DNA of 64,000 bases from the sequence record MT446392.1; one strand, given 5' to 3'. This stretch comes from Escherichia virus TH15. The first letter of the stretch is position 1, and every line of letters starts with the position of its first letter. The notes under the pieces are model-generated. The model was not told where the DNA came from and made no database searches. It saw only the letters and a program-made list of their open reading frames with translations. Positions 1 through 64,000 of this stretch are shown here, piece by piece. Both the position numbers and the translations under genes were made by a program.

Positions 1-4
1 TAAA

Positions 5-385
5 ATGTATAAAGTGTACGCGGATTATCAGGCAAACCCATCTGACAAACCAGAATGTCAAATTGGGTGGGCGCATGACACCCTGCTTGAAGCGGTAGAT
101 AACGCCCAGAAATTAGGATATAGTTACGTAGATATTGTTCAACCATCTGGAACGGTTATTACTCTTGAAGAATTCAAGAATATCAAAACAAACTTTTTAC
201 TCTTTGCTGGCGATAGCTATTATCCCCGGGGCGGTTATGCAGACCTAATCGCAAAAGCCGCTACCGAAGATGAACTGCGTGATATCATTAAAGAAAACGA
301 GAATAAGCCTCAATATGGTTCTAACCGTTTTGACTGGTGGCAGATTGTTAATGCCAATACTCATACTATTGTTGATGAAGGTTGA
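5..385 (+). CDS. hypothetical protein
   Basis: 126-aa ATG ORF; stop overlaps start region of next gene. Confidence 0.55.
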   Translation: MYKVYADYQANPSDKPECQIGWAHDTLLEAVDNAQKLGYSYVDIVQPSGTVITLEEFKNIKTNFLLFAGDSYYPRGGYADLIAKAATEDELRDIIKENENKPQYGSNRFDWWQIVNANTHTIVDEG

Positions 386-387
386 TT

Positions 388-864
388 ATGAATATTAAAT
401 TTGGTCAGACCATCCCTAAAGGTTATGTGATTGAAATTGAAACCTGGGAAAATGATGGTGACAACTATAAAACCCAGACAATATTTGGTGTAGAAGAACA
501 AGAAATCCAGCAGTACAAATATATCCTGGAACTTTTTCAAGGCTCTCATTGTAACTATCCAGATAAATGTGGTAATTCAGAATGGGACGTAGTTAAAGAC
601 TTTCTTATCGCACACATTGAATCTGGTGTAAAATCTGGTCAATTAACTCCTGAATTCATTAACAAAACACTTTGTATTGAAAATCTGGAAAACCTGGTTG
701 AAGGTGACAACGGCCAGGAATTTGAATTATTGTGTTCTCTCCAGGAATTGCTGGGCGAGCCGGTGGAATATGATAGCGTTTTGCGCGTAGTTTCGTGGGT
801 AAAATTATACATCATCGAAGAAGAAATCCAAATACCAAACGTTAAAGCACTTAATATGCTTTAA
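388..864 (+). CDS. hypothetical protein
   Basis: Track start 382 is TTG; ATG at 388 follows GAAGG SD. Confidence 0.55.
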   Translation: MNIKFGQTIPKGYVIEIETWENDGDNYKTQTIFGVEEQEIQQYKYILELFQGSHCNYPDKCGNSEWDVVKDFLIAHIESGVKSGQLTPEFINKTLCIENLENLVEGDNGQEFELLCSLQELLGEPVEYDSVLRVVSWVKLYIIEEEIQIPNVKALNML

Positions 865-942
865 GAGTTATGTGTTATTATTAATAAGTACCCTCTATTA
901 CCAAAGGTTCTTCCCTCAAAGAACCTCTCATAATAGAATTAA

Positions 943-1016
943 GGCCCTGTAGCTGGACGGTCAAGCGAGCGACTCATAATCGCTGGATGGTGGTTCGATT
1001 CCACCCAGGGCCACCA
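943..1016 (+). tRNA. tRNA, anticodon CAT (Met or lysidine-type Ile)
   Basis: Cloverleaf: acceptor GGCCCTG/CAGGGCC, anticodon stem AGCGA/TCGCT loop CTCATAA, T-arm GGTGG-TTCGATT-CCACC, encoded CCA. Confidence 0.85.
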
Positions 1017-1150
1017 AACTTATTTTAAATTATCATGGCGATAGGTATTGTAGATGCGGTTCGATTCCGTCCGGGGTAAGTGCCCTAGCATGCTTGGAGC
1101 ATGAGTGACTTAATATTGGTGGTTCGAGTCCACCCCGCTATGAACAAACA

Positions 1151-1226
1151 CGAGGCATAGCTCAGAAGGAAGAGCAAGGACCTTCTAAGTCCTAGGTCGT
1201 AGGTTCGATTCCTACTGTCTCGACCA
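1151..1226 (+). tRNA. tRNA-Arg, anticodon TCT
   Basis: Acceptor CGAGGCA/TGTCTCG, D-arm AGCTCAG, anticodon stem AGGAC/GTCCT loop CTTCTAA, T-arm GTAGG-TTCGATT-CCTAC, CCA. Confidence 0.85.
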
Positions 1227-1540
1227 AACAAGAAACCGGGTCGCTACCGGTAAGTCGTCGGACTGAAGTTCCCTGTTTAAGGACTGACATTAATAAATCT
1301 TTATGTTTTGTTAATGACCCCTTATCTCACAGCTGAAACGGCGCACCTAATTATCGATTCGAGGAAATATCTTTGCCGTAAGCCGAGTGGCGTTTTTGAC
1401 GGAACGTTCGGATATGGTCGAGATATGGCCTTTTAAAAATATTGAGTAGCGTCAACTACTTGATAACCGGGTTCGAATCCCGGCGTATCGTACAAACACT
1501 TGCCTAGCAGGTGGAACCCCGACAAGGTTACCCTAGGTTA

Positions 1541-1571
1541 AAGCCCCTCCCGAAAGGTTGGGGCTTTTTTA
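1541..1571 (+). terminator. rho-independent terminator after tRNA cluster
   Basis: GC stem AGCCCC/GGGGCT then T6. Confidence 0.6.
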
Positions 1572-1577
1572 TAAATA
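1570..1577 (+). promoter_or_regulatory. T4-type late promoter TATAAATA
   Basis: Exact TATAAATA ~27 nt upstream of ATG 1604. Confidence 0.45.
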
Positions 1578-1603
1578 TAACGTACCCATAACTAAGGAAA
1601 TTT

Positions 1604-2158
1604 ATGAAACTTTTAAAATATCTAAGCTGGATTCTGTTAGTGCCACTGGATTTCATTTCAATGATTCTGGCTGTTATCCTTGCACCATTTGTAGTGCCGT
1701 TCCATAACAAAAAGACTGGTAAGCTTCCGTTCGGATTTGACTGGATGATGACATACGATAATCCAATTGATGGTGACCGTGGTCATGTTAAACGTTGGGA
1801 AAAAATCAGAAAATGGCCGTTAGGTGTTTACTTCCAGCGAGTGGCCTGGCTCTGGCGAAATAAAGCCTACAATTTTGCTTATCATAAGCTGGGTCGCGAT
1901 TGCGATTCTAAATTCCATTATAAAGGTAATCCTGATGTTGAATCGGGCTCCCCGGATAAAGCTCACCATGGCTGGCTCTGGATGTGGAATGATAATGCAT
2001 GGGGCGTGTTCGCTTCCGTACCTTATCTTAAAGTTGGTGGAATCACCTTTTATCTGCGCGTGTATTGCGGTTGGAAGCTCAAAAGTCTTCTGTCCCGTCC
2101 TATCCCGAAAGCTATGTTAGCCTTTCATATCAATCCCTTCCGTTTTTATAAGAACTAA
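1604..2158 (+). CDS. hypothetical membrane-anchored protein
   Basis: 184-aa ORF, N-terminal hydrophobic helix, AAGGAAA SD. Confidence 0.6.
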   Translation: MKLLKYLSWILLVPLDFISMILAVILAPFVVPFHNKKTGKLPFGFDWMMTYDNPIDGDRGHVKRWEKIRKWPLGVYFQRVAWLWRNKAYNFAYHKLGRDCDSKFHYKGNPDVESGSPDKAHHGWLWMWNDNAWGVFASVPYLKVGGITFYLRVYCGWKLKSLLSRPIPKAMLAFHINPFRFYKN

Positions 2159-2162
2159 TCGA

Positions 2163-2186
2163 ACCCGCTCCGGCGGGTTTATTTTT
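2163..2186 (+). terminator. rho-independent terminator
   Basis: Stem ACCCGC/GCGGGT then T-rich run. Confidence 0.55.
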
Positions 2187-2205
2187 AATATTTCTTCAAA
2201 AAGTA

Positions 2206-2235
2206 GTGTACATCCGGATTGACCGGGTGCATAAT
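2206..2235 (+). promoter_or_regulatory. T4-type early promoter
   Basis: -35 GTGTACA, 17-nt spacer, -10 CATAAT; A-rich upstream. Confidence 0.6.
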
Positions 2236-2285
2236 GATTCCATACTGAGTTACACACTGAATCACAAAAACTTTGGAGAAATAAA

Positions 2286-2711
2286 ATGAACTTTCTGACC
2301 CTGACCTCTGCATTCTCTGTTACCCGCATCACTAACAAAATGGTTGCTGATGAAGTATGTGAAATCTGCATTCGTGAAGATGCACTTATCCATCTGACTT
2401 CAACCCAAATTGTTGCCATCGCCAAGTCCCTTAATTCTGAACTGAAGGTAAACACCAAACAGTCAAAAGAATCCATCATTGAATTAATCCAAGCTGAAAT
2501 GATTGAATTCCCAATTGAAGAAGTTAAAGAAGAAAAAATCCAGTCCAAATCTGGTAACGCCCGTGACATTTGCTTCCAGGCATTTGCAGAAATTGATATG
2601 AATGATAATGCAGCTCGTCGCGCTCTGATTGATGACCTGGTTACTACCCATGATATCAAAAAGACTGTTGTTCAGTCTTATGCTTCCAACTTCCGCAAAG
2701 CTCAAAAATAA
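2286..2711 (+). CDS. hypothetical protein (paralog of 2795..3238)
   Basis: 141 aa; C-terminal NxAARRALID...VQSYASNFRK shared with next gene. Confidence 0.6.
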   Translation: MNFLTLTSAFSVTRITNKMVADEVCEICIREDALIHLTSTQIVAIAKSLNSELKVNTKQSKESIIELIQAEMIEFPIEEVKEEKIQSKSGNARDICFQAFAEIDMNDNAARRALIDDLVTTHDIKKTVVQSYASNFRKAQK

Positions 2712-2722
2712 TTGAGAAAAGT

Positions 2723-2752
2723 GTTTTACTTCCAAGTGGGATAGTGTATAAT
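2723..2752 (+). promoter_or_regulatory. T4-type early promoter
   Basis: -35 GTTTTACT, -10 TATAAT, followed by conserved leader. Confidence 0.55.
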
Positions 2753-2794
2753 TATCCCATACTGAGTTACCAAATAAACAAACGGGATAATAAA

Positions 2795-3238
2795 ATGAAA
2801 ACTTCAAAACTGGTTAAGTACGTTAAACTGGCATTAAACAACTCTTCTGAAGCTGAAGCGCAATCCGCAGCGCGTATGTTCTTCAAACGTCTGACAGCTG
2901 AAGGTATTTCATTTAACCCGGCAGTATTTGGTATCACTCGTGGCGAAGCTGCTAAACTGGCAACTCTGGCAGGTAAAATTTTTAAAGGTCTGAATGATGG
3001 ACAGGTTAAACCAGAAGTTAAACCTACTCCTAAAGCTGAACCAAAAGCTGAGTGTAAGGCACCTAAACGCTCCGGTATGAGCAACAAAGATTTATGCTAT
3101 GATATGTTCAAAACTGTTAATATGTCTAATGGTGCTGCTCGCAGAGCTGTTATTGATATGATTGTGCGTGAGTTTGGATTCAACAAAGCATCAGTTCAAT
3201 CTTATGCTTCCAACTTCCGCAAAGAATTTGAAATTTAA
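2795..3238 (+). CDS. hypothetical protein (paralog of 2286..2711)
   Basis: ATG at 2795 after GGGATAATAAA; track ATG 2744 lies inside promoter. Confidence 0.6.
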   Translation: MKTSKLVKYVKLALNNSSEAEAQSAARMFFKRLTAEGISFNPAVFGITRGEAAKLATLAGKIFKGLNDGQVKPEVKPTPKAEPKAECKAPKRSGMSNKDLCYDMFKTVNMSNGAARRAVIDMIVREFGFNKASVQSYASNFRKEFEI

Positions 3239-3245
3239 TTCAAAA

Positions 3246-3265
3246 AGGGGGTATACAAGCCCCCT
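3246..3265 (+). terminator. GC hairpin (terminator-like) containing a promoter -35
   Basis: Stem AGGGGG/CCCCCT, 8-nt loop holding GTATACA. Confidence 0.5.
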
Positions 3266-3280
3266 GCTTTAAGGCATAAT
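3251..3280 (+). promoter_or_regulatory. T4-type early promoter embedded in hairpin
   Basis: -35 GTATACA in hairpin loop, 17-nt spacer, -10 CATAAT. Confidence 0.55.
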
Positions 3281-3319
3281 GATTCCATACTGAGTTACCA
3301 AATAAAACTGGAGAATAAA

Positions 3320-3625
3320 ATGAAATTCATCATCAACCTGGCGCTTGTTGACTTTGATAAAACTGGTAATTTCGCATCTGCTGAAAATATGATTCGCAAC
3401 ACTAAGTTCAAAGTGCAAGTCCAGCAGGCGGTAGCAAAAGAGTTCTTTACTGATAAATTAACCCACGTTGTCAATCACCTGAATGTGCAAGTTAAATTCA
3501 CTCGTAAAGCAGAAACTACAGTTGAATTTGATTTTGAATGTCGTTACCATGATGAATATGTTCGCCGCATCCTTAATATTGTATCTGATGAACTTTACTA
3601 TGGTGTGCAGGAAAACAAAATCTAA
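3320..3625 (+). CDS. hypothetical protein
   Basis: 101-aa ORF with GGAGAATAAA SD. Confidence 0.55.
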   Translation: MKFIINLALVDFDKTGNFASAENMIRNTKFKVQVQQAVAKEFFTDKLTHVVNHLNVQVKFTRKAETTVEFDFECRYHDEYVRRILNIVSDELYYGVQENKI

Positions 3626-3629
3626 ATCA

Positions 3630-3659
3630 GTGTACGCTTTAACGGGAACATGATAGTAT
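3630..3659 (+). promoter_or_regulatory. possible early promoter
   Basis: -35 GTGTACG, 17-nt spacer, weak -10 TAGTAT; overlaps 8-bp inverted repeat GGGAACAT/ATGTTCCC. Confidence 0.35.
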
Positions 3660-3701
3660 GTTCCCTGGATAATAAAACATTAACCAACTGAAGGAAATAC
3701 C

Positions 3702-4295
3702 ATGAATACTTTAAAGAAACTTGTTGAATTCATCCGCTCCAAACTGGGTACTGCAATGGCACAAAACCTGTCTATTGAAGACCAATATACTAAAGCGGCA
3801 ACAACCCTGATTGACAAGATTACTGAGCTCCAGACTGCCCACGTTAAGTCTGTTAATGAAGAAAAACGCATCCGCGAGTTAGCGAATGAAAAAGACCAGC
3901 TCGCTGCTTCAAAAGAGCGTGAAATCCGTAAACTGATTGCTGATGGTGCTGATGTTCAGGTCCATGCTAAACTAGGTCTCCTGTATCGCCACACGGCTAA
4001 ACAACTTCGTAAGAAGGCAGATGATTATGTTGAAATGCGTAATGAAATTAAATTGAAAGTTAAAGAGCTGGATGATTCTCGTCAGGAACTAGCTGTTAAA
4101 CTGGAATACATCCGCGAAACTCGTAAGGTATCTGCCCTGGGTATTGCGACTGCAGATGATGTTGTTGAAATCGCTGCATTGACTAAGATTGATATTGAAG
4201 ACACTCTGATGCGTGTTGAAACCTTCAAAGGCCCACAGGTTGGTGTGGATACCACATCCGCTGACATTGAAGAATACATCAATTCACTTAAGTAA
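3702..4295 (+). CDS. hypothetical coiled-coil protein
   Basis: 197 aa, charged heptad-rich sequence, AAGGAAA SD. Confidence 0.6.
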
Positions 4296-4301
4296 GATAA
4301 A

Positions 4302-4318
4302 AGGGGGCTTTGCCCCCT
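4302..4318 (+). terminator. GC hairpin, weak terminator
   Basis: Stem GGGGGC/GCCCCC loop TTT; no strong T-run. Confidence 0.4.
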
Positions 4319-4338
4319 AATTGGGAGAGGAGAATATT

Positions 4339-4893
4339 ATGACTTCATACGATAATCTTATATCAAATGTAGAATGGTTTGGCGGCAGTGGTCTTGCCAC
4401 TGAAACTAATACAGTTCTTTATAGAATCCGTGGTGACCTAGGTTATTCCAATGATTTCTTAAGAAGAACAACTAGTCGGGGCGATACTACCAAATTACCT
4501 TTTATTTTTGCTTTGGCTGAAGACCTTTCTTTCGCAGATGCCTTGGAAATTATTGACGTGAATCTGGGCATTCAACGAGTGGAATTCGCTGGACTACGTT
4601 ATTCAGTGTATGCATTAAACGACCCTAGCGATTATAGACAACTTATTGATGCAGACGATGATTATCATTTAGTGTGTTATTTGATGTTAGAAAATGGTGA
4701 CCACTTTGGAATGGTTGACCGCCGTCCAACTTACTCTGATATTAAAAATTATGATAAAGATGAGCTTACTATTTTGGCTGCTGAGTATACATCAGAGAGT
4801 CGTAAGCAACAACGGAAGCTTAATCGTTTTATTACTGAATGTCGTGAATATGCTAAAGGGGTTCAAAATGCGAACGCTATATCTGCCAAGTAA
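4339..4893 (+). CDS. hypothetical protein, C-terminal FITECR tail
   Basis: Track start 4321 is TTG; ATG 4339 after GGAGAGGAG SD. Confidence 0.55.
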   Translation: MTSYDNLISNVEWFGGSGLATETNTVLYRIRGDLGYSNDFLRRTTSRGDTTKLPFIFALAEDLSFADALEIIDVNLGIQRVEFAGLRYSVYALNDPSDYRQLIDADDDYHLVCYLMLENGDHFGMVDRRPTYSDIKNYDKDELTILAAEYTSESRKQQRKLNRFITECREYAKGVQNANAISAK

Positions 4894-5227
4894 ACCAGAA
4901 AAATTTGTATACGCGGACAAGATTGATAAAGACCTTATGCCTCCATTTGGAGCTTTGTCCATGTGCATCGTTGGGGTTATAATGATGGTGCTTTGTGGGG
5001 ATATGGATATCATTAGTGTCGGAGTCGCCTGGACACTAATAATCGCAACTCCTTTTATTACAGTCCTGAGTATGATTTTGATAAATGTGTGGCATCAAAA
5101 TCATATGAATAAAGGATATCGTGGACGAGTTAAAGAGTGGGAACAAAAATGTGTTTCCCTACAAAAAGAGCACAAAATTAAATGTGCAGAAGAATTTATC
5201 AAGGAGGTTCGCAATGGAACGGCCTAG
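4868..5227 (+). CDS. hypothetical membrane protein, C-terminal FIKEV tail
   Basis: ATG 4868 after AAAGGGG SD; hydrophobic helices; overlaps upstream gene end. Confidence 0.5.
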   Translation: MRTLYLPSKPEKFVYADKIDKDLMPPFGALSMCIVGVIMMVLCGDMDIISVGVAWTLIIATPFITVLSMILINVWHQNHMNKGYRGRVKEWEQKCVSLQKEHKIKCAEEFIKEVRNGTA

Positions 5228-5567
5228 TCTTGCACTACATGTTTATCAATTGGCTGAATATGATATTGGTGCCAATTTATTATTAGGGATTGTTACCGCT
5301 ATGCTCGGGGGCTTGGTTGGCCTGGTAATGACCACAGTTATGGCTGCAATCGAGGGAGTCATGCCTATTGAGATGGGCTTCTTTATGATAATTGCTCCGG
5401 CTGTTGTAGCCTATTTTATCCCGGTTGTGTATGATATCTGTCACACAAACACCTTGAATGCTCCCATCCGTAAGAGATACGCTTTGGCAATGGCTGAGTA
5501 TAATAAGTTCCTGGACAAAACAAAACGTAATGAACTTGAAACCTTTATTAAGGAATGTAAATCATGA
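5214..5567 (+). CDS. hypothetical membrane protein, C-terminal FIKECK tail
   Basis: ATG 5214 after AAGGAGG SD; hydrophobic helices. Confidence 0.55.
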   Translation: MERPSLALHVYQLAEYDIGANLLLGIVTAMLGGLVGLVMTTVMAAIEGVMPIEMGFFMIIAPAVVAYFIPVVYDICHTNTLNAPIRKRYALAMAEYNKFLDKTKRNELETFIKECKS

Positions 5568-5854
5568 ATAAAATTGAAATCGCTATCCCTAAGTATTATG
5601 ATGAGAAATCTGCAGAAAAAGCTATCTATTCTCTTCTAAATAAGACTTCTGAAATTGAAACACATTGTGAAGAAATCGCTGATGAATATGGCATTGAATT
5701 CAGCACCGGCGATTACGGCACAGGTCGTACATACCACCCAGTCGGTTATGAATGCTCTGAATGGTTTACCCATCATATTGAAGCCAATGGCGGTCGGGTT
5801 GAAAATGGTGTTGTTACCGTTGGTGCTTGGGTCTCCTCTTCTGAGATGTGTTAA
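5564..5854 (+). CDS. small protein, WVSSSxxC-tail family member 1
   Basis: 96 aa; ends GAWVSSSEMC; ATGA overlap with upstream gene. Confidence 0.55.
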   Translation: MNKIEIAIPKYYDEKSAEKAIYSLLNKTSEIETHCEEIADEYGIEFSTGDYGTGRTYHPVGYECSEWFTHHIEANGGRVENGVVTVGAWVSSSEMC

Positions 5855-5863
5855 GGAAATGGT

Positions 5864-6145
5864 ATGATGAACGATTACAGTAAAAATAAAGAACTGGCCA
5901 ACGCAGTAAACGAAATCCATAAAGCTATTCGGCGCGCCGAGGAAATTGCAGACAAATATGAGACTCATTTTAATATATACCCTGCTCGCGGTATGGGCGG
6001 TGACTATTATTCTCCTGGCGCCTTGAAAGCTGACCTTGCTCATTGGGAAAACTACGGTGAAGCCCAATACGCCATTGTTAACCAACATGACTACACAACG
6101 GACCTTGAAAAAGGTGGTTGGGTTTCCTCTTCTTCTGAATGTTAA
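5864..6145 (+). CDS. small protein, WVSSSxxC-tail family member 2
   Basis: 93 aa; ends GGWVSSSSEC; TAAGGAA stop-SD junction. Confidence 0.55.
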   Translation: MMNDYSKNKELANAVNEIHKAIRRAEEIADKYETHFNIYPARGMGGDYYSPGALKADLAHWENYGEAQYAIVNQHDYTTDLEKGGWVSSSSEC

Positions 6146-6153
6146 GGAATTAT

Positions 6154-6351
6154 ATGTCCCGTGAATTAGATTGTGCAATCCGTACTGCTGCGGCAGCTAT
6201 TGAAAACGTTATCCAGATTTGCAAAGAAGAACGCGAAGAAGCTGATATCTATATTGACGGTCAGCGTAATCTGGAACAACATATTACGCTTTATAATGGT
6301 TGTATTACTATTAGTGGTACCTCTTGGGTGTCCTCCTCTTACGAATGCTAA
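6154..6351 (+). CDS. small protein, WVSSSxxC-tail family member 3
   Basis: ATG 6154 after TAAGGAA; ends TSWVSSSYEC. Confidence 0.55.
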   Translation: MSRELDCAIRTAAAAIENVIQICKEEREEADIYIDGQRNLEQHITLYNGCITISGTSWVSSSYEC

Positions 6352-6359
6352 GGAAATAA

Positions 6360-6587
6360 ATGACTACTAAAACTGTTAAAGAAATTGAAGACCAAATCCG
6401 TGCACTAATCTGTGAAGGTGAACAGCTGGCCGATAAAACTGGTGAATACTTTCATGTATATGCTGACAGTCTTCAACGATATATTCCTGCGGGCTGTCCA
6501 GAATATGAAGAATATGACTGGATTCGCGGTGATTATGGTATCCCAGAAGGTAAAGGTTTCTGGTACACCTCCTCTATGTCTTGCTAA
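6360..6587 (+). CDS. small protein, WxSSxxC-tail family member 4
   Basis: 75 aa; ends GFWYTSSMSC; TAAGGAA junction. Confidence 0.55.
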   Translation: MTTKTVKEIEDQIRALICEGEQLADKTGEYFHVYADSLQRYIPAGCPEYEEYDWIRGDYGIPEGKGFWYTSSMSC

Positions 6588-6596
6588 GGAATAAAA

Positions 6597-6821
6597 ATGT
6601 CTGATATTAATGAATTAGAAAAAGCAGCTCTTGAACTGGCTGCGCTGTATAAGAAAGTTAAAGATATGGCTTCTGCTCAAGATTTCGGTATTGAGCTCGA
6701 TGATTATGATGGCGAAGTTCGTCTTGAAGACTGGTTGAACAGCTCTTGTTATGGTGAAGAAGCTGGTCGAACCTTCGTTGCTCACCCGGATGGTAAAATC
6801 TGGTACCCGAGCAGCTGCTAA
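6597..6821 (+). CDS. small protein, WxSSC-tail family member 5
   Basis: 74 aa; ends KIWYPSSC; TAAGGAA junction. Confidence 0.55.
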   Translation: MSDINELEKAALELAALYKKVKDMASAQDFGIELDDYDGEVRLEDWLNSSCYGEEAGRTFVAHPDGKIWYPSSC

Positions 6822-6865
6822 AATTATCACAAGGATGTGATAGGAGGACTTATGCACAAGATTTA

Positions 6866-6895
6866 GTATACAAGTCTAAAGAAACATAGTATCAT
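6866..6895 (+). promoter_or_regulatory. T4-type early promoter
   Basis: -35 GTATACA, 17-nt spacer, -10 TATCAT. Confidence 0.5.
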
Positions 6896-6923
6896 TATCT
6901 CGTCAACTAATGAGGAAATCAAT

Positions 6924-7154
6924 ATGTGGTATTACGCCCCAATGGCTGATGAGCCTGTGAAAATTAGTCGCGCTAAGTTTACAAAGATTTACGGCCTCGT
7001 TTATAAGAAGTCTGATTACGGTGTTCGTTTTGAAGATGCACACTGTATCAACGACCCTTATAATGAAGACCTCTATGGCAAATTGGTTCCTATCGTTAAG
7101 GGGTCCGCCTCTGAGATGATAGATGAATCTAATATCTCTGCTGCTGAAATTTAA
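6924..7154 (+). CDS. hypothetical protein
   Basis: 76-aa ORF after TGAGGAAA SD. Confidence 0.5.
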   Translation: MWYYAPMADEPVKISRAKFTKIYGLVYKKSDYGVRFEDAHCINDPYNEDLYGKLVPIVKGSASEMIDESNISAAEI

Positions 7155-7172
7155 GTTACTGAGGAAAATATT

Positions 7173-8132
7173 ATGATGTTAGTTATTGGCTCTCGCGCAT
7201 TACATAACGCCGGTCTGATTGAAAGTAAGAAAATTGAAAACTCTGATTGGGATTTTATCGCTGACCAGGGTTCCTGGAACAGCTTTAAAACCCAGATGAT
7301 GGGGCAGCATGTTCATGTGGATAACCCAGATGTGCAAGCTTTTAAATGTATGCACAATGGTAAAGAAACTTATTTTGAAGCGTACATCGTCCGCGCACTG
7401 ACAAGTGTTCGTGAGTTGACTGATGAGTTGCAAGAGGAAGATTTTACTTCCAGTTATCGTCTGCTCAAATATGCAAAGGCAAATATTCAGAAAGACCGTC
7501 TATCTGGTTTTTACTGGGCGACCCCTGATATTTGTCTGGCAATTAAATTGTCTCATCGTTACCTGAAGAACAATCCATTCTTCCTGAAGACAATGAGCCA
7601 TATTAATTACCTTCGTAATAAGGGTGTTGTTCTTAATGATGAACTACAAAAAATCATGCAACAACGACAGGCAGAAACACTGTCATATAGTCACCCTAAA
7701 CTAGACGTGGGCAAGAAAACTTTCTTTAATGATACAATCTATACCCTTGACCATGACTCCATCCACGAGGCCGTGGCGCTTGCTGATAAGCCTGCATATA
7801 AGTTCTATATGAAGGATGATTCAGAAGTCATGACCTCACGTGAAAAATTTGAAGCACTCCCTGATGTTATTAAACTGGCAGGGGTTTATGAAGAAGCATG
7901 TGTGCTCGCTCTGGAGCGTTCGCAGGTTCCTAACGAGTTTAGTATCCCGGCCAGTCATAGCTTCCATATGGCTCTGGAAAAAGTCTGCACCTCCATTACT
8001 TCTGGATGGTTTCGTGAGTATGCCTGGGAACATTACCAGGATGTGGTTAATATGTACAACACCCTGGGTCGCGAAGACTATGTTAAACGTTTCAAGGCTA
8101 ACCAGCATTTAATTCGTCCTTTTTCAAAATAA
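7173..8132 (+). CDS. hypothetical protein with possible nucleotidyltransferase-fold motif
   Basis: 319 aa; N-terminal IGSRALH...SDWDF resembles GS...DxD. Confidence 0.6.
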   Translation: MMLVIGSRALHNAGLIESKKIENSDWDFIADQGSWNSFKTQMMGQHVHVDNPDVQAFKCMHNGKETYFEAYIVRALTSVRELTDELQEEDFTSSYRLLKYAKANIQKDRLSGFYWATPDICLAIKLSHRYLKNNPFFLKTMSHINYLRNKGVVLNDELQKIMQQRQAETLSYSHPKLDVGKKTFFNDTIYTLDHDSIHEAVALADKPAYKFYMKDDSEVMTSREKFEALPDVIKLAGVYEEACVLALERSQVPNEFSIPASHSFHMALEKVCTSITSGWFREYAWEHYQDVVNMYNTLGREDYVKRFKANQHLIRPFSK

Positions 8133-8134
8133 GT

Positions 8135-8164
8135 GTGTACAACCAAATGGGGCTATGACATAAT
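8135..8164 (+). promoter_or_regulatory. T4-type early promoter
   Basis: -35 GTGTACA, 17-nt spacer, -10 CATAAT. Confidence 0.6.
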
Positions 8165-8191
8165 GGTCCCACAATCAATGAGGAAAATATT

Positions 8192-8878
8192 ATGAACGGT
8201 CCTAAAACTTTTAATAGTCAAGCTCGTGCAGTTGGTGGTTTTGCACATAACGTACAAAATGACCAAATCAAAAATGAACCAATGTTCTTTAACTGTGATT
8301 TGAGTTTTGCTTGGGATAATGGTGGTCCAATCACTCGTAGCTTTATTGCCAATCTCCCAATTGATTGGACTAATCAACATGTTGTGTTTGATTCACGTGC
8401 GCATATGTTAATGCCAGGTTGGTATCCAGCTATCCCTGGCTATCATCATGATGATGTTCCTCGTCCACCCATTCCAACAGGACAACATTTTATTACTGCA
8501 GGACAACCTGATTATGACAATCCTCGCTATTTGTCTGAACACATTCTTGGTCTTGTTAACGCTGATGTGTGCCCTACCCATTTTGCTACAGGCGAAGCCA
8601 CCTTTAGTGAAATCCCAGAAGGTGAACTGATTTATCGCCAATGGCATAAAGAAGTTCTGGCTAAAATTGAATCAGGTGAATTAGAGCAATGGGAAGCTCC
8701 TGACCGCACACTCCTGCAGTTTAATTGTCATACCTGGCATACTGGTTCCCAGACAGTGCGCAATGGCTGGCGTTGGTTTGGTCGTGTATCTCGTAACACT
8801 GACCGTGTTAAAAATATTACCAATGAAATCCGCGTTAATGCCCAAGTATATCTGGAATTCCCTATGGAGGGATGGTAA
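8192..8878 (+). CDS. hypothetical protein
   Basis: 228-aa ORF after TGAGGAAAA SD. Confidence 0.6.
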   Translation: MNGPKTFNSQARAVGGFAHNVQNDQIKNEPMFFNCDLSFAWDNGGPITRSFIANLPIDWTNQHVVFDSRAHMLMPGWYPAIPGYHHDDVPRPPIPTGQHFITAGQPDYDNPRYLSEHILGLVNADVCPTHFATGEATFSEIPEGELIYRQWHKEVLAKIESGELEQWEAPDRTLLQFNCHTWHTGSQTVRNGWRWFGRVSRNTDRVKNITNEIRVNAQVYLEFPMEGW

Positions 8879-9453
8879 TGATGTATGAACCCGGTTGCAT
8901 GGGTGATATGAAAGGTCCACAAGGATGTGCAGGTATTCCAGTTCCAAGAGATGAATTTATGATTACCAAAAGATATTGGGCAAACCTTGATGATGGTGAT
9001 GAAGGAATCAAGGTGGAAAACGTTGATTGGTCGCACTGTAACCGTCATATGAAAGAGCTTTTGATTGAGGAATATAAAATGAAGCACATCGTTAAAGGTT
9101 GGCAACCAGAACCACATAAAGAACAAACACCTGACCCATTGATTTGTTATAGTGAAAAATATGGTTTTCGTACATGGAGCGATGAATATGACAAGTTGGT
9201 GTGCTCCAGGTTCTATGTTTGGATGGGAATACTATTTTTTCCAATCCTGTGGTTTTTCCTGACAACGAAAAATGACTTGCCAATTTGCGTATTCGGGGCA
9301 GCAGTATCTGCGGCCATTGCAGGTATTATCGCATCATTTTTGTGGACCTCTGTTATTGAAGTACCTTTTCGTATTTCTAAAGTTAAAAAGGTATATGACA
9401 ATATCACAAAGAAAAATACATTAAACTCTTTTATTGAGGAATGTCGTAAATGA
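8878..9453 (+). CDS. hypothetical membrane protein, C-terminal FIEECRK tail
   Basis: GGAGG SD then ATG 8878/8881; hydrophobic helices; tail matches 4339-5567 family. Confidence 0.55.
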   Translation: MMYEPGCMGDMKGPQGCAGIPVPRDEFMITKRYWANLDDGDEGIKVENVDWSHCNRHMKELLIEEYKMKHIVKGWQPEPHKEQTPDPLICYSEKYGFRTWSDEYDKLVCSRFYVWMGILFFPILWFFLTTKNDLPICVFGAAVSAAIAGIIASFLWTSVIEVPFRISKVKKVYDNITKKNTLNSFIEECRK

Positions 9454-9686
9454 GTATTGCAATTTATATTAAATCAGAGTCATGTGATTCTTACCTGTAT
9501 TCCTATGATAAAGGTACGCCCGAAGTTGAAATCAAAGATGATTTAGAAATTGACCTGGACTTGTTCCGCCCGATTTCTGAATACAGAGTTCAAACTTCTA
9601 GTAGTGAATCGCCATCAACAGAAACACGTATTGAAATTATTATGGCCGAAATCTTTAAAAAATCTTGGGAACGTGATGATGAGTAA
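9450..9686 (+). CDS. hypothetical protein
   Basis: 78-aa ORF, ATGA overlap with upstream gene. Confidence 0.45.
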   Translation: MSIAIYIKSESCDSYLYSYDKGTPEVEIKDDLEIDLDLFRPISEYRVQTSSSESPSTETRIEIIMAEIFKKSWERDDE

Positions 9687-10137
9687 GAAAAACGTGGTGA
9701 AAGAATTATCTGCTGGCATTATTTTCATGACTGAAGATAAAGAGTTATTCATGGGTCGTGTGACTGGTTCTCGCAAACCGGGTATGCCTGCACATAAATG
9801 GGATATCCCTAAGGGTCATGTTGAAGCCGGCGAATCCCCGATTGAAGCGGCTATGCGTGAATGTGAAGAAGAAACAGGCTTTACCCAGTATGACCCGGCA
9901 TTCTTAAAAGACCTAGGCGAGTTCCGTTATTCAGATAACAAAAACCTTCACCTGTTTTTGTACACGGTCCCGGTCGAGCATGAGCAATTCAGACATAGTA
10001 AATGCTCCGCATATCATACATTCCCGGATGGTAGTTCGGTCCCAGAGTTTGATGCATTTGCTCTGATTAAACCGAGTCAATGGCAATACGTAATGGGTAA
10101 ATCGATGTATAAGGTTTTGACTCAAATTTTCGGATAA
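9676..10137 (+). CDS. nudE: Nudix hydrolase (T4 NudE-like)
   Basis: Nudix box GHVEAGESPIEAAMRECEEETG; ATG 9676 after GGAACG; position upstream of e as in T4. Confidence 0.8.
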   Translation: MMSKKNVVKELSAGIIFMTEDKELFMGRVTGSRKPGMPAHKWDIPKGHVEAGESPIEAAMRECEEETGFTQYDPAFLKDLGEFRYSDNKNLHLFLYTVPVEHEQFRHSKCSAYHTFPDGSSVPEFDAFALIKPSQWQYVMGKSMYKVLTQIFG

Positions 10138-10148
10138 TAAATACACAT

Positions 10149-10904
10149 ATGAATTATCTAAAAATATATGAATCTTTAATAGTATCTGCTATTAAAAGAC
10201 CTCTTACACAAGGATACACCGAAAAACATCATATTTTACCGAAATCGATGGGTGGTAATGATTCTATTGATAATTTAGTTACCCTTACCGCCCGTGAACA
10301 TTTTATTGCACACTTATTATTGGCAAGAATTTTTAAGAATCGCGAAATGTGGTCCGCTGCATATATGATGGCTTCAACAAGTCTAACTAACTCGGATAGA
10401 CATAGATGCTCGTCACATTTATATGAATTATTGCGTAAACAAGCGTCGGTATATAATTCAGGTGAAAATTCTCCAAATTGGGGAATAAAACGTTCTGAAG
10501 AAACACGATTAAAAATGTCAATTTCAAAAATGGGTATCAGGAATCCAATGTACGGTATTCCACAATGTTTGGAACACTCTCATAAAATTAGCCTTGGTGT
10601 TACCGAAGCTTTTAAAAATCCAGAAATGAAAGAACGCCACCGTCAAAGTGTTTCTGGAGAGAATAATGGGTTTTATGGAAAAAAACATTCCGAAAAAAGT
10701 TTGGAAAAACAGCGGAATACAAAACGGAAAGGATTTCCTTGGGACAATTATTTGGAATTGTACCCAATTTGGGTTTCATTAAATTGCCCCAAGCATCCAA
10801 CATTCACAAATGAACTTGTTAAATTGGGATACCCCAAAAAGAAGCTTGTTCGAATAGTGGAAGAGTTTAAAAATGAATATATTCGAAATGCTACGCATAG
10901 ATGA
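10149..10904 (+). CDS. HNH homing endonuclease
   Basis: HNH motif [31 protein letters not shown]; inserted between nudE and e. Confidence 0.8.
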
Positions 10905-11361
10905 AGGTTGTAAATTAGATTTGTATAAAGATACCGAGGGGTACTATACCATTGGTATCGGGCAACTGATAACTAAGAACCCATCGAAAGATGTTGCTCG
11001 TGCCGAGCTCGACAAGCTCATGGGTCGCGTCTGTAATGGTCGCATAACCCAGCACGAAGCTGAAACATTGTTTAACCGTTCGGTCGAAAAAGCTAAAGCC
11101 GGAATATTGAGGCATCCTGTCTTAAAACCTGTTTATGATGTACTGGATGAAGTTCGTCGTTGTGCACTCATTAATATGGTATTCCAGATGGGTGTTGCCG
11201 GGGTTGCTGGTTTTCCTAAGGGACTGCGATTGCTCAAGGCCAAATCGTGGGAAGCTGCTGCTAAGGAACTGGCGGACTCAAGATGGTATAAAGTCCAGAC
11301 TCCAAACCGGGCCAAACGAGTTATTGAAACTTTCCGTACTGGAACTTTTGACGCTTATTAG
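10873..11361 (+). CDS. e: lysozyme (T4 gene e endolysin)
   Basis: Near-identity in N-terminal [12 protein letters not shown]...[13 protein letters not shown] to T4 lysozyme. Confidence 0.95.
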
Positions 11362-11390
11362 TTTACATCTCCAAACGATAGGGTTATAAT
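11361..11390 (+). promoter_or_regulatory. T4-type early promoter
   Basis: -35 GTTTACA, 17-nt spacer, -10 TATAAT. Confidence 0.65.
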
Positions 11391-11416
11391 GACCCTATCA
11401 ACTACGGAGAACAAAC

Positions 11417-11833
11417 ATGACTCGCATTAATTTAACCCTGGTATCTGAACTTGCTGACCAACACCTTATGGCTGAATACCGCGAGCTTCCTCGCGTGTTT
11501 GGTGCTGTTCGTAAGCATGTGCAAAATGGTAAAAAGGTGTCTGACTTTAAAATCCCATCATCTTTTCTTTTAGGAACTGGTCATGTCACCTTCTTTTATG
11601 ATAAGCTTTTGTTCCTTAAAAACCGTCATCAAGAACTTATTGCTGAATGTTTAAAGCGAGGGTTTAATATAAAAGATATTTCTACCCAAGATTTAAATGA
11701 TATTCCTGATGAATGGAAGAATGATTATCAACCATCAATCTGGTCAATTGAAATCAGTCAATCCAGACTGAATGAGAAAATTTCTCAAAAGCCTACCTGG
11801 TACAAATACTATGGGAAAGCTGTGTACGCTTAA
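11417..11833 (+). CDS. denV: pyrimidine dimer DNA glycosylase (endonuclease V)
   Basis: [34 protein letters not shown] matches T4 DenV. Confidence 0.95.
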
Positions 11834-11851
11834 CTAAAAAGGTTGTATAAT
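11822..11851 (+). promoter_or_regulatory. T4-type early promoter
   Basis: -35 GTGTACG, 17-nt spacer, -10 TATAAT. Confidence 0.65.
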
Positions 11852-11881
11852 GATTTTATCAACCAAACAATGGAATATAAA

Positions 11882-12145
11882 ATGAAAACTTATCAAGAAT
11901 TTATTACTGAATCTGCCAAAGCTCCTGCTGGTTCCTTTAAAGTCCGTGCCTTCGCTGGTGATGCTGAAGACTTTGGCTCACTGAAGCGCAACGGTTATTC
12001 TTTCTTTGGTGGTGATGGTAAAGAAATTGTTACCTATGCAAAACGTCGCGAAATCGCATTCGTGGTTGCTGGTAAGAAAGTATCCCCAGAAGATATTGAA
12101 GTTGACTTTGAGACCTTTGGTATTGTTTCTGGCGGTAAAGCTTAA
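11882..12145 (+). CDS. internal-protein-like (capsid targeting sequence)
   Basis: Starts MKTYQEFITE, matching the T4 internal-protein capsid targeting sequence MKTYQEFIAE. Confidence 0.6.
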   Translation: MKTYQEFITESAKAPAGSFKVRAFAGDAEDFGSLKRNGYSFFGGDGKEIVTYAKRREIAFVVAGKKVSPEDIEVDFETFGIVSGGKA

Positions 12146-12147
12146 CT

Positions 12148-12176
12148 GTTTACTTTATGATGGGATAGTGTATAAT
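12148..12176 (+). promoter_or_regulatory. T4-type early promoter overlapping the next start codon
   Basis: -35 GTTTACT, 16-nt spacer, -10 TATAAT whose last bases form the ATG at 12175. Confidence 0.55.
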
Positions 12177-12474
12177 GTTAACTTATCAAGAATTTATCAC
12201 AGAAGCCAAAGTTCCTAAAGCATTTCAAATTGGGGTTCAAGGCAATTTAGACCAACAATATGTTGATGCTATTGTAGCAAGCCTCGGTAAACAAGGGGTG
12301 CAAGTGGATTTGGTTGATTTTACCAAAGGCAATACTTTTAATATTGTTACATCTAAAGGTTCTTTAGCTAAAGTTAAAAAGGCCTTTGGCGTAGCACAAG
12401 CATACGAAATCGACCATTCTGAATTCGAAAATAAAGGTCGCCAGAACACAATTAAAGGCTCTGGTTCTTTTTAA
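12175..12474 (+). CDS. internal-protein-like (capsid targeting sequence)
   Basis: Starts MLTYQEFITE; paralog of 11882..12145. Confidence 0.55.
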   Translation: MLTYQEFITEAKVPKAFQIGVQGNLDQQYVDAIVASLGKQGVQVDLVDFTKGNTFNIVTSKGSLAKVKKAFGVAQAYEIDHSEFENKGRQNTIKGSGSF

Positions 12475-12570
12475 TAAAGGCAAACCGACCCTCTCCTCAT
12501 GAACGTCGTGTCCTCTGAGTGATGGACCTTTCCCTACCTGTAATAAGGTCGAGCCCGAGTGCGGTAAGGG

Positions 12571-12600
12571 GTTTACATTCGGATACATGGATGAATTAAT
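12571..12600 (+). promoter_or_regulatory. possible early promoter
   Basis: -35 GTTTACA, 17-nt spacer, weak -10 ATTAAT. Confidence 0.4.
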
Positions 12601-12638
12601 GTGCCAAGGAATGGCCCCAAAACCTTAAGAGAAACAAT

Positions 12639-13184
12639 ATGAGAACTTTTTTAACTGGACCTTATCTATCCCTGATGAATGCTTTTACCCACCATTCTGA
12701 TGCTCGAATAGAAGAACTTTGTAAGACCGATTGTTATATTCCTCCAATGGAAGTCTTGCTCAAAGAATACTGCACACTCCGTATGGATGGCGGGCGACAA
12801 TCAGGTAAATCTACTGCAGTAACTAATTTTGCTGCTAACTGGATTTATGACGGAGGTACAGTAATTGTCCTGTCTAATACCTCGGCTTATGCAAGAATTT
12901 CATCCGATTCTATCAAAAATGATTTTATTCGTTTTAGCGCGGAAGATATTCGTTACCGGCTTTTCCATGATTCATTACGTAGCTTTATCGGTAATAAAGG
13001 TTCTAAATTCCGTGGCCTTGCGCTTTCACGCGTATTGTATATAATTGATGAACCTATTAAAGCTCCTGATATGGACAAGATTTACGATATCCATATGAAA
13101 ACTGTACAACACTGCTGCCATGCTCATTGTTTTAAAACGGGTGAAACAGTTCGTCCTCAATTTTTTGTGATTGGAATGCAATGA
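12639..13184 (+). CDS. small P-loop NTPase
   Basis: Walker A GGRQSGKST and Walker B VLYIIDEP. Confidence 0.65.
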   Translation: MRTFLTGPYLSLMNAFTHHSDARIEELCKTDCYIPPMEVLLKEYCTLRMDGGRQSGKSTAVTNFAANWIYDGGTVIVLSNTSAYARISSDSIKNDFIRFSAEDIRYRLFHDSLRSFIGNKGSKFRGLALSRVLYIIDEPIKAPDMDKIYDIHMKTVQHCCHAHCFKTGETVRPQFFVIGMQ

Positions 13185-13537
13185 TGAATACTATCGAAGT
13201 TTTTGAATATTGTTATAGCAGCTCCGCTTGTAATAAAAAGGCCCTCGTAGAAAACTATGAGATATTCCATTTTAAACCTAAACGGTATCGTTTGACTAAA
13301 GGTCCATTCAAGGGACAACAGGTTCTCTGTACCGCACCAAATGAACGTCTGATGAATATCATTCCATATTTCAAAATGGAATTCATTGGCAGACGTTATA
13401 AAGGGCTAATCACTCAAAGCCTGATGGCTTATGGCTCTGATCCGATTTTGATGGAACAAACCGAATTTAAAAAGTTTTATACAGGTTCAGCCGTTTTAGC
13501 TGAACCTAAAGGCTTTACGGTGGCCCATCATGGCTAA
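13181..13537 (+). CDS. hypothetical protein
   Basis: 118-aa ORF, ATGA overlap. Confidence 0.55.
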   Translation: MMNTIEVFEYCYSSSACNKKALVENYEIFHFKPKRYRLTKGPFKGQQVLCTAPNERLMNIIPYFKMEFIGRRYKGLITQSLMAYGSDPILMEQTEFKKFYTGSAVLAEPKGFTVAHHG

Positions 13538-13748
13538 ATTGATTATCGAAGGTTCTGATGAAGCCTTGAAAAGATTCGTTGAATGGTTTAATGGCCCGGG
13601 CGAACAAGACTTTCTGGAAGTCTGGGACGGTGGTCAATGGAATGGTAAAGAAATGGTTTACCCAACTACCTATATCTCCGTGCAAGGGTGGACTGACAGA
13701 CTTCGTTTGGTAGAATATGATATCGCAACTGGCGAGGAAGTGAAATGA
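13530..13748 (+). CDS. hypothetical protein
   Basis: 72-aa ORF, overlapping start. Confidence 0.5.
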   Translation: MAKLIIEGSDEALKRFVEWFNGPGEQDFLEVWDGGQWNGKEMVYPTTYISVQGWTDRLRLVEYDIATGEEVK

Positions 13749-14008
13749 TTGAAGATATCAAAGGTTACAAGCCACATACCGACGATAAAATCGGTAAAGT
13801 GAACGCTATTAAAGATGCAGAAGTTCGTCTTGGATTGATGTTTGATGCTCTGATTGAAGAAGCATATATCTTGAAAGAAAATGAAACAGAGCAACAAACC
13901 AAAGAAGATATGGATGCAGTGCAGGCTCTTAAGTATGCTAAGCAACATCTAAAAGAAGCCAGCATGTGGGCATGTCGTGCAGTATTTCGACCCGAGGAAA
14001 AATACTAA
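13745..14008 (+). CDS. hypothetical protein
   Basis: 87-aa ORF, ATGA overlap. Confidence 0.5.
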
Positions 14009-14313
14009 TGGCGCAGATTAATTCTGGTTTTGGTTATGAGTTATCAACCGCTTCTCATCGCCGCATAAATGATTCCAATCCGTTTGGATTCACATCGAAA
14101 CAGCCAAAAATTCAAAGTCTAGACGATTTCCAGGAAGTTATTCGTAAGGCCTTTCAGGACTACGGGAACTATCTTAAAGAAGATTCAAACGACTGTCTTG
14201 AAGAAGATGAAATTGCTTACTACGAGCAACGCCTTGAACAGCTTAAGAATTTGCACGCTGTTCGTGCCGAAGTCTCACAATCATTAAATAAGCTAATTCG
14301 TTTTAAAGAATAG
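14008..14313 (+). CDS. hypothetical protein
   Basis: ATG 14008 after GAGGAAAAA SD. Confidence 0.5.
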
Positions 14314-14342
14314 TGTACAAGCAGGTTGAAATGAGTTATGAT
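14314..14342 (+). promoter_or_regulatory. T4-type early promoter
   Basis: -35 GTGTACA, 16-nt spacer, -10 TATGAT. Confidence 0.5.
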
Positions 14343-14369
14343 TATCCCATCAAACAAAAGGAGATAATC

Positions 14370-14828
14370 ATGACTACTATCGATTCAAGTGTTTACATTC
14401 GCCGCAATAAACTTCGTCGTATTTTTGAAACGGAGTTCCTCAAAATTAATAATGCTATCAACAAGGCTTGTAAAGAAGCAGGCCTTGAAGCATTCTTCAT
14501 TAAGTACAGTCCACACCTGTTGGACCGTGCAATCCAACGTGAAATTGACGAACAATATGTTTTTGACTTGTTTGGAAAAATCACACCACATGTAAAAGAA
14601 ATTGTTGAATTCCTGGAGATGAAACCACTCCCGGAAGTTGAAGCACAAATTGACCCGAATGTGAACTACCGTCCACTTCGTCTGGAAATCACAGACAAGA
14701 ACCTATGGTTAGGAATGACAGTTAACCCAGCTCTTCCTGGGAAGTCTCCAACCATGTGTTGTCGTATGGCGTTTGTTAACTCTAATCGTCTGGAAGGAAA
14801 AATTAGCACAAAAGTGATTTATATCTAA
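14370..14828 (+). CDS. regB: RegB endoribonuclease
   Basis: MTTIDSSVYIRRNKLRRIFETEF...HLLDRAIQREIDE matches T4 RegB; ATG 14370 after AAGGAG. Confidence 0.85.
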   Translation: MTTIDSSVYIRRNKLRRIFETEFLKINNAINKACKEAGLEAFFIKYSPHLLDRAIQREIDEQYVFDLFGKITPHVKEIVEFLEMKPLPEVEAQIDPNVNYRPLRLEITDKNLWLGMTVNPALPGKSPTMCCRMAFVNSNRLEGKISTKVIYI

Positions 14829-14838
14829 TGGGGAATTC

Positions 14839-15381
14839 ATGAAAAAAGTAATAGCCACTTTACTATTGACAGTTAGTATGTCTGCCCATAGCGTAGAGCC
14901 TACTTTCAGTAATGAACAGATGGAAAATCTTCAATATGCGTATGCATTTGGAGAACAGTTCCAGAAAAATGGTAAGTACAAAGAAAATCCGCACCAACAT
15001 AATGGTTTGGGATATATCATGGCTGGATTAACCTGGCAGGAAAGTTCTGCCGGGGTTAATACAGGATTAAATAAAGATAAGCATCATGCATATGGTATAT
15101 TCCAAAATTATCTTCCAACCGTGCGCGAGCGCGTAAAACAGGTTGGGTGGACAATGACAGATAAAGAAATAATCAAGATGATAAGCAAGAGAGAGAACAG
15201 TGCACGCTGGGCTTATATTGAGCTTTCATACTGGTTGAACATTCACAAGGGGGACATAAGAAAAACACTATCATCATATAACGCAGGGTGGAATGTGAAA
15301 GCTGGAAATACGTATGCTTCACAGGTCCTAGAAAAAGCTAACTACTTAAAATCACGAGGCCTATTAAAAACGGTGGATTAA
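14839..15381 (+). CDS. periplasmic lytic transglycosylase (SLT-like) with signal peptide
   Basis: Signal peptide MKKVIATLLLTVSMSAHS; motifs WQESSAG, AYGIFQ, SYNAGWN. Confidence 0.65.
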   Translation: MKKVIATLLLTVSMSAHSVEPTFSNEQMENLQYAYAFGEQFQKNGKYKENPHQHNGLGYIMAGLTWQESSAGVNTGLNKDKHHAYGIFQNYLPTVRERVKQVGWTMTDKEIIKMISKRENSARWAYIELSYWLNIHKGDIRKTLSSYNAGWNVKAGNTYASQVLEKANYLKSRGLLKTVD

Positions 15382-15741
15382 ATGGTAAGAGTCATAACTT
15401 TAGCCATAGGGTTAGTATTCAGCACGGGAGGAATAGCTTCAGTACAGAGCGATGATAATAATAGCATCATAGAATATGCAACGAGGACGGCCAAAGATTA
15501 TTGTGCATCAAGCAATGTGGATTGTGTAATCCAGTTTAGTGCCAAACTCACTGCTGCATATAAAGACGGTCAAAATGATGTTGAACACACTCTTATGAAA
15601 AAGAGTATTTTATCCAACAAATATGAAAAGAAACTATTTGAAATGGATTGTATTCTGTCGAGTGCCAAATATAAAGCGGCCTGCACCAGTATGGTTGACA
15701 GGTTAGTCGATTCCTATAACAGAGGATTGAACTCTAAATGA
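15382..15741 (+). CDS. hypothetical secreted protein
   Basis: 119 aa; hydrophobic signal-like N-terminus; several Cys. Confidence 0.55.
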   Translation: MVRVITLAIGLVFSTGGIASVQSDDNNSIIEYATRTAKDYCASSNVDCVIQFSAKLTAAYKDGQNDVEHTLMKKSILSNKYEKKLFEMDCILSSAKYKAACTSMVDRLVDSYNRGLNSK

Positions 15742-16202
15742 TTGTTAACTATATTAAGGGCGATATTGTCGCCCTTTTTCTCGAAGGAAACATCATAGCT
15801 CATGGCTGTAATTGTTTCCATACAATGGGTTCAGGCGTTGCTGGCCAACTGGCAAAGGCTTACCCAAAAATTTTAGAAATGGATAAGACATCAACTGAAT
15901 ACGGTTCCCGAGAAAAACTCGGTGATATGTCTATCGTTTTTAAACATAAACCAACTGGATTTGGTATGTGCTATAACCTTTATACCCAGTATGAACCGGG
16001 TCCAAATCTGGATTATGGTGCTTTAGTAAATTGCATGATAGAATTAAATCGACAAGCAGAATCCCTTTTGTTCAAGCCTGTGATTTATATTCCCAGGATT
16101 GGATGTGGTATTGCAGGTGGTGATTGGGATAAGGTTTCCCGGTTAATTGATATGTTTACTCCTGACATTGATTTGATAGTGGTGGATTATGAGTCAAACT
16201 AG
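15738..16202 (+). CDS. macro-domain-like protein (putative ADP-ribose binding/hydrolase)
   Basis: GDIV...GNIIAHGCN...GSGVAGQL and IPRIGCGIAGG resemble macro-domain motifs. Confidence 0.55.
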   Translation: MIVNYIKGDIVALFLEGNIIAHGCNCFHTMGSGVAGQLAKAYPKILEMDKTSTEYGSREKLGDMSIVFKHKPTGFGMCYNLYTQYEPGPNLDYGALVNCMIELNRQAESLLFKPVIYIPRIGCGIAGGDWDKVSRLIDMFTPDIDLIVVDYESN

Positions 16203-16395
16203 TATTCTTAAAAATGCTCACTGTGAAAAGTGTAAATGGCCAGTTGTTTTTGCTTTATGCAACGATGAAATGATATGTGATTTTGATTATTGGTGCTATT
16301 GTTCTAATAAAGGGTGTGTGAATCATGCAGGCGCCGGTTTCTATTCCGGGTTTCAACCGTATCCAGACTTTGTAAAACAAGGTGAACCGAAATGA
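16189..16395 (+). CDS. hypothetical Cys-rich small protein
   Basis: 68 aa with 9 Cys. Confidence 0.5.
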   Translation: MSQTSILKNAHCEKCKWPVVFALCNDEMICDFDYWCYCSNKGCVNHAGAGFYSGFQPYPDFVKQGEPK

Positions 16396-16577
16396 GTTTA
16401 AGTATTAGTCAGAAAAGTAGATTGTTTGAGCTTATCCATGAGCTTTTGGACGAGCATACGGAAGCGAACGCTTTTTATGATGAATACGGCCCGATAGATG
16501 CCGAACATCAGGAAGAATTTGCTAATCGGTTTGATGAGAAAGAAAACGAATTAATTGCTTATGTGAATACTCTTTAA
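16392..16577 (+). CDS. hypothetical protein
   Basis: 61-aa acidic ORF. Confidence 0.5.
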   Translation: MSLSISQKSRLFELIHELLDEHTEANAFYDEYGPIDAEHQEEFANRFDEKENELIAYVNTL

Positions 16578-16586
16578 GAAGGTGAT

Positions 16587-17159
16587 ATGGCGAGTTTAAT
16601 TTATCATTACGCAGCAATGAATGCAGGCAAAACAGCTTCATTGCTGACTGCAGCTTATTCCTATAAAGAGCGTGGAATGAGTGTGCTTTTGCTAAAACCT
16701 GTTATTGATAATCGGGACTCGGAATCTGAAATTAAATCACGTATTGGTATTAGCCAGGAAGCAAACCTGGTAACGGCCGACATGAACCTGTTTGAATTCT
16801 ATAAATGGGCCGAGTCTCAAAAGGATATCCATTGTGTCCTGGTTGATGAAGCTCAATTTTTGTTACCAGAGCAAATTGACCAGTTAGCACGAGTGGTTGA
16901 TAATTACAATATCCCCGTTATGTGTTACGGGTTAAGAACAGATTTTCGGGGTCAATTATTTCCCGGTTCAGCCAGACTTCTGGCTATTTCGGATAAACTG
17001 GTTGAATTAAAGGGCGTCTGCCATTGCGGCCGGAAAGCAACCATGACCGCTCGAGTAATCGACGGTGCTGCTGTAAAGGACGGCGAGCAAGTGTTAGTCG
17101 GTGGGAATGAATCGTACGTATCTTTATGCAGGAAACATTGGCTCGAATTGACAAGCTGA
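16587..17159 (+). CDS. tk: thymidine kinase
   Basis: P-loop NAGKTASLL, VDEAQF, C-terminal CHCGRKAT zinc ribbon. Confidence 0.95.
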   Translation: MASLIYHYAAMNAGKTASLLTAAYSYKERGMSVLLLKPVIDNRDSESEIKSRIGISQEANLVTADMNLFEFYKWAESQKDIHCVLVDEAQFLLPEQIDQLARVVDNYNIPVMCYGLRTDFRGQLFPGSARLLAISDKLVELKGVCHCGRKATMTARVIDGAAVKDGEQVLVGGNESYVSLCRKHWLELTS

Positions 17160-17166
17160 GGTCCTT

Positions 17167-17442
17167 ATGATATATAAGATTTGGACGTATATCTCTATTT
17201 TTGTTATTGCTGGAATTGCATTTATCCCCACACAAACAGATAGCGAGAGATATGAAAGGGAAATTGAAATAGTAGCAAGCACGTACCATTCTGTTAATAA
17301 AGAATGCCCGAATAAAAATGGAATAAATTTACAAAAAGCACATTATATGCTGACTGTTACTAGCCCAGTGCAAAGAATATGGGTTGATAGACATTTTTCT
17401 GATTTATTTGCAATATATTGTTTCAAGTTTAAAAGATTATAA
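17167..17442 (+). CDS. hypothetical membrane-anchored protein
   Basis: 91 aa, N-terminal TM helix. Confidence 0.5.
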   Translation: MIYKIWTYISIFVIAGIAFIPTQTDSERYEREIEIVASTYHSVNKECPNKNGINLQKAHYMLTVTSPVQRIWVDRHFSDLFAIYCFKFKRL

Positions 17443-17445
17443 ATA
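17438..17445 (+). promoter_or_regulatory. T4-type late promoter TATAAATA
   Basis: Exact TATAAATA upstream of rI. Confidence 0.4.
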
Positions 17446-17516
17446 CAGTTACTAACTAGTATTCCGCTATGTTAAGGCTGCAAAGCGTAATCATGACCAA
17501 CAATAAGGAGTCCTTT

Positions 17517-17813
17517 ATGGACCTTATTCGAGGACTTTCTCTAAGTCTATTACTAATGGGCTGTTTAGGCCCAAATCTGTCCTCTGCTACAGATGGTAAA
17601 TTTACCCAGTATGCAGATAGTGCGATGCAAATCTATTCGCAATTCAAAGAACCCAGCGTCGAGCAGTCCGAACAATTTTGGGCTTTTATTAAAACCGAAT
17701 GGAACAATAAGAGTCAATGTGTAAATGAAATCACATGTCAAATTGATGGCCGGGCTGCTGCAGTCGAATACGCTAAATTAATGAAGGTAAAATTGGAAGA
17801 TGAAATTCGATGA
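17517..17813 (+). CDS. rI: lysis inhibition regulator rI
   Basis: Signal-anchor then EQSEQFWAF...AAAVEYAKLMKVKLEDE resembles T4 rI; position next to tk. Confidence 0.75.
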   Translation: MDLIRGLSLSLLLMGCLGPNLSSATDGKFTQYADSAMQIYSQFKEPSVEQSEQFWAFIKTEWNNKSQCVNEITCQIDGRAAAVEYAKLMKVKLEDEIR

Positions 17814-18183
17814 TTTCGTAACAGGTCGTGGGTCTGAGGTGGATTCATACATTGGGTGGCTATTAACCTCTTTAGCATATTTTAAGTCCGCCCATCTTGA
17901 AACCAAAAGTTACGCCCGCCATAAAGCTTATGATTTCTACTTCACAGAAATCCAAGGTCCACTCGACCAGTTCAGTGAGCAATGGTTAGGTTACAGCGGG
18001 AAACAATACAAAGCTGCATTACCGTCCGCCTCGGACTTGCCGAAAGATACAATTTTGTTTTTAGATGAAATGATTAAAAGCTCGGAAAGAGTCTATAAAG
18101 TTGTACCCAAGGCTATTCAATCGACTCTGGACGATATCGTTGGAGTTTTCTTTCAGACTAAGTATCTGTTAACACTAGAGTAA
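17800..18183 (+). CDS. hypothetical protein
   Basis: 127-aa ORF overlapping rI end. Confidence 0.5.
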   Translation: MKFDDFVTGRGSEVDSYIGWLLTSLAYFKSAHLETKSYARHKAYDFYFTEIQGPLDQFSEQWLGYSGKQYKAALPSASDLPKDTILFLDEMIKSSERVYKVVPKAIQSTLDDIVGVFFQTKYLLTLE

Positions 18184-18190
18184 TTCAAAA

Positions 18191-18216
18191 GGTCTGCCTT
18201 CGGGTGGACCTTTTTT
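18191..18216 (+). terminator. rho-independent terminator
   Basis: Stem GGTCTGCC/GGTGGACC, loop TTCG, T6. Confidence 0.6.
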
Positions 18217-18225
18217 CATTTAGGG

Positions 18226-18255
18226 GTTTACATCCTCATAAAAAGGGTGTACTAT
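18226..18255 (+). promoter_or_regulatory. T4-type early promoter
   Basis: -35 GTTTACA, 17-nt spacer, -10 TACTAT. Confidence 0.5.
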
Positions 18256-18283
18256 TATCCCATCAACTACTGAGGAGAACACA

Positions 18284-18487
18284 ATGAGAATTAAAAATAT
18301 CAAGATTGATGCAGTTAATACTGGTGATGAGGTTGTTATCTATCTTAATGATTATGCAATCTTTATGGACAGTGCCACTGATGAAGAAGTGGTTGAACTC
18401 TTACAGAAAGCTCCATTTGAACTGTGTGAAGAAGATGCTACTCATCTTTCATCAGCAATTTTCTCATTATCATATGTGGTGGAATAA
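18284..18487 (+). CDS. hypothetical protein
   Basis: 67-aa ORF after CTGAGGAG leader. Confidence 0.5.
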   Translation: MRIKNIKIDAVNTGDEVVIYLNDYAIFMDSATDEEVVELLQKAPFELCEEDATHLSSAIFSLSYVVE

Positions 18488-18723
18488 TGAAACTTACAAA
18501 TACCATGGTTTCATTGGAATATGAAACCAATAATCATATTCTTGAAATTAAGATATTTGATGACAGAAGCATATTTGCTGATTACAGGGGGTACAGAATC
18601 CGCTTGGAAAAGGAACAGCTTAAAGATGTTGAGCTTTTTAAAGAAACATTAAAAAGTTGCGGGTGTAAACTGAAAAATACTCAAGTCCAAGAATTAATTT
18701 CTACCATTATCAAATACTGGTGA
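18487..18723 (+). CDS. hypothetical protein
   Basis: 78-aa ORF, TAATG overlap. Confidence 0.5.
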   Translation: MKLTNTMVSLEYETNNHILEIKIFDDRSIFADYRGYRIRLEKEQLKDVELFKETLKSCGCKLKNTQVQELISTIIKYW

Positions 18724-18726
18724 TAT

Positions 18727-18909
18727 ATGATTACTTTAGAACAAATTGAAAAAATTATTAAACTCGCTCGCGATATTGAAATTGACTCATATGAACTAGC
18801 TGTTGAACATTGCGAAGGATATTCATATTCTGGGATAGAGCAGTGCAAACGTGATTTAAATGGTTCTAAAGAAAAATTAGTCGCTTATCTAAACGAGTTG
18901 AAAGCATAA
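18727..18909 (+). CDS. hypothetical protein
   Basis: 60-aa ORF. Confidence 0.5.
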   Translation: MITLEQIEKIIKLARDIEIDSYELAVEHCEGYSYSGIEQCKRDLNGSKEKLVAYLNELKA

Positions 18910-19166
18910 TGGCTGTTGGATTTGCAAAAGATGGTGCTGAACAGTTAGAGATGGAAGCGGTTGTACAAGCCGCTATCACCCATGCGAGAGCACAGGTTTC
19001 AGTTGAAAGGGAGTCTGCTAAATTCTGTTTTGACTGCGATGAAAAAATTCCTGAAGCGCGGAGACAAGCGATTAAAGGTGTGATATATTGTGTTGGTTGC
19101 CAATCAATGCATGATAAAGTTTTTAAACGTGAGCCACGTAACTGTTGGCATAGGAGCATGAGATGA
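18909..19166 (+). CDS. TraR/DksA-family C4 zinc-finger protein
   Basis: CFDCDEKIPEARRQAIKGVIYCVGCQ C4 motif. Confidence 0.6.
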   Translation: MAVGFAKDGAEQLEMEAVVQAAITHARAQVSVERESAKFCFDCDEKIPEARRQAIKGVIYCVGCQSMHDKVFKREPRNCWHRSMR

Positions 19167-19258
19167 TTTACTATCTTGAACCTTGGGCTTGGTTAATAAT
19201 GGCTGTAGGGCCTGTTTTAATTGGTTTATTCTTTTCATGGTTAGCGAGGAAACTGTAA
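19163..19258 (+). CDS. hydrophobic micro-protein (31 aa)
   Basis: ATG after TAGGAGCATGAG; single TM helix; TAATG junction to next gene; below track cutoff. Confidence 0.3.
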   Translation: MIYYLEPWAWLIMAVGPVLIGLFFSWLARKL

Positions 19259-19473
19259 TGTTATACGACCCTAGTGGTAATTCTGAAAATGGTGTGATTG
19301 TTCTGGAGCCTGAGCATCCGACTGGTGATGTATACCGTACCGTTGAAGTGTGTGAATGTAATTTCGTTGAAGGAAATACCGGTGGGATTTCCATTGAGCA
19401 AGATGATGATGTTATTTACCTGGATGCAAGCCAAGTAGAAGCTCTTTATAGTATTTTAAAACATAACCGTTAA
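19258..19473 (+). CDS. hypothetical protein
   Basis: ATG 19258 after GCGAGGAAA; track start 19183 lacks SD. Confidence 0.45.
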   Translation: MLYDPSGNSENGVIVLEPEHPTGDVYRTVEVCECNFVEGNTGGISIEQDDDVIYLDASQVEALYSILKHNR

Positions 19474-19485
19474 GAGGAAATTAAA

Positions 19486-20040
19486 ATGATTATTGAAAAA
19501 TCTGGGTTGTTTGGTGACCTGACTGCCGATGTAATTGATAATGCAATCGTGCTTAAACAAGAAGATGATACAGTCGTTTTGACCATTCAAGATATTCAGA
19601 ACCTGTACGAGTTGTCTGTTATTGATGCAGAGCAGTATATTCGAACTCGTAATCGTGTCTTTAAAATTAACGATGAAGTTGTGGCTTGGTTGTATCGAGG
19701 TGAAAATGGCTTTAATCTGGAAACCGAATGGGCTTGTTTATCCATTAAAAACCGTTCAGAATTTTTAGAGAAAATTTTTAAACTCTTCCAAGAAGAGTGT
19801 GTACCTGAGCTCGAATGGAAAATCCCCGGTTGTGATGCTATTATACATTCAAGCGAAACCTTTGAAGGTGATGAAGAAGGTGATTATAATACTGAATTCA
19901 GTGTCTACCAATATCAAGGTCGCGATATGTTATCTATCATCCAGACCCACGGTGGTGAAGCTGAAGTAGTATTCACTAAAGACGAATTAAAAGTTCTGGT
20001 AAAATACCTGAACACTGTTATCCCAACTATGAACCCTTAA
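19486..20040 (+). CDS. hypothetical protein
   Basis: 184-aa ORF after AAGAGGAAA SD. Confidence 0.6.
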   Translation: MIIEKSGLFGDLTADVIDNAIVLKQEDDTVVLTIQDIQNLYELSVIDAEQYIRTRNRVFKINDEVVAWLYRGENGFNLETEWACLSIKNRSEFLEKIFKLFQEECVPELEWKIPGCDAIIHSSETFEGDEEGDYNTEFSVYQYQGRDMLSIIQTHGGEAEVVFTKDELKVLVKYLNTVIPTMNP

Positions 20041-20050
20041 GGAAAATATT

Positions 20051-20503
20051 ATGATTATCAATACAAACTCTTGGCACGCTAAATTACACGACCGTTTTTA
20101 TGACCGTCATTCTCGACCACACTCTTTGTGTGCTTACTTCTGGAAAATTGTATGGGCCTGTTTTGTTTGTGCAGGTTTTATTGGCAGTACAGTCTTCTGC
20201 TTAACTGTTGCAGGTGCTGGTGTATTGGAGCAGTTCTTTGTATTAAGTATTCCGGTTGGTTTAGGGCTAGGGTTTATTTTAGGACTGGCTACAATGGCTA
20301 TTATTCTGGCGGTAGTATTTGGTTTAATGTATGGTCTAATGAATTTATGGTCCTGGTATGATTTACGTAAAGAAGAAAAAGAATGGGAACGAATTAAAGC
20401 TGGGCGTGAAGGCCGAGAAACTAAAGAAAACGTTTTCATTCAATATATCAAAGCTCGTAAATCTAAGATGTGCCCGGTAATCCATTTTGAGGCGAAGAAA
20501 TGA
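20051..20503 (+). CDS. hypothetical multi-pass membrane protein
   Basis: 150 aa with several hydrophobic helices. Confidence 0.55.
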   Translation: MIINTNSWHAKLHDRFYDRHSRPHSLCAYFWKIVWACFVCAGFIGSTVFCLTVAGAGVLEQFFVLSIPVGLGLGFILGLATMAIILAVVFGLMYGLMNLWSWYDLRKEEKEWERIKAGREGRETKENVFIQYIKARKSKMCPVIHFEAKK

Positions 20504-21510
20504 GAACAGTTATGAAGGGCTATTTTGGCTCACATCTTTATGGAACAAGTACTCCGGAATCTGATGTTGATTTTAAAGAAATCTTTGTTCCACACCCACG
20601 TGACATTCTGTTAGGTACGGCTATGAACCATACCAACTTGAACACGAATAATACGGCATCCAAAAACACTAAAGACGATGTTGACCACGAGCTTTATAGT
20701 CTGAAATATTTCTTTAAACTGGCGGCTGAAGGCGAAACTGTTGCTCTGGACATGATTCACACTCCGGCTAACCTGGTAGTCAAATCCGATTTACCAGATG
20801 TATGGAAGTTTATCCAAGACAACCGTTCACGGTTCTATACGACCAACATGAAAGCATATTTGGGGTACGTCCGTAAGCAAGCTTCAAAATATGGTGTTAA
20901 AGGTTCTAGACTGGCTGCTTTACGTGGTGTACTGGCAATTGTTAACCAGATTCCTGAACAGTGGGTTGACTACCAAGAAGATGGTTCGACTAAACAACGT
21001 CGCACTAAAGTTGAAGATATTAAGCATCGTCTCCCAGAGAACGAATTCTGTGAATGGGTATTCCATAACCATGAGAAAACTGGCCCTCAAACGTTTTATA
21101 CTGTTCTCGGTCGCAAATACCAAACTACTTTGTCATTAATCGAGCTTAAGCAATCTCTGAATAAACTTGATGCTGAATATGGTGAACGTGCTCGTAAGGC
21201 TGAAGCTAACGAAGGTATTGACTGGAAAGCTCTGAGCCACGCTTATCGTGCTGGATATCAGTTGAAGGAAATTTATATGACCGGTGACCTTCAATATCCT
21301 TTACGAACAGCCCCATTTATCCTTGAAATCAAACAAGGGCTACATGCTTTTAAAGATGTACAGGCTGAACTTGAAGCTATCGTTGATGAAGTCGAAACTA
21401 ATGCCATCTGGGCTGCTAAGAACGGTATGCCCGATAAGGTAGACATGAAGTTCTGGGACAAGTTTGTTGAAGAGGTATATCTTGACAACCACAATTCCTA
21501 TTATTGTTAA
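20500..21510 (+). CDS. putative nucleotidyltransferase-fold protein
   Basis: N-terminal GSHLYGTSTPESDVDF fits GS-x(9-13)-DxD nucleotidyltransferase motif; ATGA overlap with membrane gene. Confidence 0.65.
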   Translation: MRTVMKGYFGSHLYGTSTPESDVDFKEIFVPHPRDILLGTAMNHTNLNTNNTASKNTKDDVDHELYSLKYFFKLAAEGETVALDMIHTPANLVVKSDLPDVWKFIQDNRSRFYTTNMKAYLGYVRKQASKYGVKGSRLAALRGVLAIVNQIPEQWVDYQEDGSTKQRRTKVEDIKHRLPENEFCEWVFHNHEKTGPQTFYTVLGRKYQTTLSLIELKQSLNKLDAEYGERARKAEANEGIDWKALSHAYRAGYQLKEIYMTGDLQYPLRTAPFILEIKQGLHAFKDVQAELEAIVDEVETNAIWAAKNGMPDKVDMKFWDKFVEEVYLDNHNSYYC

Positions 21511-21516
21511 ATTCTA

Positions 21517-21540
21517 AGGACCCTTCGGGGTCCTTTTTTA
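21517..21540 (+). terminator. rho-independent terminator
   Basis: Stem GGACCC/GGGTCC, loop TTCG, T6. Confidence 0.65.
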
Positions 21541-21552
21541 TTTTAAAAAGTA

Positions 21553-21582
21553 GTGTACAACAAGATGGTCATGAGGCATAAT
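21553..21582 (+). promoter_or_regulatory. T4-type early promoter
   Basis: -35 GTGTACA, 17-nt spacer, -10 CATAAT. Confidence 0.6.
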
Positions 21583-21622
21583 GATTCCATACTGAGTTAC
21601 CAAATAAAAACGGGAGAATAAA

Positions 21623-21829
21623 ATGTTAGAATTAATCAAAGCTGCTGGTGAAAAAGGTCTGATGGTTAACACTCGTGACCCTGAACAACGTCAAGCATTT
21701 GGTGAGTTAAAAGCCAAAGGTCTGGTTAAAGCATCCCTTGGTATTGGTAATGCTTTGCGTGTGACTTTGACCCCTGCAGGTAAAGCAATGTTCTTCCCTA
21801 AACCATTACCAAAACGTCGTCGCAAGTGA
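21623..21829 (+). CDS. hypothetical basic protein
   Basis: 68 aa, C-terminal KRRRK. Confidence 0.5.
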   Translation: MLELIKAAGEKGLMVNTRDPEQRQAFGELKAKGLVKASLGIGNALRVTLTPAGKAMFFPKPLPKRRRK

Positions 21830-21835
21830 GGAATT

Positions 21836-22138
21836 ATGAAAAAGTATGAAATTGACATGATTGATGCATGTCTTAAATCTGCTGACCATTTTAAGTTGAA
21901 AATGCACAAGTTAAGAGGAATGGTCAAAACTCCAGAAGAGAAGAAACGTTATGCTCTGAAGGAGAAATGTAAAGCTCTTATCATGATGGATAAGATGCAA
22001 ATGGTCGCCGCAGAAGCCCACAGGACAAGAAAAGCAGAGGCCCTTGGTGTTTATATGGCTGAACAGATTCATCGCGCACAGCAAGCCGTTAAGAGCGCCT
22101 GGTTCAGTGGCAGTGATGGTGAAAGAACTTTTAATTAA
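21836..22138 (+). CDS. hypothetical protein
   Basis: 100-aa ORF after GAGGAA. Confidence 0.5.
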   Translation: MKKYEIDMIDACLKSADHFKLKMHKLRGMVKTPEEKKRYALKEKCKALIMMDKMQMVAAEAHRTRKAEALGVYMAEQIHRAQQAVKSAWFSGSDGERTFN

Positions 22139-22140
22139 AT

Positions 22141-22170
22141 GTGTACACCAGTATGGGAGCGTGACATAAT
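22141..22170 (+). promoter_or_regulatory. T4-type early promoter
   Basis: -35 GTGTACA, 17-nt spacer, -10 CATAAT. Confidence 0.6.
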
Positions 22171-22208
22171 GTTCCTATACTGAGTTACCAAACAAACGGG
22201 AGAATAAA

Positions 22209-22733
22209 ATGGAAGCCAAATCAATCTTTAATCTGATTAATTACAATAATGGTAATTTTAAATCAGAAGCACAAAGCAAGTTCTTTAATGATGTTGCTTG
22301 TGCAGGTGAGATTACAGTATCAGGCGGTCAAACTTATAAAAACGCCTGGAACTGGATTGTAAATGTTGATTCAGTTGGTATTGTTGATGTGTATAAAAAC
22401 ACCAACAAAAACCGCTCTTTGTTCTGGTCAAGAGAGACTAATGCTGAGTATCAGGCAACAAGAGCAAAGAAAAATATGCCTACTGAATCTGATGTACAGA
22501 ACATCAAATCAGATATCCAATATTATGATGGTCTGATTGCTGAACAACAAGCAGTGCTTGATAAGTTCAATGAAATCAAAGCATGTAAAGAGATTCCTGA
22601 ATTCATGAGGGAATCAGTTAATGAACAATACAATCTCACTTCAGAGCGTATTGAAACCTATACCAAACAAAGAGCAGAGCGCCAGGTACTCCTTCAGAAG
22701 TTTGAAGAGCGTTTAAAGACGGTTCTCGCATAA
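22209..22733 (+). CDS. hypothetical protein
   Basis: 174-aa ORF. Confidence 0.6.
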   Translation: MEAKSIFNLINYNNGNFKSEAQSKFFNDVACAGEITVSGGQTYKNAWNWIVNVDSVGIVDVYKNTNKNRSLFWSRETNAEYQATRAKKNMPTESDVQNIKSDIQYYDGLIAEQQAVLDKFNEIKACKEIPEFMRESVNEQYNLTSERIETYTKQRAERQVLLQKFEERLKTVLA

Positions 22734-22759
22734 ACGCTTTATACCAAGGATGGTATAAT
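22733..22759 (+). promoter_or_regulatory. possible middle-type promoter (MotA-box-like)
   Basis: AACGCTTTA, 12-nt spacer, -10 TATAAT. Confidence 0.4.
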
Positions 22760-22796
22760 GGTTCTGACCTTTGATTAATCTATTGAGGAAAATAAT

Positions 22797-23210
22797 ATGT
22801 CACAAGCAATTAATGAAATTCGTTCTGAAGTTAAAAAAGCAGTTAAATTTAACAGTATTCCGAGCACTAAAGATGTGGTTTTAAATGTTTTATATATGAT
22901 GTGGAATAAGTTCAATGTTTGTACTAATTCTGCTGAATTCACTAAAATCTTTAATAAAACAACGGGCTTGCTTACATTAGAAGACCGAGTCATGAAATCT
23001 CTTCATCGTTCAGGTATGTTGTCTCGTGCTAATGCCAAAATTTTACTTAAAAATTATAATAAAGGTTATGACCTTTATGGTCGTGCGATTAGCACCATGA
23101 CATTTGATGAAGTGGTCAAAGACCTTCATACTAACCAACGCCGTTTATTGGCATTAGGTGCTCGTTTAGCAAGCGGTCAAGATAAACAAATGACCTTTAA
23201 AAACCAATAA
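22797..23210 (+). CDS. hypothetical protein
   Basis: 137-aa ORF after TGAGGAAAA. Confidence 0.6.
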   Translation: MSQAINEIRSEVKKAVKFNSIPSTKDVVLNVLYMMWNKFNVCTNSAEFTKIFNKTTGLLTLEDRVMKSLHRSGMLSRANAKILLKNYNKGYDLYGRAISTMTFDEVVKDLHTNQRRLLALGARLASGQDKQMTFKNQ

Positions 23211-23319
23211 TTCTTTAGATTATAAACTATTTAATGTTATTAAAGGTCAAAATGAAGGCGAATACAGTATTTCTTCTTTTAGTGGATGTCAATACGAAAA
23301 CTGGAAATTCCATCTTCGT

Positions 23320-23646
23320 TTGGCTTTGTCTGAACTCGAACATCATGGGGTTCTTACCTTCTATGATGTTAAAACTGGAGGCGTCCAGCGTATTAAACTA
23401 TGTCAAATTAAAGACCGAGTTGTAGTTGATAGTCCTTCAGAACAAGCTCCTAAAATGGAACCTGTTCCAGTGCGAAGCAATGAAAAATATTCAGAGCAAA
23501 TTGAGCTTTTCACTAAACAGATTGAAGAGCTTAACATCACCATCCAGCAGCAAGATGATGAAATTTTCCGTCTGTCAGGACTGAATAATGCAGCGAAAGC
23601 CGAACGTCAGAAACTGATGAACGTTATTAAATTGCTTAAGGATTAA
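23320..23646 (+). CDS. hypothetical coiled-coil protein, start unresolved
   Basis: Frame open from 23236 with no in-frame ATG; track start is TTG; nearby ATG 23252 is in another frame. Confidence 0.35.
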   Translation: MALSELEHHGVLTFYDVKTGGVQRIKLCQIKDRVVVDSPSEQAPKMEPVPVRSNEKYSEQIELFTKQIEELNITIQQQDDEIFRLSGLNNAAKAERQKLMNVIKLLKD

Positions 23647-23648
23647 TT

Positions 23649-23729
23649 ATGGAATGGCTTGCTGTTCTTGGTTATGTATTCGTTGCCACAGGTATTCTGT
23701 GGCTGATATTCTCAAATATTGTAGGTTAA
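23649..23729 (+). CDS. hydrophobic micro-protein (26 aa)
   Basis: Single TM helix; TAATATG junction to next gene. Confidence 0.3.
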   Translation: MEWLAVLGYVFVATGILWLIFSNIVG

Positions 23730-23730
23730 T

Positions 23731-23946
23731 ATGGAAATTGTAGGTTTTATTCTCCTTTACTTTATGTTAGGATTCATGACGACCATTATCATTCATAAAT
23801 CGGGTGATTGGAATCCAATCGAAATTGAATCAAGTTATGATGCAGTATTCATTACACTAGTATGGCCTCTGCTTTGGTTTGCTTTGGCAATTATGATGGT
23901 GTTTTGGCCTATTGCTAAATTCTATGAAAAATTATTTGGACTATGA
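23731..23946 (+). CDS. hypothetical membrane protein
   Basis: 71 aa, two hydrophobic helices. Confidence 0.5.
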   Translation: MEIVGFILLYFMLGFMTTIIIHKSGDWNPIEIESSYDAVFITLVWPLLWFALAIMMVFWPIAKFYEKLFGL

Positions 23947-23947
23947 T

Positions 23948-24847
23948 ATGAAAATTAAAACTCGCGCTGAATATGCTAGTAGTTATGAACCACATGACGG
24001 TCGTGTGACTCGTCTTATCGCAATGAATTCTTTGGTTAACTTTGGCAAAATCAAATCAGGTTCTGCTACCCAGGGGTATGGTCAACGTATTGTAAGAATT
24101 AACTCTCTGAATGATTACTGCCGCCGCCCAGCGTTTTTGTTTGGTGCCACGGTTCGTAAGAGTATCAAGGAAATTCTGGCCGGCGGATTTCGTATTCGCA
24201 AAGCTCCGGTTAACATCAAGAACTATAATTTTAACTCTGACAACTTGATTATCAATATCAAGAATGATGGTGTACAGATTAAGTTCAAACCAACTACCAA
24301 GGGCGATGTTGCTCTTTGTCATAACTTTAAAGAGGTTATGGGTATTGCGCTGTTTTATATGCGCCATGCTGTTGAATCGTACACGTTTGATGAAGATACA
24401 AATTATATCCACCAAACGGAAAAATTCCTCAAAACTATAGTCATTGATATTAAATTAACTAAAGAATATCTTTTGTCTTATGCTCCTTATCAAGAGAAAA
24501 ATGAACCAGAAGAGGAAAAGGAACCAGAAATGGAACGTATCCCTACCGCATCATATGGCCCAGCATTTGCAGGTCAGTTTAAATCTTACGACCAGACTAA
24601 AATTTCACCACTGGAAGTTAAAAATATGTATCAATGGAAAATCCAGCCAAACAGCTCTCTTGAAATCTTTAACCCACCAATGAAGCCTATTGAGAGCTAT
24701 CATGCTGATGCTATCCGGGAATCAGTTAACCGCTTAAATGGTCTGATTGAAGATGAGAAAAAGGGTATCCAGGATGTTCTGAATCGCATCAAGAATATGG
24801 AAAAACAACGCAATAAATTGCAAGCGGCAATCAAAGCATTAAAATAA
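23948..24847 (+). CDS. hypothetical protein
   Basis: ATG 23948 just after upstream stop; 299 aa. Confidence 0.65.
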   Translation: MKIKTRAEYASSYEPHDGRVTRLIAMNSLVNFGKIKSGSATQGYGQRIVRINSLNDYCRRPAFLFGATVRKSIKEILAGGFRIRKAPVNIKNYNFNSDNLIINIKNDGVQIKFKPTTKGDVALCHNFKEVMGIALFYMRHAVESYTFDEDTNYIHQTEKFLKTIVIDIKLTKEYLLSYAPYQEKNEPEEEKEPEMERIPTASYGPAFAGQFKSYDQTKISPLEVKNMYQWKIQPNSSLEIFNPPMKPIESYHADAIRESVNRLNGLIEDEKKGIQDVLNRIKNMEKQRNKLQAAIKALK

Positions 24848-24848
24848 T

Positions 24849-24878
24849 GTTTACTTCCAAGGATGGAGGGAGTATAAT
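24849..24878 (+). promoter_or_regulatory. T4-type early promoter
   Basis: -35 GTTTACT, 17-nt spacer, -10 TATAAT. Confidence 0.6.
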
Positions 24879-24905
24879 GAATTCCTACTTTATGAGGAGA
24901 ACACT

Positions 24906-25898
24906 ATGACACGTAATGAATATATCCAGGCCTTTAACTCAACTATCGACACAAAAGTAAAACCATTAATAGGTGAATCGGCTATCCTTTTAATTATCAA
25001 TTTCTGGTTAAATCAGATTGACTCGACAATTGTTGCATCTGGACGCTTCAAGAAAGACATTGCAACTATTGCGAGTCGTGCTGGTAACGATGATATCAAG
25101 AAAACTTTTAAAAGTTCCCGAGTCCTGGCATACCTGGTTAATAAAGACCTTCTTAACAAGTTTGGTGTTGAATCCAGACGTGGTAAAGGTACAATTGGAT
25201 ATCATTGGTTTGGCGATGTTGAAAAATACTATCTTGATAAACAAGGCTATACTGCTTCTGAATTCGCAAATTGTTGGGCTCGTGAATTCAGAGATAACAA
25301 AATGTCTATCATCAAATCAGCGACAAAATTGATGGGTGGTGATTTTCGCACTATCTCCCATTTGGCTGAGCACATGATAAATGTTAAAGATTCTGGTGAA
25401 AACCAGGTAATTATTGCAGTTAAGTATGAATTCTTTACGCCAGTGGCTACTCCAGAAAATGTCAAAAAGTACCTTGATGTTGCCTGTACGCTTACTCATC
25501 AGCTGCAGTGTGCACTTAATTATATGCGCACTGTTGAAAAAATTAAAGTAGACCCTATCACCAGTGCTCATGGTTGGAAAGGTTGGAAAATTGTGGTGAC
25601 ATTACGCGAAGTTAAATGTGCAAAGCAACCAACTGTTGCAGAAATCTATAAAAAGAAAAGTGAGGAAATTATGAATGCTCCGCATGAAGTTACTACCCTT
25701 GAAGACCTGATTGATAACCTGAATAATGAGCCAGTGAAACAAAAAGCGCCTGAAATTGTTGCCCTGGAAACAGCGTATAATGAAGCTCTTGCTGTTAATA
25801 AAAAGGCAACTGAAGACTATACAAAAGCCAAGCGACTTTGGGAAGAATCAACCAATCGTCTGGATAAACTGGAACAGGCTCTGGAGCTGTTGAAATGA
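24906..25898 (+). CDS. hypothetical protein
   Basis: 330-aa ORF after TGAGGAGAA. Confidence 0.65.
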   Translation: MTRNEYIQAFNSTIDTKVKPLIGESAILLIINFWLNQIDSTIVASGRFKKDIATIASRAGNDDIKKTFKSSRVLAYLVNKDLLNKFGVESRRGKGTIGYHWFGDVEKYYLDKQGYTASEFANCWAREFRDNKMSIIKSATKLMGGDFRTISHLAEHMINVKDSGENQVIIAVKYEFFTPVATPENVKKYLDVACTLTHQLQCALNYMRTVEKIKVDPITSAHGWKGWKIVVTLREVKCAKQPTVAEIYKKKSEEIMNAPHEVTTLEDLIDNLNNEPVKQKAPEIVALETAYNEALAVNKKATEDYTKAKRLWEESTNRLDKLEQALELLK

Positions 25899-26212
25899 AA
25901 AATCGTTTAAGAGAAGATATTGCTGCAGCCTCTAATACAGATTTATTGAAATTTATTAAAGAAGCCGAGCTCGATGAAATTAAATTGAATGGAAAAATTC
26001 ATGGCTGTGATGATTATAGCCGAGATATTCCTGATTGGAATGCTATTATTAAAATTGTCGAACGTCGTGAAAAAGCTTCTAAGAACGTTCCTAACTGTCC
26101 TATGTGTGGAACTGAACAAGTCCAGTTGATTCAATGGCGACATAATCCGCTTCAGTATAAATGTCGCATGTGTAAACACAAATTTGAGAGAGATGAAAAT
26201 GGCAAAGCGTAA
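25895..26212 (+). CDS. hypothetical zinc-ribbon protein
   Basis: CPMCG...CRMCKH motif. Confidence 0.55.
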
Positions 26213-26444
26213 AGAATATGTTGAGACCGCCGAAAGGGTGGTCCGTGAATTAACTCTGGCCTATTATAAAGAACACGGCAAATTTCCGGATAGTTATTCG
26301 GTATTGAAATCCGCTTTAACCCGTTCGTATAATAATATCCTTACTGAAGTGCATGATATCAGAAATGCACACCTTAAAGAAACTGGAACAGAGCTTGACC
26401 GCTCTGAAGTATTCAAACAAGTATTAGGAATTCAAGATGTTTAA
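26199..26444 (+). CDS. hypothetical protein
   Basis: ATG 26199 after GAGAGAGATGAAA. Confidence 0.5.
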
Positions 26445-26700
26445 AGTATATGGCTATGATTCAAACATTCATCGTTGTGTTTTCTGCGACAATGCAAAAC
26501 GTCTACTTGACGTTAAAAAACAGCCTTACGAATTCATCAACGTGATGCCTGAAAAAGGTGTGTTTGATGATGAGAAGATTGCTCAACTCCTGGCTGCACT
26601 TGGTCGCGAATCCCAAATTGGTTTGACTATGCCACAAGTGTTTGCTCCTGACGGAAGTCATATTGGTGGCTTCGACCAACTGCGAGAATATTTCAAATGA
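26437..26700 (+). CDS. nrdC: glutaredoxin/thioredoxin NrdC
   Basis: [24 protein letters not shown]... near-identical to T4 NrdC. Confidence 0.9.
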
Positions 26701-26864
26701 TTGAATTAATGTTGGGTGTTTTGTATCTTATCATTGGTATTGGTTATGCTAAGACCCTAGCTAAATTAGATGATTTCGGTGCAGGTGATTTTTGTTGGTG
26801 GCTGACGTCTATGATTTGTTGGCCTTTATTTCTGGTTGGTGCTTCATTCTGGAACTTTAAATGA
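26697..26864 (+). CDS. hydrophobic small membrane protein (55 aa)
   Basis: ATGA overlap with nrdC stop; two TM helices; below track cutoff. Confidence 0.4.
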   Translation: MIELMLGVLYLIIGIGYAKTLAKLDDFGAGDFCWWLTSMICWPLFLVGASFWNFK

Positions 26865-26886
26865 TTGACGAATTTATGGTGGAATT

Positions 26887-27195
26887 ATGATTGGATTAAA
26901 TGAACAGACTATTTTTCTAGGTGATGGTACCGAAGATGACCTAGAATATAAACTCTATGAATACATGGTAGCCCTGGCGAAAGAAGAAGGTATTGACTTT
27001 GCTGTGGCTAATCCATATGGCGAGAACACCGTTGTAATCGGTGGCACTGCTTATGAAGTCCAATGGCAATACGTTGGGCTTGAATCTGAAGAATATGAAG
27101 AAGATAAGCATGGCGATTGGCATCCGGTTGGTCCTTGGTATTGGGACGACGGCGAGCCTGATTTTGAAGTAAGTAGTTATTGGTGTGACCGTTAA
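26887..27195 (+). CDS. hypothetical acidic protein
   Basis: 102-aa ORF. Confidence 0.55.
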   Translation: MIGLNEQTIFLGDGTEDDLEYKLYEYMVALAKEEGIDFAVANPYGENTVVIGGTAYEVQWQYVGLESEEYEEDKHGDWHPVGPWYWDDGEPDFEVSSYWCDR

Positions 27196-27311
27196 GCCAT
27201 GGTATACCGCTCGATGGGAAACTGTCGAGCCAGAGGAACCGGTTTACAACGGTTTCGAAACAGAGTATAATGAACCTTCAAACAATGATTTAATCGATAT
27301 GGAGTTTGGAT

Positions 27312-27485
27312 ATGAGTACCAAAATTGAAGTTGGCCGTCACAAAGGCCGTTTAATTGAACATTCTCTTTACGAGTTGTCGGATTCTCGTAAGTTACCTGA
27401 TGAAGAATCTGCTTTAATTTTTGCCGCGGCAGATTATATTCATTGGCTTGAAGCCCAACTTCGCTTTTCTGATGAGGTCTTTTAA
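27312..27485 (+). CDS. hypothetical small protein (57 aa)
   Basis: GGAG SD; TAATG junction to next gene. Confidence 0.35.
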   Translation: MSTKIEVGRHKGRLIEHSLYELSDSRKLPDEESALIFAAADYIHWLEAQLRFSDEVF

Positions 27486-27754
27486 TGTTTTTAGAAATTG
27501 TTAATATTCATGCTGCTCAATCAGGTTTTATGAAAGAGCTTCAAGACGCGGGATTTAAAAATGGTGATGTTATCCAGGCGTTAAGACAACGTTTTGACCC
27601 TGATGTTGAATGTAATGTTTGGGACGTTGTTGAAGCAGATGAATACCTTTTTGATACCATAGAAATTGAAGGGTCATGGACCTGTATCACTGAGTATATG
27701 ATAATTGATAATGGTAACGTTGAATGCCATTATCCTTGTTTTAGGATTGTTTAA
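27485..27754 (+). CDS. hypothetical protein
   Basis: 89-aa ORF. Confidence 0.5.
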   Translation: MFLEIVNIHAAQSGFMKELQDAGFKNGDVIQALRQRFDPDVECNVWDVVEADEYLFDTIEIEGSWTCITEYMIIDNGNVECHYPCFRIV

Positions 27755-27930
27755 TGAAAACTAAATTAGTCTATACTGAAAAATTAAATGGTGCCAAGGT
27801 CTGGAAACTTCTTATCAAAGGAAGTCCTACCGACCAGTTTATGGCCACCTGTGTGGGATTGTATACTCGTCCTACCAAAAAGATGATTCGTCAATTTAAA
27901 CGGTTGCATCGCTCTTTCTATAATATTTAA
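27754..27930 (+). CDS. hypothetical small basic protein (58 aa)
   Basis: TAATG junction; below track cutoff. Confidence 0.35.
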   Translation: MKTKLVYTEKLNGAKVWKLLIKGSPTDQFMATCVGLYTRPTKKMIRQFKRLHRSFYNI

Positions 27931-27966
27931 TAAATACCCTTATCTAATAATGGTAGGGGTTAAATT

Positions 27967-29043
27967 ATGCAAGATTATGGCCATTGGTCTGTATTTGAAG
28001 AAGTTGACATTAAAAATTATATTGGGTTTGTGTACGTGATTACATTTGAAGACGGTCGCAAATATGTTGGTGCTAAAAAGATTTGGAAACGAATCAAAGC
28101 AGCTCCATGCACATTCAAGCGCGGTCCCAAAAAAGGTTTTGAAGAATCTGATTGGAAAACCTACACATCCTCATCAAATGAGTTAAACTCAATTCTGGAA
28201 AATGGTATAAAGCCAAAAGAAATGATTATCATGGGTTGGTATCCAACTTGGGGTAAAACACTTATGGCTGAAATGGAAATGCAACTAGCTAATGATGTTT
28301 TGCGAGACCCAATGTGGCTCAACAAACAGATTGGTGGTCATTTCAACCCCAACTGTTTTGATGATTTGACTCAAGATGATATTGCTCGATGGATTGAATT
28401 TGACAAAGGCAATGAACATGTTAATTGGCCTGTGATGTATAAAATGGGTCAGAAAACTAAATATGTTAAACCTGACGAAGTTGAAAATTATTTGGCGAAG
28501 GGTTGGCAGTTTGGGCGTTCTCGTTCAGAAAAGCATGGAATAATTACCAATTGTTCTTCGTATAAAATTTGGGATTACCAGACTGATACGGAAGTTGAAG
28601 TCGTTAACCAAACCGAGTTCGCGCAAGAAAATGAAATCTCTGCAAGTCATTTAACCAGACTGTTACAGGGTGATTTAGACCTAATTCAGGAACGTTGGGG
28701 CTTACCTCCGACCATTGCACGACAAAGATACAAATTTGCTTTGGCTGATGATAGTGTAAAATTTATATCGAACGCTGATGTTGAACAATATTTTGGTGTT
28801 GGTCGCGGTGGTTGTGCAAAAATATTAAAAGATGGAAAAATTAAAAAGTTGGTCGTGGAAGACAAAAAATCGCATAAAGCAAAACTTGCAACCATGGATT
28901 TAGTCAAAACAGTTCGACATGAAAAAGTTTCACAAATGGAATTAAACTTTTTCAAAGATATGGTTAATCCGCTATCTCAAACTGAAAGAGATAACTTAAC
29001 AGTATGGCTCGAAAGCTATATACAGTATTTAAAAAACAACTGA
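27967..29043 (+). CDS. GIY-YIG homing endonuclease-like protein
   Basis: N-terminal IGFVYVITFEDGRKYVGAKK GIY-YIG-like motif; 358 aa. Confidence 0.65.
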   Translation: MQDYGHWSVFEEVDIKNYIGFVYVITFEDGRKYVGAKKIWKRIKAAPCTFKRGPKKGFEESDWKTYTSSSNELNSILENGIKPKEMIIMGWYPTWGKTLMAEMEMQLANDVLRDPMWLNKQIGGHFNPNCFDDLTQDDIARWIEFDKGNEHVNWPVMYKMGQKTKYVKPDEVENYLAKGWQFGRSRSEKHGIITNCSSYKIWDYQTDTEVEVVNQTEFAQENEISASHLTRLLQGDLDLIQERWGLPPTIARQRYKFALADDSVKFISNADVEQYFGVGRGGCAKILKDGKIKKLVVEDKKSHKAKLATMDLVKTVRHEKVSQMELNFFKDMVNPLSQTERDNLTVWLESYIQYLKNN

Positions 29044-29181
29044 GGAAATCGCTCAAATGATTAATTTTTATGGCTACATATTTTATGCTTTAGCTGAATC
29101 TATGAATGATATTATCCGCCGCATGGGTGACGAGTATCCTTCTCAATGGCTATTCCTCGTAACCAATACAGGACCTTTCTA

Positions 29182-29397
29182 ATGAATAATTTTCGCAATG
29201 CGGCGGCAGATATCCTGGCAAACATAACGCTTGTGTTGTTCATCGTTTGTCTGCTTATTCTGGCTATCCCGTTTGGTTTGCTGTTTGTTATCATCGGTTG
29301 GTTAAGCACTAATCCTGGCCTCGAAAGCTCTGAATTCAACAAAAGAATCCAGGCTATTCATAATACCATTGCAAAAATGCTGAAGGTGAAAGAATGA
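29182..29397 (+). CDS. hypothetical membrane protein
   Basis: ATG 29182; TM helices. Confidence 0.45.
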   Translation: MNNFRNAAADILANITLVLFIVCLLILAIPFGLLFVIIGWLSTNPGLESSEFNKRIQAIHNTIAKMLKVKE

Positions 29398-29693
29398 AAC
29401 GTTTTGAAGAATATGTAGCTACTAATTGGACCGCATGGGACAAGTTCGGTGATGAATGGTACTTCCATGACTGTGACTTGGACCCGAAATTCTTTGCTGA
29501 TAAAGAAGAAGACCTTAAAGATATCTATGCTCTATCTGAGATTCATGGAATCAAACCGACGGTTTATTTCTCTTTCGACGACACTGGTTTCCTTGTACAG
29601 GTTTATGTCCCGTATGCAACCGCCAGCGATGAAGAAGTTATTAAAACCTGGAACTACCAAGGAGTGATTTCCTGTGGGCCAAAACTCGACTAA
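29394..29693 (+). CDS. hypothetical protein
   Basis: 99-aa ORF, ATGA overlap. Confidence 0.5.
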   Translation: MKRFEEYVATNWTAWDKFGDEWYFHDCDLDPKFFADKEEDLKDIYALSEIHGIKPTVYFSFDDTGFLVQVYVPYATASDEEVIKTWNYQGVISCGPKLD

Positions 29694-29991
29694 GATTGAA
29701 ATCTATGGTATCCCCGAAGAAGTCGGTCGATGCCCTGGTTGTATGCACGTCAGGAGCCTTCTGGGCTCCTTAAACCTTCCTTATACATTCTATTCAGTCC
29801 TTAACAAACAAGGCTCTGAAATCGCTTATGACAGGCCATTAATCGTGTCTTTGGCTAAGCGTGCTGGATATCCTACCCTTAACATTCGTTACCCAGTGAT
29901 TTTTGTCAATGATGAAAAAATGACCAATATTCCTGCCTTTAAAACAAAACTGATATCCCTGGGGTATGACCAGGACTTAATTGAAGATTAA
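29674..29991 (+). CDS. thioredoxin/glutaredoxin-like protein
   Basis: CPGC motif after first beta-strand; GTG start preceded by AAGGAG. Confidence 0.5.
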   Translation: MGQNSTKIEIYGIPEEVGRCPGCMHVRSLLGSLNLPYTFYSVLNKQGSEIAYDRPLIVSLAKRAGYPTLNIRYPVIFVNDEKMTNIPAFKTKLISLGYDQDLIED

Positions 29992-30013
29992 AAAGGGGTG
30001 TACAAGCCCCTTT
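29992..30013 (+). terminator. GC hairpin (terminator-like) containing a promoter -35
   Basis: Stem AAAGGGG/CCCCTTT with GTGTACA in loop. Confidence 0.5.
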
Positions 30014-30027
30014 GAATGATGTATCAT
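29998..30027 (+). promoter_or_regulatory. T4-type early promoter embedded in hairpin
   Basis: -35 GTGTACA, 17-nt spacer, -10 TATCAT. Confidence 0.5.
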
Positions 30028-30058
30028 TATCCCATCAACTACTGATGAGGAAAACAAA

Positions 30059-30241
30059 ATGGTTATTCAAGATAAAGAAATTAAAGTTGACCGGTATTAT
30101 TCTGTAAATGGCTATCCTGTACAGGTAACCAAAGTGACTGACCAAGATGTATGGTATCGTCCTTTGAAATGGCCTGATGCTCCGTTGATGGTGTGTGACC
30201 GTAGCTTGTTCAATACAGTTGCAAAAGGACCTAAATTATGA
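30059..30241 (+). CDS. hypothetical protein
   Basis: 60-aa ORF after TGAGGAAAA. Confidence 0.45.
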   Translation: MVIQDKEIKVDRYYSVNGYPVQVTKVTDQDVWYRPLKWPDAPLMVCDRSLFNTVAKGPKL

Positions 30242-30486
30242 GCCTTAAATTGCACGCAATGAAAAATATCATTACCCTTAATCTGGATGATGAGCGTCTG
30301 ATTTTTCTCACCATCACTGATAAGAATATTGAAATTGCAAATGGTCCTAAGACTTATTGTTGCCCAGTAAAAAATTGGAAGCATGTAACCTTTTTGTCCC
30401 TGGGCGAACGTCTGGAAGACCTTAAGTTGGATTTGGGTATCAAAGATATCCAGTATATCAAAAATCTTATTGACGCTAACTGCTGA
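30238..30486 (+). CDS. hypothetical protein
   Basis: 82-aa ORF, ATGA overlap. Confidence 0.5.
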   Translation: MSLKLHAMKNIITLNLDDERLIFLTITDKNIEIANGPKTYCCPVKNWKHVTFLSLGERLEDLKLDLGIKDIQYIKNLIDANC

Positions 30487-30493
30487 GGTAACT

Positions 30494-30787
30494 ATGGGTA
30501 AAACTATTCGTCGCAAAGAATTGTCTGTAAAAGATTTTTATTATTCAGGGCGTCGTCAGGCGCGCTGTGGTGTAAGTCAGGAACAAGTTGAAGAAAATAT
30601 CTTCCGTTCAGACAAATGGAAGCGTATGCGTGGTGTTGATTCAGAAGTTAAGAATGAGATGAATCGTCAACTGCGTAAAGAAGTTCGTCAGTTGAAAAAA
30701 GATGTGTACGTTGAGGATGATTTTGATTATAATACTTCTCATCGTGTTGCAAAGCGTAAATCAAATGAATGTTACCGTTATAGCTGA
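30494..30787 (+). CDS. hypothetical basic protein
   Basis: Track start 30470 is TTG; ATG 30494 after GAGG. Confidence 0.5.
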   Translation: MGKTIRRKELSVKDFYYSGRRQARCGVSQEQVEENIFRSDKWKRMRGVDSEVKNEMNRQLRKEVRQLKKDVYVEDDFDYNTSHRVAKRKSNECYRYS

Positions 30788-30794
30788 GGAAAAT

Positions 30795-30926
30795 ATGAAT
30801 ATCAAACGAATGTTTTTTAAGCAGGGGTTATACACTTTAAATGCTACTCCAAAGGGTGATACAACTAAGTGGTCAGTAAATGACTGGATTAAATTCATTG
30901 ATGAAAATGGCAATTGGAAAATTTAA
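30795..30926 (+). CDS. hypothetical small protein (43 aa)
   Basis: ATG after TGAGGAAAA; upstream part of track ORF overlaps previous gene. Confidence 0.35.
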   Translation: MNIKRMFFKQGLYTLNATPKGDTTKWSVNDWIKFIDENGNWKI

Positions 30927-31124
30927 ATGAATCCTGAATCTAAATTATCACAGCGAATTGCCGAATCTCGTCGTCAGTTCTTTGAAAATATGATGGCCCA
31001 AGGTATTGATGACGAAGTTTTTCTGAACTGGTTTTGGAATCACAAATATTCAAGCTGTTCAGGAGCAATATTAATATCCGTCGCATTGATGTATGAAGGA
31101 TGGAAAGCCGCTAAAGCGCAGTAA
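30927..31124 (+). CDS. hypothetical protein
   Basis: 65-aa ORF. Confidence 0.45.
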   Translation: MNPESKLSQRIAESRRQFFENMMAQGIDDEVFLNWFWNHKYSSCSGAILISVALMYEGWKAAKAQ

Positions 31125-31191
31125 AAACCAACGGGGTCATGGTATAATGACCCCAAGGATAATAAAATTTTAATTGAATGAGGAATATATC

Positions 31192-31518
31192 ATGACTGCA
31201 TCTATCACTAACACCATCGCTAATTTCGCATTTGCTAAAGTCAACACTCTGATGAAATCTGGTTTCGTTACTCCTGAGATTCTGGACCAGTGGGAAGGTG
31301 ATGTACAGAAGTTGATTATTGCAGAAGGTCAGACAATGGGTAAAGCACGTATTCGTGAAAGCCTTGTTCAGTATATCCTGAATGAATTTGATGTAGTAGC
31401 GTTTGGTCTGCCGCTCCCACGTGAAAACAAAGAAGTTTCTGACAAAGCCATCAAGCGCATGAATTCCCAGCGCAAGAAAGGTTTTGTTGACCTGAAAATT
31501 GTTAAGGGCGAGAAATGA
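31192..31518 (+). CDS. hypothetical protein
   Basis: ATG 31192 after TGAGGAA. Confidence 0.55.
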   Translation: MTASITNTIANFAFAKVNTLMKSGFVTPEILDQWEGDVQKLIIAEGQTMGKARIRESLVQYILNEFDVVAFGLPLPRENKEVSDKAIKRMNSQRKKGFVDLKIVKGEK

Positions 31519-31781
31519 TTAAAATTAAACTCTCTCATTATGAGAAAAACCTGGAAATGATTACTATGAAAGAAGAACTCCTAAATGATATCCGCTTTAC
31601 GGGTTACGCAGTTCAATTTAATGATGTTGGTGTCCTCCAGATTGAAGGCGACCACTTTATTATTGAATATGAATTCAAGCAGTATTGGTTGTATGCCAAA
31701 GATGAAGTTGGCGGGATTGATTATGTTGACCAGTTTGATAAGCTTGATGATGTTTTAGAAGCTGCCCAATTGGTGCACTGA
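31515..31781 (+). CDS. hypothetical protein
   Basis: 88-aa ORF, ATGA overlap. Confidence 0.5.
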   Translation: MIKIKLSHYEKNLEMITMKEELLNDIRFTGYAVQFNDVGVLQIEGDHFIIEYEFKQYWLYAKDEVGGIDYVDQFDKLDDVLEAAQLVH

Positions 31782-32047
31782 TGCACATCAATCATACAAT
31801 GATATCCGTCCAGGACCTGGGAACGTTTTGGGTGGATGAATTCATGAAAATAACATTCTTCCCACACGCAGAAGGGTATGGCTCCTGGGAATCTCATATC
31901 AGCATGTTGAATGAAGGTCAATACCGCAACGAGCATGACCGGCTGATGGAATTCATTAGTGATGCTGAGGTTATCCCTTATATTGACATCCACGAATTTA
32001 AGGCAATTATGGAGAAGGTCTTCCAGGCTTACTGTTTACTTCGCTAA
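31781..32047 (+). CDS. hypothetical protein
   Basis: 88-aa ORF, overlap with upstream stop. Confidence 0.5.
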   Translation: MHINHTMISVQDLGTFWVDEFMKITFFPHAEGYGSWESHISMLNEGQYRNEHDRLMEFISDAEVIPYIDIHEFKAIMEKVFQAYCLLR

Positions 32048-32072
32048 CGCTTTGTATCAAGGATGATATAAT
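32046..32072 (+). promoter_or_regulatory. possible middle-type promoter upstream of gene 55
   Basis: AACGCTTTG, 12-nt spacer, -10 TATAAT. Confidence 0.4.
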
Positions 32073-32095
32073 ATTCATATACTAAGTGAGGCGAT

Positions 32096-32653
32096 ATGAA
32101 CGAAATTAAATTAACCAAGAATAACTATGTAAATAATAAAGAGCTTCTGAAAGCTATTTCGGAGTGGAAACAGAAGCTGAATGCGAACACCGACCCAAAT
32201 AAAATTATTCGCCAGAACGATGTTATTGGTCTGGCAATTATGCTTATAGCCGAAGGTCTTAGCAAACGTTTCAACTTTTCAGGATATACCCAATCTTGGA
32301 AGCAGGAAATGATAGCGGACGGAATTGAGGCCGCAATAAAAGGTCTTCATAACTTCGACGAAACAAAATACGATAATCCACATGCTTACATAACAATGGC
32401 TTGCTTCAATGCTTTCGTTCAGCGTATCAAAAAAGAACGTAAAGAAATGGCAAAGAAATATAGCTACTTCGTCCATAACGTGTACGATTCACGTGACGAC
32501 GATATGGTGGCTCTGGCTGACGAAACATTTATCCAGGACATCTATGACAAAATGACACAGTACGAATCCTCCTTAGTTAAAGCGCCAGGGTCTGATAAGA
32601 GCGCCAAAGATAAAGAAGGTGATTTGGATTTTTTATATGGAACATCAATTTGA
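32096..32653 (+). CDS. 55: late-transcription sigma factor gp55
   Basis: [16 protein letters not shown]...[19 protein letters not shown] matches T4 gp55. Confidence 0.9.
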
Positions 32654-32870
32654 TATTACCGATTTTTTAGATAAAATCGAGGAAGACTTTACAGCGCTCC
32701 CATATTTCATTAAACTTTATCTGCGAGACATAAAAGGTCTTCCAATTGATATCGACCCTTTAAACGTCCGGAATCTGGAATTTACTTCACCGGATAATAA
32801 CGTTGATTACCGTTATCATGTGGATAATGCTAATCTATATTTTACAATTGAGTTAACTCCCAAGGATTAA
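32637..32870 (+). CDS. hypothetical protein
   Basis: ATG 32637 overlapping end of 55. Confidence 0.45.
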
Positions 32871-32871
32871 T

Positions 32872-33183
32872 ATGCAAGCTCCAGATATTTCTCAACTGAC
32901 CGATAAGCAGATTGAAGAAGCACAGGAACGTCTCGAAGAAGCGAACGCACTCGAAGCTACCAGCCAGGCAGCAAAGATTCTGAAAAAGAATGCTCGTGAA
33001 ATTGAACGCCTGAATAAGCATGCTCAAGGGGCAGTGCTGGAAAACAATTTTGAAGCATACAAATATGCTTTAGTTAAACTGCGTGGAATTTACCGCCAAC
33101 CAGTTACGGAAGACCTGATTAAGTTGATGTGGGAAACTACTCGCAAGCAAATTTGGGAAATCGTAAATGGCATTAGTAAATAA
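32872..33183 (+). CDS. hypothetical coiled-coil protein
   Basis: 103-aa ORF. Confidence 0.5.
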   Translation: MQAPDISQLTDKQIEEAQERLEEANALEATSQAAKILKKNAREIERLNKHAQGAVLENNFEAYKYALVKLRGIYRQPVTEDLIKLMWETTRKQIWEIVNGISK

Positions 33184-33367
33184 ACCTTTTAAACGGCTTC
33201 TTGTTGGAGCCGCTTTCAGACTTCGCTCATATGGTAATATCTGTATTAAGCAGACTGAAACCGAATACAAAATGATTGGCCAGTATTCTGACGGTATTTT
33301 TCAGATTGAGCCAGTAGCGAAGGTGTGGGTTGATTCACATCAACTTAAGAAATGGTGGCAAAGGTGA
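33167..33367 (+). CDS. hypothetical protein
   Basis: 66-aa ORF. Confidence 0.35.
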   Translation: MALVNKPFKRLLVGAAFRLRSYGNICIKQTETEYKMIGQYSDGIFQIEPVAKVWVDSHQLKKWWQR

Positions 33368-33459
33368 TAACATGGACGGCGGGCTAATGAAAGACGAACA
33401 TCCAGATTTTTAAGAGGTCATATGAATGACGAGTACGAAAAAGTTTAAGAGACTACGTT

Positions 33460-33633
33460 ATGATGAATTCGACGGATTTTGATAAGATTAAATCTGACAA
33501 AAATGAGATGATGCTTCAATTTGAAGCCGCTCGTATTAAAGCAGAAAATGAAGGTACTATTACCTATAAACCCATCAAGTTCAAGTCTTCTCATGAACCT
33601 CTGTATGGTGTATTAATTGGAAAGGAAGCCTAG
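33460..33633 (+). CDS. hypothetical small protein (57 aa)
   Basis: ATGATG start, weak SD; stop inside terminator hairpin. Confidence 0.3.
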   Translation: MMNSTDFDKIKSDKNEMMLQFEAARIKAENEGTITYKPIKFKSSHEPLYGVLIGKEA

Positions 33634-33646
33634 TGCTTCCTTTTTT
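33623..33646 (+). terminator. rho-independent terminator
   Basis: Stem GGAAGC/GCTTCC then T6. Confidence 0.6.
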
Positions 33647-33670
33647 GCTTTATAGTCGGGATGATAAAAT
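33644..33670 (+). promoter_or_regulatory. T4 middle-type promoter (MotA box)
   Basis: TTTGCTTTA, 12-nt spacer, -10 TAAAAT; upstream of gene 47. Confidence 0.5.
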
Positions 33671-33690
33671 GAACCAACTGAGGAGAACAT

Positions 33691-33834
33691 ATGGAATTAT
33701 TTTTAGGATATGTCGTGTTATTCATGGCATTCTACACATTCACACGAACTTGTTGGATAGGATTCTTTTCTACTCCTGACGGGTTCATCTCATTAATTTT
33801 ATTTTGCATTGCGATAACGGCGCTTGGCTTATGA
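33691..33834 (+). CDS. hydrophobic small membrane protein (47 aa)
   Basis: ATG after TGAGGAGAACAT; ATGA overlap with gene 47. Confidence 0.4.
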   Translation: MELFLGYVVLFMAFYTFTRTCWIGFFSTPDGFISLILFCIAITALGL

Positions 33835-34850
33835 AAATTTTAAATTTAGGTGATTGGCACTTAGGTGTCAAAGCTGACGACCCATGGGCTCAAAACATTC
33901 AACGCGATGGTATTTTACAGGCGATTGCATATTCCAAGGCAAATGGGATTAAAGTCTGGATTCAATATGGTGATATTTTTGACGTCCGTAAGGCCGTAAC
34001 GCATAAGACGATGGAATTCAGCCGCGAGATTATGGAACTCCTTCGTGAAGCAGGAATTACTATGCACACGATAGTCGGGAACCATGACATGAATCTGAAG
34101 AATAAGATTCATCCTAATGCTATCACTGAACTCCTGAATAAGTATGACCATGTTAAAATCTACGACAAGCCAACGACTGTTGATTTTGACGGTTGTCAGA
34201 TTGATATGATTCCATGGATGTGTGACGAGAACGCGACTGACATTCATCAACACATCAAAACTTCTGGTGCCGAATATTGCATCGGTCATTGGGAATTAAC
34301 TGGGTTTTATTTCTATAAAGGATTGAAATCTCACGGACTTGAGCCTGATTTCCTTAAGAAGTACAAGCAAGTTTGGTCTGGTCACTTTCACACCATTTCA
34401 GAAGCTGCAAACGTTAAGTACATCGGTACACCATGGACATTAACAGCAGGTGATGAGAATGACCCGCGCGGATTCTGGGAATTTGATACCGAAACCGAAG
34501 AGATGAAATTTATTCCGAATGAAACCACCTGGCATCGGAAGATTTTCTATCCAAACGAAACTATTAACTACGACGACTTCAAAGACTTATCAGTCCGTGT
34601 TATTGTAGAAAAAGTCGATAAAGACCTGACCAAGTTCGAATCTGAATTAGAAAAGCGTGTGCATGAATTGCGTGTTGTCAATAAGGTTGATAACAGTGTT
34701 GATACATCAGATTCCGAAGAAGAGTTAGACATAAAACGCTTAACTGATATGATGGCAGAATATATCGATGCATTACCTGATGCCAATGAGAAAGAATCAA
34801 AAGCTCTCAAAGCATTGGCCAACAAATTATATCTTGAGGTGCAACCGTGA
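33831..34850 (+). CDS. 47: recombination endonuclease subunit gp47 (Mre11-like)
   Basis: MKILNLGDWHLG, GDIFD, GNHD phosphoesterase motifs; matches T4 gp47. Confidence 0.9.
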   Translation: MKILNLGDWHLGVKADDPWAQNIQRDGILQAIAYSKANGIKVWIQYGDIFDVRKAVTHKTMEFSREIMELLREAGITMHTIVGNHDMNLKNKIHPNAITELLNKYDHVKIYDKPTTVDFDGCQIDMIPWMCDENATDIHQHIKTSGAEYCIGHWELTGFYFYKGLKSHGLEPDFLKKYKQVWSGHFHTISEAANVKYIGTPWTLTAGDENDPRGFWEFDTETEEMKFIPNETTWHRKIFYPNETINYDDFKDLSVRVIVEKVDKDLTKFESELEKRVHELRVVNKVDNSVDTSDSEEELDIKRLTDMMAEYIDALPDANEKESKALKALANKLYLEVQP

Positions 34851-35110
34851 GACTTTATGATTTTAATGAAGCGGGACTTGAACATATCCGCGAATGTGAT
34901 GTGGTTGACGATGATAACCAACCGAATACGATTAAGTATTGGTTTGAAGCCATTACTGACCGGGAAACCGGCCAACTTATCAAAGTCTATGTAGTCACTG
35001 ATTGGGCTGTAGAATTTAGCTTTAATGTAATGGAAGATGATACTCCAGAGACATTAATTCATATGGCTGAATCATGTATCAAGGATGCTTATTACGATGA
35101 AGACTTTTAA
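34847..35110 (+). CDS. hypothetical protein
   Basis: 87-aa ORF between 47 and 46. Confidence 0.55.
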   Translation: MRLYDFNEAGLEHIRECDVVDDDNQPNTIKYWFEAITDRETGQLIKVYVVTDWAVEFSFNVMEDDTPETLIHMAESCIKDAYYDEDF

Positions 35111-36779
35111 GCTAAAGAAAGTTATCTATAAAAATATCATGTCAGTTGGAGCGCAAGCAATTACGGTTCAACTTGATAAAGTCCAGAAAACTCTGGTGAC
35201 CGGTAAGAACGGTGCAGGTAAATCAACCTTCCTTGAAGCCGTTACATTTGCATTGTTTGGTAAGCCTTTTCGTGATGTTAAGAAAGGGCAGTTGATTAAC
35301 TCGAGCAACAAAAAAGATATGCTCGTTGAATTGTGGATGGAATATGATGGAAAAGAATACTATATCAAGCGTGGGCAAAAACCCAATGTTTTTGAAATCT
35401 CTTGTGGCGGTGAACGTCTTGATGAATCTGCCAGCAGTAAAGACTTCCAAGCAGAATTTGAACAGCTTATCGGAATGTCATACGCCAGTTTCAAACAGAT
35501 TGTCGTGCTCGGCACAGCTGGATATACCCCTTTCATGGGCCTATCCACTCCTGCAAGAAGAAAACTTGTCGAAGACCTGTTAGAGGTTTCTGTACTGGCG
35601 GATATGGATAAGCTGAACAAATCTCTTATCCGTGAAGTCAACAGTCAAATCCAGGTGATTGATGTTCAGCATGATGGTGTTGTGCAACAGATTAAAATCT
35701 ACCAGGACAACGTTGAAAAGCAGAAAAAATTATCAGGTGATAATCTGCTGCGGTTGCAAACGATGTATGATGATTTGGCTTCAGAAGCTCGTGATATCAA
35801 ATCAACGATTGATGAAGCAACGACAAGATTGACCGAGATTATTTTGGGCGAAGACCCTGAACAGGAACTGACGAAAGTCAAGCAAGAATCGTTCCTGATT
35901 AAATCGAAAATCGATAGCTTCCGTAAAGTAATCGGTTTGTACGAGAAAGGCGGTTGTTGCCAAACGTGTTTGAGTCAATTGTCGCCAGGAGACTCCATAG
36001 TCCCCAGGATTGAGACAAAGATTGAAGAGTATAATCGTGAGTCTGATAGCCATAAAGCTCTCCAGGCCTCCATTCAGGAGCGATTTGATGCGTACGCTGA
36101 AGCAAGACAAAACCAACGTACAATAGCTCAAGAGATTCAAACTAAGAAACAAACATTAATCCAGACTGTGGATAAAGCTAAAAAGGTTAAGACGTTAATT
36201 GAACAAGCTAAGTCTGAATTCATTGACCATGCCGATGATATTAAAACGCTTCAAGACCAGCTTGATAAAATAGTCAAACAGAAATCTGACCTTGTTATGG
36301 AAAAATATCAACGTGGTATCTTAACTGATATGTTGAAAGATTCTGGAATCAAAGGCGCGATTATTAAGAAATATATTCCTATCTTTAATAAGCAAATTAA
36401 TGCTTATCTGAAAGTTATGGAAGCTGATTATAGTTTTACGCTTGATGAAGAATTCAACGAAACAATTAAATCTCGTGGGCGTGAAGACTTTAGCTATGCA
36501 TCATTTAGCCAGGGTGAAAAAGCTCGTATCGATATTGCATTGTTGTTTACATGGCGTGATATTGCTGCGAAAGTATCTGGTGTGCAAATTAGTACGTTGA
36601 TTCTGGATGAGGTCATGGATTCAGCCACTGACGCCGAAGGCATCAAAGCTATCCAGGCAATTATCAATAAATTAGAAGGTCAAAACGTGTTTATCATTAG
36701 CCATCGTGAACACGACCCAGAAGCATATGGGCAGCATCTTCAAATGAAAAAAGTTGGTCGATTTACTGTTCTGGAATGA
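35097..36779 (+). CDS. 46: recombination endonuclease subunit gp46 (Rad50-like ATPase)
   Basis: Walker A GKNGAGKST, coiled coil with CxxC hook, C-terminal signature/Walker B; ATG 35097. Confidence 0.9.
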   Translation: MKTFKLKKVIYKNIMSVGAQAITVQLDKVQKTLVTGKNGAGKSTFLEAVTFALFGKPFRDVKKGQLINSSNKKDMLVELWMEYDGKEYYIKRGQKPNVFEISCGGERLDESASSKDFQAEFEQLIGMSYASFKQIVVLGTAGYTPFMGLSTPARRKLVEDLLEVSVLADMDKLNKSLIREVNSQIQVIDVQHDGVVQQIKIYQDNVEKQKKLSGDNLLRLQTMYDDLASEARDIKSTIDEATTRLTEIILGEDPEQELTKVKQESFLIKSKIDSFRKVIGLYEKGGCCQTCLSQLSPGDSIVPRIETKIEEYNRESDSHKALQASIQERFDAYAEARQNQRTIAQEIQTKKQTLIQTVDKAKKVKTLIEQAKSEFIDHADDIKTLQDQLDKIVKQKSDLVMEKYQRGILTDMLKDSGIKGAIIKKYIPIFNKQINAYLKVMEADYSFTLDEEFNETIKSRGREDFSYASFSQGEKARIDIALLFTWRDIAAKVSGVQISTLILDEVMDSATDAEGIKAIQAIINKLEGQNVFIISHREHDPEAYGQHLQMKKVGRFTVLE

Positions 36780-36802
36780 GCCTCTTATTGAGGCTTCATT
36801 TT
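36779..36802. terminator. bidirectional terminator hairpin between convergent genes
   Basis: Stem GAGCCTC/GAGGCT(T)C with T-rich flank. Confidence 0.5.
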
Positions 36803-37501
36803 GCAGTTATCAAAATGCCAACGTTTCATATTAGCTGGTGTACCGACTACATTACAGTGTGGACACTGAATTTTGGGGTCCACCTTTTTCTTCCGGTTTG
36901 GATTGGATTTGCAGAATTGTCGGTGAGTGGATATAACACACTTTTTACCTTCAATACCACAAAATTCACAAGTTAAAATTTCATGTTTAGCTTGTTTTAA
37001 TCCTACTGAAATTTTTTGCTTTCGTTCTTCTGAAATAGTATGAACAACCTTGTTTGGACCTTTGGAACAGTTATCAAAATGCCAACGATTCATATTGCCA
37101 ACGAGACCGGTTTTTCCACAATGTGGACATTCAACTCTCGGTTTTAATTTGGCAGATTCTGACATTTTCTTTCTGGTTTCATCGGAGAAAATTTTATTTT
37201 GTTGAGCTTCCAAGTTTTTACGACGAAGCCATCCAAATAATTTGTTTTTGCTTCTGTCGGTGTTTGGTGCAGAAACTGTCATCATGCGTGCGGCATAGAC
37301 CAAAGAAGCATTATTTGGATGCATTTTGACCAACAGTTGATGACAAACGAAATGTTCCTCGGGAGTTAAATCAACAAGATTTGAAGCGTCGTCTGCCCCA
37401 CCCATACAACGGGGTATAATGTGATGACTTTCAGAGTATGTGGTTAATTTGCGATTCAATGCTCTGCTAATAAGCTTTTGGTAAATGATGTTATAATTCA
37501 T
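36785..37501 (-). CDS. HNH homing endonuclease with zinc-finger repeats
   Basis: SESHHIIPRCMGGADDASNLVDLTPEEHFVCH plus repeated CPHC...WHFDNC; start at internal ATG with AAGGG SD. Confidence 0.7.
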   Translation of the reverse strand: MNYNIIYQKLISRALNRKLTTYSESHHIIPRCMGGADDASNLVDLTPEEHFVCHQLLVKMHPNNASLVYAARMMTVSAPNTDRSKNKLFGWLRRKNLEAQQNKIFSDETRKKMSESAKLKPRVECPHCGKTGLVGNMNRWHFDNCSKGPNKVVHTISEERKQKISVGLKQAKHEILTCEFCGIEGKKCVISTHRQFCKSNPNRKKKVDPKIQCPHCNVVGTPANMKRWHFDNCKMKPQ

Positions 37502-37541
37502 ATCAGACCCTTGTTTGATACTGCAACGGATAATATTATTT

Positions 37542-37733
37542 ATGAGCAATTTTTTAACCGGGCAGCATTTACTGGCTGTCCCCGAAATTAAACGATATGT
37601 GTTAGTTAATACCTTTTCGAAAGATGAACACCTAGTTACTGAACGTGACTTACAAAACGCTTTCGGTGAAGAATATGTTAAAATAATCGCGAACAGACAC
37701 AAAGCCTGGTTCGCATATGAATACTTTGATTAA
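37542..37733 (+). CDS. hypothetical protein (uncertain)
   Basis: 63-aa ORF in divergent intergenic region; weak SD. Confidence 0.3.
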   Translation: MSNFLTGQHLLAVPEIKRYVLVNTFSKDEHLVTERDLQNAFGEEYVKIIANRHKAWFAYEYFD

Positions 37734-37756
37734 TTGAATTGAATAGAGAGAATATT

Positions 37757-38164
37757 ATGAACAACGTAACTGCTAAAGATATCCAAGTTAAAACCATCCG
37801 CACCGACGCTAACCCACATAACCAAAACCGCATCCGTAAATCCTGGGTCCTGGCATGTGATGAAGTATCTGCCACCCGTCTGAAATCACTTCCTCAAGAA
37901 GTTAAATTTATGTTGTATGGTGTTATTGATACTGATGTATCTGATAAGTGGATTGAACTGATGCAACGTCATTACACCGAATCTCTGGCAGCTGGTGCTA
38001 AACTGGTTATCGACCGTGACGGCTCCGAACGTCTAGAAGATGATTACTGTGTTGACTTCGATGACCACCTGGTCCAAGCTGGTTCTATTATTGCTGCGCA
38101 ACTTCCAGAGTATATTGAATCTCTTCCGGAAGCTATCCGCAAACAAATGGCAGTTGTTGCGTGA
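37757..38164 (+). CDS. rpbA: RNA polymerase-binding protein RpbA-like
   Basis: Position between 46 and 45 as in T4, similar size; not sequence-verified. Confidence 0.45.
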   Translation: MNNVTAKDIQVKTIRTDANPHNQNRIRKSWVLACDEVSATRLKSLPQEVKFMLYGVIDTDVSDKWIELMQRHYTESLAAGAKLVIDRDGSERLEDDYCVDFDDHLVQAGSIIAAQLPEYIESLPEAIRKQMAVVA

Positions 38165-39048
38165 ATTTGATTTATAAAATAACCTTTATAACAAGGGAAC
38201 AAAATAACGAATTCCCTTGTTATTATATTGGTTCAAAGGTTGATGCGACATTTAACGGTCAAAATATTCTCGACAAAAATAATAAAATTTATACAGGTTC
38301 TCCGAATTCAAAATACACTAAGCTGTATAATGAATTGATTGATAGAGGTGACTATATTGTTACTATCATTGGAGAAACAAAGCAGGACCCAAGAAAAATA
38401 GAAAATATTTTTCAAATGTCAGTTAAAGCTGTAACCAATGAGAAGTACTTTAATAAAACGTATGCTCACGACCAAAGCCGGTATGATGCTCCTGGATATG
38501 CTCCATACCGAAACTTGAAAACAGGTAAAGTCGTTAAATTGCATCCATCTGAACTTACATCTGATTATGTTGGTGTTCGTAAAGACTGCTCAATTTCGGA
38601 TAAGCACATTCAAGCAATTAAAGACTTTCAAAAAGAATATTGGACTGCCGAAGCTCGACAAGCAAGGTCTATTGAAGTCAAAAATCGTTATAAAGATGCC
38701 GAGTATGCTTTAAAATTCAAAGTTATAATGAATACATCTGAAGTATACGAAAAATATTTAAAATCAATTACTGAATATTGGAATAATTCAGATAATAGAA
38801 TAAAGGCTTCAAAACGAGCAACTGAAAGAAATGCTAGTCCTGAGTTTAAAGAAAAATTTAGGAAATCCAAAGCAAGGGGAACCTGGTTGCAGTATGAAGA
38901 TGAACTTAAAACATTGTGGAATGCTTTAGGTCAACCGGGGTATATTAAGTTTAGAAAACACGCCATTGAACATGGGTTTAATGATGAAAATTATCAGGGT
39001 GCAATCCGGTCCTGGTCAAATTATTATGTTAATAGGAAAATGAAATGA
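38161..39048 (+). CDS. GIY-YIG homing endonuclease-like protein
   Basis: N-terminal IYKITFITREQNNEFPCYYIGS motif; GTG/TTG start; inserted between rpbA and 45. Confidence 0.65.
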   Translation: MNLIYKITFITREQNNEFPCYYIGSKVDATFNGQNILDKNNKIYTGSPNSKYTKLYNELIDRGDYIVTIIGETKQDPRKIENIFQMSVKAVTNEKYFNKTYAHDQSRYDAPGYAPYRNLKTGKVVKLHPSELTSDYVGVRKDCSISDKHIQAIKDFQKEYWTAEARQARSIEVKNRYKDAEYALKFKVIMNTSEVYEKYLKSITEYWNNSDNRIKASKRATERNASPEFKEKFRKSKARGTWLQYEDELKTLWNALGQPGYIKFRKHAIEHGFNDENYQGAIRSWSNYYVNRKMK

Positions 39049-39740
39049 AATTTAGTCGTGACACCATCGCAGTTCTGAAAAACTTCACCTCCATCTACTC
39101 TGGCATTATGCTTAAGCCGGGTAATACCATCTTGACTCGTTCCGTAACTGGAGCGTCATATGGCGAAGCCGAAATCAATGATACAATTGACTTTGAAGCT
39201 GCGATTTATGACCTGAACGGCTTCTTAAGTATCCTGGGCCTGGTAACTGACCAAGCTGAAGTATCTCTAGCTGAAGACGCATCAAACATCATTATCAAAG
39301 ACCAACGTTCAACGATTCACTGGCCTGCAGCAGACCCGAGCACTATCGTGTTCCCTGCTAAGAAGATTCCTTTCCCGGTAGCTAAGGTTATCTTCGACCT
39401 GAAAGGCAGTGACCTGCAGCAGCTTCTGCGTGTGGCTGGTGGTTTGTCTCTGGATACTTTTGCAATCACCAACAAAGACGGTAAGATTGTTATCCATGGT
39501 TATAACCAGCTCGAAGATAAAGAATTAGCGCGTCCATTGTATTCCCTGGTGTGTGGTGATTACGAAGGTGATGCAGCGTTTAAATTTATCATTAACAAAC
39601 TGAACATGAAAATGATTCCGGCTGATTACCGTGTTATGCTTTGGGCGAAAGATGATAAATTTGCTACGAAGTTTGAAGGCACACAAGCAAGTTATGTGAT
39701 TGCAATGGAACAAGGCTCTAGCCACGAATTCCAAGATTAA
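39045..39740 (+). CDS. 45: sliding clamp gp45
   Basis: 231 aa; extensive match to T4 gp45 (IHWPAADPST, FIINKLNMKM, LWAK). Confidence 0.95.
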   Translation: MKFSRDTIAVLKNFTSIYSGIMLKPGNTILTRSVTGASYGEAEINDTIDFEAAIYDLNGFLSILGLVTDQAEVSLAEDASNIIIKDQRSTIHWPAADPSTIVFPAKKIPFPVAKVIFDLKGSDLQQLLRVAGGLSLDTFAITNKDGKIVIHGYNQLEDKELARPLYSLVCGDYEGDAAFKFIINKLNMKMIPADYRVMLWAKDDKFATKFEGTQASYVIAMEQGSSHEFQD

Positions 39741-39743
39741 TAA

Positions 39744-39761
39744 ATGGGGCTTCGGCCCCAT
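39744..39761 (+). terminator. GC hairpin with UUCG loop
   Basis: Stem ATGGGGC/GCCCCAT; no T-run. Confidence 0.4.
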
Positions 39762-39794
39762 GGAGTATTGAGTAGAAACTAATGAGGAAAATAT

Positions 39795-40754
39795 ATGTTA
39801 ACGGTTAATGACAAAGAATTCATGTGGGAACAAAAATACCGCCCAGGTACATTATCAGAGTGTATTCTGCCGGCTCATGATAAAGAAACATTAGAGGCGA
39901 TTGTTAAAAAAGGTTTGATTCCTAACTTGATTCTGGTCAGTAGTTCCCCTGGTACTGGTAAGACAACAGTTGCGAAAGCTATGTGCGCGGATACGAATTC
40001 TGATATGCTGTTTGTTAACGGCTCCGATTGCCGAATTGACTTTGTGCGTAATGAATTGACTCGCTTTGCATCATCCAAATCAATCGAAGGACGCCGTAAG
40101 GTAATCGTGATTGACGAGTTCGACCGCGCGGGTCTGGCGGAATCCCAGCGACACCTCCGTAGTTTCATGGAAGCTTATTCAAGCAACTGTTCTATCATTA
40201 TGACCGCGAACAACATCGATGGTATCATCACTCCATTGCAGTCCCGTTGTCGTGTGATTAAATTCGGTGAGTCAACCGATGAAGACCGCACCTCCATGCT
40301 TAAGCAGATGATTCATCGTTCAGTGGCTATCTGTAAGAACGAAGGTGTTGAAATCGAAGACCTGAAAGTTGTTGCTGCCCTGGTTAAGCATAACTTCCCG
40401 GACTTGCGTAAGACAATTAACGAGCTTGACCGTTACTCTGCGAAGGGTGTTATCGATTCTGGTATCTTAAGTATCGTGACAAATAATCGCACTCCAATCG
40501 ATGATGTGATTGATGCCCTTAAAGACCGTAACTTTAAAGTTCTTCGTGGTCTGGCACCGAAATTTGCAAACGATTATTCAAACTTCATTGCCAAGCTCGC
40601 TGATGAAATGTATGGCAAACTGACTGGTGCAAGCATCATCCGTATGTATGAAATTGTGGGTGAGAACAATCAGTATCACGGGCTGGCAGCGAACACCGAA
40701 GTTCACCTGACCTACTTGTTTGCTCAACTGGCTGGGGAAATGAAATGGCTGTAA
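39795..40754 (+). CDS. 44: clamp loader large subunit gp44
   Basis: AAA+ Walker A SPGTGKTT, Walker B VIVIDEFD, SRC motif. Confidence 0.95.
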   Translation: MLTVNDKEFMWEQKYRPGTLSECILPAHDKETLEAIVKKGLIPNLILVSSSPGTGKTTVAKAMCADTNSDMLFVNGSDCRIDFVRNELTRFASSKSIEGRRKVIVIDEFDRAGLAESQRHLRSFMEAYSSNCSIIMTANNIDGIITPLQSRCRVIKFGESTDEDRTSMLKQMIHRSVAICKNEGVEIEDLKVVAALVKHNFPDLRKTINELDRYSAKGVIDSGILSIVTNNRTPIDDVIDALKDRNFKVLRGLAPKFANDYSNFIAKLADEMYGKLTGASIIRMYEIVGENNQYHGLAANTEVHLTYLFAQLAGEMKWL

Positions 40755-41323
40755 GTCTCTTTGATGATGACGTTCAATTAAACGAACATGAGGTTGCGTG
40801 GAAATCACGCGACTTTAACAAAATTCAGGAATTGTCTGATTCATACAAAGAGAAAGCCGAAAATGAATTGTTTGCGATTCTTAATGATGTCACCGTGAGT
40901 AAAAAGCCTCGGTGTCTGATTCAATCGGAAAACTATAATAAATTTTGGTTGGACAATGCCCTGAGCCAACATGTTGATTGTATTATGCAGGTCAATGTGA
41001 TGAACTTAATCGGGGCCGGGTTAACAGACCAGCAGCATTACAATTATCTGTTGCATGCAGTTCCACAAGGCAAGCGTTATGGCAAATGGGCGAAGGCTGA
41101 GCCGGATGTAGTCAGCGTCCAGCTTGTGTTAAAGCTTTTAATGAAATATTATACAATTAATGCAGATGATGCTTTGATGTATATGGAAACATTGAAAGTC
41201 AAAGGTAGTCTTAAAGATGTTTTGAAAAAGACAAAGGGTCTGGTGACGGATGAATTCTTAAAGACCGTTACCAGTAATGTGAAAGAACAAAAAGAAATTA
41301 AAAAACAAATATTGGAATGGTAA
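40745..41323 (+). CDS. 62: clamp loader small subunit gp62
   Basis: 192 aa directly after 44 with overlap; T4 synteny. Confidence 0.85.
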   Translation: MAVSLFDDDVQLNEHEVAWKSRDFNKIQELSDSYKEKAENELFAILNDVTVSKKPRCLIQSENYNKFWLDNALSQHVDCIMQVNVMNLIGAGLTDQQHYNYLLHAVPQGKRYGKWAKAEPDVVSVQLVLKLLMKYYTINADDALMYMETLKVKGSLKDVLKKTKGLVTDEFLKTVTSNVKEQKEIKKQILEW

Positions 41324-41324
41324 A

Positions 41325-41693
41325 ATGATTGAAATTACATTAAAGCAACCTGAAGACTTCCTGAAAGTTAAAGAAACTCTGACCCGTATGGGCATCGCAA
41401 ATAATAAAGACCGTGTGCTGTACCAGAGCTGTCACATCCTCCAAAAGCAAGGTCGTTACTATATTGTTCACTTCAAAGAAATGCTGCGCATGGATGGCCG
41501 CCAGGTGGATATTGATGGCGAAGACTATCAGCGCCGTGATTCCATCGCTCAACTGCTCGAAGACTGGGGCTTAATCGCTATCAAAGAAGAAGAGCATAAT
41601 GAATTGTTCGCAGTAACAAATAACTTCCGTGTTATCTCATTCAAACAAAAAGACGACTGGAAGCTCGTGGCCAAATATACAATTGGAAATTAA
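41325..41693 (+). CDS. regA: translational repressor RegA
   Basis: MIEITLKQPEDFLKVKETLTRMGIANNKD... near-identical to T4 RegA. Confidence 0.9.
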   Translation: MIEITLKQPEDFLKVKETLTRMGIANNKDRVLYQSCHILQKQGRYYIVHFKEMLRMDGRQVDIDGEDYQRRDSIAQLLEDWGLIAIKEEEHNELFAVTNNFRVISFKQKDDWKLVAKYTIGN

Positions 41694-41694
41694 T

Positions 41695-41913
41695 ATGAAT
41701 ACTGAAATTAAACAAGAATTGATGAATGACATTAAAGTTGCTTATGGATTGACTGAAGACCAGACCGTATTTGACCTTGATGAAGATTTACAGCTAGAAT
41801 TCCAAAAAGAATTTGAAAGGGCTGTTAATCCAAACTGCAAAGTTTTCCAAGCCGTTATTAAAACTATTACATCCGAAGGCGTAAGGTATACTCGTCATGC
41901 GGTAGAAATTTAA
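41695..41913 (+). CDS. hypothetical protein
   Basis: ATG 41695 overlapping regA stop. Confidence 0.5.
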   Translation: MNTEIKQELMNDIKVAYGLTEDQTVFDLDEDLQLEFQKEFERAVNPNCKVFQAVIKTITSEGVRYTRHAVEI

Positions 41914-41916
41914 AGC

Positions 41917-41937
41917 AAAGGGACTTCGGTCCCTTTT
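41917..41937 (+). terminator. rho-independent terminator
   Basis: Stem AAAGGGAC/GTCCCTTT loop TTCG. Confidence 0.6.
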
Positions 41938-41998
41938 GTAGTATAATAGCGTCAAGTCATAAAACAAAAGTCAATCACTCGACTATAAAGGAAACCAA

Positions 41999-43522
41999 AT
42001 GCAAGAATTTTATTTAACTATCGAACAAATCGGTGACAACCTGCTCGAACGGTACATTGACAAGAATGGTCATGAACGTGTTCGTGAAATCCCTTATGCT
42101 CCATGCTTGTTTATGCATGCTCGCGAAGACCAGGCTGCAAAGTATACAGACATCTATAATAAAGGTTGTGTGAAAAAAGAATTCGATTCCATGCGTGATG
42201 CATCCCAGTGGATGAAGCGCATGAACGATATGGGCCTCGAAGCTATGGGTATGGACGATTTCAAACTCGCGTACCTGAGCGACCGTTACCCACATGAAAT
42301 CAAATACGATTCAAGTAAAATCCGTGTGGCTAACTTCGATATCGAGGTGACATCTCCTGATGGGTTCCCTGAGCCGTCTGAAGCACGTCACCCTATCGAT
42401 GCCCTGACGCACTATGATTCGGTAGACGATAAATTCTATGTCTTTGACCTTTTGAGCTCGCCATACGCCACTGTGGAGCAATGGTCTATTGATATTGCTG
42501 CTAAGCTGCAGGAAGATGGCGGTGATGAAGTCCCCGAAGAAATCCTGGAAAAAATTGTTTATATGGCTTTCGATTCAGAAGAAGAAATGCTCCAGCAGTA
42601 TTTGGTATTCTGGAACGAGAAAACTCCGGTTATGTTAACTGGTTGGAACATCGAGAAATTTGATATTCCGTATATCTACAACCGCATTAAAAATGTATTT
42701 GGTGAAGCTACGGCCAAACGTCTGAGCCCACATCGTCGTACAAAAGTTAAAGTCATTAACAACGGCTTTGGTGAAGAACAAGAAATCATTCAGATTCTGG
42801 GTATCTCTGTTCTGGATTATCTGGACCTGTACAAAAAGTTCAGCTTCACAAACCAACCGTCTTACTCGTTGGACTATGTTGCGGAATCTGAGCTGGGTGT
42901 TGGTAAACTTCCGTATGATGGCCCGATTTCTAAATTACGTGAATCCAATCACCAGCGATACATCAGCTATAACATCATTGACGTTTATCGTGTTGTGCAG
43001 ATTGACCGTAAGCGACAGTTCATTAACCTGAGCCAATCGATGGGTTATTATGCAAAGATGCAGATTCAGTCTGTATTCAGCCCAATCAAAACTTGGGATG
43101 CGATTATCTTTAACAGTCTGAAGACTCAAAACAAGGTTATCCCTGAAACCAAATCACATGTTCGTCAATCGTTCCCTGGTGCATTTGTTAAGGAACCGAT
43201 TCCGAACGCATACAAATATGTAATGAGCTGTGACTTAACATCTCTGTATCCGAGCATCATCCGACAGATTAACATCAGTCCAGAAACGATTGCCGGGTCA
43301 TTTGCACCAGCCCAGATGCACGAATACATCGCAGGAACTGCTGACCGTCCATCTGATGCATTTAGTTGTGCGCCAAATGGTATGATGTATTTTAAAGATG
43401 TTGCGGGTATTATTCCGACAGAAGTTGAGAAAGTTTTTAATCAACGAAAAACCGAAAAGAAAAAGATGTTGGCGGCACAACGTAATAGTGAATTGATTAA
43501 AGAAATTTTACATGGAAAATAA
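41999..43522 (+). CDS. 43: DNA polymerase gp43, N-terminal fragment
   Basis: 507 aa: 3'-5' exonuclease region and pol motif A (DLTSLYPSII); ends where the endonuclease gene begins. Confidence 0.9.
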   Translation: MQEFYLTIEQIGDNLLERYIDKNGHERVREIPYAPCLFMHAREDQAAKYTDIYNKGCVKKEFDSMRDASQWMKRMNDMGLEAMGMDDFKLAYLSDRYPHEIKYDSSKIRVANFDIEVTSPDGFPEPSEARHPIDALTHYDSVDDKFYVFDLLSSPYATVEQWSIDIAAKLQEDGGDEVPEEILEKIVYMAFDSEEEMLQQYLVFWNEKTPVMLTGWNIEKFDIPYIYNRIKNVFGEATAKRLSPHRRTKVKVINNGFGEEQEIIQILGISVLDYLDLYKKFSFTNQPSYSLDYVAESELGVGKLPYDGPISKLRESNHQRYISYNIIDVYRVVQIDRKRQFINLSQSMGYYAKMQIQSVFSPIKTWDAIIFNSLKTQNKVIPETKSHVRQSFPGAFVKEPIPNAYKYVMSCDLTSLYPSIIRQINISPETIAGSFAPAQMHEYIAGTADRPSDAFSCAPNGMMYFKDVAGIIPTEVEKVFNQRKTEKKKMLAAQRNSELIKEILHGK

Positions 43523-44210
43523 ATTGCATTTTGTGTATAAAATTACAAATAACATTAATGGTAAAATTTACATCGGTGTTCACAGCACCGATGATATTAA
43601 TGATGGATATTTGGGCAAAGGTACTTTAATTCAGAAAGCTATTAAAAAATATGGGAAATCTAATTTTAAAAAGGAAATTTTGGAATTTTTCGAGGACCGC
43701 ACTTCAGCCTTTGACAAAGAGCGAGAGCTTGTAACCAGAGAATTTGTCAGTTTGACAACAAACTATAATTTAAAAACTGGCGGCGAAGGTGGTGCAATGT
43801 ATGGTAAAACCAATCCGATGTATGGTCGAACATATAGGAAGTCGGAATCAGAGAAGACCCAAATTTCGTTGCGATTTAAAAATGTTCCCAAAACCAACCA
43901 GCACAAACAAAACCTATCCAATTCATTACTCGGTAAACCCAGACCGGACATCGCTGAGAGACAGCGCGGATTGTTACCCTGGAATGTTAATTCTATTCGC
44001 AATAACAAAACCAGACTAAGAAAATTCGCCGACCTGGATATTATTTTCGATTATTGGTCTAGTCATAAATGTGGTGTTAAAGCATTAGCGAATTGGTATC
44101 AACTGGCGACGTATAATGAATTAGCATCCGTTATGCGATTCATTAAAAAGTATGGTGACCCGCGACTGAATGGTGATTGGAAAAAATTTAAGGCTGACTA
44201 TGAATATTGA
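43512..44210 (+). CDS. GIY-YIG homing endonuclease inserted in gene 43
   Basis: N-terminal HFVYKITNNINGKIYIGVHS GIY-YIG motif; overlaps both polymerase ORFs. Confidence 0.75.
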   Translation: MENKLHFVYKITNNINGKIYIGVHSTDDINDGYLGKGTLIQKAIKKYGKSNFKKEILEFFEDRTSAFDKERELVTREFVSLTTNYNLKTGGEGGAMYGKTNPMYGRTYRKSESEKTQISLRFKNVPKTNQHKQNLSNSLLGKPRPDIAERQRGLLPWNVNSIRNNKTRLRKFADLDIIFDYWSSHKCGVKALANWYQLATYNELASVMRFIKKYGDPRLNGDWKKFKADYEY

Positions 44211-45375
44211 TTATAATGCTGATTTTACAGAAGAACAAATCGAATACTTAAAAACTTTGTCTAAAGATGAATTGGAACACCATTTATACAATTCTCAAAT
44301 GGCTGAAGTAGCTGCAAACACCGCGCAGATTAACCGTAAACTGCTTATCAATAGCTGTTATGGTGCTCTGGGCAATATCTGGTTCCGTTACTTTGACCTG
44401 CGAAATGCAACTGCGATTACATCTTTCGGGCAACTTGCATTGCAGTGGATTGAGCGTAAAGTTAACGAATACTTCGATAGTGTTTGTGGTACAAGTGGTG
44501 AGACTTACGTATTCTATGGCGATACTGACTCCATTTATATCCAGTGCGATAACCTGATTAAAAAGGTTGGTGGTGAATCTAAATTCCGCGATACAAACCA
44601 CCTGGTTGACTTCATGGACAAGTTTGCAAAAGACCGTCTGGAACCGGCAATTGATAAAGCTTTCCGTGAACTGGCCGAATACATGAACAATAAACAGCAC
44701 CTTATGTTTATGGACCGTGAAGCGATTGCATGTCCTCCGCTGGGTTCTAAAGGCGTGGGTGGATTCTGGACGGCGAAGAAGCGTTATGCGTTGAACGTGT
44801 ATGATATGGAAGGCACACGATATGCTGTTCCGAAACTGAAAATTATGGGTCTGGAAACTCAAAAGTCGAGCACTCCAAAAGCATGTCAGAAAGCTCTGAA
44901 AGAATGTATCCGTCGCATGCTGCAAGAAGGTGAAGAATCTCTGCAGACATACTTCAAGGAATTCAATAAGGAATTTAATGAGCTTAACTACATGACCATC
45001 GCAGGTGTATCATCGGTTAACAACATCCAGAAATATAATGAGGGCGGTTTCCCTGGATTTAAGTGCCCGGCTCATATCAAAGGTGTGCTTGCATATATGC
45101 GTGCAACTAAAGGGCTGAAGACTGTTCCGCAAATCATGGAAGGGGAAAAGGTGTATGTGCTTCCTCTTAAAGTTGGTAATCCGTTTGGCGAAACCGTGAT
45201 TGCGTGGCCATCAGGGATTGAACTCCCGATTGAAATTCGTGACCAAGTCTTGCAGTGGATGGACTACAACACACTGTTCCAGAAGACTTTTGTTAAGCCA
45301 TTGACAGGGTTCTCTGAAGCAGCTAAGGTTGATTACGAGAAAAAAGCATCTCTTTTTGATATGTTTGATTTTTAA
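44200..45375 (+). CDS. 43: DNA polymerase gp43, C-terminal fragment
   Basis: 391 aa: pol motif B KLLINSCYGALG and motif C YGDTDS; 507+391=898 aa, the length I recall for T4 gp43. Confidence 0.9.
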   Translation: MNIDYNADFTEEQIEYLKTLSKDELEHHLYNSQMAEVAANTAQINRKLLINSCYGALGNIWFRYFDLRNATAITSFGQLALQWIERKVNEYFDSVCGTSGETYVFYGDTDSIYIQCDNLIKKVGGESKFRDTNHLVDFMDKFAKDRLEPAIDKAFRELAEYMNNKQHLMFMDREAIACPPLGSKGVGGFWTAKKRYALNVYDMEGTRYAVPKLKIMGLETQKSSTPKACQKALKECIRRMLQEGEESLQTYFKEFNKEFNELNYMTIAGVSSVNNIQKYNEGGFPGFKCPAHIKGVLAYMRATKGLKTVPQIMEGEKVYVLPLKVGNPFGETVIAWPSGIELPIEIRDQVLQWMDYNTLFQKTFVKPLTGFSEAAKVDYEKKASLFDMFDF

Positions 45376-45377
45376 GT

Positions 45378-45407
45378 GTTTACAATGGCAAAGGATTGCC
45401 GTATGAT
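45378..45407 (+). promoter_or_regulatory. T4-type early promoter
   Basis: -35 GTTTACA, 17-nt spacer, -10 TATGAT. Confidence 0.5.
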
Positions 45408-45447
45408 TACTCCATCAATTACTGATGATTAACTTAAGGATATTAAA

Positions 45448-45690
45448 ATGGAAACATTAATTGCGGGTACTGTTGTTCTTGGTGCTGGTTCTTTCTTCTT
45501 GGCTGCACTGACCTATTTTCTACCGTGGATTATCGCGCTACTGCGTGGAACCAAAAGTAATTGCGGAATCTTCTTTGTTAACCTTCTGTTAGGTTGGACA
45601 ATGGTTGGGTGGTTTATTGCGTTTATTTGGGCACTCGTTGCTGAACGTAAATCAAACGCACAGTTAATTATCATCAAGGAAACCAAATGA
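45448..45690 (+). CDS. imm: small membrane protein, Imm-like
   Basis: 80 aa, two TM helices, adjacent to 43 as T4 imm; not sequence-verified. Confidence 0.45.
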   Translation: METLIAGTVVLGAGSFFLAALTYFLPWIIALLRGTKSNCGIFFVNLLLGWTMVGWFIAFIWALVAERKSNAQLIIIKETK

Positions 45691-45830
45691 AGATAATTAC
45701 AATTATTGTACTGATTGCATTTTTTAGTATGTCAATCTATTGGGCAATAATGACTCCGCATATGATTCCAACTTTAATTTTGGGTTGGATATTTTTGGGA
45801 CTCCAAGCCCGTTATGAATGTTTTAATTGA
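45687..45830 (+). CDS. hydrophobic small membrane protein (47 aa)
   Basis: ATGA overlap with imm-like gene; below track cutoff. Confidence 0.35.
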   Translation: MKIITIIVLIAFFSMSIYWAIMTPHMIPTLILGWIFLGLQARYECFN

Positions 45831-45840
45831 GGAAAATACA

Positions 45841-46344
45841 ATGAAAAAGTTAGCTATCGCAGCTGTTATGCTGCTATCTGGTTGTGCTTACCAGGGTGAT
45901 GTAGTTAATGTCAGTGAAATTGGTAAAGCGCGAATTGCTGCAGACCGTCAGGTGCATAATGGTTCCTTTGATTTCAAAGGTGGTACTGGGCTTATCTACA
46001 AACGCGACAATAGTCAGTGTGGAAATAACTGCGCGAAATATGCTCAACAAGAAATTGAGTACAAACGCGAGCAAGCTGCGAAGCATGATGAAGTAATCGC
46101 TAAATTAGAAGCAGAAACTAAGCGACAAAATGACTTGGATACTGTTAACCAGATTTCACAGGTCTGCATGTCTTACATCAATATGCAGATAAACATCATG
46201 CGCGCGGAAGCTTATCAGGCAGCGGAGACTGGTTCTCCAAAAGCCAATGAGTATCGCGATATGTATCAGCGTTCTGCTCAAAATCGTCTGAGCTATATTA
46301 ATAAATGTGTGGCTAAAGAGAAAGCCCGCCAAGGTATTAACTAA
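45841..46344 (+). CDS. putative lipoprotein
   Basis: ATG 45841 after TGAGGAAAA; signal peptide with lipobox LLSGC. Confidence 0.6.
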   Translation: MKKLAIAAVMLLSGCAYQGDVVNVSEIGKARIAADRQVHNGSFDFKGGTGLIYKRDNSQCGNNCAKYAQQEIEYKREQAAKHDEVIAKLEAETKRQNDLDTVNQISQVCMSYINMQINIMRAEAYQAAETGSPKANEYRDMYQRSAQNRLSYINKCVAKEKARQGIN

Positions 46345-46348
46345 CATT

Positions 46349-46376
46349 AATTGCTCTAAAAATACAGTGATATAAT
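46349..46376 (+). promoter_or_regulatory. T4 middle-type promoter (MotA-box-like) for uvsX
   Basis: ATTGCTCTA, 13-nt spacer, -10 TATAAT. Confidence 0.5.
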
Positions 46377-46429
46377 TATCCTATCTTAAACCTGTGAGAA
46401 AAATATAATGGTGCCTATGGAAAAAATGA

Positions 46430-47608
46430 ATGTCTATTGCAGATTTGAAATCCCGTTTGATTAAAGCTTCTACATCCAAAATGACCGCGACTCTTACCAA
46501 GTCCAAGTTTTTTAATGATAAAGATGTAGTTCGTACAAAAATCCCGATGCTGAACATTGCAATCAGCGGTGCACTAGATGGTGGTATGCAGTCAGGTTTG
46601 ACTATTTTTGCTGGTCCGTCAAAACACTTTAAATCCAATATGGGTTTAACGATGGTCTCTGCATATATGAACAAATACCCCGAAGCAATCTGTTTGTTCT
46701 ATGATTCAGAATTTGGTATCACAGAAGCCTATCTGCGTGCAATGAAAGTAGACCCGGAACGTGTTATTCATACACCAATCCAGTCGGTTGAACAATTGAA
46801 AGTTGATATGGTTAACCAGCTTGAAGCAATTGAGCGTGGTGAAAAAGTCATTATCTTTATTGACTCAATCGGTAACATGGCGTCGAAAAAAGAAACAGAA
46901 GATGCGATGAACGAAAAAGTCGTTGGTGATATGACTCGCGCTAAATCCCTGAAATCTCTGTTCCGTATTGTTACCCCATATTTTAGTATCAAGGATATTC
47001 CTTGTGTCGCGGTTAACCATACAATTGAGACGATTGAGATGTATAGCAAAACCGTTATGACCGGTGGTACAGGTGTTATGTATTCTGCGGACACCGTATT
47101 CATTATCGGCAAACGCCAGATTAAAGAAACCGGTAAAGAGCTTGAAGGTTTCCAATTTGTACTGAACGCCGAAAAATCTCGTATGGTCAAAGAGAAAAGT
47201 AAATTCTTCATTGATGTAAAATTCGATGGTGGTATTGACCCGTATTCTGGCCTGCTTGATATGGCAATGGAAATTGGATTTGTGGTGAAGCCGAAAGTTG
47301 GTTGGTATAACCGTGAATATCTTGATGTTGAGACCGGTGAAATGGTCCGCGAAGAAAAATCATGGCGAGCAAAAGATACTAACTGCACTGAATTCTGGGG
47401 CCCGCTGTTCAAGCACGAACCTTTCCGTGATGCAATCAAACGTCATTACCAACTGGGTGCAATCGATAGCAATGCTGTTGTTGATGCCGAAGTTGATGAG
47501 CTTATTAGTTCGAAAGTTGAAAAATACTCTGCACCAGAAGGCAAATCAAAACCATCTGCGGCAGACATCGAAAACGATTTAGATATGATGGAAGACCTTG
47601 ATGAGTGA
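46430..47608 (+). CDS. uvsX: recombinase UvsX (RecA-like)
   Basis: 392 aa; long identical stretches to T4 UvsX (KSRLIKASTS, FAGPSK, KSKFFIDVKFDGGIDPYSGLLDMA). Confidence 0.95.
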   Translation: MSIADLKSRLIKASTSKMTATLTKSKFFNDKDVVRTKIPMLNIAISGALDGGMQSGLTIFAGPSKHFKSNMGLTMVSAYMNKYPEAICLFYDSEFGITEAYLRAMKVDPERVIHTPIQSVEQLKVDMVNQLEAIERGEKVIIFIDSIGNMASKKETEDAMNEKVVGDMTRAKSLKSLFRIVTPYFSIKDIPCVAVNHTIETIEMYSKTVMTGGTGVMYSADTVFIIGKRQIKETGKELEGFQFVLNAEKSRMVKEKSKFFIDVKFDGGIDPYSGLLDMAMEIGFVVKPKVGWYNREYLDVETGEMVREEKSWRAKDTNCTEFWGPLFKHEPFRDAIKRHYQLGAIDSNAVVDAEVDELISSKVEKYSAPEGKSKPSAADIENDLDMMEDLDE

Positions 47609-47942
47609 TATCGATTTATCTGATTTAGATAATTTCGAGAAAGATGCGGAGGGAGCTAAGGCTCCTTCTGTGCCTTACTACGAAAAAAGTTTGGAGATTA
47701 TCCGGCAATCCATGGGAACTGTACGACAGGAAATTCTGTTATCACTTCCCGATGGGTCCAGTCACATCGTGTACGTAACCGGAATTAAAATTGAACCATC
47801 TGGAAAAGTTTCAGTTGATTTCGGCACCCCTTCTGAAGACCGCAAAGCGGAGCTTGCAGTGCATGTAGAAAAGTGTGTTACAATGCAAATACAAGATGAA
47901 ATTGATAAGATTAAAATGAAAAAGAGGTGGTGGAAGTGGTAG
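47601..47942 (+). CDS. 40: gp40-like protein
   Basis: Size and position between uvsX and 41 as T4 gene 40; ATG 47601. Confidence 0.5.
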   Translation: MSDIDLSDLDNFEKDAEGAKAPSVPYYEKSLEIIRQSMGTVRQEILLSLPDGSSHIVYVTGIKIEPSGKVSVDFGTPSEDRKAELAVHVEKCVTMQIQDEIDKIKMKKRWWKW

Positions 47943-49366
47943 AAACTATTTTATCCCAGCTACTCTTTAACAAGGAATATTTTGTTAAAGTCTGGCCATA
48001 TCTGAATAATACATATTTTGAAAAGGGTCCTGCGAAGACCCTTTTTAATACGATTAACGAACATGTAAAAGAATATCAAGCAGTGCCAACTAAGACTGCA
48101 CTTGATATCGCGCTCGACGGTTCTGACCTTTCTGAAGTTGAATATGAAGGCACAAAGAAACTCTTAGGAGTCCTGGCCGATACTCCAGAAGACCAGGAAT
48201 GGTTGGTCAGAGAAACCGAGAAGTATGTACAGAAGTCTGCGATGTTCAATGCCACATCCAGGATTATCGAAATCCAGAGTAATGCCGAACTTCCGAAAGA
48301 TAAGCGTGATAAACGAATCCCGGATATCGGGGCTATCCCTGACATTATGCGCGATGCATTGTCTATTTGTTTTGACTCTGCTCTGGGCCATGACTGGTTA
48401 AACGATTACGAAGCTCGATTCCAGACTTATCTGAACAAATCGAAGAAAGTTCCGTTCCGTATTAACATCCTGAATAAAATTACGAAGGGTGGAGTTGAGT
48501 ACGGTACAGAGAACGTTTTACTAGCCGGGACAAACGTCGGGAAATCCCTTGGACTCTGTTCATTAGCCGCTGACTATCTTCAGACTGGTCATAACGTTCT
48601 TTATATAAGCATGGAAATGGCTGAAGAAGTATGTGCCAAACGTATTGATGCCAACTTGCTGGATGTGTCTCTGGATGATATTGATGAAGGTCATATATCA
48701 TGGGCGGAATATAAAGCTAAGATGGAAAAATGGCGTGCTTCCGGGACTCTCGGGACTCTGAAGATAAAACAATATCCAACTGGGGGCGCGCATGCGGATA
48801 CCTTCCGTGCATTACTGAACGAGTACAAACTGAAGCAAGGATTTGTACCAGATGTGATTATTGTTGACTACCTGGCAATCTGCGCAAGCTCAAGACTGAA
48901 AACGTTTACCGAAAACAGTTACGGCCTGATTAAGATGGTTGCAGAAGAACTTCGTGGTCTGGCGGTCGAGAAAAATGTGGTCCTATGGACCGCGGCGCAG
49001 ACAACCAGGGGCGCGAACGTTGCAGCTGAGATTGATATGGCTGACATCGCAGAATCCTTTGGTATTGCTCACACGGCTGACTTTATGTTGGGTGTTGTTG
49101 AGACCGAAGAATTCGCTCAAATGGGACTGCAGTTAATCAAACAGCTTAAGTCTCGTTATGGCGATAAGAACTACTATAATAAATTCAAGATGGGTGTTAA
49201 GAAAGGTAATCAACGCTGGTATGAGGTTGATGATGATTCAGCTCCTAAACAAGGCCCTACGGTGAAAGAAGCCACTGGTGAGATGAATCGTCAGGCTGAA
49301 ATGAATAGACAAACCAGGGTCAACAGGAGCGACCTGGATGACCTTGCCGCTCAAATGAAATTTTAA
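47936..49366 (+). CDS. 41: replicative DNA helicase gp41
   Basis: DnaB-like; Walker A AGTNVGKS; GTG at 47936 gives MVETILSQL matching T4 MVEIILSHL. Confidence 0.9.
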   Translation: MVETILSQLLFNKEYFVKVWPYLNNTYFEKGPAKTLFNTINEHVKEYQAVPTKTALDIALDGSDLSEVEYEGTKKLLGVLADTPEDQEWLVRETEKYVQKSAMFNATSRIIEIQSNAELPKDKRDKRIPDIGAIPDIMRDALSICFDSALGHDWLNDYEARFQTYLNKSKKVPFRINILNKITKGGVEYGTENVLLAGTNVGKSLGLCSLAADYLQTGHNVLYISMEMAEEVCAKRIDANLLDVSLDDIDEGHISWAEYKAKMEKWRASGTLGTLKIKQYPTGGAHADTFRALLNEYKLKQGFVPDVIIVDYLAICASSRLKTFTENSYGLIKMVAEELRGLAVEKNVVLWTAAQTTRGANVAAEIDMADIAESFGIAHTADFMLGVVETEEFAQMGLQLIKQLKSRYGDKNYYNKFKMGVKKGNQRWYEVDDDSAPKQGPTVKEATGEMNRQAEMNRQTRVNRSDLDDLAAQMKF

Positions 49367-49374
49367 AATATTTT

Positions 49375-49397
49375 AAAAGGGGCTTACAGCCCCTTTT
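49375..49397 (+). terminator. terminator hairpin containing a promoter -35
   Basis: Stem AAAAGGGG/CCCCTTTT, loop CTTACAG. Confidence 0.6.
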
Positions 49398-49411
49398 TCT
49401 TATGTTATAAT
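49383..49411 (+). promoter_or_regulatory. T4-type early promoter embedded in terminator hairpin
   Basis: -35 CTTACA in loop, 17-nt spacer, -10 TATAAT. Confidence 0.5.
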
Positions 49412-49437
49412 GACCCTATCAACTACTGGAGAATAAA

Positions 49438-49755
49438 ATGAAAACTATTGATTGCAAAGCGGAATACAAAGTTTATTATCATGGCTCAAGCTCTAATGCT
49501 GGAATCCAAAATATGCTTTGCCCTCCTGATGCAACTGGTGTTCTGTCAGAAGTTGGGCGCAAGAAAAATTTAGGGCGTGTGTTTTTTACTGAAGATATTG
49601 GTTTGGCACGTATCTATGCAGGAAGAGCAGCTCGTTCAGTGGGAGGAGAACCCCGTCTTTATCGTGTGATTGCACCTGTTGATGTGGTTTGTTTAAATGA
49701 TACTAAAGGCGCAACAGTTTATCACGCAGACTGGGCGTTTTGTGAGGAAATCTAA
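49438..49755 (+). CDS. hypothetical protein
   Basis: 105 aa; ends EEI with GAGGAAATCTAA forming SD of next gene. Confidence 0.55.
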   Translation: MKTIDCKAEYKVYYHGSSSNAGIQNMLCPPDATGVLSEVGRKKNLGRVFFTEDIGLARIYAGRAARSVGGEPRLYRVIAPVDVVCLNDTKGATVYHADWAFCEEI

Positions 49756-49968
49756 ATGTATAAATTAGAGAACGTAGTGTTTATTGGTTGGTTTGAAAAT
49801 GGTAATATGTTTACCAAAGAAACCGCGCTGGATGTTAGTGACCAAAAAATGATTGAATGGGTTACGGTGCAGTATGCAGAGGTGAATAATGCGCTGGTGA
49901 AAGCCTTTGTTAATGACAATAAAGTTTTTGAATGTGATTATCGTATCCACTTATCTGAGGAAATCTAA
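49756..49968 (+). CDS. hypothetical protein
   Basis: 70 aa; NALVKAFVNDNKVF shared with next gene; ends EEI. Confidence 0.5.
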   Translation: MYKLENVVFIGWFENGNMFTKETALDVSDQKMIEWVTVQYAEVNNALVKAFVNDNKVFECDYRIHLSEEI

Positions 49969-50310
49969 ATGGCTTTTAATCCAGAAGACCGCGTAAAAGT
50001 AACAATCAAAGTGAGTGCTGTTGGCGTTCCATCTTTTGAGCGCTCAAGTATGTTCCATCCCGCAGGTATTCACTGGTATGTTCAGAAGACTGCTGATAAC
50101 TATAATGCGCTTGTTGAAGCTTTTGTTGATGACAAGCTAATTCATAAAGTAGACATGCGTAAGGGTACCGCATTGCGTAATCTGATTTTGACCGTTGAAG
50201 CGCAACTGTTAAATGAAGAAATCTGCCTTACTGATATTGAAGCAGCTCTTCATATTGCACGTGCTGAATATTACAACTTGACCGGTTTTTCAGTTGAAGG
50301 CGAAAAATAA
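49969..50310 (+). CDS. hypothetical protein
   Basis: 113 aa; paralogous core NALVEAFVDDKLIH. Confidence 0.5.
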   Translation: MAFNPEDRVKVTIKVSAVGVPSFERSSMFHPAGIHWYVQKTADNYNALVEAFVDDKLIHKVDMRKGTALRNLILTVEAQLLNEEICLTDIEAALHIARAEYYNLTGFSVEGEK

Positions 50311-50340
50311 GTGTACAACAAAGGGATAATGCAGTATATT
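50311..50340 (+). promoter_or_regulatory. T4-type early promoter
   Basis: -35 GTGTACA, 17-nt spacer, -10 TATATT; flanked by 9-bp inverted repeat AGGGATAAT/ATTATCCCT. Confidence 0.5.
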
Positions 50341-50368
50341 ATCCCTATCAACTACTGAGGAGATTGAA

Positions 50369-50662
50369 ATGAAAAAGTTATTAATCGCGGCAATTCTTAC
50401 CGTAGCATCATGTGGTACAGCTCCTGTAACCGCTGGACTTGATAAAGACCTTTGTGAGTGGTCTATGACTGCTGACCAGACTGATGTTGAACATCAGATT
50501 TATGCTGATATCATGAATATTACTAAACGTGACCGCCCAGATATGGTTAAAGAAGTATCTGACCAACTGGCTTCTGGCGACGTTATGCAGTATAACTATG
50601 TTCTGTATTGCGATGCTTCATTTGACAACAGCAAGATTGTTCAATGGGTTACAGGTGAATAA
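50369..50662 (+). CDS. putative lipoprotein
   Basis: Signal peptide with lipobox TVASC. Confidence 0.55.
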   Translation: MKKLLIAAILTVASCGTAPVTAGLDKDLCEWSMTADQTDVEHQIYADIMNITKRDRPDMVKEVSDQLASGDVMQYNYVLYCDASFDNSKIVQWVTGE

Positions 50663-50663
50663 A

Positions 50664-51104
50664 ATGATTAACAGAAATTTAGTTATCAAAAAACTTCGTT
50701 GTAAAAATCAAAATGCACAGGCATACAGGATGTTTTGGAGCGACGACCCCATCCAATACCTGGGTTATTTTCTTGTTGATAGTGATAATAGAATTACGTT
50801 TGCTCATAAACTTCTTAACAAAGAATTAAACCATTGGCAAGAACTTATTGCGGTCAAGTCTAAATTATTTTCGCGCAATACAATGCACCAATTGGTTTAT
50901 TTTTTCGCTGATGGTATTCCTGACAAGGTTGAATTTGATGGGTTTGAATTTAAAGACATCAACCCTGATAATGAATTGAATGACAGTATTGTTAATATGG
51001 GTATCCCGGGTAAGTACATCAAAAACAGTCTTTTGAAACTTCTGGAAACTCCTGTATATTCAGTTGACGACCAAATTTTTAATGCCTTCATGAAGCGAGA
51101 TTAA
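50664..51104 (+). CDS. hypothetical protein, C-terminal DDQIFNAFMKRD tail
   Basis: ATG 50664 after GGTGAATAAA; track ATG 50529 overlaps upstream gene. Confidence 0.55.
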   Translation: MINRNLVIKKLRCKNQNAQAYRMFWSDDPIQYLGYFLVDSDNRITFAHKLLNKELNHWQELIAVKSKLFSRNTMHQLVYFFADGIPDKVEFDGFEFKDINPDNELNDSIVNMGIPGKYIKNSLLKLLETPVYSVDDQIFNAFMKRD

Positions 51105-51105
51105 T

Positions 51106-51465
51106 ATGAGTTATTATAATTTTCTGAATTTTGAACTGGTGAGCAATAATGATGGTAATGCCCGTTATGAATTTCGTGAGCCTCGGTTTAATCAGGCGAT
51201 TGGTTATATTATCGTTAAAGATGATGTTATCATAAAGGCTCGCTCATTTATGGTAATGAGTGGACCTTATGAAGATACTCGTGGCTATCCATTTGATAAA
51301 AAGAATGTACGCGATTGTGCAGCATGGATAACCGGAAACCCTGAAATTGGGGTCATGATATCTACTGAAGCAAATGACATTCTGGAAGGGGCTTGGGTTA
51401 AAGCTCAAGAACTGCCTACTGATATTGATGACCAGATTTTTAATGCCTTCATGAAGCGAGGTTAA
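51106..51465 (+). CDS. hypothetical protein, C-terminal DDQIFNAFMKRG tail
   Basis: 119 aa; last 12 codons repeat those of previous gene. Confidence 0.55.
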   Translation: MSYYNFLNFELVSNNDGNARYEFREPRFNQAIGYIIVKDDVIIKARSFMVMSGPYEDTRGYPFDKKNVRDCAAWITGNPEIGVMISTEANDILEGAWVKAQELPTDIDDQIFNAFMKRG

Positions 51466-51466
51466 T

Positions 51467-51688
51467 ATGTTTGTTTTGACCCAATTCTCTAAAGCAATAT
51501 ATAGTTACTCTTGTCAGTGGGAAGTCTTTATTGATACTCCTTCGCCTAAGTATGGTGTTTTTGGACGAGTAACTACACAAGCTTACGTTGCGCGACCGAC
51601 TAAACGTCAGATTCGTAAGCTTAAAAAGGCACATCGTCAATTGATTAAAAGAAGGGAACAATATGAGTGCAATGTGTACGGGCTCTAA
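51467..51688 (+). CDS. hypothetical basic protein
   Basis: 73-aa ORF. Confidence 0.45.
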   Translation: MFVLTQFSKAIYSYSCQWEVFIDTPSPKYGVFGRVTTQAYVARPTKRQIRKLKKAHRQLIKRREQYECNVYGL

Positions 51689-51854
51689 GATTTCGGTCTT
51701 CCAGATTTTTGAAGAATATGAAATCGTGTCGCAAGACCAAGAAGCAATCCATGTTATCGCTGATGATGGTGTTACCTGGATTATTCCATTGTATCATGAA
51801 GACACTTATGAAGTGACTGATGCAAATGGTGATAAAGCTATCTTCGTTGTATAA
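51663..51854 (+). CDS. hypothetical protein
   Basis: 63-aa ORF. Confidence 0.4.
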   Translation: MSAMCTGSKISVFQIFEEYEIVSQDQEAIHVIADDGVTWIIPLYHEDTYEVTDANGDKAIFVV

Positions 51855-51857
51855 ATA
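51850..51857 (+). promoter_or_regulatory. T4-type late promoter TATAAATA
   Basis: Exact TATAAATA 17 nt upstream of ATG 51874. Confidence 0.45.
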
Positions 51858-51873
51858 GCGGAAAGGGGGTGTT

Positions 51874-52041
51874 ATGAAAACATTCAAAGATTTTATAAAC
51901 GAAGATATGGTTGCAGGTGATGCAGGTGGAAACCCAACTAATATCGCAACAGGTACCACTTCCGGGGCAGTTGTCAATAAAGGCCCTGAACAAATCCCAT
52001 CAAAAAAGCGTAAGAATAAAGACGATAAACCTACAGTATAA
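51874..52041 (+). CDS. small protein with capsid-targeting-like N-terminus
   Basis: 55 aa starting MKTFKDFINED after GGAAAGGGGG SD; below track cutoff. Confidence 0.4.
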   Translation: MKTFKDFINEDMVAGDAGGNPTNIATGTTSGAVVNKGPEQIPSKKRKNKDDKPTV

Positions 52042-52058
52042 TGGTCCTTCGGGGCCAT
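52041..52058 (+). terminator. GC hairpin with UUCG loop
   Basis: Stem ATGGTCC/GGGCCAT. Confidence 0.4.
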
Positions 52059-52073
52059 TGAAATGAGGAAACT

Positions 52074-53102
52074 ATGTCATATATTGATAGAGAATTTGCA
52101 ATCAGAGCTTTATCGTATCAACCACGTTATAGAGAAGTCACCGGGAGCACATTTAAGGCAAACTGTCGTTGTAAGGTTTGCGGTGACTCCCAGAAAGATT
52201 CACACAAGGCCCGATTCTGGGCGTATACCAATCCGTCTGATGGTGCGGTTTACGTGAAATGTTTTAACTGTGACTACTCCACGCATATAAGCAAATACAT
52301 AAAAGAGTTTGAGCCGGATTTGCACCGGGAATATATGGTTGAGAAGTACAAGGAAAACGCCTTCGGTCGACAACGTAATGAAGTTGCAGAAGCTCCGAAA
52401 GAACAAGAAAAAACTCCGGTTATTGAAGAGCTTGCTTTTTGCGAAAGAATCGATACTTTACCAGAAGAGCATCCGATAGTTAAGTATGTAAAAAGTCGGT
52501 GTATTCCGAGCAATGTTTGGAACCGGTTATGGTTTACAAACAAATGGCCTGCATTAGTTAACTCCGTTAATCCTGGGACGTATAAGAATGAAACGAATGA
52601 ACCACGCTTGGTTATTCCTATCTTCAACGGCAAAAAAGAAATCGAATCTTTCCAAGGACGAGCTCTTCGCAAAGATGCACCACAAAAATATATCACAATC
52701 AAAGCTCACCCAGAAGCTTCCAAAGTCTACGGAGTAGACAAGATTGATGAGCGCAAACGTGTGTGGGTAATGGAAGGTCCGATTGATAGTTTGTTTATCC
52801 CTAACAGCATTGCGATAACTGGCGGCACATTGTCATTGGAAGCGGTTCCTTATCCAGAAACCAGAGTATGGGTAATGGACAACGAGCCAAGACATCCTGA
52901 TACGATTAAACGTATGAAGAAGCTCGTTGAGGCTGGTGAAGCCGTTATGTTCTGGGATAATGCGCCATGGCATACAAAAGACATAAATGAGATGGTTAAA
53001 TCAGAAGGGGCAACCCCTGAACAAATCGAATCATATATGGCTGATAACGTTGCCCAAGGGTTGATGGCAAGAATGCGACTTTCGAAGTACGCAAAAGTTT
53101 AG
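52074..53102 (+). CDS. 61: DNA primase gp61
   Basis: 342 aa; zinc-binding CRCKVCGD...CFNCDY, C-terminal TOPRIM; matches T4 gp61. Confidence 0.9.
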   Translation: MSYIDREFAIRALSYQPRYREVTGSTFKANCRCKVCGDSQKDSHKARFWAYTNPSDGAVYVKCFNCDYSTHISKYIKEFEPDLHREYMVEKYKENAFGRQRNEVAEAPKEQEKTPVIEELAFCERIDTLPEEHPIVKYVKSRCIPSNVWNRLWFTNKWPALVNSVNPGTYKNETNEPRLVIPIFNGKKEIESFQGRALRKDAPQKYITIKAHPEASKVYGVDKIDERKRVWVMEGPIDSLFIPNSIAITGGTLSLEAVPYPETRVWVMDNEPRHPDTIKRMKKLVEAGEAVMFWDNAPWHTKDINEMVKSEGATPEQIESYMADNVAQGLMARMRLSKYAKV

Positions 53103-53299
53103 GAAGGGATTCCGGTAAAGTAACCGATGATGGAATGGATATGCTCCATTGTGACCTGGGGTAAGATAACCCCTTGTGTTGCGGCGATAGGCACAACCAG
53201 TAAGTTCCATAGGAAAACATCAAGAGCTAAAAAACCCATGATAAGCTTCTTGTCTTTCTTACTGGTTAATTTCCATATCTGATAGAATAATGTTCCCAT
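53099..53299 (-). CDS. small hydrophobic membrane protein (antisense paralog B)
   Basis: Minus strand; start at internal ATG with GGTGGA SD; paralog of 53308..53505. Confidence 0.45.
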   Translation of the reverse strand: MGTLFYQIWKLTSKKDKKLIMGFLALDVFLWNLLVVPIAATQGVILPQVTMEHIHSIIGYFTGIPS

Positions 53300-53307
53300 A
53301 ATTCCAC

Positions 53308-53505
53308 CTATACAAGGCCGATTAATGCCAGTGAAACATCTACAACTGATTCGAAGGCAACGACTGGAAGCACAAGACCGTGCGCCAGTGCAATCGGTGC
53401 TACAATAAAGTTCCATAAAAGAACTATACCTAGCACAGAAAACGTCAGAATCATTCGCTTGCGACTGCCTTTGATGGCTTGAATTAAACTAGAAAGTTTT
53501 AGCAT
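53308..53505 (-). CDS. small hydrophobic membrane protein (antisense paralog A)
   Basis: Minus strand; strong SD AGGAGG 4 nt before ATG; 65 aa, two TM helices; no + strand ORF here. Confidence 0.5.
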   Translation of the reverse strand: MLKLSSLIQAIKGSRKRMILTFSVLGIVLLWNFIVAPIALAHGLVLPVVAFESVVDVSLALIGLV

Positions 53506-53524
53506 ACATCCTCCTTTCTTTTAT

Positions 53525-53551
53525 TTATGCTTCAACTCAATATGATATAAT
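53525..53551 (+). promoter_or_regulatory. T4 middle-type promoter (MotA box) for gene 56
   Basis: TTTATGCTTCA, 11-nt spacer, -10 TATAAT. Confidence 0.5.
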
Positions 53552-53587
53552 TAACATACAAACAACATGAATTGATAAGGAAAAATA

Positions 53588-54106
53588 ATGGCACATTTTA
53601 ATGAATGCAGTGGTCTGATTACTGGTGTTGATAAAGCTGAAGAAGCTTATTTTAATGCTCTGATTCACGAAGATAAAGACCCTCTGCAAGTTATGCTTGA
53701 TATGCAGAAATCATTGCAGGTTCGTCTGGCTAATGACCGCGAATATTGCTATCATCCAGATAAACTGGCCACTGCGGGTGATGTTGTTGCCTGGATGCGT
53801 GAACAAAAAGATTGTATTGATGACGAATTCCGTGAACTTCTGACATCCCTTGGTGAAATGTCCAAAGGTGAAAAAGATGCGTCGGCTGTGTGGAAAAAAT
53901 GGAAAGCTCGTTACCAAGAAGCTCAAGCCAAGCCAATTTCTGAAATGTCTCCTGAAGACCAGCTTGAAATTAAATTTGAACTAATTGACATTATGCACTT
54001 TGTATTCAACATGGCTATTGGCCTTAATATGTCAGCAGAAGAAATATTCAAGCTTTATTATCTGAAGAATAAAGCCAACTTTGAGCGTCAAGACAACGGT
54101 TATTAA
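53588..54106 (+). CDS. 56: dCTP pyrophosphatase gp56
   Basis: MAHFNECSGLITGVDKA...REYCYHPDKLATAGDVVAWMREQKDCIDDEFRELLTSLGEMS near-identical to T4 gp56. Confidence 0.9.
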   Translation: MAHFNECSGLITGVDKAEEAYFNALIHEDKDPLQVMLDMQKSLQVRLANDREYCYHPDKLATAGDVVAWMREQKDCIDDEFRELLTSLGEMSKGEKDASAVWKKWKARYQEAQAKPISEMSPEDQLEIKFELIDIMHFVFNMAIGLNMSAEEIFKLYYLKNKANFERQDNGY

Positions 54107-54109
54107 TGA

Positions 54110-54117
54110 TATAAATA
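54110..54117 (+). promoter_or_regulatory. T4-type late promoter TATAAATA
   Basis: Exact TATAAATA ~32 nt upstream of soc. Confidence 0.55.
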
Positions 54118-54148
54118 CATCTGTAATTAAACAACAAAGGAGTTTATT

Positions 54149-54382
54149 ATGGGTGGTTTCGTTAATATCAAAACCTTTACGCATGCAGCTGGTGAAGGTA
54201 AAGAAGTTAAAGGTACCGAGGTTTCGGTTCCGTTTGAAATCTATTCTAATGCGCATCGTATTGCTAATGCTCATTATCAGACTTTCCCTTCGGCGGTAGC
54301 GGCCTACTCAACTGTGGTCACTGATGCTGCTGACTGGAAGACCAAAAACGAGGCAATGTTTACGCCGACTGCTATTGTTTAA
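54149..54382 (+). CDS. soc: small outer capsid protein Soc
   Basis: GFVNIKTF...AHYQTFPS..AAYSTV matches T4 Soc. Confidence 0.8.
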   Translation: MGGFVNIKTFTHAAGEGKEVKGTEVSVPFEIYSNAHRIANAHYQTFPSAVAAYSTVVTDAADWKTKNEAMFTPTAIV

Positions 54383-54384
54383 TT

Positions 54385-54410
54385 AAAGGGAACCTTCGGG
54401 TTCCCTTTTT
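54385..54410 (+). terminator. rho-independent terminator
   Basis: Stem AAAGGGAACC/GGTTCCCTTT loop TTCG then T-run. Confidence 0.65.
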
Positions 54411-54433
54411 GCTTTTAATAGAGATGGTATAAT
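54408..54433 (+). promoter_or_regulatory. possible middle-type promoter
   Basis: TTGCTTTTA box-like, ~10-nt spacer, -10 TATAAT. Confidence 0.35.
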
Positions 54434-54458
54434 TATTTCAATTACAGAGGAGAATACT

Positions 54459-54656
54459 ATGTTAAACCGTTGGATTAAACCAAATAAAACTTTAGATGAA
54501 GTTATTGCCCATGATGTCCATTTTAAGTATGGCCTGGGTGTGTTTGATGAGGTTATCGTACATTCATTCATGATGCACGATGATGATTCTTTAGAATTCA
54601 ATATTGAAATCCGTTGTGATGATGGTAAAGTTGAATTTAAACGAGGTTTCCTATGA
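54459..54656 (+). CDS. hypothetical protein
   Basis: 65-aa ORF after AGAGGAGAA. Confidence 0.5.
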   Translation: MLNRWIKPNKTLDEVIAHDVHFKYGLGVFDEVIVHSFMMHDDDSLEFNIEIRCDDGKVEFKRGFL

Positions 54657-55000
54657 TTAGTTGGCTCAAGAATTTATTCAAGACTAAACCAGGTGAAGGT
54701 GTGGTTCCTATTGCGCCATCGGATGTTAAACTAAGAGAATATGTTTACATGGGTGATGGTATGATGGAAGAAGTTATTCGTCAACCAGAAAAAGCTGGTA
54801 ATGTTGGCACAGGTGCATTGCCGTTGAATTCTAAAAAGTTAAAAGAACATTTGGATGCTCGCCGTACAAGTCATATCGGTACTACTTCGATTGTGGTGAC
54901 TGCGGCTGCGGTTAGTTCGTGGACAGGTGATTCATCTTATTCATCTTATTCATCATATGATTCAGGAAGCTGCGATTCGTCTTCCAGCTCGTGTGATTAA
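54653..55000 (+). CDS. hypothetical protein with Ser/Tyr-rich C-terminal tail
   Basis: 115 aa ending SSYSSYSSYDSGSCDSSSSSCD. Confidence 0.5.
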   Translation: MISWLKNLFKTKPGEGVVPIAPSDVKLREYVYMGDGMMEEVIRQPEKAGNVGTGALPLNSKKLKEHLDARRTSHIGTTSIVVTAAAVSSWTGDSSYSSYSSYDSGSCDSSSSSCD

Positions 55001-55195
55001 ATGAGAATTACAAGTTGGCTTAAAGATTGGTTAGTTACTCCAGGGATTGATGATTCCTGGGTAGCCCGAGCCGAGGAAGAAATGCAACGTGAAGCCGAAG
55101 AATGGGCTGCTAATGGTATTAAAGCCATGCAGGAAAAGAAGACTGAACGAGCAGCCCTTAAACTGATGCGTGATATCTACGGAGATAAATCATGA
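55001..55195 (+). CDS. hypothetical protein
   Basis: 64-aa ORF. Confidence 0.45.
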
Positions 55196-55341
55196 CACAA
55201 GAAGAAGCTGAACGCCAGGCAAAAGAAGCACTGGATTTGCTTTTGAAAATTGGCAGTAAAATGATGGAAGAAAACGAAAAGTACATCAAGGAAAATAAAG
55301 TTCCTGATGGTCCATTAGTCGGTAAGAGGAAAACATTATGA
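55192..55341 (+). CDS. hypothetical small protein (49 aa)
   Basis: ATGA overlaps both neighbours. Confidence 0.35.
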
Positions 55342-55826
55342 AAGTATACGAATTAGAATTTTACGTCCGTGATTCGGCAGGCCAAACACGACCTTACGAT
55401 GCAACAGCCTGTCTTATCTTTGCATATAATGGCATGGATTCGGTTACTGAGTTGGAAACAAAATTAATGAACCTGACGATGCCAGAAAATGTCACGATGA
55501 AGGTATTTCATAACAAAAACGTTAATGTGGCTGAAGGGTGTCCGTTTACTGTTTCCGAAGCTCTACACATCAAAGGCTATCGCCACCCGGACCCATATGC
55601 AGAAGGTACTGCGGATATTTTCTATAAAGATAGAGATAAAATGGCCACTGAACGACTTAAAGGTCGCACATATCTGATTTCCACTACCGACGACCTTGCT
55701 GAAGTTGAACGTCAGATTTGGAAGCACTTTGATATTGGTCTACGCTTTACTTTAACAGAAGAAGCTATTCAAGATACTAAAATGCGTGCTCGTATGTATG
55801 GTTACGGTCCGATTGGTGGTTACTAA
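55338..55826 (+). CDS. hypothetical protein (mrh-position)
   Basis: 162 aa; position between soc and the ART genes corresponds to T4 mrh; not sequence-verified. Confidence 0.55.
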
Positions 55827-56002
55827 TGGATTTATTTGAACTTTTTGAAGAGCCTAAAGCGCATACGGAAGCCCGTGTGGACCTAGTTGACGAACTTGAT
55901 GCGATTATACAGAAGCATGGTTTTAGTCTCCCATTGGAAGTTCTACGCGACCTGGCCTCATATTACGACGACCCACCTCCGTGGGCACCATGGGGGAAAT
56001 GA
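55826..56002 (+). CDS. hypothetical small acidic protein (58 aa)
   Basis: TAATG junction; below track cutoff. Confidence 0.3.
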   Translation: MDLFELFEEPKAHTEARVDLVDELDAIIQKHGFSLPLEVLRDLASYYDDPPPWAPWGK

Positions 56003-56235
56003 TGAACTGGTTAACAAATATTCCCACATCGGCGCAGGATATCGACCGTAAACACGCTCATAAGGAAATCGAGCAACAAAAAATTAATCGTGTACAAAGG
56101 CTTAAGATTGAATCCGAGACAATTAAAGCCAAACGACCAACAGAATCGAAAAGTTCTTACTCATCATGCCAATCCCCAATTGGCATGGCCGCAGACATCG
56201 CTATCTTCGGCGTCCCACTTGGAGTATTTAAGTAG
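55999..56235 (+). CDS. hypothetical protein
   Basis: ATG 55999; track start 55981 is GTG. Confidence 0.4.
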   Translation: MMNWLTNIPTSAQDIDRKHAHKEIEQQKINRVQRLKIESETIKAKRPTESKSSYSSCQSPIGMAADIAIFGVPLGVFK

Positions 56236-56264
56236 TTTACTTACTCCCCTCCTAATGACATAAT
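56235..56264 (+). promoter_or_regulatory. T4-type early promoter
   Basis: -35 GTTTACT, 17-nt spacer, -10 CATAAT. Confidence 0.6.
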
Positions 56265-56291
56265 GGCCTTTCTTACAACAGAGAGGCCATT

Positions 56292-56852
56292 ATGAACATC
56301 ATCAAATCTGATACCGAACCCAACCAGTTAAAATTTAGTGAAATGGAGATAGCTTCATTGTTTGAATGTCGCACATCAAAGGTTGACAAAACCTTGCATT
56401 CAAACGTCAACTCAATCATCAAGTCAAGGTTATCTGTACCTGATACAGTCTTGTATCGCGGGGTTACCCAGCAAGAGATTGATTTGTTAGATGAAGCAAA
56501 AGAATCAATGCAACCTTTTGAATTTGGAAGAATAACTTCCTTTACAGAAGACTACGGTATTGCCAGGGATTTTGCTGCAATGGAATATGTGACAAGGACT
56601 ATCGTCAGATTGAATCAGACCAAAGCTTTTTGTTACCATGATGCGATGCGCAAAATCGCGCTTGATGTTCCACTGGAATTCTTCAATACTGCTTCTGGTT
56701 CCAAACAGGCAGCTACATTAAGGCGTGAAGAATACATGGACATGATTGATTCTGAGCTTGAATGGTTTGTTCCAGTTGACCAGAAATACGTGATAGTTGA
56801 TGCTGGATTTGTTGGTGATTATTATGTTCTTGACTGTGTACAAGAACAATAA
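56292..56852 (+). CDS. ADP-ribosyltransferase-like protein (ModB position)
   Basis: R-S-E-type motifs: LYRGV, TSFTED, SELEW; T4 synteny soc-mrh-modB-modA-srd. Confidence 0.6.
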   Translation: MNIIKSDTEPNQLKFSEMEIASLFECRTSKVDKTLHSNVNSIIKSRLSVPDTVLYRGVTQQEIDLLDEAKESMQPFEFGRITSFTEDYGIARDFAAMEYVTRTIVRLNQTKAFCYHDAMRKIALDVPLEFFNTASGSKQAATLRREEYMDMIDSELEWFVPVDQKYVIVDAGFVGDYYVLDCVQEQ

Positions 56853-56865
56853 GACACGTTAAGAT
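56836..56865 (+). promoter_or_regulatory. possible early promoter
   Basis: -35 GTGTACA inside upstream coding end, weak -10 TAAGAT. Confidence 0.35.
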
Positions 56866-56896
56866 GTTCCTATCAACTACTGATGAGGATAATAAA

Positions 56897-57511
56897 ATGC
56901 TGTACACTGATGACGTTTTGAATGGAATTATTGACACTGCCGCTTCTAGTGAGTCTTTTCGTGACCAATGTCAAGCAGAGATTGATGCTCTTTATACAGA
57001 TAATGAGCAATCAGTACTCTGGCAGTGTATGGAAAATAAACCCGACCTGATTCAAGAAGACTTAACCAGGATTATCCGCAACAATCTGACTAAAGAAATT
57101 CCTACAAAATTGTATCGTGGGATTTCGCAGAAAACCATGGAATACCTGGAATCAGAAGGGTGTGTTGGCGGGATTATCAACTTTGACAGAGTGATGAGTT
57201 TTTCCAGGGACTGGCAGGTTGCAAGAAATTTCGCATCATATAGCTTCTATGGTACAAGGAATATTTTCTGCATAAACAATGCACCTTATGCGTATAACTA
57301 TCAGGAAGCAATCTTTAAAATGATTTGCGGCGCTCCTCCTGAAGAGTTCAATGGTGCATATCCAGAAGCAACCAGGAAGTCAAACTTACACCTGGTTAAT
57401 GATGAGGATGAGTTTATGTTTCCCGCTGGGACTACGCTTCGCGTAGATTTAATTGAGACACACCCATTGAATAACCTGTATACTGTTTGGCATTTAACTG
57501 TTTTGAACTAA
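56897..57511 (+). CDS. ADP-ribosyltransferase-like protein (ModA position)
   Basis: LYRGI, MSFSRD, EDEF motifs; ATG 56897 after TGATGAGGATAATAAA. Confidence 0.6.
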   Translation: MLYTDDVLNGIIDTAASSESFRDQCQAEIDALYTDNEQSVLWQCMENKPDLIQEDLTRIIRNNLTKEIPTKLYRGISQKTMEYLESEGCVGGIINFDRVMSFSRDWQVARNFASYSFYGTRNIFCINNAPYAYNYQEAIFKMICGAPPEEFNGAYPEATRKSNLHLVNDEDEFMFPAGTTLRVDLIETHPLNNLYTVWHLTVLN

Positions 57512-57570
57512 CTAAAGACCTTAGAACCATTATACACAGTAAAAATAAAAGCGTTAAAGGTGAAAAAGTA

Positions 57571-57599
57571 GTGTACATAAAAGATGAATAGTGTATAAT
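57571..57599 (+). promoter_or_regulatory. T4-type early promoter
   Basis: -35 GTGTACA, 16-nt spacer, -10 TATAAT. Confidence 0.6.
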
Positions 57600-57646
57600 G
57601 ATTCCGTACTGAGTTATTCAATCGTCCGTAAGATGAGAAAAATATC

Positions 57647-58393
57647 ATGACTTTATCAAAAACCAAAACGCTGAAAGTTAAACGTCGTCTGGAACACACT
57701 CAAGCTTCTGCTAAACGTCGCGGTAAGGACTTTAACCTGGATTTCAATTACCTGGTTAACATTCTTGACCAAAAAGTTTGTGCTTATTCTGGTGAAGCAT
57801 TTAATAACTCTATTGAAGGTGAGAAGTTATCATTAGAGCGTTTTAACAATGATATTGGTTATATCAAAGGTAATGTTATTCCTGTTAAAAAGAAATACAA
57901 TACCATGCGTTCTGATTGGTCCCTGGGTGAGCTTAAACAACGTCGTGATGATGTTGCTGTAAAAATTGCTCGCCCATCTGCCAAGAAGATTGAAAAGTTA
58001 AATCTGACTTCAGAGAAATGGGAACAGATTAAAAAGTCATACAACCATATAAAGAACATCCAGCACAAACGTGAGAATCGCGTTAAGCATTATGCCCAAA
58101 TGAGTAAATCAGAGCAGTCAAAAGAAAACCAATTAAAAATGGTTGCTCTGAAGGCTCGCATTGATGGTTCCCGTATTGCGGAAGGTCATGAGCTTACTAA
58201 ATTGAACGTCTTACTCAAAGGTAATGACTGGAAAGTTACCAAGAAATTAACTGATGCTGAAACGCTTTTTGATTGCTATGATAAAATCATTCAAGGTCTT
58301 GAGCGTTTTGAGAAGATTGGTTTTATTGGTAAATTAAAACTGAAACGTGGTCTACCTTTGAACGCGTCAATTTTTAAACTGATTAGAGGTTAA
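57647..58393 (+). CDS. hypothetical basic protein (srd-position)
   Basis: 248 aa between ART genes and dda, where T4 srd lies; not sequence-verified. Confidence 0.5.
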   Translation: MTLSKTKTLKVKRRLEHTQASAKRRGKDFNLDFNYLVNILDQKVCAYSGEAFNNSIEGEKLSLERFNNDIGYIKGNVIPVKKKYNTMRSDWSLGELKQRRDDVAVKIARPSAKKIEKLNLTSEKWEQIKKSYNHIKNIQHKRENRVKHYAQMSKSEQSKENQLKMVALKARIDGSRIAEGHELTKLNVLLKGNDWKVTKKLTDAETLFDCYDKIIQGLERFEKIGFIGKLKLKRGLPLNASIFKLIRG

Positions 58394-58394
58394 T

Positions 58395-58694
58395 GTGATG
58401 TACTACGCTTATGTATTGGTTTACAAAGATAAGGATGGATTTGAACATCCATTGGAGTATGATGGGAAGGTTACCTTGTATACCACAAAGTTCGCCGCGG
58501 ATTATGAACTTGCCAACTATTCATACACCACAAAAAGATATTTAAGTATGGGACGTATTGAAACTTTGTACATTCCAAGAAAATGGTGGTTTGATAAGCG
58601 GGAAACCAAAACTGTGTTCCCTACAGAAGACCGTGCAAGAGAACTGAAATTGGTTTTAGATACTGTTAATGTTAAGCGAGTAAAATTGGCATGA
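58395..58694 (+). CDS. hypothetical protein
   Basis: 99-aa ORF. Confidence 0.5.
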   Translation: MMYYAYVLVYKDKDGFEHPLEYDGKVTLYTTKFAADYELANYSYTTKRYLSMGRIETLYIPRKWWFDKRETKTVFPTEDRARELKLVLDTVNVKRVKLA

Positions 58695-60019
58695 TTAAAT
58701 TTGAAGACTTGAACACAGGACAAAAAGAAGCTTTTGATTATATCACCCAAGCTATTCAGCGACGTTCAGGGGAATGTATCACTCTGAATGGTCCAGCTGG
58801 TACAGGTAAGACTACTCTGACAAAATTTGTCATTGACCACCTAGTACGTAATGGAGTTTTGGGAATTGTGCTTGCTGCACCAACTCACCAGGCAAAAAAG
58901 GTTTTATCCAAATTGTCTGGTCAAACAGCGAATACAATCCATAGCATCCTGAAGATTAACCCAACCACATATGAAGACCAAAACATTTTTGAACAGCGCG
59001 AAATGCCTGATATGTCAAAATGTAATGTTCTGATTTGTGATGAAGCAAGTATGTATGACGGGCCTCTGTTTAAGATTATTTGCAATTCTGTTCCTGAGTG
59101 GTGTACCATTCTTGGGATTGGTGATATGCACCAGCTGCAGCCAGTTGACCCAGGAAGCACACAGCAAAAGATAAGTCCATTCTTTACACATCCTAAGTTC
59201 AAACAGATTCATCTGACTGAGGTCATGCGAAGCAATGCTCCTATCATTGAAGTGGCGACAGAAATTCGTAATGGTGGTTGGTTCCGTGATTGCATGTATG
59301 AAGGCCATGGTGTACAAGGTTTCACCTCACAAACCGCTTTAAAGGATTTCATGGTAAACTATTTCAGTCATGTAAAAGATGCTGATATGTTGATGGAAAA
59401 CAGGATGTATGCGTACACGAATAAATCAGTTGAAAAACTGAATAATATTATTCGTCGCAAGCTCTATGAAACGGATAAAGCATTTTTACCGTATGAAGTC
59501 CTGGTTATGCAAGAGCCGCACATGAAAGAGCTGGAATTTGAAGGTAAGAAATTCAGCGAAACCATTTTTAATAATGGTCAGTTGGTTCGTATCAAGGATT
59601 GCAAATACACTTCCACCATTCTCCGTTGTAAAGGGGAATCGCACCAGTTGGTAATTAATTACTGGGACCTGGAAGTTGAGTCAATTGATGAAGATGAAGA
59701 GTATCAGGTTGACCGTATCAAAGTTTTACCAGAAGACCAGCAACCAAAATTCCAGGCATATCTGGCGAAAGTTGCTGATACATACAAACAGATGAAAGCT
59801 GCTGGTAAACGTCCAGAGTGGAAAGACTTCTGGAAAGCACGCCGGACCTTCTTGAAAGTTCGTGCTCTTCCAGTCAGTACAATCCACAAGGCGCAGGGTG
59901 TTTCAGTAAACAAAGCATTCATCTATACTCCATGCATCCATATGGCTGAAGCTTCATTAGCGAGCCAGTTGGCTTATGTAGGAATCACACGAGCGAGGTA
60001 CGACGCATATTATGTATAA
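58691..60019 (+). CDS. dda: DNA helicase Dda (SF1B)
   Basis: Walker A GPAGTGKTT, LICDEASM, C-terminal KAQGVSV; matches T4 Dda. Confidence 0.9.
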   Translation: MIKFEDLNTGQKEAFDYITQAIQRRSGECITLNGPAGTGKTTLTKFVIDHLVRNGVLGIVLAAPTHQAKKVLSKLSGQTANTIHSILKINPTTYEDQNIFEQREMPDMSKCNVLICDEASMYDGPLFKIICNSVPEWCTILGIGDMHQLQPVDPGSTQQKISPFFTHPKFKQIHLTEVMRSNAPIIEVATEIRNGGWFRDCMYEGHGVQGFTSQTALKDFMVNYFSHVKDADMLMENRMYAYTNKSVEKLNNIIRRKLYETDKAFLPYEVLVMQEPHMKELEFEGKKFSETIFNNGQLVRIKDCKYTSTILRCKGESHQLVINYWDLEVESIDEDEEYQVDRIKVLPEDQQPKFQAYLAKVADTYKQMKAAGKRPEWKDFWKARRTFLKVRALPVSTIHKAQGVSVNKAFIYTPCIHMAEASLASQLAYVGITRARYDAYYV

Positions 60020-60251
60020 GGTATATAAAGAAGATTTAGATAATCTTATCTACGGTATTCATGATGCCGTTGAATTTTACGAAGATAATCCGACTATCGT
60101 CCAACAGGGCAATTATGTTTTACTGGAACTGAGTCTTATCCAGAAACGTATGGCTGCGATTGAATATTTTAACAATGAAGAGCCAGGGATTTTTATCTCT
60201 GACTATGTTGCTGGTGAAATTCAGAAATTAAAAGAGATGTGCGATGATTGA
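60012..60251 (+). CDS. hypothetical protein
   Basis: 79-aa ORF. Confidence 0.5.
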   Translation: MYKVYKEDLDNLIYGIHDAVEFYEDNPTIVQQGNYVLLELSLIQKRMAAIEYFNNEEPGIFISDYVAGEIQKLKEMCDD

Positions 60252-60927
60252 TGCTATTATTGACTTTGAAACTCTGGGAAACGGCTCGAAGGGAGCCGTT
60301 ATTGACCTGGCTCTGATTACATTTGAATCTGACCCTGCTATTGTGGAATCGTTCGAAACTCTGGTTAATCGCGGTAAACGAATTAAGTTCAGCCTAGAAT
60401 ACCAGAAAGGTAAACGTCTGTTTGACACAACAACTATGGGTTGGTGGAAAAAGCAATCTCCAGAAGCTCGTGTTAACCTGGCGCCGACGGCACAAGATGT
60501 TGATACTCTGACTGGTATCCAACAAGCGATTGATTATCTGAAGGGTAATGGAATTAACAAATACGAAAGCCTTATGTGGTGTCGTGGAATGTCTTTTGAC
60601 TTCCCGTTGTTTGTTGACCTTATTCGCGACCTGCAGCGCAATGAGGGTATCCCTGAGCGCGAATTGAATACCTATGACCTGGAACCAGTTGTATTCTGGA
60701 ACCAGCGAGATATCCGAACAGCAATCGAAGCACTGTCACTCGTCCGTAAGATGTGTGAAACTCCGTTACCGAAGGGGACTTTGGATGGATTTGTAGCGCA
60801 TGATAGTGTGCATGATTGTGCGAAAGATATTCTTATGTTGAAGTACGCCCAGCGCTATGCTCTTGGTTTAGATGAAGTTCCTGCCGAAGAAGATGCAGAC
60901 CCGTTATCTTTACCAAAAAAACGATAA
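60244..60927 (+). CDS. dexA: exonuclease A (DEDD family)
   Basis: 227 aa; IIDFETLG, HDSVHDCAKD; matches T4 DexA. Confidence 0.9.
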   Translation: MIDAIIDFETLGNGSKGAVIDLALITFESDPAIVESFETLVNRGKRIKFSLEYQKGKRLFDTTTMGWWKKQSPEARVNLAPTAQDVDTLTGIQQAIDYLKGNGINKYESLMWCRGMSFDFPLFVDLIRDLQRNEGIPERELNTYDLEPVVFWNQRDIRTAIEALSLVRKMCETPLPKGTLDGFVAHDSVHDCAKDILMLKYAQRYALGLDEVPAEEDADPLSLPKKR

Positions 60928-60933
60928 AAAGTA

Positions 60934-60963
60934 GTGTACAAGGCCAATGGAAAGAGACATAAT
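60934..60963 (+). promoter_or_regulatory. T4-type early promoter
   Basis: -35 GTGTACA, 17-nt spacer, -10 CATAAT. Confidence 0.6.
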
Positions 60964-60994
60964 CATCTCATCAACTACTGATGAGGAAAACAAA

Positions 60995-61252
60995 ATGATT
61001 ACTTCTTTTAAAATTGGTCAACAATATGAAATGTCTGCTATTCAAGCTGCTGAAGCAGGTCTGACCAAAGCGTTTGAATGTGCATTTACAAATATTCGTG
61101 GTAAAATCTTTACTGTCAATAAAGTTGCAGTATATGATAAAGAAACAGACATGAACAAAGGCATCTACCTGAACGTGTCAAACGCAAAAGGTCGTCGTGA
61201 AATTATGGTTGTGCAACCTAATCAACTAGCGATGTTCAACGAGGTGGCATAA
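60995..61252 (+). CDS. hypothetical protein
   Basis: ATG 60995 after TGATGAGGAAAACAAA. Confidence 0.5.
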   Translation: MITSFKIGQQYEMSAIQAAEAGLTKAFECAFTNIRGKIFTVNKVAVYDKETDMNKGIYLNVSNAKGRREIMVVQPNQLAMFNEVA

Positions 61253-62007
61253 TGAAACCAGAATTTATTGACTTTGATATCACAAGCATGTATGTTTGCC
61301 CAATTAAACCATTAAAACTTGAGAAACAAAATATGACTATTGAAATTAACAAAACTTATCATCTGATTGAACCTATTATTCAAAACGCAGCTATGATTTC
61401 TGGGTATGAAACTCTGACTGATGCTTTAGGTGAAGGTGAATTTGTTGTTGAAACTTTTGTAAAAAGTAACTGGTTTGATAAAGCATATATTTTGCATGCC
61501 CGTCGTCTGGATACTAATGAAGTAGAAAAAATTATGGTTTATGAAGCTGAGATTGAACTTTTCAAAGAAGTTGAAGAAACTCCTATTAAAGTTGGTAAAA
61601 CATATCAGCTTATTGAAGATGATAGTCAGTTTGGAAAGACTGTCGCACTGCATGCAGGTTGGCGTGTGCTGAAAGGTATTTTTGGATTTACTCCATTTAC
61701 CGTAAAAACAGTTAAGTACCGCACTCACTTAAGCATCTTTGAATTTACTGCAGTCAATGAATCAGGCGAGCATCTTGAAGCTATCCTTTACCCGCGTGAA
61801 TCTGTACTGCTGGAAGAAGTTAGCGAGCTGGGTGACCCTATTGACTTGCTATGTAAACCAGTTCAAATCAAACGCCCATTTAACAGTTCCATTTGTGGTT
61901 GGGTAACAGACCAGTGGATTGAAGATGGTGTTGAACTCCTGAACGTCGTCCATGCTGGTGAATTTACTGTTGTCCCGCGTTCCATGGTTGTTCAAATTTT
62001 TAATTAA
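61252..62007 (+). CDS. hypothetical protein
   Basis: 251 aa; C-terminal GWVTDQWIEDGVELLNVV shared with next gene. Confidence 0.6.
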   Translation: MKPEFIDFDITSMYVCPIKPLKLEKQNMTIEINKTYHLIEPIIQNAAMISGYETLTDALGEGEFVVETFVKSNWFDKAYILHARRLDTNEVEKIMVYEAEIELFKEVEETPIKVGKTYQLIEDDSQFGKTVALHAGWRVLKGIFGFTPFTVKTVKYRTHLSIFEFTAVNESGEHLEAILYPRESVLLEEVSELGDPIDLLCKPVQIKRPFNSSICGWVTDQWIEDGVELLNVVHAGEFTVVPRSMVVQIFN

Positions 62008-62012
62008 GTTTA

Positions 62013-62042
62013 GTGTACAAACTCTTGGGGCCAGAGTATAAT
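62013..62042 (+). promoter_or_regulatory. T4-type early promoter
   Basis: -35 GTGTACA, 17-nt spacer, -10 TATAAT. Confidence 0.6.
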
Positions 62043-62084
62043 GGTCCCACTGGAGAATAAACTTATTAACCAAGAGAGAAAATT

Positions 62085-62639
62085 ATGAAAGTTGAAGCTG
62101 GCGAAATCGCTCGTGTATCCAAAAAATCTCGTTCAAGAGCTGCTGGACGTTTTGTTGAGGTTGTCGGTATTCGTACTAATTTAGTAGGCGGAATTAAAGA
62201 AGTTAAAGTGCGCATCATTCCTAAAAATGGTCAGACTGAAACTCAATTCGCTTACGTGCATCCTAAATTCCTGGAATCAACCGAATTTACTGGGTATATC
62301 GCTCCTGTGGTTGAAGAAGTTGAATCCCATGATGGATACGTATGCGAAAGCAATGATATTCGTGGTGTGATTGCCCAAGACGTTGAAACCATTGACCAGT
62401 CTCATGTTGGGGTTGATTTTAAATGGAAATTAGGTAAAGGTGTCTTTTTTGTTTCGCCTAAGCCATTTGAATACATTTGCAAGTATGGTCCGACTTATGA
62501 AACCACTAGTATGTCTGGTTATATCACAGACCAATGGGTTGAAGATGGGGTTAAACTGTATAATATTGTGTTCCTTGGTACCTTTAAGGTAATTCCTGAA
62601 AGCTTTATCGTTGAGTATGCTGATATTCATTTTGCTTAA
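62085..62639 (+). CDS. hypothetical protein
   Basis: 184 aa; C-terminal GYITDQWVEDGVKLYNIV paralogous segment. Confidence 0.6.
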   Translation: MKVEAGEIARVSKKSRSRAAGRFVEVVGIRTNLVGGIKEVKVRIIPKNGQTETQFAYVHPKFLESTEFTGYIAPVVEEVESHDGYVCESNDIRGVIAQDVETIDQSHVGVDFKWKLGKGVFFVSPKPFEYICKYGPTYETTSMSGYITDQWVEDGVKLYNIVFLGTFKVIPESFIVEYADIHFA

Positions 62640-62689
62640 ATTATAAAATAATGATAGGGTAATTTTGCCCTATCAATGAGGAGAATATT

Positions 62690-62914
62690 ATGTTCAATGA
62701 AGATTGTGTGACCACTTCCCTGACCGCTGAAGAGTTTTGGGACACCGCTGAAAGTGATAAAGTGATTGTTAAGAAAAACATCAATGAGTTTCTTTGCACA
62801 ACTGATATCATTTATGTGTATGAAAATAAAGACGCACAGCTACCAAGCTATGCTTTGTTCCGCGAAGAGTCAGAAGATGGTACAGATTTTTGGAAGGAGA
62901 CTTATAATGTCTAA
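62690..62914 (+). CDS. hypothetical protein
   Basis: 74-aa ORF after TGAGGAGAA. Confidence 0.45.
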   Translation: MFNEDCVTTSLTAEEFWDTAESDKVIVKKNINEFLCTTDIIYVYENKDAQLPSYALFREESEDGTDFWKETYNV

Positions 62915-63266
62915 ATTTGAAACTGATAAATGGTATTATTTTAAAGACAATGCTTCTGAAAGTAGATTCCGTTTGTTATGCACGGATAATGATAATATAG
63001 CTGATGCTATAATCAATGGCGAAGGGTTTAGACCAGTCAAAATTGAAGGTGGCGATGTGTATAAAATAGAATTGTCAACCGGTGGGATGGAGAGTCTATT
63101 CATAACAGAAGAGGAATTCCATTTCTTTGAAGAAGAAAAAGATGACGGCGATGAAGAAACTGAAGCTCCAGAAATCACTGCATTCCCATTGACTAAAATC
63201 ACCATTAGTAATAATGAAGAAGCCTGGTCAGTTTTCCAGATGTTGAAAGCACACTTTAAGGAATAA
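62907..63266 (+). CDS. hypothetical acidic protein
   Basis: ATG 62907 after GGAGACTTATA. Confidence 0.5.
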   Translation: MSKFETDKWYYFKDNASESRFRLLCTDNDNIADAIINGEGFRPVKIEGGDVYKIELSTGGMESLFITEEEFHFFEEEKDDGDEETEAPEITAFPLTKITISNNEEAWSVFQMLKAHFKE

Positions 63267-63273
63267 TTTAGAG

Positions 63274-63447
63274 ATGCCACTTTATGATTACAAATGTCAA
63301 TCCAAAGACTGTGCGAAAGAATACGAAAAAATCAAGAAAATCTCTGAAAGAGATAATGATGTTTGCCCTGATTGCCATCGGCTGGCTGTTCGGCTAGTCT
63401 CGGCCCCTAAACATGTTAATGGCGGGTTTTACGACCTGCTTAAATGA
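63274..63447 (+). CDS. FmdB-like zinc-ribbon small protein (57 aa)
   Basis: MPLYDYKCQSKDC...CPDCH pattern; below track cutoff. Confidence 0.4.
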   Translation: MPLYDYKCQSKDCAKEYEKIKKISERDNDVCPDCHRLAVRLVSAPKHVNGGFYDLLK

Positions 63448-63453
63448 GGAAAT

Positions 63454-63714
63454 ATGAAATATATTAATCGTTCTATCGCCGGGCTGGTTTTGGCTGTTTC
63501 ATTGGCTGGTTGTACTGACGCAGATAATGCCGTTCGTGTATTAGATGCAAACGGCTATGAGCAAATCCAAATCACCGGATATAACTGGTTTGGATGCTCT
63601 AAAGATGATTTCCAGCATACTGGTTTTACAGCAGTGGGTCCAACTGGTAAGAAAGTTGAAGGAACTGTTTGTTCTGGATTGTTGCTCAAGAACAGTACCA
63701 TCCGATTTGAATAA
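63454..63714 (+). CDS. putative lipoprotein
   Basis: Signal peptide with lipobox LAGC. Confidence 0.55.
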   Translation: MKYINRSIAGLVLAVSLAGCTDADNAVRVLDANGYEQIQITGYNWFGCSKDDFQHTGFTAVGPTGKKVEGTVCSGLLLKNSTIRFE

Positions 63715-63720
63715 GGCCTT

Positions 63721-63747
63721 ATTGCTTTAAAATATGTGACTTATAAT
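63721..63747 (+). promoter_or_regulatory. T4 middle-type promoter (MotA box)
   Basis: ATTGCTTTA, 12-nt spacer, -10 TATAAT. Confidence 0.45.
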
Positions 63748-63753
63748 ACCTCC

Positions 63754-64000
63754 ATGAACTTAAAACAATTTATTGAAGAAAATCTTTTAACTAAAAATCC
63801 GAATAGACTAAACGGAAATTTATTTAAAAATGATTTAGAATTTGCAAAGAAATTTTGGGAAAAACATCCCGAGGAAGCAAATGCCTTTAGAGCAGAAGCA
63901 CTGGAATGTCAGGGAGGTAAAAGAGAACAACATCCGTATAACGAGGTCTGTTATCGTATTTTACATGATATAAAAGGGAAAGTCCTGTGTAAGTGTGGCA
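63754..64000 (+). CDS. hypothetical protein, 3'-truncated by window end
   Basis: Frame open to window end; ATG only 6 nt after the -10, so start uncertain. Confidence 0.35.
   Translation, partial: MNLKQFIEENLLTKNPNRLNGNLFKNDLEFAKKFWEKHPEEANAFRAEALECQGGKREQHPYNEVCYRILHDIKGKVLCKCG

Follow-up and report, generated by a model that had tools for sequence, protein, structure and literature searches.

Known systems closest to the TH15 locus

Nucleotidyltransferases (NTases) of the pol-beta fold are known to nucleotidylate protein hydroxyls, as GlnD does on PII and MNT on HEPN, and further examples are GlnE and DrrA. GlnD combines the pol-beta NTase with a second, His/Asp-rich domain and acts on a hydroxyl of a protein of about 100 aa, namely the T-loop Tyr of PII, and the HEPN-MNT pairs (type VII toxin-antitoxin) provide a precedent for an NTase that poly-AMPylates a protein encoded alongside it. 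Among peptides, a Ser-x-x-Cys spacing serves lanthionine or aminovinyl-cysteine rings in lanthipeptides and AviCys peptides, and RiPP arrays have divergent precursor genes, with a conserved recognition part and a variable middle, upstream of one enzyme. Ocr, Arn and Ugi are small and strongly negatively charged proteins expressed early from accessory regions, and none of them is known to end in an invariant motif or to depend on a partner enzyme. The enzyme of AbiEii/AbiEi and MenT/MenA has about 300 aa, an hG[GS]…DhD motif of longer-than-canonical spacer in its N-terminal part and a helical C-terminal domain, and its gene directly follows that of a smaller partner. Motifs of the DUF1814 family include III (KLxAaxxR) and IV (+DxxD) (PMC3985639).

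An array of five small genes together with an enzyme gene in Escherichia virus TH15 (MT446392.1), of which a window of 64,000 nucleotides was analysed, points to an undescribed two-part phage system. GlnD/PII is the nearest functional analogy to the enzyme-client pair proposed below. However, hhalign gives a null result for the phage enzyme, the small proteins are without the PII fold, the proposed site is a C-terminal Ser/Cys tail instead of a T-loop Tyr, and several paralogous clients accompany each enzyme, in phages only. The size, motif and domain order of the enzyme and the position of its gene resemble AbiEii and MenT, but its strings nearest to the DUF1814 motifs, K125-M-S-H-R129 and Y-D-H194-D195-S-I-H198, fit neither III nor IV; moreover, its partners are unrelated to AbiEi and MenA and stand in arrays of 1-6, and the system is found on virulent phages, not on bacterial chromosomes. 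From HEPN-MNT the locus differs in having alpha/beta small proteins without the HEPN Rx4-6H motif or all-helical fold, and an enzyme three times the size of the minimal NTase. The precursor-like gene arrangement and the i, i+3 spacing of S90 and C93 at the C-terminus recall RiPP arrays and lanthipeptide or AviCys peptides, the latter as a resemblance only; yet no LanB/C/M/KC/L or LanD-type neighbour (Pfam, PHROG) and no protease or exporter accompany the genes, and the small proteins are predicted to be stably folded domains of 65-100 aa, not leader-core peptides. Ocr, Arn and Ugi are similar in size, charge and early expression from an accessory region, but have no sequence or fold similarity to the small proteins.

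The five-gene array

Five co-oriented ORFs are located on the + strand at 5564-6821, with exactly the tails read in the initial annotation: gene A (5564..5854, 96 aa, GAWVSSSEMC), gene B (5864..6145, 93 aa, GGWVSSSSEC), gene C (6154..6351, 65 aa, TSWVSSSYEC), gene D (6360..6587, 75 aa, GFWYTSSMSC) and gene E (6597..6821, 74 aa, KIWYPSSC). Their proposed paralogy is upheld, as A, B, D and E match phrog_899 (2e-22, 1.3e-21, 1.5e-15 and 6e-10, respectively; family HMM 1.6e-24 for A and 3e-17 for D), and C is a shortened, divergent relative from phrog_4882 (2.9e-36; family HMM merely 1e-3) with the same tail. Gene C has 65 aa when read from ATG 6154, which is preceded by the Shine-Dalgarno sequence AAGGAA; an alternative upstream ATG at 6139 would give 70 aa. 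Pairwise similarity within the array is significant for A-B (1e-5) and B-D (3e-4) only. Gene C is tied to the array by its last 18 residues only, 50% identical to those of gene A, and gene E through the phrog_899 HMM. RB69ORF136c is the ortholog of gene C. Gene E carries two motifs, an internal EDWLNSSC besides the terminal one, a layout also seen in eight family clusters, and the motif is repeated inside a single protein in some family members (WESSSEGWESSSEGWVSSSSQC).

All five C-termini fit the pattern W-x(1-2)-S-S-x(0-3)-Cys-stop. The window has 1,076 stop-to-stop ORFs with a minimum length of 30 aa, of which only A-E end in W..SS.{0,3}C; by a rough composition estimate, about 0.002 would be expected by chance. 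A likeness had also been noted to the tail of the ORF at 54653-55000 (…SSYSSYSSYDSGSCDSSSSSCD). This does not hold, and the ORF is unrelated: its low-complexity tail lacks Trp, its last residue is not Cys, and the family HMM does not match it.

All five genes have low dN/dS (0.02-0.34 overall; against relatives, A 0.06-0.17, B 0.04-0.34, C 0.02-0.13 and E 0-0.2), which indicates purifying selection; being well below 1, the values speak against an arms-race diversification of the genes. Types A, B and C are already distinct in RB69. The five paralogs are old, each of them is conserved, and they come from a large family confined to phages. We also considered T4-type internal head proteins, but the N-termini (A MNKIEIAIP, B MMNDYSKNK, C MSRELDCAI, D MTTKTVKEI, E MSDINELEK), compared by eye, are without a capsid-targeting sequence of the MKTYQEFIxE type, which the prohead protease cleaves. 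A genuine example of such a sequence (MKTYQEFINE…) is present in one of the compared phage loci (L032).

Junctions, hairpin and genomic setting

The upstream neighbour of the array is a homolog of T4 e.3 (5121..5567, + strand), which marks the insertion site and is placed outside the module. In the annotations of VR7 and RB69 the array lies between e.3 and e.2, whereas in T4 e.3 abuts e.2. The region 2500-7300 contains early-type promoters and no late TATAAATA box. As previously suggested, stop codon and Shine-Dalgarno sequence overlap: all four internal junctions have the form TG[TC]-TAA-GGAA-N4-5-ATG, with TAAGGAA read on the + strand at 5852..5858, 6143-6149, 6349-6355 and 6585-6591. At the e.3/A junction, the e.3 gene itself contains AAGGAA. 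Folding of the junction RNAs does not exceed that of shuffled controls (z -1.2 to +1.8), and sequestration of the Shine-Dalgarno sequence, or translational coupling, by the Ser codons was rejected for this reason.

The perfect 7-bp inverted repeat TATCACA/TGTGATA reported after the array is confirmed at 6825-6842 (+ strand), directly 5' of a Shine-Dalgarno sequence AGGAGG (6842-6847) and ATG 6852. This ATG opens just a 4-codon remnant in TH15 (6852-6866), and a real ORF in VR25 and JS98. The hairpin is kept in VR7, VR25 and JS98, and one pair in JS98 has changed in a compensatory manner. Its stem lacks a downstream U-run and a terminator scan missed it, so that a role as terminator was rejected; it is a conserved intercistronic pre-SD hairpin. 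Between the array and the enzyme gene there is also an ORF of 76 aa (6924..7154, + strand; phrog_3723), a homolog of RB69ORF135c, which is lineage-specific and stands outside the conserved core.

The W-SS-C tail family and its fold

An exhaustive profile search gave a family of 88 clusters at 50% identity, with all lengths between 71 and 153 aa, a median pI of 4.4 and linkers rich in Asp and Glu. The function-unknown phrog_899 is matched by 92 of 93 aligned relatives. The initial annotation had asked whether the C-terminal similarity is positional or compositional, and the alignment settles for the former: W86 (92/92), S89 (90/92), S90 (Ser or Thr in 90/90) and C93 (89/89) are invariant or nearly invariant columns across the 88 clusters, and Cys is the very last residue in 79 of 84 of them. 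Since S90 is replaced by Thr only, a hydroxyl is kept at this position. The tail conservation among profile matches is partly circular because the search profile included the tail; profile-independent support comes from the positional test of upstream ORFs at 80 enzyme loci described below. One Cys per protein is conserved, without any conserved Arg or His, and the extra Cys residues of A, C and D are not family-wide.

Pfam, NCBIfam and PADLOC gave no match to the small proteins, nor did antitoxin families, and together with PHROG these searches led to no well-characterised family, only to phrog_899, of unknown function, and phrog_4882. The tail had been called unusual and not recognisable as a T4 family, and no member was indeed found in the 131 kb of T4 scanned. 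The family is large, phage-only, uncharacterised and without a Pfam entry.

A single member, gene B, was modelled with AlphaFold2, resulting in a confident model (pLDDT 93.9, pTM 0.81) with no significant neighbour among solved structures; by sequence, too, the small proteins match no solved structure. The predicted layout is a very acidic alpha/beta fold that starts with an N-terminal helix ending in A-D-x-x-G, followed by a beta-hairpin whose turn reads Y-G-x-G-x-T-Y-Y-P, a linker that is variable, acidic and rich in Trp and Tyr, and a final strand with the tail G-x-W-x-S-S-S-x-x-Cys-COOH. For the last four residues the mean pLDDT is only about 64, as might be expected if the tail becomes ordered on a partner. 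Neither the nucleotide-signal sponges Tad1, Tad2 and Acb2 (sequence and fold) nor metallochaperones and sulfur carriers show similarity to the small proteins.

The gene downstream of the array

A conserved gene, not mentioned in the initial annotation, starts 350 nt 3' of the array (7173-8132). It is encoded on the + strand (7173..8132) and gives a protein of 319 aa composed of DUF7277 (aa 2-101; Pfam E-value 1.7e-27) and DUF7275 (aa 120-305; 3.1e-76), corresponding to phrog_2141. The protein is 41-48% identical to proteins beside small-protein arrays in four other phage lineages. Its signature I-G6-S7 … D25-W-D27 is (near-)invariant in 28 sequences of less than 62% identity, and a conserved Glu is found in the strand following D25-x-D27. 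We compared this with the pol-beta pattern hG[GS]-x9-13-DhD plus a third acidic residue, and counted it as such a pattern despite its spacer of 17; the AbiEii NTase motif also has a long spacer, of 15. Other invariant residues are H128, H174, H194, D195, H198, E240, E241, E248 and Cys272 (in KVCTSITSGW). Single members of the enzyme family give sub-threshold matches to NTase HMMs (DUF6036 0.0049, NTP_transf_5 0.022 and AbiEii 0.0029). A PDB profile search with the protein returned nothing at E <= 10, hhalign comparisons with E. coli Cca, GlnD and T4 NrdC.11 were null, and an NCBIfam search gave noise only. Independent GenBank annotators have labelled it a 'putative nucleotidyltransferase'. Judged from its motifs, the protein is putatively a pol-beta-type NTase, with the NTase domain at the N-terminus and a His/Asp/Glu-rich helical domain at the C-terminus.

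Linkage between the tail family and the enzyme

The relationship between the two genes was surveyed from both sides. At 80 diverse viral DUF7275 loci (enzyme identity down to 37%, contigs larger than 350 kb included), HMM-detectable family members are present at 70; all of them share the strand of the enzyme gene, and very few are not upstream of it. Without use of the profile, ORFs ending with the motif make up 220 of 1,267 upstream same-strand ORFs versus 4 of 8,209 others; 73 of the 80 loci carry 1-6 of them just upstream, and two of the negatives are without upstream DNA. The HMM-negative loci possess divergent upstream ORFs of 80-180 aa ending in …NWDSSTC, …DWASSRC, …WESSESSEC or …SWQSSQQNC, implying that the tail is the part retained as the rest diverges. 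For the reverse direction, 13 loci were located by a degenerate DNA pattern for the codons of YGMGGTYYP in the small protein. The enzyme is directly downstream in ten of these, and the remaining three end at that edge. It was found in PSTCR6 too, across the record origin.

This linkage holds in Straboviridae, Otagovirus, Phapecoctavirus, RSP15 and jumbo-phage contigs, where all other neighbours differ. Clustering of the neighbours revealed no third conserved partner family, as every other family is limited to at most 11 of the 42 loci examined (at most 8 once antisense shadow ORFs are set aside). The tail family is hence well supported as an almost obligate genetic partner of the downstream DUF7277+DUF7275 gene. 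In actinophages, DUF7275 proteins occur without a W-SS-C partner, and the partner in a Brevibacillus phage is without Cys, so that the enzyme can exist without such a client and the Cys is not universal. tRNA genes are located within 5 kb at just 11 of 42 loci, which rejects a strict linkage to them; two phages have RNA ligase genes as neighbours.

A possible enzyme-client module and its alternatives

We suggest, at a probability of about 0.4, that the array and the downstream gene constitute an enzyme-client module, with a tail that docks on the partner enzyme and probably receives a covalent modification from it. The small proteins would be protein clients of the 7173-8132 enzyme, the folded body of each presenting a flexible tail whose conserved chemistry may consist of the Ser hydroxyls, the Cys thiol and the free alpha-carboxylate. 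Most plausibly, Ser89/Ser90 would be O-nucleotidylated, and further reactions at the terminal Cys might come after; the modified paralogs, made early in infection, might then act on different host components via their variable acidic linkers. Clients rather than a single inhibitor are favoured by the 1-6 maintained paralogs per enzyme, each under purifying selection, as well as by the split of A, B and C already in RB69, the motif repeats within proteins and the hydroxyl kept at S90. The joint absence of both families from the scanned T4 regions is also counted in favour of a partnership. Both the direction (client, not regulator) and the chemistry of modification are hypotheses; the conserved Tyr48 could be the acceptor in place of the Ser pair, or the tail might do no more than block the active site. 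A more specific version, which we offer tentatively and with considerable doubt, is that the tail represents the substrate motif of a previously unknown phage PTM. The DUF7277/DUF7275 NTase would O-nucleotidylate serines of a set of folded effectors, leaving either a protein-linked nucleotide or a nucleotide that serves as leaving group for a lanthionine-like ring with the terminal Cys.

The same gene order may instead reflect regulation, with the NTase acting on host tRNA, RNA or a nucleotide and the small proteins controlling it by a tail placed in the active site, as modelled on the small antitoxins acting on MenT and AbiEii-type NTase toxins. One or more small acidic genes (pI ~4.4) upstream of, and co-oriented with, a larger enzyme gene make up the layout of type II/IV/VII toxin-antitoxin systems, one enzyme homolog marginally matches the AbiEii model, and an invariant tail would suit one invariant binding pocket. 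The divergent actinophage enzymes without partner imply that the enzyme also functions independently, and the tRNA genes within 5 kb at 11 of 42 loci and the RNA ligase genes next to it in two phages also count for this reading. Up to six individually conserved paralogs per enzyme are, however, hard to reconcile with the inhibition of one protein. DUF1814 motifs III and IV (PMC3985639) are absent from the enzyme, no antitoxin family is matched, and toxin-antitoxin logic is of no obvious use to virulent phages, making regulation unlikely in our judgement. It is also improbable that the small proteins are independent effectors, i.e. stand-alone early host-takeover or anti-defence proteins such as DNA or nucleic-acid mimics, with a tail for target binding or stability of their own and the enzyme gene as a mere companion in a mobile accessory cassette. 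This would fit their strong negative charge and poly-Asp/Glu linkers, the early-type promoters in the hyperplastic accessory region between e.3 and e.2, and a superficial likeness to Ocr, Arn and Ugi; but the two-directional linkage across unrelated neighbourhoods exceeds what hitch-hiking in a cassette would give, and no similarity in fold or sequence to known mimics or sponges was found.

Chemistry at the terminal Cys itself offers a further explanation: its thiolate, together with the carboxylate and Ser, might bind a metal or carry sulfur or a redox equivalent for exchange with the invariant Cys272 of the enzyme, and oligomers would add ligands. The Cys is invariant and required as the last residue, the enzyme possesses an invariant His/Asp/Glu cluster besides its Cys, and the double-motif members supply two Cys. 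We nevertheless regard this as improbable in view of the single conserved Cys per protein without a conserved His, the Brevibacillus partner with no Cys and the missing similarity to metallochaperones or sulfur carriers. Finally, the tail might be an artefact at the nucleotide level, in which the codons for Cys and stop, and those for Ser with their many pyrimidines (TCC TCT TCT), are kept as a ribosome-binding or coupling element. TG[TC]TAAGGAA common to all four internal junctions, and the Ser codons TCC/TCT in A-D as opposed to AGC AGC in the last gene, E, could suggest this. The explanation is effectively refuted by junction RNAs that fold like their shuffles, by dN/dS well below 1 and by a tail whose protein sequence is conserved, with differing codons, across 88 distant clusters and array-terminal genes.

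Significance and distribution

The preferred enzyme-client reading and the regulator reading would both amount to new biology. Should the enzyme modify the tail, therapeutic-type phages would possess a novel system of protein modification along with a novel class of early effectors; the PTM proposal, if true, would make this an enzyme-matured, multi-paralog effector system in hundreds of virulent phages, not including T4. If the small proteins turn out to be regulators of a phage NTase, the substrate of that NTase becomes the question. The two-gene rule, i.e. an invariant Ser/Cys C-terminus on a fold without structural neighbours, placed beside one putative nucleotidyltransferase, opens a block of phage 'dark matter' to direct testing.

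We found no paper on phrog_899, phrog_2141, phrog_4882, DUF7275, DUF7277, RB69ORF137c or the protein accessions, nothing relevant in a wider literature search, and no name or structure for either family. Neither family was detected in the scanned part of T4 (positions 1-82 kb and 120-169 kb, on both sides of the late region 82-120 kb), which would explain why study passed them by; T4 Tk.1 was rejected as a homolog of the small family, its best HMM score (E 0.017) not being significant. A search for the system in hosts by blastn, covering 5,426 complete genomes of E. coli, was negative, and among 72,556 plasmids only three weak partial matches were seen, all of them Gram-positive. Both families are common. 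Of 50,697 phage genomes on deposit, 696 encode the enzyme, and its proteins form 2,778 clusters. The hosts include Escherichia, Klebsiella, Acinetobacter, Aeromonas and Pseudomonas, with a divergent form in phages of Streptomyces and Gordonia.

Five small genes sharing a C-terminal tail

The ORF listing and the raw sequence both contain the five co-oriented small genes claimed in the initial annotation, namely A (5564-5854, +, 96 aa), B (5864-6145, +, 93 aa), C (6154-6351, +, 65 aa if counted from the ATG with a Shine-Dalgarno sequence), D (6360-6587, +, 75 aa) and E (6597-6821, +, 74 aa). The tails given for them match the sequence exactly, and the proposed doubling of the stop region as a Shine-Dalgarno sequence recurs at all four internal junctions as TG[TC]-TAA-GGAA-N4-5-ATG. 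Among the 1,076 stop-to-stop ORFs of the window, the ending W..SS.{0,3}C is found solely in A-E; the suggested parallel with the tail of ORF 54653-55000 did not hold, as this unrelated protein has a low-complexity Ser/Tyr/Asp tail that lacks both Trp and a terminal Cys. When the proteins are compared directly, pairwise similarity is modest, reaching significance for A-B (1e-5) and B-D (3e-4) and being restricted to the tail in the other pairs. Gene E possesses the motif twice (EDWLNSSC and KIWYPSSC). The dN/dS values of 0.02-0.34 across A-E, obtained against nine related phages, indicate real, functionally maintained genes and not fast-evolving ORFans. Genes A and B are overlapped by an antisense ORF of 180 aa (5636-6178, -), best regarded as a shadow ORF because purifying selection and the family homologs belong to the plus-strand frames.

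The window derives from a T4-like phage, and 5400-7000 is 83-93% identical to Gaprivervirus/Dhakavirus genomes, e.g. VR7, VR25, JS98 and IME08. VR7 is annotated with 'hypothetical proteins' for all five, lying 3' of the e.4 and e.3 homologs and 5' of e.2, nudE and e, within the accessory region from the tRNA genes to the lysozyme gene. The same array occupies the same site in RB69, where an A-type gene is split by a frameshift into ORF139c and ORF138c (3676-3982 of locus L002; the second half ends …GAWVSSPALC) and is accompanied by B-type ORF137c (…GGWVASSHTC) and C-type ORF136c (…QGWVSSSYSC). The paralogs are hence older than the Mosigvirus-Dhakavirus split. Arrays of two to four members were also found in Providencia phage PSTCR6, Pseudomonas phage psageK4 (Otagovirus), Escherichia phage ESCO5 (Phapecoctavirus), Ralstonia phage RSP15 and Acinetobacter phage Lazarus. 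In T4, e.3 directly abuts e.2, and an HMM scan of positions 1-82 kb and 120-169 kb detected no member of the family. A weak, non-significant match to the family HMM (E 0.017) involves T4 Tk.1 (T4 60349-60549, locus L008) and runs through …EYGDAETYYE…, which resembles the hairpin motif of the family; Tk.1 carries no tail.

The tail serine codons are TCC/TCT (TCC TCT TCT and similar) in A-D (5830-5848, 6125-6139, 6327-6340 and 6559-6570) and AGC AGC in the last gene, E (6809-6815), and no RNA structure accounting for this difference was found at the junctions. A purely nucleotide-level cause of the tail is excluded by the protein-level conservation of its columns and by the null result of junction RNA folding. 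Downstream of gene E, within 6825-6866, a 7-bp hairpin is kept in VR7, VR25 and JS98, with one compensatory pair in JS98 (CCACA…TGTGG). It stands directly 5' of a strong Shine-Dalgarno sequence (AGGAGG) and an ATG, which opens a real ORF in VR25 and JS98 but just a 4-codon remnant in the window and VR7 (ATG CAC AAG ATT TAG); the remnant looks like a deletion scar.

An acidic protein family defined by its C-terminus

Profile searches, proposed in the initial annotation as a check, placed C in phrog_4882 and the other four in phrog_899, and gave no match in Pfam, NCBIfam or PADLOC. When 1.84 billion representative proteins were searched exhaustively with a profile, 88 clusters were recovered at 50% identity, each of 71-153 aa, with the consensus M..(helix)..AE.IADE.G-.F.F-..YGMGGTYYP..(acidic, W/Y-rich variable linker)..G.W.SSS..C. 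In the numbering of the gene B protein, conserved body columns are A29 (88/93), D30 (80/93), F36 (78/93), G43 (78/88), G45 (82/90) and Y48 (88/92), and those of the tail are W86 (92/92), S89 (90/92), S90 (Ser or Thr in 90/90) and C93 (89/89), tail conservation among these matches being partly built in by a search profile that included the tail. The protein stops at the Cys in 79 of 84 clusters and continues for one extra residue in the remaining five. Four tail-less clusters are apparently truncated. Eight clusters have the two-motif layout of gene E. The family is acidic, with a median pI of 4.4 and a median net charge of -9. Database names are without exception 'hypothetical protein' or obvious mis-annotations; automated GenBank labels include 'major capsid protein', 'tail completion protein' and 'group I intron endonuclease'.

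AlphaFold2 produced a poor model of the gene B protein with 14 sequences (pLDDT 55) and a confident one with a 93-sequence alignment (pLDDT 93.9, pTM 0.81). The latter consists of a helix (4-31), a hairpin (35-41/44-49), a second helix (51-63), a short helix and a strand (84-88, G-G-W-V-S), followed by a less certain terminal turn (89-92, block pLDDT ~64).

Linkage to a DUF7277/DUF7275 gene

Each of the unrelated array-bearing phages encodes a protein of ~300-325 aa just 3' of the array. Five such proteins, including that of the window (7173-8132, +, 319 aa), share 41-48% identity between lineages with E-values <=1e-59, and those of the window and RB69 are 74% identical. In 80 viral loci encoding relatives of this partner (37-97% identity, including contigs of 355-389 kb), HMM-detectable small-family members are present in 70, on the same strand as the partner in all and ~2 kb upstream or less in nearly all. 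Independently of the profile, we counted ORFs ending in W-x(1,2)-[ST][ST]-x(0,3)-C, which make up 220 of 1,267 upstream same-strand ORFs versus 4 of the 8,209 remaining ORFs of these loci; one to six occur per locus in 73 of the 80, and two of the seven negative loci have no upstream DNA. The HMM-negative loci possess divergent upstream ORFs of 80-180 aa that still end in …NWDSSTC, …DWASSRC, …WESSESSEC or …SWQSSQQNC, so that the tail is the most persistent feature.

In the reverse direction, viral contigs were searched for codons of YGMGGTYYP, a motif found in the small protein only. The enzyme gene lies immediately downstream in 10 of the 13 loci recovered; the other three are cut at the downstream edge, and two of them derive from contigs in which the enzyme had already been identified. 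In PSTCR6 (L003 and L103) the full gene (HMM E 3e-113) spans the origin of the circular GenBank record, in which it is not annotated. When all ORFs of the non-redundant loci were clustered, no third gene family was common to them, the maximum being 11 of 42, or 8 without antisense shadow ORFs. What is conserved is thus a unit of at least one tail-bearing small protein followed by a DUF7277/DUF7275 protein, a genetic partnership with the tail as its hallmark.

The partner as a putative nucleotidyltransferase

Pfam assigns residues 2-101 of the partner to DUF7277 (1.7e-27) and 120-305 to DUF7275 (3.1e-76), and the protein belongs to phrog_2141, whose function is unknown in PHROG. Its family comprises 2,778 clusters at 90% identity, all of ~300-330 aa and none with a meaningful name, and by tblastn it is present in 696 of 50,697 phage records. 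Among 72,556 plasmids only three, from Gram-positive hosts, gave weak partial matches. The module had no blastn match in 5,426 complete E. coli genomes, and the enzyme, too, is absent from the regions of T4 that were scanned.

Among 28 sequences below 62% identity, G6, S7, D25 and D27 are invariant or nearly so, and a conserved Glu is located in the strand after D25/D27. G6-S7…D25-x-D27 corresponds to hG[GS]…DhD, the signature of pol-beta nucleotidyltransferases, its spacer being 17 compared with 15 in AbiEii (PMC3985639). Invariant in the C-terminal domain are K125, H128, R129, K139, H174, H194-D195, H198, E240, E241, E248, R249, K270, C272 and R281, and the H…HD…H pattern may represent an HD-like metal site. 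Beyond the motif, support for nucleotidyltransferase identity is weak but consistent: single members have sub-threshold matches to DUF6036 (0.0049), NTP_transf_5 (0.022) and AbiEii (0.0029), accompanied by a few unrelated chance matches of similar strength, and some GenBank annotators independently wrote 'putative nucleotidyltransferase'. A PDB profile search was empty, hhalign against Cca, GlnD and NrdC.11 was null, and motifs III and IV, specific to DUF1814, are missing. Automated GenBank labels for the enzyme include 'baseplate hub subunit', 'prohead assembly scaffold protein' and 'HNS-dependent protein'.

Possible roles of the tail

Conserved in the tail for other than structural reasons are two hydroxyls, a thiol and an obligatorily free alpha-carboxylate. 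With this conserved chemistry and its low-confidence placement in the model, the tail looks as a docking or acceptor peptide would. We rank first, at a probability of about 0.4, that the small proteins are clients, each matured by the one enzyme, probably through O-nucleotidylation of a tail Ser, and that the modified proteins would act on host targets early in infection. Nucleotidylation of protein hydroxyls by pol-beta-fold enzymes is well established (GlnD, GlnE, MNT, DrrA), which favours this ranking. Early-type promoters at 2725 and 3252, the lack of a late TATAAATA box in 2500-7300 and the known early transcription of the counterpart region in T4 point to early expression.

The main rival, which we consider improbable, takes the small proteins to be antitoxin-like regulators, plugging the active site of a nucleotidyltransferase that has another real substrate. 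The gene order, the partner-less enzymes of actinophages and a loose association with tRNA genes and RNA ligases fit such regulators; however, several maintained paralogs per enzyme, repetition of the motif within some proteins, variation of S90 to Thr only and a variable, acidic body between conserved ends favour clients over a single inhibitor. Less likely, the small proteins could be independent acidic effectors sharing no more than a cassette with the enzyme, or the tail could engage in thiol or metal chemistry with Cys272 of the enzyme.

The module resembles the nucleotidyltransferase-partner pairs GlnD-PII, HEPN-MNT and MenT/AbiEii with their antitoxins, and in layout RiPP precursor arrays, but the defining tests of each set it apart. 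We rate it outside every characterised kind of system; its function is putative, and its chemistry may be a variant of protein nucleotidylation. The sequences were already deposited as hypothetical proteins and catalogued in PHROGs, with two Pfam DUF entries for the enzyme; the literature searched contained no mention of the families, the motif or the linkage.

Divergent loci and neighbouring genes

In Brevibacillus phage Sundance (L106), an acidic 93-aa ORF (2656-2937) just 5' of the DUF7275 gene has repeated aromatic+SSS units, no Trp and no Cys, and ends EEEEYSSSYYEEEEYSSSYYEED; it may carry a Gram-positive version of the partner motif. Streptomyces phage Blueeyedbeauty (L104) and Gordonia phage Bachita (L105) encode divergent, shorter DUF7275 proteins (251 and 263 aa) with no W-SS-C partner upstream. 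Small acidic, apparently beta-rich ORFs 3' of these genes (gp206 and gp18, respectively) might be an alternative partner. Genes for tRNA lie <=5 kb from the enzyme gene in 11 of 42 non-redundant DUF7275 loci (L010-L089), and an RNA ligase gene adjoins it in RSP15 (L006) and Blueeyedbeauty; this proximity may reflect an RNA-related role or merely accessory-region clustering.

What the first reader, a model, noticed from the sequence alone, without database searches (positions are those of the whole stretch)
7173..8878. Second candidate nucleotidyltransferase-fold protein and adjacent uncharacterised gene
ORF 7173..8132 has an N-terminal IGSRALHNAGLIESKKIENSDWDF segment resembling a GS...DxD motif with a slightly long spacer. 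The following 228-aa ORF 8192..8878 is His/Trp-rich with no recognisable motif. Both have their own early promoter (6866, 8135). The assignment is tentative.
Basis: inference. Interest (0 to 1): 0.4.

Follow-up and report, generated by a model that had tools for sequence, protein, structure and literature searches.

The report
Phage nucleotidyltransferase with tagged mini-protein partners
Two early genes of a T4-like phage are predicted to be a nucleotide-transferring enzyme and an iron/2-oxoglutarate oxygenase, and the first is almost always preceded by a row of tiny proteins ending in the same Trp…Ser-Ser…Cys tail, which suggests an enzyme–partner module I found no description of.

Summary
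The window is a VR7-like T4-type coliphage. Both ORFs are real and conserved.

ORF1 (7173-8132) is Pfam DUF7277+DUF7275. A confident AlphaFold model has a Pol-beta nucleotidyltransferase core. Its best PDB matches are MenT1, MenT3/TglT, ANT(2'') and LnuA. G6-S7, D25-x-D27 and E69 are invariant.

ORF1 and ORF2 are not an obligate pair. ORF2 occurs alone in about 50 other phage contigs, sometimes fused in an operon with NAMPT.

ORF1's constant companion is upstream and outside the stated coordinates: 1-6 tandem 60-125 aa proteins ending W-x-x-S-S-(x-x)-Cys-COOH. The window has five, at 5564-6821. They are present in 72 of 80 ORF1 loci and in none of 57 loci lacking ORF1.

Best guess (inferred): ORF1 nucleotidylates or is regulated by these tagged mini-proteins. 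Substrates of both enzymes are unknown.

The parts
5564..5854 (+). tail-tagged mini-protein 1 (96 aa, ends ...GAWVSSSEMC)
   Evidence: ORF; phrog_899, E 2e-22; member of the iterated HMM family
5864..6145 (+). tail-tagged mini-protein 2 (93 aa, ends ...GGWVSSSSEC)
6139..6351 (+). tail-tagged mini-protein 3 (70 aa, ends ...TSWVSSSYEC)
   Evidence: phrog_4882, E 3.8e-36; HMM family
6360..6587 (+). tail-tagged mini-protein 4 (75 aa, ends ...GFWYTSSMSC)
6597..6821 (+). tail-tagged mini-protein 5 (74 aa, ends ...KIWYPSSC; also has an internal DWLNSSC copy of the motif)
6867..6895 (+). promoter-like site (TATACA-17-TATCAT) upstream of the 76-aa ORF / ORF1 unit
   Evidence: not above chance on its own; promoter-like sites at the same position in relatives, some resembling the T4 early consensus as I recall it
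6924..7154 (+). 76-aa ORF (phrog_3723, unknown function); 18 bp before ORF1; present in only about 12 of 80 ORF1 loci
7173..8132 (+). ORF1, 319 aa: predicted Pol-beta-fold nucleotidyltransferase (DUF7277 + DUF7275)
7176..7475 (+). ORF1 N-terminal NTase core (aa 2-101): G6-S7, D25-x-D27, E69
   Evidence: invariant in 53 sequences; strands 2-5, 26-31 and 64-73
7530..8087 (+). ORF1 C-terminal all-helical domain DUF7275 (aa 120-305). The invariant set includes K125, H128, H174, D193, H194, D195, H198, E240, E241, C243, E248, R249 and C272
   Evidence: no convincing PDB fold match for this domain
8136..8164 (+). promoter-like site (TGTACA-17-CATAAT, TG-extended) in the 59-bp ORF1-ORF2 gap
   Evidence: conserved in the closest relatives, and a different GTTTAC/GTTTGC...TAAGAT site occupies the spot in others
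8192..8878 (+). ORF2, 228 aa: predicted Fe(II)/2-oxoglutarate dioxygenase (DSBH fold); H85-x-D87, H183, R194

Best explanation
The two ORFs are two separate enzymes of the phage's early accessory region.

ORF1 is very probably an active nucleotidyltransferase of the DNA-polymerase-beta superfamily. Its N-terminal ~100 residues form the minimal NTase core, with G6-S7, D25-x-D27 and E69 positioned to bind Mg-NTP. A virus-specific helical domain (DUF7275), rich in invariant Lys/His/Asp/Glu, probably completes the active site and binds the acceptor. This much is shown at fold and conservation level.

ORF1 belongs to a conserved module with the tandem mini-genes upstream of it. The window has five, at 5564-6821. 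These are 60-125 aa proteins with an N-terminal helix and an invariant C-terminal tag, W-x-x-S-S-(x-x)-Cys, where Cys is the last residue. The gene linkage is shown.

The mechanism I think most likely is inferred, at about 35-40%. The tag is the recognition and acceptor site, and ORF1 transfers a nucleotide (an NMP) onto a tail Ser hydroxyl or the terminal Cys of each paralogue. That would be one enzyme serving several tagged substrates. From my own knowledge, GlnE, GlnD, DrrA and the MNT antitoxin nucleotidylate proteins in this way.

ORF2 is an Fe(II)/2-oxoglutarate-dependent dioxygenase. H85, D87 and H183 would bind iron, and R194 would bind the 2OG C5 carboxylate. It acts independently of ORF1 on an unknown, probably universal, substrate. 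Its adjacency to NAMPT/NMNAT genes in other phages hints at nucleotide or NAD-related chemistry; that part is inferred and weak.
For: ORF1 fold:
- Pfam DUF7277 and DUF7275.
- AlphaFold pLDDT 91.1, pTM 0.85, with the beta1-helix-beta2...beta5 order.
- G6, S7, D25, D27 and E69 are invariant in 53 sequences down to 44% identity and are retained in ~30%-identity homologues.

Module:
- 72 of 80 ORF1 loci have 1-6 tagged mini-genes: 214 copies upstream, 3 downstream, none on the other strand.
- Across 80 ORF2-centred loci, 23 have both ORF1 and mini-genes, 57 have neither, and none is discordant.
- When ORF1 and ORF2 lie far apart in one genome, the mini-genes stay with ORF1 (L113/L114 against L020/L024).
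- The next most conserved neighbour occurs in only 14 of 53 distant loci.
- 312 of 325 mini-proteins end in Cys, against 2.9% of background ORFs.
- All six Ser codons and both Cys codons are used, so selection is on the protein.
- An exhaustive profile search found 69 cluster representatives. All but one are stand-alone proteins whose match reaches (or nearly reaches) their own C-terminus; the exception is an unrelated repeat protein.
- Four of five independent mini-protein seeds are followed directly by an ORF1 homologue.

ORF2:
- pLDDT 90.1.
- H85, D87, H183 and R194 are invariant in the family, and the matching H92-x-D94 / H164 / R175 are invariant in a sister branch. The C-terminal halves of the two branches, including H183 and R194, align at hhalign probability 99.6%.
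Against: No enzymatic data exist for any member. The mini-protein link is genomic only, with no fusion, complex model or covariation analysis behind it. The most distant ORF1 homologues (Gordonia Toniann, Limnohabitans DC31, DSS3_VP1, Vibrio K412; about 30% identity) have no tagged mini-gene within 4 kb, so the partnership is not universal to the superfamily. One tagged mini-gene (L175) overlaps an RlaP-family NTase instead of ORF1. Promoter-like sites between the array and ORF1 mean the genes need not be co-transcribed. ORF1's closest structural neighbours modify tRNA or antibiotics, not proteins. Neither ORF reaches any curated NTase, AbiEii, PhyH or 2OG Pfam model, even at E up to 10 across all family members.
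Confidence: 0.55

Rival explanations
1. ORF1 is a MenT/AbiEii-like RNA nucleotidyltransferase acting on tRNA 3' ends, either blocking host tRNAs or repairing and extending tRNA CCA ends. The upstream mini-proteins would be antitoxin-like inhibitors or regulators that plug its active site, as the 68-aa MenA1 does for MenT1.
Against: No DUF1814/AbiEii Pfam match in any of 53 family members. One to six diversified paralogues sharing a common C-terminal tag looks more like a substrate or cargo family than a 1:1 antitoxin. PADLOC finds nothing. The family is virus-restricted, with only 5 MAG contigs among 185,579 species genomes, unlike toxin-antitoxin modules.
Confidence: 0.2
2. The mini-gene array and ORF1 are only syntenic neighbours in a plastic early region. 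ORF1 nucleotidylates a small molecule or nucleic acid, and the mini-proteins are independent host-takeover effectors.
For: Promoter-like sites separate the array from ORF1. The gap between the last mini-gene and ORF1 is variable, with a median of 350 bp and a maximum of 3.4 kb. The most distant ORF1 homologues lack tagged genes nearby. The structural neighbours ANT(2'') and LnuA act on small molecules.
Against: Co-occurrence with no discordant locus among 80 holds across T4-like phages, ~150-kb phages, 350-370-kb jumbo phages and short metagenomic contigs. No other neighbour in those loci is conserved to that degree. The link also holds when starting from the mini-protein side.
Confidence: 0.15
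3. ORF1 and ORF2 form a two-enzyme pathway, the pairing implied by the first reader. For example, NTase activation could be followed by oxidation of the same substrate, possibly the Cys tail.
For: ORF1 lies 10 bp to 2 kb upstream of ORF2 in 23 T4-like loci. A divergent branch of the ORF2 superfamily sits beside ORF1 homologues in two unrelated contigs, DSS3_VP1 and L177.
Against: 57 of 80 ORF2 loci have no ORF1, and most ORF1 loci outside T4-likes have no ORF2. Genes are inserted between the two in relatives; VR7 has an endonuclease there. The sister oxygenase branch has its own strict partner, DUF7352, with no DUF7275 nearby.
Confidence: 0.1
4. ORF2 works in NAD+/nucleotide metabolism, hydroxylating or otherwise oxidising a pyridine-nucleotide-related metabolite or an NAD-derived immune signal.
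For: ORF2 homologues start 4 bp inside the stop of a NAMPT gene in L035, L062 and L073, and NAMPT lies within 4 kb in 7 of 80 loci. NMNAT-Nudix and NAD kinase genes are in the same loci. In the window the Nudix gene nudE lies about 0.8 kb downstream.
Against: NadV is common in medium and large phages, at 22-33% (PMC9503650), so some co-location is expected. About 43 other non-T4 loci show no NAD genes nearby. The window has no NAMPT. No chemistry is established.
Confidence: 0.15

Closest known systems
MenT toxins / AbiEii (DUF1814 nucleotidyltransferases of MenAT/AbiE toxin-antitoxin systems)
   Different: No DUF1814 sequence signature. ORF1 has a different and much more conserved C-terminal domain (DUF7275). 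The family is virus-restricted. It has 1-6 tagged paralogous partners rather than one antitoxin. No evidence of toxicity or tRNA targeting.
Protein-nucleotidylating Pol-beta NTases (GlnE, GlnD, DrrA/SidM, MNT of HEPN-MNT); recalled from my own knowledge, not tested here
   Same: The same catalytic superfamily, transferring NMP to a hydroxyl of a small protein partner. This is the proposed logic for ORF1 and the Ser-Ser tails.
   Different: No sequence or specific structural match was found here. The acceptor in the known cases is Tyr, not a C-terminal Ser/Cys tag. The comparison is purely an analogy.
Antibiotic nucleotidyltransferases ANT(2'')-Ia and LnuA
   Different: They are about 160-180 aa enzymes acting on small molecules and lack the 190-aa DUF7275 domain. 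A phage has no obvious need for antibiotic resistance.
RlaP-family NTase (PF10127), the window's other NTase at 20500..21510
   Same: Same superfamily fold class. Both are phage early genes. One tagged mini-gene in a metagenomic contig overlaps an RlaP gene.
   Different: No detectable sequence similarity to ORF1 (BLASTP E > 4). They fall in different Pfam and PHROG families.
PhyH-clade Fe(II)/2OG dioxygenases (EasH, proline and ectoine hydroxylases, human PhyH)
   Different: Only 9-14% identity. No PhyH or 2OG Pfam hit in any of 41 members. ORF2 is shorter (228 aa), has a 40-residue insert carrying the HxD, and is unusually conserved, at 49-99% identity across unrelated phages.
RiPP precursor arrays (for example Nif11-leader prochlorosins processed by one ProcM); recalled from my own knowledge
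   Same: Several tandem diversified small ORFs share a conserved segment and sit next to a single enzyme. The Ser and Cys in the conserved tail are the residues used for lanthionine chemistry.
   Different: Here the conserved part is the C-terminal tail, not a leader. No LanB/C/M, protease or exporter is present. The Nif11 hit is E 0.14, below threshold. The proteins are 60-125 aa.

Membership tests
Pol-beta superfamily nucleotidyltransferase fold | hG[GS] motif at the junction of the first strand and the following helix | tested here: met
   V-I-G6-S7 is invariant in 53 sequences. Strand 2-5 is followed by helix 6-12 in the model.
Pol-beta superfamily nucleotidyltransferase fold | [DE]h[DE]h on the second strand, 9-13 residues after G[GS] | tested here: inconclusive
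   D25-W-D27-F is invariant and sits at the start of strand 26-31. The spacer is 17 residues here and varies in length among homologues, longer than the canonical 9-13.
Pol-beta superfamily nucleotidyltransferase fold | third carboxylate on the neighbouring strand | tested here: met
   E69 is invariant and lies in strand 64-73. Its 3-D proximity to D25/D27 could not be measured because no coordinates were available.
Pol-beta superfamily nucleotidyltransferase fold | overall alpha-beta-alpha sandwich superposable on known NTases | tested here: met
Pol-beta superfamily nucleotidyltransferase fold | Mg-dependent nucleotidyl transfer activity | not testable with these tools
   Needs biochemistry.
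MenT / AbiEii (DUF1814, PF08843) | match to the DUF1814 profile with its four signature motifs | tested here: not met
   No hit for ORF1 at E up to 1 or for any of 53 family members at E up to 10. Motif IV was not identifiable.
MenT / AbiEii (DUF1814, PF08843) | toxicity through tRNA 3'-end extension, neutralised by a cognate antitoxin | not testable with these tools
   Only an architectural resemblance (small upstream genes) was seen.
Pfam DUF7277 + DUF7275 | scores above the gathering thresholds for both domains | tested here: met
   96.4 and 255.9 bits against a cut-off of 27. All 53 aligned homologues match both domains.
RlaP (PF10127) | sequence match to RlaP, or to the window's RlaP-like protein | tested here: not met
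   No Pfam hit for ORF1. BLASTP against 20500..21510 gives E > 4.
Fe(II)/2-oxoglutarate dioxygenase (DSBH) | double-stranded beta-helix core | tested here: met
Fe(II)/2-oxoglutarate dioxygenase (DSBH) | HxD/E...H iron-binding triad | tested here: met
   H85-x-D87 and H183 are invariant in 41 sequences. The corresponding H92-x-D94 and H164 are invariant in sister branch A4. The hhalign alignment (99.6%) covers only the C-terminal half, so H183 is aligned by profile but the HxD correspondence rests on motif comparison. The geometry was not inspected.
Fe(II)/2-oxoglutarate dioxygenase (DSBH) | basic residue about 10 residues after the distal His that binds the 2OG C5 carboxylate | tested here: met
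   R194 is at H183+11 and R175 is at H164+11 in A4; both are invariant. The same spacing in human PhyH (H264/R275) is from my own recollection.
Fe(II)/2-oxoglutarate dioxygenase (DSBH) | match to a curated PhyH or 2OG-FeII_Oxy profile | tested here: not met
   No Pfam or NCBIfam hit for ORF2 or for any of 41 members at E up to 10. Only source-given names exist: 'Phytanoyl-CoA dioxygenase family' and '2OG-Fe(II) oxygenase'.
Fe(II)/2-oxoglutarate dioxygenase (DSBH) | 2OG-dependent oxidation of a substrate | not testable with these tools
   Needs biochemistry.
RiPP / lanthipeptide biosynthetic cluster | recognised dehydratase/cyclase (LanB/C/M/KC/L), leader peptidase or exporter next to the precursors | tested here: not met
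   None appeared among the Pfam hits of the window genes or the recurrent neighbours. The Nif11 hit of one mini-protein is E 0.14.

The most novel reading that the evidence does not exclude
ORF1 and the tagged mini-proteins are a virus-specific post-translational maturation system. A Pol-beta-fold NTase recognises the W-x-x-S-S-(x-x)-Cys-COOH tag and nucleotidylates a tail Ser. The modification either stays as a stable nucleotide mark or is eliminated to give dehydroalanine, which the terminal Cys then closes into a thioether ring. That would be lanthionine-type chemistry driven by an NTase rather than a kinase or glutamyl-tRNA. The result would be a family of modified phage effector mini-proteins, present from T4-like to jumbo phages.
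Probability: 0.12. Interest if true: 0.85.

Novelty: new variant of a known kind. Interest (0 to 1): 0.55.

Why it matters
Hundreds of sequenced phages carry these genes as 'hypothetical protein'. They include therapeutic-type T4-like coliphages, Acinetobacter, Aeromonas, Klebsiella and Pseudomonas phages, and jumbo phages.

Showing that DUF7277/DUF7275 is an NTase permanently accompanied by an array of mini-proteins with a common Trp…Ser-Ser…Cys tail turns three sets of unknown genes into one testable module with a concrete assay: mass change of the tail upon co-expression. If the enzyme modifies the tails, it would be a new kind of viral protein-maturation or effector system and a new acceptor type for Pol-beta NTases. 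If the mini-proteins instead inhibit a MenT-like enzyme, it would be a phage-borne toxin-antitoxin-like regulator of tRNA.

Separately, ORF2 defines an uncurated, extremely conserved branch of Fe/2OG dioxygenases, spread across unrelated phages and sometimes operon-fused to NAD-salvage genes. That gives a lead on the old question of what phage 2OG oxygenases do.

Tried and rejected
- **PDB sequence searches:** single-sequence and profile searches for ORF1, ORF2 and the A4 branch found nothing significant.
- **NCBIfam and PADLOC:** no hits for either ORF.
- **Metal-site idea for C243/C272:** weakened, because neither Cys is kept in the Toniann and K412 homologues and only C272 is kept in DC31 and DSS3_VP1.
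- **Possible remote ORF1 relatives:** two ~300-aa neighbours of ORF2 in NAMPT loci were tested and rejected (hhalign probability below 1%).
- **ORF1 against the 20500..21510 NTase:** unrelated at sequence level.
- **Nucleotide-level explanation of the tail motif:** rejected by synonymous codon diversity.
- **Domain fusions of the mini-protein:** none found.
- **Bacterial homologues of ORF1:** only 5 MAG contigs.
- **Literature searches:** DUF and PHROG identifiers, phage RiPP/NTase terms and NAD-salvage/dioxygenase terms returned nothing on these families.
- **Tools unavailable or failed:** the AFDB fold library was unavailable. The tool's alignment-versus-alignment comparison failed and was redone locally.
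Full report
**Setting.** The window is a T4-like myovirus of the VR7 group (Straboviridae, Gaprivervirus/Dhakavirus). The 6.8-9.5 kb stretch is 92-94% identical to phages TH40, VR7 and VR26. The finding lies in the plastic early region between the e.3/e.4 genes and e.2-nudE-e. All genes there are on the + strand.

**Check of the observation.** ORF 7173..8132 (319 aa) and ORF 8192..8878 (228 aa) are exactly as described.
- They correspond to VR7ORF136c (JS98 ORF122c) and VR7ORF134c (RB69 ORF132c), both annotated as hypothetical.
- ORF1 starts MMLVIGSRALHNAGLIESKKIENSDWDF.
- ORF2 has 4.8% His and 3.9% Trp, against 2.0% and 1.5% in the window background.
- Sigma-70-like sites lie at 6867-6895 and 8136-8164. 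The region holds 9 such sites against 8.5 expected by chance, so they prove nothing alone.
- Relatives carry promoter-like sites at the same two positions. Some resemble what I recall of the T4 early-promoter consensus, for example GTTTACA-N17-TATAAT upstream of ORF1 in L091 and GTTTAC...TAAGAT upstream of ORF2 in L008. Separate early promoters are therefore plausible.
- The 6867 site precedes a 76-aa ORF (6924..7154) that ends 18 bp before ORF1.

**ORF1 is an NTase-fold protein.**
- Pfam places it in two domains of unknown function: DUF7277 (aa 2-101, E 1.7e-27) and DUF7275 (aa 120-305, E 3.1e-76). The PHROG is phrog_2141, of unknown function.
- In 53 homologues down to 44% identity the N-terminal invariant residues are G6, S7, D25, D27 and E69. 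The C-terminal domain is even more conserved. Its invariant set includes K125, H128, H174, D193, H194, D195, H198, E240, E241, C243, E248, R249 and C272.
- An AlphaFold2 model built on this alignment is confident (pLDDT 91.1, pTM 0.85). Its element order is strand 2-5, helix 6-12, strand 26-31, helix 32-41, strands 45-47, 54-61 and 64-73, followed by about twelve helices.
- G-S therefore sits at the first strand-helix junction, DxD on the second strand and E69 on a neighbouring strand. That is the Pol-beta NTase arrangement.
- The helical DUF7275 domain has no convincing structural relative.
- At sequence level ORF1 is outside every curated NTase family. There is no hit to DUF1814/AbiEii, NTP_transf_2, RlaP or HD models for ORF1 or any of 53 relatives, even at E up to 10.
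- ORF1 is unrelated in sequence to the window's other NTase at 20500..21510, which is RlaP family.
A few GenBank records of Acinetobacter phages already call homologues 'putative nucleotidyltransferase'.

**Distribution of ORF1.**
- It matches 731 of 50,697 phage records. These include T4-like phages of Escherichia, Klebsiella, Enterobacter, Acinetobacter and Aeromonas, ~150-kb coliphages, and Pseudomonas, Vibrio, Gordonia and Streptomyces phages.
- It also occurs on 350-370-kb jumbo-phage contigs.
- Structure comparison extends the family to DUF7275 proteins of giant viruses, Sylvanvirus and Satyrvirus.
- Among one genome each of 185,579 bacterial and archaeal species there are only five hits, all on MAG contigs. 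The family is essentially viral.

**ORF2 is an Fe(II)/2-oxoglutarate dioxygenase.**
- It has no Pfam, NCBIfam or PADLOC hit. Its PHROG is phrog_1843, of unknown function.
- It belongs to a large family of 1202 clusters with very high conservation: mean column identity is 73% in 41 sequences from very different phages, with 68 invariant positions.
- The model is confident (pLDDT 90.1, pTM 0.88) and rich in beta strands.
- The invariant residues are H85, H86, D87, D88, H183 and the block G192-W-R194-W-F-G-R198-V-S200.
- A second, divergent branch of the same superfamily was found by chance next to ORF1 homologues in phage DSS3_VP1 and contig L177. One source names a member of that branch '2OG-Fe(II) oxygenase'.
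- A profile of that branch aligns to the C-terminal half of the ORF2 profile with hhalign probability 99.6% and E 5.6e-24. Its invariant residues are H92-x-D94, H164 and R175. The profile alignment pairs H164 with H183 and R175 with R194; the PG[WY]H-x-D motifs pair H92-x-D94 with H85-x-D87.
- The shared set is therefore H85-x-D87 ... H183 ... R194. The Arg lies 11 residues after the distal His, which is the spacing I recall for human PhyH.
- The claim of 'no recognisable motif' is thus wrong. The substrate is unknown.

**ORF1 and ORF2 are not an obligate pair.**
- In 80 viral loci centred on ORF2 homologues, an ORF1 homologue lies within 4 kb in only 23. All 23 are large T4-like genomes, with a gap that varies from 10 bp to 2 kb.
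- In VR7 an extra endonuclease-like gene sits between the two.
- About 50 smaller, non-T4 contigs carry ORF2 (49-72% identity) without ORF1.
- No neighbour of ORF2 is widely conserved there, with one recurrent exception. In L035, L062 and L073 the ORF2 homologue starts 4 bp inside the stop of a NAMPT gene, and NAMPT is within 4 kb in 7 of 80 loci.
- NMNAT-Nudix genes (L056, L073) and an NAD kinase (L079) lie in the same loci.
- NadV is present in 22-33% of medium and jumbo phages (PMC9503650), so this is a lead and not proof.
- The sister oxygenase branch has a different strict partner. In 4 of 4 contexts a ~115-aa DUF7352 protein overlaps its start by 8-14 bp, with no DUF7275 nearby.

**What ORF1 is really linked to.** In 80 viral loci centred on ORF1 homologues, the most conserved neighbour by far is a family of small proteins, phrog_899/phrog_4882, with no Pfam family.
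- An iterated HMM finds them in 72 of the 80 loci, in 1-6 tandem copies. There are 214 copies upstream of ORF1, 3 downstream and none on the opposite strand. The median gap to ORF1 is 350 bp.
- The window has five, directly upstream: 5564-5854, 5864-6145, 6139-6351, 6360-6587 and 6597-6821. It has none elsewhere in its 64 kb.
- The proteins are 60-125 aa. They have an N-terminal helix of about 35 residues ending A-E-x-L-A-D-E-x-G, often a Y-G-x-G-x-T-Y-Y-P-x-G segment, a variable middle and an invariant C-terminus.
- Among 145 distinct 3' ends, 104 have W-x-x-S-S-x-x-C and 30 have W-x-x-S-S-C, with Cys as the last residue.
- 312 of 325 members end in Cys, against 2.9% of other small ORFs in the same DNA.
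- All six Ser codons, both Cys codons and two stop codons are used, so the constraint is on the protein and not on a DNA or RNA element.
- Across the 80 ORF2-centred loci, 23 have both ORF1 and tagged genes, 57 have neither and none is discordant.
- When ORF1 is far from ORF2 in the same genome, the tagged genes are with ORF1 (L113/L114 against L020/L024).
- The next most conserved neighbour, a metallophosphatase, occurs in only 14 of 53 distant loci. Others are SIR2 (8), a SLOG/DprA-like protein (6) and a putative methyltransferase-like protein with no family assignment (9).
- An exhaustive profile search of 1.84 billion cluster representatives with the five window paralogues found 69 proteins. 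All but one are stand-alone, 69-143 aa, with the match running to (or within a few residues of) their C-terminus and no fusions. The exception (P0261, 536 aa) is an unrelated repeat protein.
- I then started from five of these independent seeds. Four contigs show the array followed directly by an ORF1 homologue:
  - L173 has a 13-bp gap to a DUF7277+DUF7275 gene.
  - L172 has four tagged genes, then MLVVGSRAL...SDFDII.
  - L174 has two clearly tagged genes plus a third, weaker copy, then an ORF1-like N-terminus.
  - L177 has five, three ending in Cys, then ORF1.
- The fifth seed (L175) overlaps the end of an RlaP-family NTase instead.
- Limits: the four most distant ORF1 homologues (about 30% identity) have small upstream genes without the tag. 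Xanthomonas phage X1 has a tagged gene just downstream.

**How it most likely works.**
- Shown: the fold, the conserved catalytic residues, and the gene linkage.
- Inferred: a set of diversified mini-proteins shares one strictly conserved, strictly C-terminal tag, and always sits next to a single conserved enzyme. That pattern is what one expects of one enzyme with many tagged substrates or clients.
- Pol-beta NTases that nucleotidylate protein hydroxyls are well known (GlnE, GlnD, DrrA, MNT; my own knowledge). My preferred model is therefore that ORF1 binds the tag and transfers an NMP to a tail Ser or to the terminal Cys. The DUF7275 His/Asp/Glu cluster would form the acceptor site. I give this about 35-40%.
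- The main rival, at about 20%, follows the closest structures. MenT toxins extend tRNA 3' ends and are blocked by small antitoxins such as the 68-aa MenA1 (PMC10435456). In that reading the mini-proteins would be inhibitors. The multiplicity of paralogues, the absence of the DUF1814 signature and the viral restriction argue against it.
- Pure synteny without functional coupling is about 15%.
- ORF2 is best read as an independent dioxygenase. Its extreme conservation suggests a universal host metabolite or macromolecule as substrate.
- A role for ORF2 on the Cys tails is conceivable but unsupported, because most ORF1-plus-array modules lack ORF2.

**Novelty.**
- The families exist in databases only as DUFs, PHROGs or hypothetical proteins. 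Literature searches found nothing on them.
- 2OG and PhyH-like genes of unknown role are long known in T4-like cyanophages (PMC3037559).
- What is new here:
  - the structural placement of DUF7277/DUF7275 next to the MenT, ANT and Lnu NTases;
  - the definition of an uncurated dioxygenase superfamily with two branches;
  - above all, the ORF1-plus-tagged-mini-protein module.
- It is a new variant of known kinds (NTase, 2OG oxygenase), not a new category.
- The mechanism is untested, so interest is moderate to good rather than high.

Noticed in passing
window 6597-6821: The fifth mini-protein carries the tag twice: an internal ...EDWLNSSC followed by YGEE..., and the terminal ...KIWYPSSC. Its whole subfamily (the '...SCYGEG...W..SSC' type) shows this pattern in other phages.
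   Followed up: partly
window 8133-8191 versus L001 5269-5919 (VR7): VR7 and VR26 have an extra 651-bp gene, annotated 'restriction endonuclease', inserted between ORF1 and ORF2. The window lacks it. Other relatives have 0.3-2 kb of different small ORFs there, so this intergenic spot is an insertion hot spot.
   Followed up: partly
window 20500-21510; L175 614-1941: The window's RlaP-family NTase itself ends in ...NSYYC. In metagenomic contig L175 a tagged mini-gene overlaps the stop of an RlaP-family NTase, with no ORF1 in the 4.7-kb contig. This is a possible second NTase family using the same kind of partner.
   Followed up: partly
L035, L042, L056, L062, L073, L079, L063; also L164 and L166: NAD-salvage genes (NAMPT, NMNAT-Nudix, NAD kinase, PRPP-synthetase-like) cluster next to ORF2 homologues. 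In DSS3_VP1 and Vibrio phage K412 they lie next to distant ORF1 homologues.
   Followed up: partly
L178-L181, around position 4660-5660: The sister branch of the ORF2 superfamily forms a strict two-gene cassette with a ~115-aa DUF7352 (PF24043) protein, with an 8-14-bp overlap, in 4 of 4 contexts. One of these is a prophage-like region of a bacterial contig.
   Followed up: partly
window 10149-10904: A 251-aa ORF with an HNH-like motif ([10 protein letters not shown]...[10 protein letters not shown]) follows nudE. In VR7, nudE is followed directly by the lysozyme gene e, so this looks like an inserted homing endonuclease.
   Followed up: no
window 7155-7175 and 8174-8194; same positions in relatives: ORF1 and ORF2 share an almost identical translation-initiation region, (A/C)TGAGGAAAATATTATG. 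It is conserved in front of both genes in many relatives even where the upstream DNA differs.
   Followed up: no
proteins P0051, P0055, P0057, P0094: ORF2 homologues at 70-72% identity are encoded on ~108-113-kb Klebsiella contigs in NCBI assemblies, possibly phage-plasmids.
   Followed up: no
window 943-1226: Two tRNA genes, tRNA-Met (CAT) and tRNA-Arg (TCT), lie at the start of the window.
   Followed up: no
BFVD hits A0A3G5AJ90 and A0A3G5AE53: DUF7275 proteins of 508 and 571 aa occur in the giant viruses Sylvanvirus and Satyrvirus, so the ORF1 fold family spans phages and eukaryotic giant viruses.
   Followed up: no

What the first reader, a model, noticed from the sequence alone, without database searches (positions are those of the whole stretch)
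11882..12474. Internal-protein-like genes; one start codon is fused to a promoter -10
Both ORFs begin M(K/L)TYQEFITE, matching the T4 internal-protein capsid targeting sequence. For the second, the promoter -10 TATAAT (12171..12176) overlaps the ATG at 12175, so a transcript from that promoter would start downstream of the ATG. Either the gene is translated only from read-through transcripts, or a promoter cassette was inserted at the start and the true start lies elsewhere.
Basis: partly seen in the sequence, partly recalled or inferred. Interest (0 to 1): 0.45.

Follow-up and report, generated by a model that had tools for sequence, protein, structure and literature searches.

The report
Internal-protein gene behind a truncated promoter cassette
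Two ordinary T4-type "internal protein" genes sit here, and the odd overlap of one start codon with a promoter is the scar of a 30-base deletion inside a known mobile promoter cassette, not a new kind of gene control.

Summary
ORFs 11882-12145 and 12175-12474 start MKTYQEFITE and MLTYQEFITE. A perfect early promoter, GTTTAC-N17-TATAAT (12148-12176), overlaps the second ATG.

The window is a VR7-like T4-type coliphage (Gaprivervirus). The ORFs are VR7ORF127c and ip7, both annotated internal head proteins.

Relatives explain the overlap:
- VR20, P479, CJ20 and TH44 carry a complete promoter-early stem-loop cassette (PeSL) at this spot: promoter, hairpin around the -10, GGAG Shine-Dalgarno, then ATG.
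- The window, VR7 and VR25 lack 30 nt between two TA(T/A)AAT hexamers. That removed the 3' hairpin arm, the start-site region and the SD, ending exactly at the native ATG.
- Codon 2 (TTA) comes from a small neighbouring IP gene still present in TH44, lost by recombination between targeting-sequence repeats.

So no cassette was inserted, and the start codon is the native one. Inferred only: transcripts from this promoter lack the AUG, so IP7 can be made only from upstream transcripts.

Low interest: a variant of a known kind.

Noticed in passing, and more interesting: 12473-12626 is a conserved, covariation-supported, pseudoknotted RNA. It lies upstream of vs.8 in over 1000 phage genomes, T4 included, and has no Rfam family.

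The parts
11361..11390 (+). Intact PeSL-type early promoter upstream of denV. The layout is GTTTAC-N18-TATAAT, a hairpin GATAGGGT/GACCCTATC around the -10, SD GGAG at 11406-11409, and ATG at 11417. It is the likely source of read-through transcripts covering both IP genes.
   Evidence: hairpin fold -20.3 kcal/mol
11417..11833 (+). denV (endonuclease V), the gene that precedes the IP cluster
11822..11851 (+). Degenerate cassette remnant in front of ORF1: GTGTAC-N18-TATAAT. GCTTAA lies 12 nt upstream of the -10 and looks like a MotA box. This is a candidate weak or middle promoter by inference only.
   Evidence: sequence read; identical in VR7, TH40 and TH44
11882..12145 (+). Internal head protein gene, orthologue of VR7ORF127c and similar to RB69 ORF125c. 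The targeting sequence MKTYQEFITE is encoded at 11882-11911. The body is a divergent allele, 91.7% identical to VR7.
12148..12176 (+). Truncated PeSL. The -35 GTTTAC (12148-12153), the 17-nt spacer and the -10 TATAAT (12171-12176) are intact. Everything downstream of the -10 as far as the ATG is deleted.
12159..12167 (+). Orphan 5' arm (GATGGGATA) of the PeSL stem-loop. Its partner TATCCCATC is present in VR20, P479, CJ20 and TH44 but missing here.
   Evidence: fold -4.4 here versus -20.4 to -21.0 kcal/mol in relatives
12175..12474 (+). ip7 internal head protein gene. The targeting sequence MLTYQEFITE is encoded at 12175-12204. Codons 1-2 (ATG TTA) derive from a neighbouring small IP gene of the TH44 type, and the rest is a TH40-type ip7 allele.
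12473..12626 (+). Adjacent element, outside the finding: a conserved pseudoknotted RNA just upstream of the vs.8-like gene. Any transcript from the truncated promoter would run into it.
12639..13184 (+). vs.8-like P-loop protein gene (phrog_1488), the next coding gene downstream of the truncated promoter

Best explanation
The locus is the internal-protein (IP) cluster of a VR7-like T4-type phage. In relatives, ip7 is preceded by a complete promoter-early stem-loop cassette (PeSL). That cassette consists of GTTTAC-N17-TATAAT, a 9-bp hairpin whose loop holds the -10, a GGAG or GAGGAG Shine-Dalgarno sequence, and then the ATG.

In the lineage of this window, VR7 and VR25, two rearrangements occurred. 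These steps are shown by comparison.
1. A 30-nt deletion between the -10 hexamer TATAAT and the look-alike SD-to-ATG spacer TAAAAT. It removed the 3' hairpin arm, the normal transcription start region and the SD. It ended exactly at the native start codon.
2. A crossover between the nearly identical targeting-sequence coding repeats of a small neighbouring IP gene (ATG TTA ACT TAT..., still present in TH44 and TH41) and ip7. This removed that gene and left Leu at codon 2.

The consequences are inferred, not measured.
- The promoter hexamers are untouched, so E. coli sigma-70 RNA polymerase should still initiate about 6-9 nt past the -10, near 12182-12185, inside codons 3-4.
- Those transcripts lack the AUG and cannot make IP7. 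They serve only as a leader into the downstream structured RNA and vs.8.
- IP7 can be translated only from transcripts that start upstream, at the denV PeSL (11361-11390) or the remnant at 11822-11851. Those transcripts now pass unhindered because the attenuator hairpin is gone.
- The residual GGGA, 8 nt before the AUG, gives an SD pairing of -4.0 kcal/mol. That is no weaker than the SD of other IP genes that lack their own cassette.

The arrangement therefore behaves like a cassette-less downstream gene in an IP operon, with a leftover promoter embedded in its start.
For: Identity of the locus:
- The region is 96.6% identical to VR7, with denV, IP genes and vs.8 annotated there.
- Both ORFs hit phrog_2667.

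The deletion:
- An alignment of the window and VR7 against VR20, P479 and CJ20 shows 27 extra nt in the relatives, containing TATCCCATC and GGAG.
- TH44 reads ...GTGTATAAT[TATCCCATCAACTACTGAGGAGAATAAAAT]GTTAACTTATAAAGAATTT.... Removing the bracketed 30 nt reproduces the window's sequence as far as codon 4. TH44 then has ip7 with ATGAAAACTTATCAAG.
- The hairpin folds at -20.4 to -21.0 kcal/mol in relatives and -4.4 here.

The start codon:
- It is positionally identical in all ip7 orthologues, and TH40 has the same ip7 allele with an ordinary upstream region and Lys2.
- SD pairing energies: fused ip7 -4.0, P479 -6.4, TH44 small IP gene -9.2, TH40 ip7 -0.9, VR7ORF127c -2.9, window ORF1 -3.3 kcal/mol.

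The promoter class:
- 4 sites observed against 0.02 expected, all on the + strand. Two other cassettes in this window (2724, 11361) keep the hairpin.
- No terminator-like site lies on the + strand between 11496 and 13018.
- No TATAAATA late promoter lies between 1570 and 17438.

Persistence and precedent:
- The fused junction sits in two different backgrounds. The window has a divergent ORF1, no ip10 and a TH40-type vs.8, whereas VR7 and VR25 differ.
- In T4, each IP gene has its own PeSL-like early promoter 60-70 nt upstream, and ipI, ipII and ipIII are 'early-RNA, late-protein' (PMC9697503 supplements).
- The PeSL definition and its role in shuffling come from PMC2839356 and PMC4122927.
- T4 deletes readily between short microhomologies (PMC9391042).
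- Position 2 of the targeting sequence was among those tested by suppression. Targeting maps mainly to residues 4 and 7 and processing to residues 8 and 10 (PMC9026906). Both sets of residues are intact here.
Against: - No transcript 5' ends and no virion proteome are available for VR7, VR25 or this phage, so promoter activity and IP7 expression are both untested.
- The sequence from the -10 to +1 has changed, which could alter promoter strength.
- The TH44-like ancestor and the order of the two events are inferred. No intermediate carrying only one event was found.
- Only three genomes carry the junction. Their ip7 genes differ by at most 3 codons, so purifying selection since the deletion cannot be demonstrated.
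- The gap between the ORF1 stop and the ATG is 29 nt, longer than the 8-13 nt seen at other cassette-less IP junctions.
Confidence: 0.75

Rival explanations
1. The overlap is a selected regulatory design. Nesting the promoter in the start codon ensures that early transcripts made here feed only the downstream RNA and vs.8. IP7 synthesis is then tied to longer upstream transcripts and freed from RegB cleavage of a GGAG Shine-Dalgarno.
For: - The junction is retained unchanged in two different genomic backgrounds.
- The deletion removes the GGAG that RegB would target.
- The hairpin that would attenuate read-through is gone.
- T4 IPs are 'early-RNA, late-protein'.
Against: - Only 3 of several hundred related genomes have it.
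- Most relatives keep the full cassette or an ordinary junction.
- The endpoints look like a simple slip between two look-alike hexamers.
- No independent recurrence was found in IMG/VR.
Confidence: 0.12
2. ip7 is effectively silenced here and is a recently crippled accessory gene on its way to decay. It lost its own 5' UTR and SD, and IPs are dispensable on many hosts.
For: - The strong SD was lost, from -6.4 or -9.2 to -4.0 kcal/mol.
- The gap to the upstream stop codon is 29 nt.
- T4 IPs are non-essential or host-specific (PMC9026906 table; PMC9391042).
- The clade is small and young.
Against: - The ORF is intact in all three genomes, with 2 synonymous and 0-1 non-synonymous differences.
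- Other IP genes with equally weak or weaker SDs are maintained under clear purifying selection: TH40 ip7 at -0.9, and 17 synonymous versus 0 non-synonymous codon changes between TH44 and CJ20.
Confidence: 0.1
3. One reading: a promoter cassette was inserted at the gene start, and the true start lies elsewhere.
For: PeSLs are mobile cassettes. The ATG lies inside the -10.
Against: - Relatives have the same cassette plus 27-30 more nt, so the window has a deletion and not an insertion.
- The ATG aligns with every orthologue's start.
- An in-frame TAG lies 7 nt upstream, and there is no other Met in the protein.
- The targeting sequence must be N-terminal.
Confidence: 0.03

Closest known systems
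T4 internal proteins IPII and IPIII, and the annotated VR7 genes ip7 and VR7ORF127c
   Same: They share the 10-residue N-terminal capsid targeting sequence ending in I-x-E and a small size. They sit next to denV and e, and they belong to phrog_2667. The ip7 protein is 100% identical to VR7 Ip7.
   Different: The mature parts are unrelated to T4 IPII and IPIII, which is usual for this hypervariable family. Residue 9 is Thr instead of Ala. ip7 has Leu2 instead of Lys2.
PeSL (promoter-early stem-loop) cassettes of T4-type phages (Arbiol et al. 2010, PMC2839356; Comeau et al. 2014, PMC4122927)
   Same: It has the same sigma-70-like early promoter and the same position between small variable genes. 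The same cassette is complete in close relatives, and this locus shows gain and loss of flanking genes (ip10, the small IP gene).
   Different: This copy has lost the 3' stem arm, the transcribed leader and the SD. It no longer meets the stem-loop or SD parts of the definition, and its -10 overlaps the start codon.
T4 genes e, soc and I-TevI, where early read-through transcripts cannot be translated but late transcripts can (own knowledge, not checked here)
   Same: Which promoter a transcript starts from decides whether the gene can be translated.
   Different: In those genes the ribosome-binding site is sequestered in a hairpin on the longer transcript. Here the shorter transcript would simply lack the AUG, and the longer one is the translatable form.

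Membership tests
T4-type internal head proteins | N-terminal capsid targeting sequence resembling MKTYQEFIAE | tested here: met
   MKTYQEFITE and MLTYQEFITE compared with T4 ipII and ipIII MKTYQEFIAE
T4-type internal head proteins | Prohead-protease (gp21) processing determinants at targeting-sequence residues 8 and 10 (I/L-x-E) | tested here: met
   I8-T9-E10 is present in both proteins. The determinants are taken from PMC9026906. Cleavage itself was not tested.
T4-type internal head proteins | Sequence-family membership | tested here: met
   phrog_2667 'internal head protein', E = 5.3e-21 and 1.8e-41. No Pfam family exists for these proteins.
T4-type internal head proteins | Packaged in the head and injected with the DNA | not testable with these tools
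   Needs virion proteomics of this phage or of VR7.
PeSL cassette | Sigma-70-like early promoter (-35 and -10 hexamers) | tested here: met
   GTTTAC-N17-TATAAT at 12148-12176. The class has 4 sites against 0.02 expected.
PeSL cassette | Stable stem-loop between the -35 and -10 or overlapping the -10 | tested here: not met
   Only the 5' arm remains. The fold is -4.4 kcal/mol, against -20.4 to -21.0 in P479 and TH44.
PeSL cassette | Shine-Dalgarno sequence and start codon at the 3' end | tested here: not met
   The GGAG or GAGGAG SD is deleted and only the ATG is retained.
T4 late promoter | TATAAATA upstream of the gene | tested here: not met
   The nearest + strand sites are at 1570 and 17438.
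Any Rfam family (for the adjacent RNA at 12473-12626) | Covariance-model match | tested here: not met
   No match at E<=10 in the window, or at E<=5 in four variant loci.

The most novel reading that the evidence does not exclude
The truncated cassette is not debris. It is kept as the early promoter for the element immediately downstream, a previously undescribed pseudoknotted RNA (12473-12626) followed by vs.8. The body of ip7 doubles as its untranslated leader, and IP7 is made only from longer upstream transcripts. The RNA itself would be a new phage RNA class. It is conserved in over 1000 T4-type and Vequintavirus genomes and is hidden in T4 under an over-extended vs.8 annotation.
Probability: 0.25. 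Interest if true: 0.6.

Novelty: new variant of a known kind. Interest (0 to 1): 0.25.

Why it matters
For the finding itself, the importance is small. It is a clean, base-resolved example of how IP loci are reshuffled. Crossovers occur between the 30-33-bp targeting-sequence repeats, and a slip occurs between look-alike hexamers inside a promoter cassette. It is also a caution for annotators: a consensus promoter overlapping a start codon does not mean the start is wrong. It offers a natural experiment, VR7 or VR25 against VR20 or P479, on what a PeSL contributes to IP dosage. The adjacent RNA could matter more. It is a widespread structured element in the best-studied phage family and has no known function.

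Tried and rejected
- Pfam gave nothing for either IP.
- Rfam gave nothing in 11300-13300 or in four related loci.
- A single-sequence fold of 12472-12640 was unremarkable, z = 0.01. Only comparative analysis revealed the structure.
- IMG/VR scans for the fused junction, for a one-event intermediate, and for any targeting-sequence gene fused to TATAATG found only VR25. The other hits were chance matches, or a TAATG stop/start overlap without a -35 (L009-L016, L018, L019).
- The small IP gene of TH44 exists only in TH44 and TH41 in the phage collection.
- T4 rnaC and rnaD are not related to the RNA element.
- Bacterial genome representatives hold no true copy of the RNA.
- A literature search on 'ip7' returned inositol-phosphate papers. 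The VR7 genome paper is not held. No paper describing the RNA was found. The catalogue in PMC10690425 could not be checked for it.
- A possible internal GTG start (Val44, preceded by AAGGGG) for a targeting-sequence-less fragment was considered. It was left as unsupported speculation.

Full report
**What is there.** The region is 96.6% identical to Escherichia phage vB_EcoM_VR7 (Gaprivervirus, Tevenvirinae). In VR7 the gene order is nudE, e, denV, ip10, VR7ORF127c, ip7, vs.8. The window has e (10873-11361), denV (11417-11833), ORF1 (11882-12145, the ORF127c orthologue), ORF2 (12175-12474, ip7) and a vs.8-like gene (12639-13184). ORF1 starts MKTYQEFITE and ORF2 starts MLTYQEFITE. T4 ipII and ipIII start MKTYQEFIAE. 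Both ORFs hit phrog_2667 'internal head protein', and Pfam has no model for them. The first 10 residues of T4 IPIII are sufficient for capsid targeting. Targeting depends mainly on residues 4 and 7, and processing on residues 8 and 10 (PMC9026906). All four residues are conserved here. The identification as internal proteins is therefore sound, and it is already made in the VR7 record.

**The promoter overlap is real and not a chance match.** GTTTAC (12148-12153), a 17-nt spacer and TATAAT (12171-12176) are present, and the ATG is at 12175. The exact pattern GTTTAC-N16-18-TATAAT occurs four times in the window, all on the + strand, against 0.02 expected. An in-frame TAG at 12166-12168 and the absence of any other Met leave 12175 as the only possible start for a protein carrying the targeting sequence.

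**Where the overlap comes from.**
- The same junction in VR20, P479 and CJ20 is 27 nt longer: GTTTACTTT(A/T)TGATGGGATAGTGTATAATTATCCCATCAACTTGGAGAGAATAAATGAAAACTTATCAAG. This is a promoter-early stem-loop cassette (PeSL) as defined by Arbiol et al. and Comeau et al. It has a sigma-70-like early promoter, a stem-loop overlapping the -10, and then an SD and start codon.
- The hairpin GATGGGATA/TATCCCATC folds at -20.4 to -21.0 kcal/mol in relatives. The window keeps only the 5' arm, which folds at -4.4.
- Two other cassettes in this window (2724-2752 and 11361-11390) have the complete form.
- TH44 has the complete cassette followed by AACTACTGAGGAGAATAAAATGTTAACTTATAAAGAATTTATG.... This is a 66-aa extra IP gene starting MLTYKEF. 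After it comes ip7 with ATGAAAACTTATCAAG.
- Removing the 30 nt TATCCCATCAACTACTGAGGAGAATAAAAT from TH44 gives GTGTATAATGTTAACTTAT, exactly as in the window. The endpoints lie in the -10 TATAAT and the spacer TAAAAT, which share the last three bases.
- A crossover within AACTTAT, between the targeting-sequence codons of the small gene and those of ip7, then yields ATGTTAACTTATCAAGAATTTATCACA. This explains Leu2.
- TH40 carries the same ip7 allele (98.3% identical) directly after ip10, with an ordinary upstream region and Lys2. So the ATG at 12175 is the native, orthologous start.
- The absence of ip10 in the window and in P479 is explained the same way. In VR7, ip10 and ORF127c begin with an identical 33-nt repeat.
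- The fused junction occurs only in VR7, VR25 and this window among 50,697 phage records and IMG/VR. No intermediate was found.

**How it most likely works (inferred).**
- The hexamers and spacer are untouched, so host RNA polymerase should still initiate roughly 6-9 nt beyond the -10, at about 12182-12185, inside codons 3-4. Such transcripts lack the AUG and cannot encode IP7.
- No terminator-like site follows before vs.8. These transcripts would therefore carry the ip7 body as a leader into the downstream element and vs.8.
- IP7 must be translated from transcripts starting upstream, most plausibly at the complete cassette in front of denV (11361-11390).
- No late promoter TATAAATA lies anywhere nearby. 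This agrees with T4, where each IP gene has its own early promoter and ipI, ipII and ipIII are classed 'early-RNA, late-protein'.
- Loss of the hairpin removes the attenuator that PeSLs place in front of read-through transcription.
- The residual GGGA, 8 nt from the AUG, pairs with the anti-SD at -4.0 kcal/mol. That is weaker than the lost GGAG or GAGGAG (-6.4 and -9.2). It is stronger than the sites of IP genes that normally lack a cassette: TH40 ip7 at -0.9, VR7ORF127c at -2.9, and ORF1 here at -3.3.
- ip7 therefore now resembles an ordinary downstream gene of an IP operon.
- The deletion also removed the GGAG that RegB endoribonuclease targets in early mRNAs (abstract of PMC1702504). Whether that matters is unknown.

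**Is the gene still in use?** Across phages, ip7 is under strong purifying selection. TH44 and CJ20, for example, differ at 17 synonymous and 0 non-synonymous codons. Within the fused clade there are only 2-3 differences, too few to judge. The junction plus ip7 is 99-100% identical between the window and VR7. In contrast, ORF1 is only 91.7% identical, ip10 is absent, and the downstream vs.8 is the TH40 type. The arrangement has therefore survived recombination into a second background and is at least tolerated.

**Verdict on the finding.** The genes are known, and the overlap is a deletion scar in a known cassette type. The 'inserted cassette, different start' reading is rejected. The 'read-through only' reading is favoured but unmeasured. 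This is a new variant of a known kind and of low interest.

**Side observation: a conserved structured RNA.** The 164-nt non-coding stretch after ip7 is conserved in 1023 phage records. These include Gaprivervirus, Dhakavirus (JS98 and JS10), Tequatrovirus, Karamvirus, and Klebsiella and Yersinia T4-likes. A shorter core is also present in Vequintavirus.
- I proposed a structure by hand on an 11-sequence alignment and built a covariance model from it.
- Every hit with E<=1e-6 lay on the sense strand.
- On 33 distinct sequences, 94.4% of cells pair and 14 of 33 pairs show compensatory changes. No shuffle out of 500 did as well, and slid controls reached 20-45% pairing with at most 5 such pairs.
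- RNAalifold on that alignment independently returns helices P1, P2, P3 and P5.
- A pseudoknot that was not part of the model pairs in 30 of 30 sequences. It joins window 12485-12487 with 12580-12582. Its middle pair uses all four Watson-Crick types: CG 16, UA 10, AU 3, GC 1.
- Invariant U-G pairs fit the + strand only.
- No Rfam family matches, and no true copy exists in bacterial genome representatives.
- In T4-type phages the element ends 5-17 nt before the ATG of a vs.8 homologue, with two exceptions where an ip7-like gene follows.
- T4 itself carries it at NC_000866 64810-64941 (minus strand), inside the annotated 5' end of vs.8. T4 vs.8 is annotated at 219 aa, against a 177-position family profile. 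That annotation is probably over-extended and hides the element.
- In Vequintavirus the element lies upstream of a TTGACA-N17-TAAAAT promoter, so it is not simply a vs.8 leader.
- Its function is unknown.

Noticed in passing
window 12473-12626 (+): A conserved, pseudoknotted structured RNA candidate lies between ip7 and the vs.8-like gene. It is present in 1023 phage records, covering T4-type genera including T4 itself, and its core is also in Vequintavirus. Covariation supports it: 14 of 33 pairs are compensatory, and a pseudoknot left out of the model pairs in 30 of 30 sequences with all four Watson-Crick types. It has no Rfam family and no true copy in bacterial genome representatives. Helices in window coordinates are listed below.
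- P1: 12476-12480 with 12527-12531
- P2: 12532-12538 with 12563-12571
- P3: 12547-12549 with 12553-12555
- P4: 12575-12578 with 12599-12602
- P5: 12603-12605 with 12613-12615
- Pseudoknot: 12485-12487 with 12580-12582

   Followed up: yes
L003 (T4 NC_000866) 64810-64941, minus strand: The T4 vs.8 CDS (219 aa as annotated) starts 132 nt upstream of the start conserved in other phages (MRTFLTG...). It therefore covers the RNA element. The family profile is 177 positions long, and the frame is closed in the window. The T4 start is probably over-extended.
   Followed up: partly
L034 8965-9229; L021 471-629 (-) and L046 1022-1150 (-): One metagenomic T4-like contig carries two tandem copies of the RNA element. 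Several Klebsiella phage records annotate small minus-strand 'hypothetical proteins' on top of the element, and these are probably spurious.
   Followed up: no
window 11882-11914 versus L001 (VR7) 2983-3015 and 3311-3343: ip10, present in VR7, VR20, VR25 and TH40, is absent from the window and from P479. In VR7, ip10 and ORF127c start with an identical 33-nt targeting-sequence repeat, which is the likely crossover site for gaining or losing ip10.
   Followed up: partly
window 10149-10904 (+): An HNH homing-endonuclease gene (phrog_655, E = 1e-54) sits between nudE and e, and its end overlaps the start of e by 32 nt. VR7 has no gene at this position.
   Followed up: partly
window 51874-52041 (+): A third N-terminus resembling the targeting sequence (MKTFKDFINED..., 55 aa, phrog_1823) is preceded by a canonical late promoter TATAAATA (51850-51857). 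It is presumably a small prohead-core protein in the head-gene cluster. Unlike the two IP genes, it has a late promoter.
   Followed up: partly
window 11878-11883: A weak -10-like TAAAAT also overlaps the ATG of ORF1 (a 9/12 promoter match). It is simply the conserved AATAAAATG spacer between SD and ATG found in PeSLs. The same look-alike hexamer served as the right endpoint of the 30-nt deletion at ip7.
   Followed up: partly
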